This document shows, piece by piece, positions 1 through 11,738 of a stretch of 11,738 bases of DNA. Numbering within the stretch: the stretch's first letter is position 1; every line of letters starts with the position of its first letter. Both the position numbers and the translations under genes were made by a program. The stretch is from Fidelibacterota bacterium. GTDB lineage: Bacteria; Fidelibacterota; Marinisomatia; Marinisomatales; S15-B10. The notes beneath the pieces are model-generated. The model saw nothing but the letters and a program-made list of their open reading frames with translations, had not been told where the DNA came from and made no database searches. The DNA lies in contig PBTS01000026.1 of assembly GCA_002729175.1 (NCBI GenBank), positions 65,320 to 77,057 of the forward strand, read 5' to 3'.

Positions 1-342
1 ACTTCCACACCGAATATGCTGGACCTAAAATGGGGCCCAATCATCGGTGGTTTGATCATCAGTGAAAAGACATGGAGTAAACTTCCTATTGAATATCACG
101 CCATTCTGGAGAGAATCAGCAAAGAGATGGAAACGGAGGCAAGAGCTTTGGTCTCTGAAAAGAACGAGGCTCTCCAGGTGATGGTTGAAAACGGCCTCAC
201 CATTCATCAGCCGTCCGCTGAAGATCGCGAAGCATGGGAAGAATTGACCGTGTCTTTCTACCCCCTAATAAGAGGGAGCTTGGTTCCCGAGGGAATTTTT
301 GACAGGGCAATTAAGCTCAAAAAGGATTTGATAGAAAAGTGA
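1..342 (+). CDS. dctP: TRAP transporter substrate-binding protein (DctP family), C-terminal part only; 5' end lies outside the window
   Basis: The frame is open from base 1 (TSTPNMLDLKW...), so the ATG at 16 is probably internal. It has the DctP C-terminal pattern 'GGLIISEKTWSKLP ... EALQVMVENGLTIHQPS..DREAW'. The TGA stop (340-342) overlaps the GTG/ATG start of the TRAP permease. Confidence 0.85.
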   Translation, partial: TSTPNMLDLKWGPIIGGLIISEKTWSKLPIEYHAILERISKEMETEARALVSEKNEALQVMVENGLTIHQPSAEDREAWEELTVSFYPLIRGSLVPEGIFDRAIKLKKDLIEK

Positions 343-2153
343 TGAACCTTTCTGAAAGATCAGCACAGGTAGTTGTCAGAACGTTTGAACGGTGGGAAAA
401 CACGCTGGCTTTGGCAGCACTTATTGCCATGGCTTTCCTGCCATGTGTGGAGGCTATCACCCGTGTCATGGGTGTTCCGGGAGTTCCCGGCTCTACCGTT
501 ATTGTACAGCACATGACGCTCTGGATCGGTTTCTTGGGTGCGATTATTGCCGCCCGGGAGAGCCGGCTCCTTTCGCTCACAAAACCAGTAGAGATAGAAA
601 CAGATGAAAGGAAGGGATTCAGTTACTGGTTTGCCAGAAGTGTGGCTGTCACAGTGAGTCTTATCCTTGCCTATGCCAGTTTCAAACTGGTGAAGATCGA
701 ATCAGAATATCCCAGAGATATCCTGCCGGGTATTCCGATCTGGGTAGTGGAAGTGATCATGCCCCTCGGTTTCTTCCTCATTGCCATGGAAATGTTGCGG
801 ACGAGCAAGAAAGAACCTGTTTTTAGAGCTTTGCTCATTGCTATTCCTATCGTTATTGGGGCCATCGGATTGGGGGAGACACTCCAAACGCCAGTAGTTC
901 TGTGGGTTGGCGTTTTCGCAGTCATTCTATCTCTTGCCTTTGGGGCTCCCATTTTTATTGGACTGGGTGGTCTTGCAGTTCTCTTTTTCTGGCATGACGG
1001 GGTCCCTATTGCCGCGGTGCCGGCAGAAATGTATCGAATAGTTGTTTCACCGACGCTTCCCACAATTCCTCTTTTTACCTTGGCAGGTTATATTCTTGCA
1101 CAGGGTGGAGCCTCCAAACGGCTTGTGGAAGTGTTCCGGCACTGGTTTGGGTGGATTCCCGGTGGAACACCCGTCATGATTACCCTTCTCTGTGGCTTTT
1201 TCACGACACTTACTGGTGGTTCCGGCGTCACCATCCTGGCGCTGGGGGGACTTCTGCTTCCCATGCTTATCTCCGAAAAGTATCCTCGCGAATTCTCTGT
1301 GGGACTTATCACGGTATCAGGCTCTCTTGGACTGCTTTTTCCACCCAGTCTCCCAGCCATCATCTACGGTGTGACGGCAGGTGTCCCCATAAACAAGATT
1401 TTTCTGGCTGGTATTGTCCCGGGCTTTTTCCTGGTTGCCATGGTAGCAGCGTGGGGCGTGCGCCAGGGATTTATTTCGAAAGTTCCCAGGAGACCATTCC
1501 GTCCGGCGGAAGCATTTCAAGCTTTTTGGAAAGCGAAATGGGAAGCTTTTATCCCCGTCTTTATTCTCATTGGTATCTTTGGTGGATTTACCACGCTGGT
1601 GGAAGTGGCGGCGCTTACGGTTGTTTATGTTCTAATCGTTGAAGTGTTTGTCTACAGAGATTTGAAACTGAACGATCTTCCCAAGGTGATTGTTGATTGC
1701 GCTACGCTAGTAGGCGGTGTATTGATCATTCTTGGAGTGGCTATGGGGTTCACCAGTTATCTGGTAGATGCTCAGGTACCACTCCTAGCTCTGGACTGGG
1801 CCAGAGAGAATATTCAGAACAAGTATGTGTTCCTTTTGGCACTAAACGTACTGTTACTTGTCGTCGGTTGTCTCATGGATATCTTTTCTGCCATCATTGT
1901 TGTTGTGCCACTCATTAAACCCATGGGTGCCCACTTTGGGATAGATCCTGTTCATATGGCGGTAATATTCATCGCAAATCTGGAACTCGGTTACCTTACA
2001 CCACCTGTAGGAATGAACCTTTTCCTGTCGGCGTATCGTTTCAACCGCTCCATGCCTGAAGTGTATAAGGCAACTTTACCGTTCTTCATCATCCTGCTTC
2101 TGGCAGTACTTGCTATTACATATATCCCAGCTCTGTCACTCGCTCTATTGTGA
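339..2153 (+). CDS. TRAP transporter fused small+large permease (DctQM)
   Basis: 604 aa, very hydrophobic. The N-terminal ~170 aa resemble DctQ (QHMTLWIGFLGAIIAARE). The rest carries DctM motifs: IPLFTLAGYIL, GSLGLLFPPSLPAIIYG, KIFLAGIVPG, FGIDPVHMAVIFIANLELGYLTPPVGMNLF. The start may be GTG 339 or ATG 342. Confidence 0.93.
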   Translation: MMNLSERSAQVVVRTFERWENTLALAALIAMAFLPCVEAITRVMGVPGVPGSTVIVQHMTLWIGFLGAIIAARESRLLSLTKPVEIETDERKGFSYWFARSVAVTVSLILAYASFKLVKIESEYPRDILPGIPIWVVEVIMPLGFFLIAMEMLRTSKKEPVFRALLIAIPIVIGAIGLGETLQTPVVLWVGVFAVILSLAFGAPIFIGLGGLAVLFFWHDGVPIAAVPAEMYRIVVSPTLPTIPLFTLAGYILAQGGASKRLVEVFRHWFGWIPGGTPVMITLLCGFFTTLTGGSGVTILALGGLLLPMLISEKYPREFSVGLITVSGSLGLLFPPSLPAIIYGVTAGVPINKIFLAGIVPGFFLVAMVAAWGVRQGFISKVPRRPFRPAEAFQAFWKAKWEAFIPVFILIGIFGGFTTLVEVAALTVVYVLIVEVFVYRDLKLNDLPKVIVDCATLVGGVLIILGVAMGFTSYLVDAQVPLLALDWARENIQNKYVFLLALNVLLLVVGCLMDIFSAIIVVVPLIKPMGAHFGIDPVHMAVIFIANLELGYLTPPVGMNLFLSAYRFNRSMPEVYKATLPFFIILLLAVLAITYIPALSLALL

Positions 2154-2165
2154 GAGGACAAAGTT

Positions 2166-2193
2166 TTGACAAATGATTGAAGGCAGGTATATT
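2166..2193 (+). promoter_or_regulatory. Putative sigma70-type promoter for porV and downstream genes
   Basis: Perfect -35 TTGACA (2166-2171), 16-nt spacer, then -10-like TATATT (2188-2193, 5/6 match to TATAAT). It lies in the 115-bp gap upstream of porV. Confidence 0.6.
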
Positions 2194-2268
2194 AAACGAT
2201 TGTCTCTATTAAGAGGATGTTCGGAACAGACGGGACAGAATTGAGTTAAAAAGGCACTTTTTGCACAA

Positions 2269-3606
2269 ATGATGAAACAGTTGAGGAAAACAACCCTTTT
2301 TCTGACAGTGACTGCTCTGTTTATGAGCGCTTCAACTCTCAGAGCAGGGAGTGAAGCGGGAGCTCTGTTCCTGCTTATTTCTCCCGGTGCCCGTGCCGGG
2401 GGAATGGGGGAAGCCCAGGTAGCCGTTGCAAACGATGCTTATGCCAGCTACTGGAACCCTGCGGGCCTGGCATTTTTGGAAGGTTCTGAGGCGGCTCTAA
2501 TGCATGTTAATTGGTTGCCTAACCTCGTCTCTGACATGTACTATGAATTTATTGCCTTTCGTCATCATGTACCTACCTTGGGTACGTTGGGTGGGCACAT
2601 CATTTTCCTTAACCTTGGTGAACAGCAGCGTACTGATGAACAAGGCGAGAATCTCGGAACATTTACCAGCTTCATGTTCGCTGCCACCGGTTCCTACGGT
2701 GCATTCATTTCCCGGAACGCGGCCATCGGTCTCAACGTGAAGTTGCTACATCAAAAGCTGGCCGAAATTGGCGCTGGTGCTGAGAAAGGGAAGGGTGTTA
2801 CCACAGATTTTGCCTTCGATCTTGCCTATCTTCAGAAAGGTTTTCTTTCCAACAGACTGGATATGGGTGTGACAGTCACCAATATTGGACCAAAGATTGC
2901 TTTTATCGATGAAGCACAGGCCGATCCCATGCCCACAAATTTCACCCTTGGCCTGAATTTCAAACTCGTGGACACCGAGTATAATAAACTTAACATTGTT
3001 ATGGATATTGACAAGATGCTTGTGGCATCCTATCCCGACATGGACTGGGACAGTGACGGTGCTGTGGGTATGTACGACAAAAAAGGGAAGTATGTGGGCC
3101 CCAGTGGGAGCTACAATTCAAATGGTAGTATAGAGAAAGCTCATACCGATCCAATCTACCTTGGCATTTTTACTTCTTGGGTGGATGACTGGCTCCTGGG
3201 AGGCGACATTGACCGCCCCGGGAAAAATGGTGTGTCGGACGGGAAAATTGGTGGCTACACAAAGGATGCCACCGGCAAGTTTGTTCCTACAGAGGCGGAG
3301 TGGGGAGATTCTGGCTATGGGAAGTATAACGATGCTGGAGAACTTGAGGTGGGTACTGGCAGGTCGAGAACGCTTCAAAACGAACTGGATGAGACGGTGC
3401 TGAACCTCGGTGCTGAATATTGGTACTCTCGTTACTTTGCTTTGAGGGCTGGTTACTATTACGATAAGACAGGAAAGATTCATAATCCCACGTTCGGCGT
3501 GGGACTCAGGTTTTCGGGCTATGGCTTTGATGCAGGTTTCACCCTTGGAGAACCGGGGCACCCTCTCACCAATACCATGCGATTCTCTCTCAATATTGAA
3601 TTCTGA
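2269..3606 (+). CDS. porV: Type IX secretion system outer-membrane shuttle PorV (FadL-like beta-barrel) with enlarged loop insertions
   Basis: Signal peptide (...ASTLRA). PorV-family N-terminal motif FLLISPGARAGGMGEA..A.ANDAYASYWNPA, plus NIGPKI, PMPTNFTLG, LGAEYWY..YFALRAGYY and C-terminal HPLTNTMRFSLNIEF ending in Phe (beta-signal). Confidence 0.85.
   Translation: MMKQLRKTTLFLTVTALFMSASTLRAGSEAGALFLLISPGARAGGMGEAQVAVANDAYASYWNPAGLAFLEGSEAALMHVNWLPNLVSDMYYEFIAFRHHVPTLGTLGGHIIFLNLGEQQRTDEQGENLGTFTSFMFAATGSYGAFISRNAAIGLNVKLLHQKLAEIGAGAEKGKGVTTDFAFDLAYLQKGFLSNRLDMGVTVTNIGPKIAFIDEAQADPMPTNFTLGLNFKLVDTEYNKLNIVMDIDKMLVASYPDMDWDSDGAVGMYDKKGKYVGPSGSYNSNGSIEKAHTDPIYLGIFTSWVDDWLLGGDIDRPGKNGVSDGKIGGYTKDATGKFVPTEAEWGDSGYGKYNDAGELEVGTGRSRTLQNELDETVLNLGAEYWYSRYFALRAGYYYDKTGKIHNPTFGVGLRFSGYGFDAGFTLGEPGHPLTNTMRFSLNIEF
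3037..3348 (+). repeat. Degenerate protein-level duplication inside PorV (copy 1 about 3037-3135, copy 2 about 3205-3348)
   Basis: DMDWD-SDGAVGMY-DKKGKYV-GPSG-SYNSNGSIE versus DIDRPGKNGVSDGKIGGYTKDATGKFVPTEAEWGDSGYGKYNDAGELE. Shared pattern DxD..SDGx(V/I)GxY..DxxGK(Y/F)V..GxSG..YNxxGx(I/L)E. Aligned by eye. Confidence 0.6.
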
Positions 3607-3621
3607 GGATTTCTGCAAATT

Positions 3622-3664
3622 CATAATAAAGTCCTGCCTTTTCTGACGGCGGGACTTTATTGTG
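3622..3664 (+). terminator. Long stem-loop after porV: intrinsic terminator/attenuator or mRNA-stabilising hairpin
   Basis: Arms CATAATAAAGTCCTGCC (3622-3638) and GGCGGGACTTTATTGTG (3648-3664) pair over 17 bp with two G-U wobbles around a 9-nt loop. The GC core is followed by TTTATT, an imperfect U-tract. Confidence 0.7.
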
Positions 3665-3668
3665 CCAA

Positions 3669-6506
3669 ATGATCTGGCGACTGCTCCTAATCTGTCTGTT
3701 CGTCATTCCTCTCCGCGCCCAACTGGTACTTGAGAAGGAGGCTGTTTCTGTTCTGGGCATACGGGTCAGTTTTAGCTTAGATGACGACTTTTCTTCCACG
3801 GGTAACGGTACATTTCTCGCCGAGCCAGAATTGGAGCAGTGCGGTAATTATCTTATCGATCCGCCCCCCCACAACAAGGATTATTTTGAAGCGCACCTCC
3901 GGGCAGTTGATAACTACTACCAGTCCGTCTCCAGAGGAAAATTCGGTATCGATCTGGACAGTTCCGTCATTCTGCCGGAGGAGGCATCTTTAAGCTATCA
4001 GCTTGATGAGACACTGTCGAGTTTTTACCCTTACGATGATGATCAGGCTCAACAGCAAGGACTGGCTCGTTTTTTCGAAGAAAGCCTAAAGGCGGCTTAC
4101 GCTGAAGATGTAATGAATTTCGACCAATATGATGTTGTTGTTATCTTTCATGCTGGTATTGGTCAAGACTTTGCCCTTCCGTTCATAGATCCAACCCAGA
4201 CTGATATTCCATCCACATATATCGATTCTCAGTTCCTGGAAGAACAGTTGGGTACCGGATCCATCACTTTCGCAAATGGTTCAACCGTTTCTTCCGGGAT
4301 CATTTTACCGGAGACACAGAATCATCTTCTTTATAATGTTTCATCAGAAATATTTTCCGGCGTTTCGCAGCCGTGTGATTATCAGTTCGGATTGACCGGA
4401 ACATTTGCCCTTATGTTCGGCTTTGCAGTGGGGCTTCCGCCACTTTGGAACTTGGAAACCGGGGAAAGTGGCGTAGGGATGTTTGCTCTCATGGATCAGG
4501 GATCGAACAACGGTAGAGGTCTGGTTCCTTCCCCACCTGATCCGTGGACGAGGATCTGGGCCGGATGGGAGTCAGCGCGAATCGTAGCACCCACGCAAGA
4601 CGTCACCTTGGTGGCCAGAGATTCCGTTGCCGATGAAATAGTTCGGGTGAACATTTCTACCGATGAATATTTTCTCATCGAAAACCGCAACAACTGGGTG
4701 AGAGAGAATGTTGATATCGATTCCATGAGGTGGGCCCTTTCGGTTATGGATATCGCTCAGCTGAGCTATGTTGAAGTACTCTTAGATTCGGTAAACCTCC
4801 AGCGGGATAGTATAACGGGGGTGATAACATCTGTCCTCAACTATGATCTGGGCCTGCCCGGTTCAGGTTTGCTTATCTGGCATATTGACGAGGAAAGAAT
4901 AACCGGAGGATTTGCGAGTCAGACGGTGAATGGTGCTCGTGATAGACGTGGCATCGATTTGGAAGAAGCCGACGGTGCCCAGGATATGGGATACCCTTCG
5001 GTTTTTCTGTTTACTGATCCGTCAGCGGGGCTCTGGTCAGATATGTGGTTCGATGGAAACAGCCAGTACACCATCGCCAACCCGGCGTTCATGAATCAAT
5101 CGCCCTCTTTCGGCCCGGACACCTACCCCAGCACTCAATCAAACAGCGGTGCCGATTCGTACCTGGAGATTAATGACATATCCAAGGCAGGAAAAGTGAT
5201 GGCATTTACACTGGCCAATTCTCTTTTGGCAGACGGATTCCCAGATTCATCTTTGCAGATGGAGTTTCTTTACGATTTTGATGGCGATGGTGAAAATGAA
5301 ATCATTGGTATGTCGGATTCATTATGGTGGTCCGATTCGGGCGAGATTAAGCCTGAAGGGATTACACCTCGTCCAGCTGGCGACTATCGCCTGGCAATTA
5401 CCAATAGCGGTCCGACTCCAGAGCTTGTTCTTACTTCTGAACGAGACAGTTTACTTGCTGTGGAGGTGATATCTTATTCTTCACCCATTTCCGGGTTTGA
5501 GTCCAAATGGTCAGCCAGCTTGCAACGAGCTCTCCCGACAAGGGTTGTTGGTTATGCTAACACTTCGAAAGTTGGTCTGCATTATGACGATCACATTGTA
5601 ATTATTACACCCGATTCTTTGTGGGAAGAAATGACGGATGAAGGATTGACTGCTTCGTGGTGGACAAAGGGTCCCCAAGTAAATTTAGGCTCCGTTGTAC
5701 ACACTCCTGGAGAGGGATTGGTCAGCATGGCCCATGGTGGTACATACACAGGCTTTGAAGAGGTCAGTTTTGTTTCTCTTGGTGTGGTCGATTTGGACGT
5801 TGACGCAGAGTTGGAGATCATTGCCACTGATAAGGAAGGGGTGATCTACGCCTTGAACCAAAATCTCACCCTTTTGAGCGGTTTCCAGTTGGATTTGGAG
5901 GCAACAGGTTCTGTTCTGGCCGGGCAGATCACGGGAGATGATAATCCTGAGATTGTGACAAAAACTTCTCAAGGGGATGTTTTGATTATTGACTGGACCG
6001 GTAGGATAAATTTTCACCTGGCCGGAGATGCAACAAGTGAGCTGAAGATGCTTACAAACTATCAGGGGAGAAATGCTGTCGTTGCCTCTTCAGAAATATG
6101 GCTATTTGATGAAGCAACGGAAAATGAAGGCAACTCATGGCCGTCCGAGCACGGCGGCATGCTCAACGGCCGATTTTTTTCAGGTTCTCTGTCGGGGTCA
6201 CCTGTTTCAGCTAACAGCGGTATTCTTGACAAAAAGAAAACATACTGTTACCCAAACCCTGCTGAAAATGGTTCCGCTACACTTAGGGTGACCGTCGGTG
6301 AAGCCGATAACATCATAATCAGCATATACGATCTGGCAGGGTTTTTTGTGGAACGTTTCGAGATTGCTACTGTTCTTCCAAATGAAGTGAATGAAGTTAT
6401 CTGGGATGTAAGTCAGGTGGAAAGCGGTGTTTACTTTGCCAATGTGGAAGCTTCTTCAGCCGGGGAATCGGCATCCAAGATTCTCAAGATCGCTGTCATC
6501 AACTGA
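3669..6506 (+). CDS. T9SS type A sorting-domain protein: M6 (immune inhibitor A-like) peptidase scaffold with degenerate active site, FG-GAP-like repeats and CTD
   Basis: ATG 3669 gives a clean signal peptide MIWRLLLICLFVIPLRA|Q (the ORF-track TTG 3660 lies inside the hairpin). M6 scaffold motifs: YYQSVSRG, VIFHAG.G, GVG.FALMDQGS, PWTRIWAGW, EYFLIENR, GLLIWHIDE, FGPDTYPST.SN.G, I.DIS..G..M.F. FG-GAP-like motifs: DFDGDGENEII, DLDVDAELEII, QITGDDNPEIV. Type A CTD: YPNP...IYDLAG...WDV...SGVYF...KIAVIN (about 6243-6503). Confidence 0.85.
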   Translation: MIWRLLLICLFVIPLRAQLVLEKEAVSVLGIRVSFSLDDDFSSTGNGTFLAEPELEQCGNYLIDPPPHNKDYFEAHLRAVDNYYQSVSRGKFGIDLDSSVILPEEASLSYQLDETLSSFYPYDDDQAQQQGLARFFEESLKAAYAEDVMNFDQYDVVVIFHAGIGQDFALPFIDPTQTDIPSTYIDSQFLEEQLGTGSITFANGSTVSSGIILPETQNHLLYNVSSEIFSGVSQPCDYQFGLTGTFALMFGFAVGLPPLWNLETGESGVGMFALMDQGSNNGRGLVPSPPDPWTRIWAGWESARIVAPTQDVTLVARDSVADEIVRVNISTDEYFLIENRNNWVRENVDIDSMRWALSVMDIAQLSYVEVLLDSVNLQRDSITGVITSVLNYDLGLPGSGLLIWHIDEERITGGFASQTVNGARDRRGIDLEEADGAQDMGYPSVFLFTDPSAGLWSDMWFDGNSQYTIANPAFMNQSPSFGPDTYPSTQSNSGADSYLEINDISKAGKVMAFTLANSLLADGFPDSSLQMEFLYDFDGDGENEIIGMSDSLWWSDSGEIKPEGITPRPAGDYRLAITNSGPTPELVLTSERDSLLAVEVISYSSPISGFESKWSASLQRALPTRVVGYANTSKVGLHYDDHIVIITPDSLWEEMTDEGLTASWWTKGPQVNLGSVVHTPGEGLVSMAHGGTYTGFEEVSFVSLGVVDLDVDAELEIIATDKEGVIYALNQNLTLLSGFQLDLEATGSVLAGQITGDDNPEIVTKTSQGDVLIIDWTGRINFHLAGDATSELKMLTNYQGRNAVVASSEIWLFDEATENEGNSWPSEHGGMLNGRFFSGSLSGSPVSANSGILDKKKTYCYPNPAENGSATLRVTVGEADNIIISIYDLAGFFVERFEIATVLPNEVNEVIWDVSQVESGVYFANVEASSAGESASKILKIAVIN

Positions 6507-6541
6507 CAAAGGAAAACAGACCAAAATTTCCATTTGAAAGC

Positions 6542-9472
6542 GTGAAAAGATCTTTCCTCATAGCAGTATTTCTTATTCGAACAGCATTCGGGCAGGTAGC
6601 ATTCAATCATCCAGAACTGGTTTGGAAGACGTTCGAGACGGACCATTTTACTGTTCACTTTCATAACGGGACTGAGAGAACAGCCAAAGAAGGGGCTACT
6701 GCGGCTGAGAAAATCTATCCGCACGTAACAGAACTATACCAGTATGAACCAATGGAGAAAACGCATATCATTTTTTTGGACACTGATGACTATTCCAATG
6801 GTGCCGCTTACTATTTTGACAATAAGATAGAGATCTGGGCCTCTCCTCTTGACATGGAGTTGCGTGGAAGTCACCGTTGGCTCCAGAATGTGATTACCCA
6901 TGAATTCACACACATAGTTTCAATGCAGGCGGCCATGAAGTTTGGAAGGAGTGTACCTGGCGGTTATTTTCAGTGGATCAGGTATGAACCGGAAAAACGG
7001 GAGGATGTACTGTATGGCTATCCCAATACGCTTGTCTCTTATCCTGTGCCCGGTACTACCGTTCCACCGTGGTTTGCAGAAGGGGTGGCACAGTTCATGT
7101 ACGAAGGTGCCACTTACGACTTTTGGGACACACACCGGGATATGATTCTGCGGGACAGGGCGCTAAACAACAATCTTCTTTCACTCACGGAGATGAATAC
7201 GTTTGGTAAGCCGGGTATTGGGAATGAATCCACTTATAATTCAGGATTTGCCTTTTCCCGGTACCTTGCTTACAAATACGGTCAAGAAGTGCTACCAGCC
7301 ATTGCTAGGAATCTCTCCCGTAAATCAGGCGGATCAATCCAATCAGCAATTGAGGGAGCGTCAGGCTTTCCGGCGGAAAAAGTATTTTCGGATTTTCAAA
7401 CAACATTGATGGAACGATACGAATTGCTTACTGAGTCAGTCAAAAACAAAGAAGTAAAAGGTAAGATCATATGGCAGAAAGGGACTGCTAATTTCCATCC
7501 TAAATGGGCTCCGGATGGAGAAAGGTTTGCATTTTTGTCCAATGTGGGAAACGATTTTCTCGGTCAGACCAATCTGCGCATTTTCGCTTTCACCGACAGC
7601 ACGGATGAAGTTATAGCAAAGGATGTTTTTTCCGCCCCAGCTTGGTCTTCCTCAGGAGAAAAGATCTATTACACCAAAAAATCGAAACCGGATAGGAACG
7701 GTTCGAAATGGTTCGACCTTTACGTTTATTCATTTGAAGATGAGGAAGAAGAGCGGCTGACGAAAGGTGCTAGAGCCTTTTCACCTGTTATTATCCCCGG
7801 TGATTCGTTGTTGGCTTACCTGGCTACCCGGGACGGGACACAGAATGTTTTTCTGATTAACTTGAATTCGGAGAAGTCAGAACAGATAACACGTTTCGAT
7901 GATGGACGCCAGATTTCCAATCTTACTTTCGATCCCAACAAAAGGTGGCTCATGTTCGATTATGTGGAGAGCCATTTCAGGAATATCGCAGCCCTCAATC
8001 TGACGGATACGACTTTTGTTGATCTTATGGCTGTTCCCGAGTGGGACGAACGGGATATGACTGCCACGGCCAACGGAGGACTAATCTATTCCGTGGATCG
8101 GTCAGGCATTTTCAATCTCTTTTATGTGAATTCCTCAGATGGTCGCCAAGGCTATATCTCCAACGTTTTTGGTGGTGCATTCATGCCTGATGTCAGTAGG
8201 GATGGTAAGGTACTCTATTCCCTTTATGAGAATGGCGGCTACAGCATTGCGCTCGTGGATTCTGTTCGATTGGTGGATGAAAGTAATGTTGGTTACAGCC
8301 CTGACTATTTCACAAAATTTAATGGCTTACCTGCTCCAATAATGGCGGACGATTCATCTTATCCTGATTCCGTATCCAAGAATTATGAAGATTCATTTTC
8401 CAACATGTTTTTCTTTCCAAGACTGCAGATCGATTATGGTATGGTTAAACCGGGATTCTATTTCCAATCCAACGAAGTGATCAACCGGCTCAGCGTTTTC
8501 GGTGGAGCCGGTATCAACAGGCTTACTGATCTCGATTTATTTTTACTCTTCGAACTAAGAACGCTCTATCCCACCCTATATGCGGAAATCTTTTTCATGA
8601 CGCGACACATCACCAATCAATCTACCCTTTGGGATGTGATTGATATTGACTCGGATGTGGCTTACCGACTTTTCCAGATGGAGGGAGGGGCAAGTTTTCC
8701 ATTGCGAGGTCAGCACAGTGTCACCTTCTTTGGCTCATATCAGAATTACCGTTCAAATGCACTCTGGTGGGTTCCCGGGGAACAGTTGTTCGGCAAGTCG
8801 GGAATCGATTACTACAGCGGCATTCATACAGGTTTGAGGTGGGACACACAGGTTTCCCGAAGAACAGTAGATTATGACATCCTACCCAGCAACGGTTTCA
8901 AGGTTCATCTCGATATCCGCCAGGAGAACAATCGGTTTTACAGCCCATTCGAAATCGTTTTCAACAATTTCAACTTCACCAGAGTAGAGGGAAGCGGTGA
9001 AGCTCATTTTGAGATACCGTACACGAACCGTTGGACATTCTCTGCTGAAATGGCCGGTGGATGGATGTCGGAGACGGAAGTAGATTCATTCTTCAATTTT
9101 TTTGCCGGAGGAATGCCGGGGATAAGAGGGTATCCTTTTTATGCACTTGAAGGGAACAGGATGGCGTTGGTCACAACTACAGCGAGAATTCCCATCATGA
9201 GACAGCGCCACATTCCACTGGGTCCGTTTATTTTGCAAAATATAGTCGCTGGATTCATTGGTCAGTTTGGTGACGCCTGGAACGGGAACGGTGGAAGCTT
9301 TTCCGGAAAGCGATCAGCGGGAGTTCAGCTCCGGTTTGGCGGTTTTTCATTTTATAATTACCCGACGGGAATTGCCGTGGAATTACACAGGGGATTAGAT
9401 AAATTTACTGCGCTAAATCACGAGTATGGCGGCGACTCACGGTTTTACTTTACCCTTCTCTTCGGATTCTAA
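6542..9472 (+). CDS. Omp85/BamA-superfamily outer-membrane protein with N-terminal gluzincin (peptidase MA-like) domain and PD40/TolB-like beta-propeller
   Basis: GTG start and signal peptide (...RTAFG|Q). W..FETDHF.VHF start motif, HEFTH (6899-6913), PWFAEGVA (Glu at 7079), YNSGFAFSRYL. PD40-like repeats FHPKWAPDGERFAF, SAPAWSSSGEKIYY, FSPVIIPGDSLLAY, FMPDVSRDGKVLY. Omp85 C-terminal signatures GG..GIRGY (IRGY at 9122-9133), FGDAW, KRSAGVQLR and terminal FYFTLLFGF. Confidence 0.82.
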   Translation: MKRSFLIAVFLIRTAFGQVAFNHPELVWKTFETDHFTVHFHNGTERTAKEGATAAEKIYPHVTELYQYEPMEKTHIIFLDTDDYSNGAAYYFDNKIEIWASPLDMELRGSHRWLQNVITHEFTHIVSMQAAMKFGRSVPGGYFQWIRYEPEKREDVLYGYPNTLVSYPVPGTTVPPWFAEGVAQFMYEGATYDFWDTHRDMILRDRALNNNLLSLTEMNTFGKPGIGNESTYNSGFAFSRYLAYKYGQEVLPAIARNLSRKSGGSIQSAIEGASGFPAEKVFSDFQTTLMERYELLTESVKNKEVKGKIIWQKGTANFHPKWAPDGERFAFLSNVGNDFLGQTNLRIFAFTDSTDEVIAKDVFSAPAWSSSGEKIYYTKKSKPDRNGSKWFDLYVYSFEDEEEERLTKGARAFSPVIIPGDSLLAYLATRDGTQNVFLINLNSEKSEQITRFDDGRQISNLTFDPNKRWLMFDYVESHFRNIAALNLTDTTFVDLMAVPEWDERDMTATANGGLIYSVDRSGIFNLFYVNSSDGRQGYISNVFGGAFMPDVSRDGKVLYSLYENGGYSIALVDSVRLVDESNVGYSPDYFTKFNGLPAPIMADDSSYPDSVSKNYEDSFSNMFFFPRLQIDYGMVKPGFYFQSNEVINRLSVFGGAGINRLTDLDLFLLFELRTLYPTLYAEIFFMTRHITNQSTLWDVIDIDSDVAYRLFQMEGGASFPLRGQHSVTFFGSYQNYRSNALWWVPGEQLFGKSGIDYYSGIHTGLRWDTQVSRRTVDYDILPSNGFKVHLDIRQENNRFYSPFEIVFNNFNFTRVEGSGEAHFEIPYTNRWTFSAEMAGGWMSETEVDSFFNFFAGGMPGIRGYPFYALEGNRMALVTTTARIPIMRQRHIPLGPFILQNIVAGFIGQFGDAWNGNGGSFSGKRSAGVQLRFGGFSFYNYPTGIAVELHRGLDKFTALNHEYGGDSRFYFTLLFGF

Positions 9473-10366
9473 ATGACAAAACAGATAAAACAGATATCGG
9501 TCATGTTGATCCTTATTGTACCTCTTTTTTCAAGCGGGTCGAAACTTCTCAATTATGAGCCCCGTTTTCATGGCCCACTGCCGTTGATCCAGCTAGAGGC
9601 AGAAATGGATTCAGCTCAGGCTGAAGCGGATAGTACCATTTATCCAGCCAGAGGGTTAATTCTTTCCATGGCCGTTCCCGGTATGGGGGAGTGGTATGCC
9701 GGCGCAAAGAAAAAAGCCATCTTTTTCGTTGGGTTGGAAGTGGCGGCATGGATGAGTTGGCGGTCATTTTCCAAGCGGGGGGAAAAAATCGAGGTTGAAT
9801 ACGAACAGTTCGCCGATGATAACTGGGACCTTTATCAATGGTGGTTGAGGACACCGTGGCTTACATCCAGTTATGGTGATGTGGTCTGTGAAGGTACTCA
9901 CCACCTCAATCTGTTTCTTCCCGGCCAGACAGCCACCATCAGTTCAGACTCCCTTTGCGGGTGGGACTGGATTGAAGGTGTTGAAGTTGTGAGAAATCAT
10001 GAATTCTACGAAAATATTGGAAAGTATGATCAATTTGTTTCGGGATGGTCGGATCTTTTCAAGGAAGACGGGAGTAACGGCTGGTGGGAAAAGGAAAAAT
10101 CTGTGGGGGACAGCGTTGAAATTCTTGTCATGACAGATTTCAAGAATAATTATCTGGACCAACGGGCAGAATCAAATGATGCATACAGGCTGGCTACCTA
10201 CACCGTCACAGCCATTATGTTCAATCATCTTTTTAGTGCTTTTGACGCATTCATTGAGACGAGACGTCGCTTATTGACACCAAACACAGAATCTGCAATG
10301 GGGCTGACATTTTCTCCCTTCGCCCGGTCTGGCGTAGGAGGGATCTCTTTGGCCATAAGATGGTGA
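9473..10366 (+). CDS. Hypothetical exported/membrane protein, DUF5683-like
   Basis: ATG directly abuts the previous TAA. N-terminal signal-like segment, motif LSMAVPGMGEWYAG..KKA..F followed by a hydrophobic helix, late NHLFSAFDA motif, and a C-terminal beta-strand-like GGISLAIRW ending in an aromatic residue. The ORF is well supported; the family assignment is tentative. Confidence 0.65.
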   Translation: MTKQIKQISVMLILIVPLFSSGSKLLNYEPRFHGPLPLIQLEAEMDSAQAEADSTIYPARGLILSMAVPGMGEWYAGAKKKAIFFVGLEVAAWMSWRSFSKRGEKIEVEYEQFADDNWDLYQWWLRTPWLTSSYGDVVCEGTHHLNLFLPGQTATISSDSLCGWDWIEGVEVVRNHEFYENIGKYDQFVSGWSDLFKEDGSNGWWEKEKSVGDSVEILVMTDFKNNYLDQRAESNDAYRLATYTVTAIMFNHLFSAFDAFIETRRRLLTPNTESAMGLTFSPFARSGVGGISLAIRW

Positions 10367-10376
10367 TGAAATATTA

Positions 10377-11138
10377 ATGATTGAGAAACGCAAATATATT
10401 TACCCACTATTTTTGGTTTTGTTAGCCAGCTGTGCCAAAGATGAGATTGATCTCAGCAAGGATGATGTTGATGAGCGATATGAGAAGGCTATGGGACTGT
10501 TGGAGAAACGGAAATATTACCGCGCTCAAGAGCATTTCCAGTACGTCCTTTTGCGGGGGAAACATACAGACATTGGTGACGATGCACAGTTTCATTTGGG
10601 TGAGGCTTATTTTCTCAATGAAGAATACGAGAGCGCAATCAACGAATATGACAAACTTGTTCGTCAGATGACATTTAGTCCACACGTCAGGTTGGCCCGT
10701 TACCGCATCTGCCAGAGTTATGAAAAAAGTTCCCCAAAGTTCTATTTTGATCAGGATGCCACGGACAGGGCAATTCAAAAGTATCAGGAATTCATCGAGG
10801 ATTTTCCCGATTCAGAGTATCGTGATGAAGCCACTGCCACCATTCGTGAACTGCGAAACAAACTGTCTCAGAAAATGTATGAGTCGGCTATTCTCTATGT
10901 GAAGATGGAAGAGTATGATGCCGCCATAAATTATCTGGAAGATCTGTTGGAACTGTATTTTGACACAAATTATGCCGACAAGGCACGGTTGTTAATCGTT
11001 GATACATTTATTATTGCTCGCAAGTTTGAAGAAGCGGAAACTTTTCTTGAAGAGAACGGAGGCGGATTCACTGATGTTGCTGTTCTTGAAGAAGCAAAAA
11101 TACTGATAGAGAAGAACCGGCCCGAGGAGGAGAAATAG
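10377..11138 (+). CDS. bamD: Outer membrane protein assembly factor BamD (TPR lipoprotein)
   Basis: Lipobox LASC (Cys19, 10431). TPR helices YEKAM..L....Y..A...F, DDAQFHLGEAYF....Y..AI.EY, and BamD-typical DQDATDRAI..YQEFI..FPDSEY..EA......LRNKL..K.Y..A.LY and Y.AAI.Y. 253 aa. Confidence 0.92.
   Translation: MIEKRKYIYPLFLVLLASCAKDEIDLSKDDVDERYEKAMGLLEKRKYYRAQEHFQYVLLRGKHTDIGDDAQFHLGEAYFLNEEYESAINEYDKLVRQMTFSPHVRLARYRICQSYEKSSPKFYFDQDATDRAIQKYQEFIEDFPDSEYRDEATATIRELRNKLSQKMYESAILYVKMEEYDAAINYLEDLLELYFDTNYADKARLLIVDTFIIARKFEEAETFLEENGGGFTDVAVLEEAKILIEKNRPEEEK
11124..11132 (+). promoter_or_regulatory. Shine-Dalgarno site for nadD, embedded in the 3' end of bamD
   Basis: GAGGAGGAG ends 8 nt upstream of the TTG start at 11141. 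Confidence 0.7.
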
Positions 11139-11140
11139 TC

Positions 11141-11722
11141 TTGAAGCTCTGTTTGTTCGGAGGAACCTTTGATCCACCTCATGTGGGTCATCTTATTATC
11201 GCGGAGACTATTCAGGAATCTGAACGATTTGACCGAATTGTATTTGTGCCGGCCTCCAATCCACCCCACAAGGAAAGAGGTATTTCGCCTATCGAAGATC
11301 GACTGGAAATGCTTCGTCTTACCTTGGTGAATAATGACAATTTCGATGTGTCCGATATCGAAATAGAACGAGGCGGAATTTCATATACGGTTGAAACTGT
11401 CAAGGAAACGAAGGGGAAATTCAGCCTCAATTCAAAGGACCTCTATTTTCTCATAGGTAGCGATTCCCTTTTGGATTTTCACAGCTGGAAGGAGTATGAA
11501 TCAATTTTGAATGAATGTAGAGTTATCATTGCTCTTCGCCCGGGGTTTCGCCCAAGCAGGATCGACCCCGAGATCTTGTCTCAAATTAGATTCGCCAATA
11601 TTCCACAAATTGAAGTTTCCTCATCTCAGATTCGTCGCCGTGTGAAAAGTGGATTGACCATTCGATACATGGTTCCAGACCCTGTCCGAGATTATATTAG
11701 TGAAAAAGATTTGTACTGCTAG
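11141..11722 (+). CDS. nadD: Nicotinate-nucleotide adenylyltransferase
   Basis: LFGGTFDPPHVGHL (HxGH), PA.NPPHK, RLEML, E..RGG.SYT, LYFLIGSDS...F.SW, VSSSQIR and V.DYI....LY motifs. TTG start with a strong SD. Confidence 0.96.
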   Translation: MKLCLFGGTFDPPHVGHLIIAETIQESERFDRIVFVPASNPPHKERGISPIEDRLEMLRLTLVNNDNFDVSDIEIERGGISYTVETVKETKGKFSLNSKDLYFLIGSDSLLDFHSWKEYESILNECRVIIALRPGFRPSRIDPEILSQIRFANIPQIEVSSSQIRRRVKSGLTIRYMVPDPVRDYISEKDLYC

Positions 11723-11738
11723 TTACTGAATTTCAAAA

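Follow-up and report, generated by a model that had tools for sequence, protein, structure and literature searches.

The window, that is, the whole analysed stretch of 11,738 nucleotides, carries five envelope genes co-oriented on the forward strand: porV (2269..3606), the gene of an M6-like protein, M6i (3660..6506), that of a peptidase-propeller-Omp85 fusion, PepOmp85 (6542..9472), that of a DUF5683-like protein (9473..10366), and bamD (10377..11138). Calling of the open reading frames placed the five where an earlier note on this DNA had read them and confirmed its gap sizes of 62, 35, 0, and 10 bp; the first gap is 53 bp when counted from the TTG start of M6i at 3660, and an in-frame ATG lies at 3669. 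Co-oriented neighbors extend beyond the five genes of that note. TRAP transporter genes lie upstream (the 3' end of dctP and a fused dctQM, 1..2153, from profile matches), as they also do in 33 of 80 related loci, and nadD follows 2 bp after bamD on the same strand (11141..11722), coding for the cytoplasmic nicotinate-nucleotide adenylyltransferase (NF000840, 194.3 bits; cut-off 150).

A putative promoter-like site (2166..2193, forward strand; TTGACA, a 16-nt spacer, and TATATT) is located in the 115-bp gap before porV. It has 11 of 12 matches and the top score among 13 sites in the window; the total of 13 is not above that of shuffled sequence (15.6 +/- 4.0). When six related loci are aligned, its spacing does not vary, nor do its TTG..A and TATT columns. 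Every gene junction, and likewise the dctQM-porV gap, is bridged by contigs from RNA libraries of two studies; being assembled contigs, in which carried-over DNA is possible, they are weak evidence of expression and do not imply a single transcript.

The porV product (445 aa) is an orthologue of PorV, the FadL-type outer-membrane shuttle of the T9SS, according to profile and PDB matches. It scored 89.7 bits with PF19572, 256.2 bits with the PorV/PorQ family NF033709 (cut-off 90), and 197.1 bits with the PorV equivalog NF033710, under the cut-off of 250; syntenic PorV orthologues scored 250.1, 267.6, and 256.4 bits against this cut-off. The window protein has a lineage-specific insertion at approximately residues 255-380, and its gene is the top PorV-family gene of its own genome. 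The sole PDB match at E ≤ 1 was F. johnsoniae PorV (6h3i_F, E 3.2e-30), and this search gave no match to the BamG chain of 9N2D.

M6i (948 aa) has a signal peptide, an M6-like domain, an FG-GAP-type propeller region, and a type A T9SS C-terminal sorting domain (nt 6249-6479, residues 864-940; PF18962, 32.5 bits, cut-off 27; TIGR04183, 28.5 bits, cut-off 23). It belongs to the family NF052323, "T9SS-dependent M6-like inactivated metalloprotease" (T9SSA_dep_M6i), whose dead active site and sorting domain it shares. The window protein scored 438.1 bits, under the cut-off of 600, and aligned chiefly to profile positions 39-544; three syntenic orthologues passed the cut-off with 910.9, 1013.6, and 621.3 bits. 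The position of the HExxH motif is occupied by LMFGF (nt 4410-4424), and this motif is replaced in all 63 aligned M6i sequences, so that the catalytically dead M6-fold protein of the earlier note is dead throughout. FG-GAP_3 was found in three of four homologues scanned (E 1.4e-11 to 5.1e-10) and reached E 0.019 in the window protein. The PorU and PorZ models matched M6i at the sorting domain only (22-32 bits).

PepOmp85 (976 aa) has a signal peptide, matches to Peptidase_MA_2 and PD40 repeats, and a weak BamA-barrel match. It is predicted to consist of a zinc-peptidase domain (nt 6599-7441, approximately residues 20-300) with the motif HEFTH (nt 6899-6913), a TolB-like β-propeller (nt 7451-8266, residues 304-575), and a 16-strand Omp85-type barrel without POTRA domains (nt 8384-9469, residues 615-976). 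The AF2 model, with 16 long strands, has a pLDDT of 88.1 and a pTM of 0.88. It was similar to the TolB-like structure 2ojh_A (Z 24.7, 245 aligned, rmsd 3.0), to BamA (8xnb_B, Z 23.3, 318 aligned, rmsd 4.5; F. johnsoniae 9n2d_A, Z 22.1), and to TamA (8us1_A, Z 21.8). Among 35 PepOmp85 sequences, Peptidase_MA_2 was matched in all 35, PD40 in 33, and the Omp85 profile PF01103 in 8. His120, Glu121, His124, and Glu180 are invariant in the 35 aligned sequences; the peptidase is predicted to be live, as the earlier note had supposed.

The DUF5683-like protein (297 aa) has a signal peptide. Its label, taken from the earlier note, is valid through its relatives: no family was assigned to the window protein itself, which PF18935 did not match at E ≤ 1, and PF18935 matches 33 of 36 homologues (best E 3.4e-11). 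Ser65, Pro69, Gly70, Glu180, Lys184, Tyr185, Gly191, Trp192, Asn251, His252, and Ser255 are invariant. The model (pLDDT 85.5) shows two long helices with conserved polar residues inside hydrophobic stretches (Glu89, Asn251, His252, and Ser255), then a small mixed domain and a C-terminal β-hairpin closing on an aromatic residue. No fold match was obtained with Foldseek at E ≤ 0.001, and the best Z with VIA was 6.3.

Gene order was compared in 80 loci with a PepOmp85 relative, each position being tallied only where the contig has room. The record titles name Marinimicrobia/Fidelibacterota, Ignavibacteria, KSB1, Kryptonia, and "Bacteroidota" MAGs. M6i lies directly 5' of PepOmp85 in 61 of 65 loci, porV lies 5' of M6i in 57 of 62, and the DUF5683-like gene lies directly 3' of PepOmp85 in 64 of 67, starting within -20 to +20 nt of the PepOmp85 stop in 56 of 64; the complete set of four is found in 50 of 57. 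Four strict misses (L063, L071, L074, and L081) do contain the genes, with an insertion, a split reading frame, or an over-long call. The DUF5683-like gene is absent from L067, L076, and the genome G249, and persists alone in G054, G096, G216, and G264. The order is kept in loci labelled Marinimicrobia, Ignavibacteria, KSB1, Kryptonia, and Balneolales-type, with PepOmp85 identity down to 35-40% and with varying flanking genes. Chance falls far short of explaining an arrangement that is repeated, gene for gene, in dozens of distant loci. The neighborhood survey proposed in the earlier note finds conservation across several FCB lineages, beyond close relatives. Of the linked cluster of five that it envisaged, four genes, porV, M6i, PepOmp85, and the DUF5683-like gene, are the core and a truly linked unit; bamD is not part of it.

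This module is usually located directly behind porU and sometimes near sprA. The large reading frame 5' of porV was PorU in all four loci tested (982.1, 966.3, 1032.2, and 957.0 bits; cut-off 420), two of which have SprA downstream. In 15 of 16 loci from long chromosome-scale contigs, a reading frame of about 1300 aa, presumed to be PorU, is followed by PorV, M6i, PepOmp85, and the relative of the DUF5683-like protein (orf6 family). In lineages other than Marinimicrobia, the surrounding genes are porU and sprA, which belong to the T9SS and not to BAM. SprA is also present in the genome of the window.

Co-occurrence was examined in 301 genomes of a sister phylum, whose shared ancestry means that the counts overstate independence. 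A PepOmp85 orthologue is present in 132 of them and M6i in the identical 132, at least 10 of which retain M6i unlinked from PepOmp85 (860 kb apart on one chromosome in G021); six further genomes with only paralogue-level partial PepOmp85 matches were set aside. The pairing of a dead with a live protease, which the earlier note had singled out, is thus reflected in one distribution. The DUF5683-like family is found in 131 of the 132. SprA is present in all 132 PepOmp85 carriers versus 105 of the 169 other genomes, and all 64 SprA-negative genomes are without the module. The co-occurrence with T9SS genes proposed for checking thus shows M6i and PepOmp85 confined to SprA-bearing genomes, with a looser tie to PorU: at E ≤ 1e-50, PorU is present in 126 of the 132 and absent from 6, and 84 PorU-bearing genomes have no module. 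As the module is not strictly tied to PorU, models in which it acts on the PorU step are weakened. In the phylum of the window, 138 of 151 genomes have the PepOmp85 orthologue; by genus, the count is 64 of 66.

M6i and PepOmp85 were co-deleted, with porV kept, in two separate lineages. In a streamlined Marinimicrobia genus (g5), none of nine genomes has the PepOmp85 orthologue, SprA and BamD are retained in five of five, and two loci read dctQM-like, PorV, BamD, and nadD, precisely the order left once the three middle genes are removed. In G264 and G216, PorV is followed by the DUF5683-like gene, and M6i and PepOmp85 are gone. The module is not required for the T9SS as such, because the 105 SprA-positive genomes lack it and g5 keeps SprA and PorV. 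These 105, in which the module was not found, are those top-scoring against the SprA model and are taken to be Bacteroidia.

The T9SS attachment complex consists of PorU, PorV, PorQ, and PorZ, and porU and porV form a gene pair in Porphyromonas gingivalis and Flavobacterium johnsoniae. The module resembles this system in that the gene of a PorV-family barrel lies beside that of a large sorting-domain protein and, in most lineages, shares a gene row with porU-porV. M6i is like PorZ in combining a propeller (FG-GAP matches) with a sorting domain; unlike PorU and PorZ, it is an M6-fold pseudo-protease. To our knowledge, the known components of the T9SS include neither an Omp85-barrel peptidase nor a DUF5683-type protein, and all T9SS experiments have been done in the class Bacteroidia. 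What is already known comprises the family names, namely NF052323 and the "WD40-like" Omp85 class of 2014. The NF052323 model names one protein alone and is silent on linkage to PepOmp85, the DUF5683-like gene, or porV. The WD40-like class (Heinz and Lithgow 2014, PMC4104836) has the architecture of PepOmp85, a barrel, a TolB-like propeller, and an aminopeptidase-like domain; in Table S3, the H1XQ58 row, likened here to PepOmp85 by architecture, lists BamA barrel, TolB, and aminopeptidase matches. In the accessible part of that paper, the class is listed as uncharacterised and compared with a BamA-BamB fusion, and neither gene context nor a T9SS link is given. Literature searches found no published account of the linkage of porV, M6i, PepOmp85, and the DUF5683-like gene, and no characterised system of such composition, in agreement with the earlier note.

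The evidence leans, if only somewhat, toward an undescribed T9SS accessory module as the best reading, in which a pseudoenzyme/enzyme pair handles T9SS cargo. Judging from its domains, M6i would be exported by the T9SS via its sorting domain and would reside at the cell surface, where PorV probably holds it as it does PorU and where it would have a binding or scaffold role without catalysis. PepOmp85 would be a catalytically active zinc peptidase that its POTRA-less barrel anchors in the outer membrane, its peptidase and propeller most likely facing the periplasm as other Omp85 N-terminal domains do, and the DUF5683-like protein would be its translationally coupled partner. The least certain step is that M6i and PepOmp85, as an obligate pair, might handle cargo after or around translocation, possibly by trimming or clearing, at the outer membrane, sorting domains bound to PorV or cargo that has stalled. 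The pair would be dispensable for translocation itself.

A surface protease complex seems rather unlikely, although several observations fit it. Here, the PepOmp85 barrel would export its own peptidase and propeller, as PlpD, a type Vd protein, exports its passenger; M6i would be the substrate-binding subunit, the task would be extracellular protein degradation for nutrition, and the T9SS would be involved solely through M6i as cargo. A physical pair would agree with the strict co-occurrence of M6i and PepOmp85, the sorting domain of M6i predicts an extracellular location, the modelled barrel has no POTRA domains, and an accessory nutrient function would be dispensable in streamlined genomes, as the module is. 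Such a topology is raised, in the accessible part of PMC4104836, for the Omp85-metalloprotease class, which is distinct from the WD40-like class. However, a periplasmic location is the rule for TolB-like propellers and for the N-terminal domains of Omp85 proteins with solved structures, and a folded passenger of 590 residues is large for an Omp85 barrel. The position of the module close behind porU-porV in most lineages and its restriction to genomes with SprA point to a relation beyond that of cargo; genes of ordinary T9SS cargo are dispersed, with 18 sorting-domain matches on 14 contigs in the genome of the window.

The model of the earlier note, a five-gene module for outer-membrane protein assembly or quality control acting with BamD as a BepA-like accessory of BAM, is improbable and already largely contradicted. 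It draws on the 253-aa lipoprotein BamD (TIGR03302, 127 bits, cut-off 81.4; LLASC lipobox by eye), encoded 10 bp after the DUF5683-like gene, and on the BamA-like fold of the modelled barrel. This bamD, however, is the sole TIGR03302 match over the cut-off in its genome (next best 38.7 bits) and hence not a dedicated copy. Where a locus extends far enough downstream, it adjoins the module in 44 of 61 cases, all 44 Marinimicrobia-type, and it lies near the module in none of the 17 loci of other types; bamD is followed by nadD in 43 of 60. In G001 and G005, bamD and PepOmp85 are on different contigs, and the block deletion in g5 spares bamD and nadD beside porV. BamD is a housekeeping copy and a local neighbor, and bamD and nadD are lineage-specific neighbors of the module. 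The genomes without the module, 105 SprA-positive and 64 SprA-negative, still need BAM. According to the accessible parts of the sources, BepA, an M48 zinc protease policing BAM in E. coli, is a precedent and a possible analogy for proteolytic quality control by a zinc metalloprotease at an Omp85 machine (PMC8423444, PMC13478230); it is a soluble TPR protein of another peptidase family, whereas the PepOmp85 peptidase is fused to its own barrel, and profile scans of the window found no M48 or TPR features. By gene neighborhood and phyletic distribution, the module is tied to the T9SS and not to BAM. Unusual subunits do occur in the FCB-specific BAM complex of Bacteroidota, BamADGH(+M,P), which includes surface proteins and the FadL-type barrel BamG (PMC12611786, accessible part). 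The window likewise encodes BamD and a FadL-type barrel, but the latter matches PorV only, and the descriptions in that part of the paper set the module proteins apart from BamG, BamH, BamM, and BamP.

It is very improbable that PepOmp85 and M6i form a C-terminal signal peptidase substituting for PorU in non-Bacteroidia lineages. A peptidase predicted to be active is encoded beside porV, and six module-bearing genomes have no PorU; on the other hand, PorU is present in the genome of the window (692.8 bits; cut-off 420) and in most module carriers, usually in the same gene row, and five genomes that lost M6i and PepOmp85 are also without PorU, where replacement predicts the opposite. That the proteins are independent and their order merely inherited from a common ancestor is scarcely credible: related genomes do share gene order through descent, and bamD, nadD, and the TRAP genes ride along as unrelated genes within Marinimicrobia, but the core order survives the divergence of PepOmp85 while the flanks change, start and stop codons overlap or abut, and M6i and PepOmp85 have identical presence sets, the unlinked cases included, and two joint deletions.

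In the window, porV, the gene for an inactivated M6-like metalloprotease with a T9SS sorting domain (M6i), the gene for a zinc peptidase fused to a TolB-like propeller and a POTRA-less Omp85 barrel (PepOmp85), and a DUF5683-like gene together make up one conserved unit, which is tied to the gene set of the T9SS. The row lies on contig C45 of a 1.83-Mb genome assembly (87 contigs, 93% complete, 7% contamination), which the source names of close homologues assign to Marinimicrobia (Neomarinimicrobiota/Fidelibacterota). On the forward strand, porV (2269-3606) is followed by M6i (TTG 3660 or ATG 3669 to 6506), PepOmp85 (6542-9472), the DUF5683-like gene (9473-10366), and bamD (10377-11138). The gaps of 62, 35, 0, and 10 bp reported for these five ORFs in the earlier note are correct, given ATG 3669 as the M6i start. 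A sixth co-oriented gene, nadD (11141-11722), begins 2 bp after bamD, and the TRAP transporter genes dctP and dctQM (1-2153, same strand) lie upstream of porV.

At 2166-2193 lies a promoter-like site that agrees with the consensus at 11 of 12 positions, and its TTG..A and TATT columns and their spacing are invariant in an alignment of six related loci; across the window, such sites are not enriched (13 vs. 15.6 ± 4.0 in shuffled sequences). The window scan detected no terminator-like site between the genes of the row, and the base composition shows no break along the window. Every junction from dctQM to nadD is spanned by RNA-library contigs, two from one sample (X15 and X16) and two from another study (X17 and X18), mostly at an identity of at least 99%. 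These contigs are weak evidence of expression: the libraries may contain DNA, and the contigs do not prove single transcripts. In both X15 and X16, 12 nt are inserted in frame after position 8946, in the barrel region of PepOmp85, a strain variant that adds four residues.

From its sequence, gene 1 is identified as a porV orthologue. Its product exceeds the cut-off of the PorV/PorQ family model NF033709 (256.2 bits; cut-off 90) and reaches 197.1 bits with the equivalog NF033710, under the cut-off of 250, the match falling in two stretches split by an insertion. The syntenic orthologues score 250.1, 267.6, and 256.4 bits with the same model. The sole PDB match at E≤1 was Flavobacterium johnsoniae PorV (6h3i_F; E 3.2e-30). 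Because PorV alone was matched in this search, a reading of gene 1 as BamG, the FadL-type BAM subunit described in PMC12611786, was dropped. The insertion, rich in Gly, Asp, and Lys, comprises about 125 residues (approximately 255-380) of the 445-residue Marinimicrobia PorV; PorV has 311-314 residues in streamlined relatives and 352-404 in other lineages. Elsewhere in the window's genome (C9:11352-12805), a PorV/PorQ-family gene (121 bits) comes directly after the gene for a 1136-residue sorting-domain protein, a pair that recalls the NCBIfam PorU2/PorV2 models.

M6i scores 438.1 bits with NF052323 ("T9SS-dependent M6-like inactivated metalloprotease"), under the cut-off of 600. Since orthologues at the same gene position all exceed this cut-off (910.9, 1013.6, and 621.3 bits), it is treated, by synteny, as a divergent orthologue. 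Its M6 domain reaches 59.6 bits with TIGR03296, below the cut-off of 110.8. The protein ends in a type A sorting domain (PF18962, 32.5 bits, cut-off 27; TIGR04183, 28.5 bits, cut-off 23), and FG-GAP propeller repeats are present in its homologues. None of the 63 aligned sequences has kept the HExxH motif, in agreement with the earlier description of a catalytically dead M6-fold protein.

The opposite holds for PepOmp85, which had been called an apparently live protease. His120, Glu121, His124, and Glu180 are invariant in 35 sequences; this conserved HExxH with a downstream Glu, as in active clan-MA zinc peptidases, predicts activity. Peptidase_MA_2 is found in all 35 members; the window's own protein, with 30.5 bits, falls short of the cut-off (32.4). 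In the structure model (pLDDT 88.1, pTM 0.88), the C-terminal part is predicted to be a 16-strand barrel (long strands, residues 619-973) of the Omp85 superfamily, BamA/TamA type. It aligns with BamA (8xnb_B, Z 23.3, 318 residues, rmsd 4.5), F. johnsoniae BamA (9n2d_A, Z 22.1), TamA (8us1_A, Z 21.8), and Sam50 (Z 21.2), and the propeller aligns with the TolB-like 2ojh_A (Z 24.7, 245 residues, rmsd 3.0). The barrel matches came from the wide VIA search; Foldseek of the whole model gave propeller matches only. The Omp85 family PF01103 is matched by eight of 35 members (best E 4.6e-16), the window's protein having no match at E≤0.01. By score the protein is not BamA or TamA (TIGR03303, 19.6 bits, cut-off 297); the BamA of this genome is on contig C20 (398.3 bits). 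Family scans of the window protein and 35 members found no POTRA domain.

In architecture, with the propeller N-terminal to the barrel and an aminopeptidase-like domain, PepOmp85 fits the "WD40-like" Omp85 class (Heinz & Lithgow 2014), for which row H1XQ58 in Table S3 gives barrel, TolB, and aminopeptidase matches (PMC4104836). By domain content, it is not a BepA-type quality-control protease of BAM, the family scans having found neither an M48 nor a TPR match. The genome also carries two distant paralogues of about 1050 residues (C43:4649-7789 and C48:774-3944; 216-222 bits with the family profile). At least the C43 copy has an Omp85-like C-terminus, and neither adjoins porV. Look-alike "TolB family" clusters in the ESM Atlas, most commonly from Myxococcota, Bdellovibrionota, Elusimicrobiota, and Cloacimonadota, may be paralogous families.

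The name DUF5683-like, taken from the earlier note, is justified by 33 of 36 homologues that match PF18935 at E≤1 (best E 3.4e-11) but not by the window's own protein, which has no match at this threshold. In the literature searched, the papers that mention DUF5683 do no more than list a Porphyromonas gingivalis vesicle protein, PG0140. The model (pLDDT 85.5) has a pair of long helices and, at the C-terminus, a hairpin with an aromatic last residue; this modelled hairpin resembles a β-signal and, in the bolder proposal described below, might dock to the seam of the barrel. Foldseek found nothing in the PDB at E≤0.001, and the best VIA-align match among 48,161 chains (Z 6.3) covered the long helices only; this does not prove a new fold. 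A complex prediction for residues 300-976 of PepOmp85 and 22-297 of the DUF5683-like protein, made without controls, gave a score of 0.00 and a mark of 0.32 and argues neither for nor against binding. In 56 of 64 loci, the DUF5683-like gene begins no more than 20 nt before or after the PepOmp85 stop codon. It is tandemly duplicated in three KSB1-type loci (L079:3119-4796, L082:12063-13752, and L085:12335-14023) and in a Cytophagia-labelled locus (L078:4954-6171).

A pattern scan with one genome per species recovered at least 593 PepOmp85 relatives, of which the best 80 loci were kept; ORFs were tested by profile searches, and only loci with sufficient flanking sequence were counted. Among these best 80 of at least 593 relatives, M6i is directly upstream of PepOmp85 in 61 of 65 loci, porV is upstream of M6i in 57 of 62, the DUF5683-like gene is directly downstream of PepOmp85 in 64 of 67, and all four genes occur together in 50 of 57. 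In four strict misses (L063, L071, L074, and L081), the genes are nevertheless present, but the row is interrupted by an inserted ORF, M6i is split, or an ORF was called too long. The true exceptions are L088, with PepOmp85 alone, and L067 and L076, which are without the DUF5683-like gene. In the latter two, labelled "Bacteroidota," a 670-700-residue ORF takes its place (L067:12267-14372 and L076:12248-14266; no NCBIfam match for the L067 copy). Two Ignavibacteria-type loci have an extra ORF of about 220 residues between M6i and PepOmp85 (L056:8318-8971 and L069:8261-8926; no NCBIfam match for the L069 copy).

The survey of gene neighbourhoods across the FCB phyla proposed in the earlier note thus found the four-gene order kept beyond the Marinimicrobia. 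In the non-Marinimicrobia loci, the protein at the porV position exceeds the PorV equivalog cut-off and M6i exceeds that of NF052323. Furthermore, porU is immediately upstream of porV in all four loci tested, and SprA is encoded a few kb downstream in two. On long, chromosome-scale contigs of the sister phylum, an ORF of about 1300 residues, PorV, M6i, PepOmp85, and the DUF5683-like gene follow in this order in 15 of 16 loci. The larger subgroup of these 16 is Balneola/Gracilimonas by source name and includes cultured species.

Co-occurrence was examined in 301 genomes drawn evenly from the sister phylum, that of the Kryptonia-type genome G001. The PepOmp85 orthologue is present in 132; six more, with partial matches at paralogue level only, were set aside. 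M6i is present in the identical set of 132 genomes. The DUF5683-like family occurs in 136, including 131 of the 132 PepOmp85 carriers. SprA occurs in 237, including every module carrier, and none of the 64 SprA-negative genomes of the sample has the module. The 105 SprA-positive genomes without it are those that score highest with the SprA and PorU models and are presumably Bacteroidia. PorU occurs in 210 genomes, including 126 of the 132 carriers, but not in the remaining six. The window's genome itself also has SprA (C5), PorU (C49), and 18 sorting-domain matches.

These counts are not independent events, because relatives share ancestry. Unlinked co-retention and two joint losses are less exposed to this problem. 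M6i and PepOmp85 are both kept though unlinked in at least ten genomes: they are 860 kb apart on one chromosome in G021, and deep inside different contigs in G098, G122, G134, G142, G186, G190, G198, G202, and G238. These ten genomes have a longer PepOmp85 (open frames of 1106-1205 residues, approximately 940-1050 bits), from which M6i has moved away. In G122, G134, G142, G190, and G238, the DUF5683-like gene still adjoins PepOmp85.

In the window's phylum, 138 of 151 genomes at least 80% complete, and 64 of 66 genera, have the PepOmp85 orthologue. The main exception is g5, a streamlined Marinimicrobia genus with genomes of 0.8-1.1 Mb, in which it is found in none of nine. SprA and BamD are present in all five g5 genomes searched; M6i matches in these five do not exceed 33 bits (sorting-domain level), and PepOmp85 matches are at 150-166 bits (paralogue level), the genus retaining one of the distant paralogues. 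Two g5 loci read dctQM-like, PorV, BamD, nadD, the three middle genes having been lost as a block. In two sister-phylum genomes, G264 and G216, PorV is followed by the DUF5683-like gene, and M6i and PepOmp85 are missing. The pairing of M6i with PepOmp85 is obligate. Five tested genomes that have lost both gave no PorU match at E≤1e-15 in a search that detects PorU of the window's genome. The dependence on PorU that this suggested is weakened by the six PorU-less module carriers; therefore, the module is not strictly dependent on the sortase.

By genomic linkage and co-occurrence, the module is a candidate component of the T9SS. M6i would be a T9SS cargo, shown on the cell surface as a non-catalytic partner, and PepOmp85 an active zinc peptidase anchored in the outer membrane, with the DUF5683-like protein as its coupled partner. 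At the outer membrane, the pair might process or clear cargo of the T9SS or sorting domains bound to PorV; this step would be accessory and dispensable. Taken whole, the proposal of a T9SS-tied unit with an obligate pair acting in this way seems somewhat favoured, its last step being the less certain part.

The main rival, a surface protease complex in which PepOmp85 exports its own peptidase, seems unlikely. The presence of SprA in every carrier suggests more than a cargo relation to the T9SS. With type Vd secretion (PlpD: patatin passenger, POTRA, Omp85 barrel), PepOmp85 has the barrel as its sole common feature, and the family scans found no patatin or POTRA match. A bolder proposal has little confidence: M6i, PepOmp85, and the DUF5683-like protein might be a second T9SS outer-membrane machine, older than the FCB split and lost in Bacteroidia. 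Its protease-bearing barrel, whose permanent partners are a secreted pseudo-protease and a small protein, would take PorV-delivered cargo to process, release, or anchor it. If true, the machine would complement the PorU/PorZ attachment complex or be an alternative to it, and a POTRA-less, enzyme-bearing Omp85 would have a function assigned for the first time.

The T9SS has been studied almost wholly in Bacteroidia. The other T9SS-bearing FCB lineages sampled, namely the abundant marine Marinimicrobia and Ignavibacteria-type, KSB1-type, Kryptonia, and Balneolales-type genomes, mostly have three extra genes tied to porU-porV. If the T9SS-tied proposal is true, these would be new T9SS components or a processing step, a first biological context for the "WD40-like" Omp85 class and DUF5683-type proteins, and a clean example of an obligate enzyme/pseudoenzyme pair. 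The row apparently represents the Marinimicrobia version of an undescribed accessory module linked to the T9SS, together with unrelated neighbours. The literature searched, to which subscription journals mostly did not belong, contains no description of the linkage or function of the module, and a "PorV2" match in it was a superscript artefact. Already known by name are NF052323 (M6i), the "WD40-like" class, and Pfam DUF5683. Since cultured carriers exist (Gracilimonas sediminicola, Gracilimonas mengyeensis, and Balneola sp. MJW-20), the module is directly testable.

The gene row seen in the earlier note was thus real and its link to the T9SS stands, but BamD does not belong to the module. BamD exceeds the cut-off of TIGR03302 (127 bits; cut-off 81.4), has an LLASC lipobox as seen by eye, and is the only copy above the cut-off in the genome. 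Of 61 loci, the 44 in which its gene follows the module are those most similar to the window; it does so in none of the 17 loci labelled Ignavibacteria, KSB1, Kryptonia, or "Bacteroidota," and in g5 it is kept after the block deletion. bamD and nadD are bystanders, and the accessory role for BAM proposed earlier, for which the adjacency of bamD and the BamA-like barrel had spoken, is very improbable. Upstream of porV, dctP and dctQM are found in 33 of 80 related loci, all 33 with bamD where the contig extends far enough, and g5 retains an ORF of dctQM size right next to porV after the block deletion. At C47:30750-33143 of the window's genome, the gene for a 638-residue TamA/BamA-like Omp85 protein (116 and 93 bits) is directly followed by that for a short BamD-like TPR protein (38 bits), which may be a second Omp85/TPR pair.
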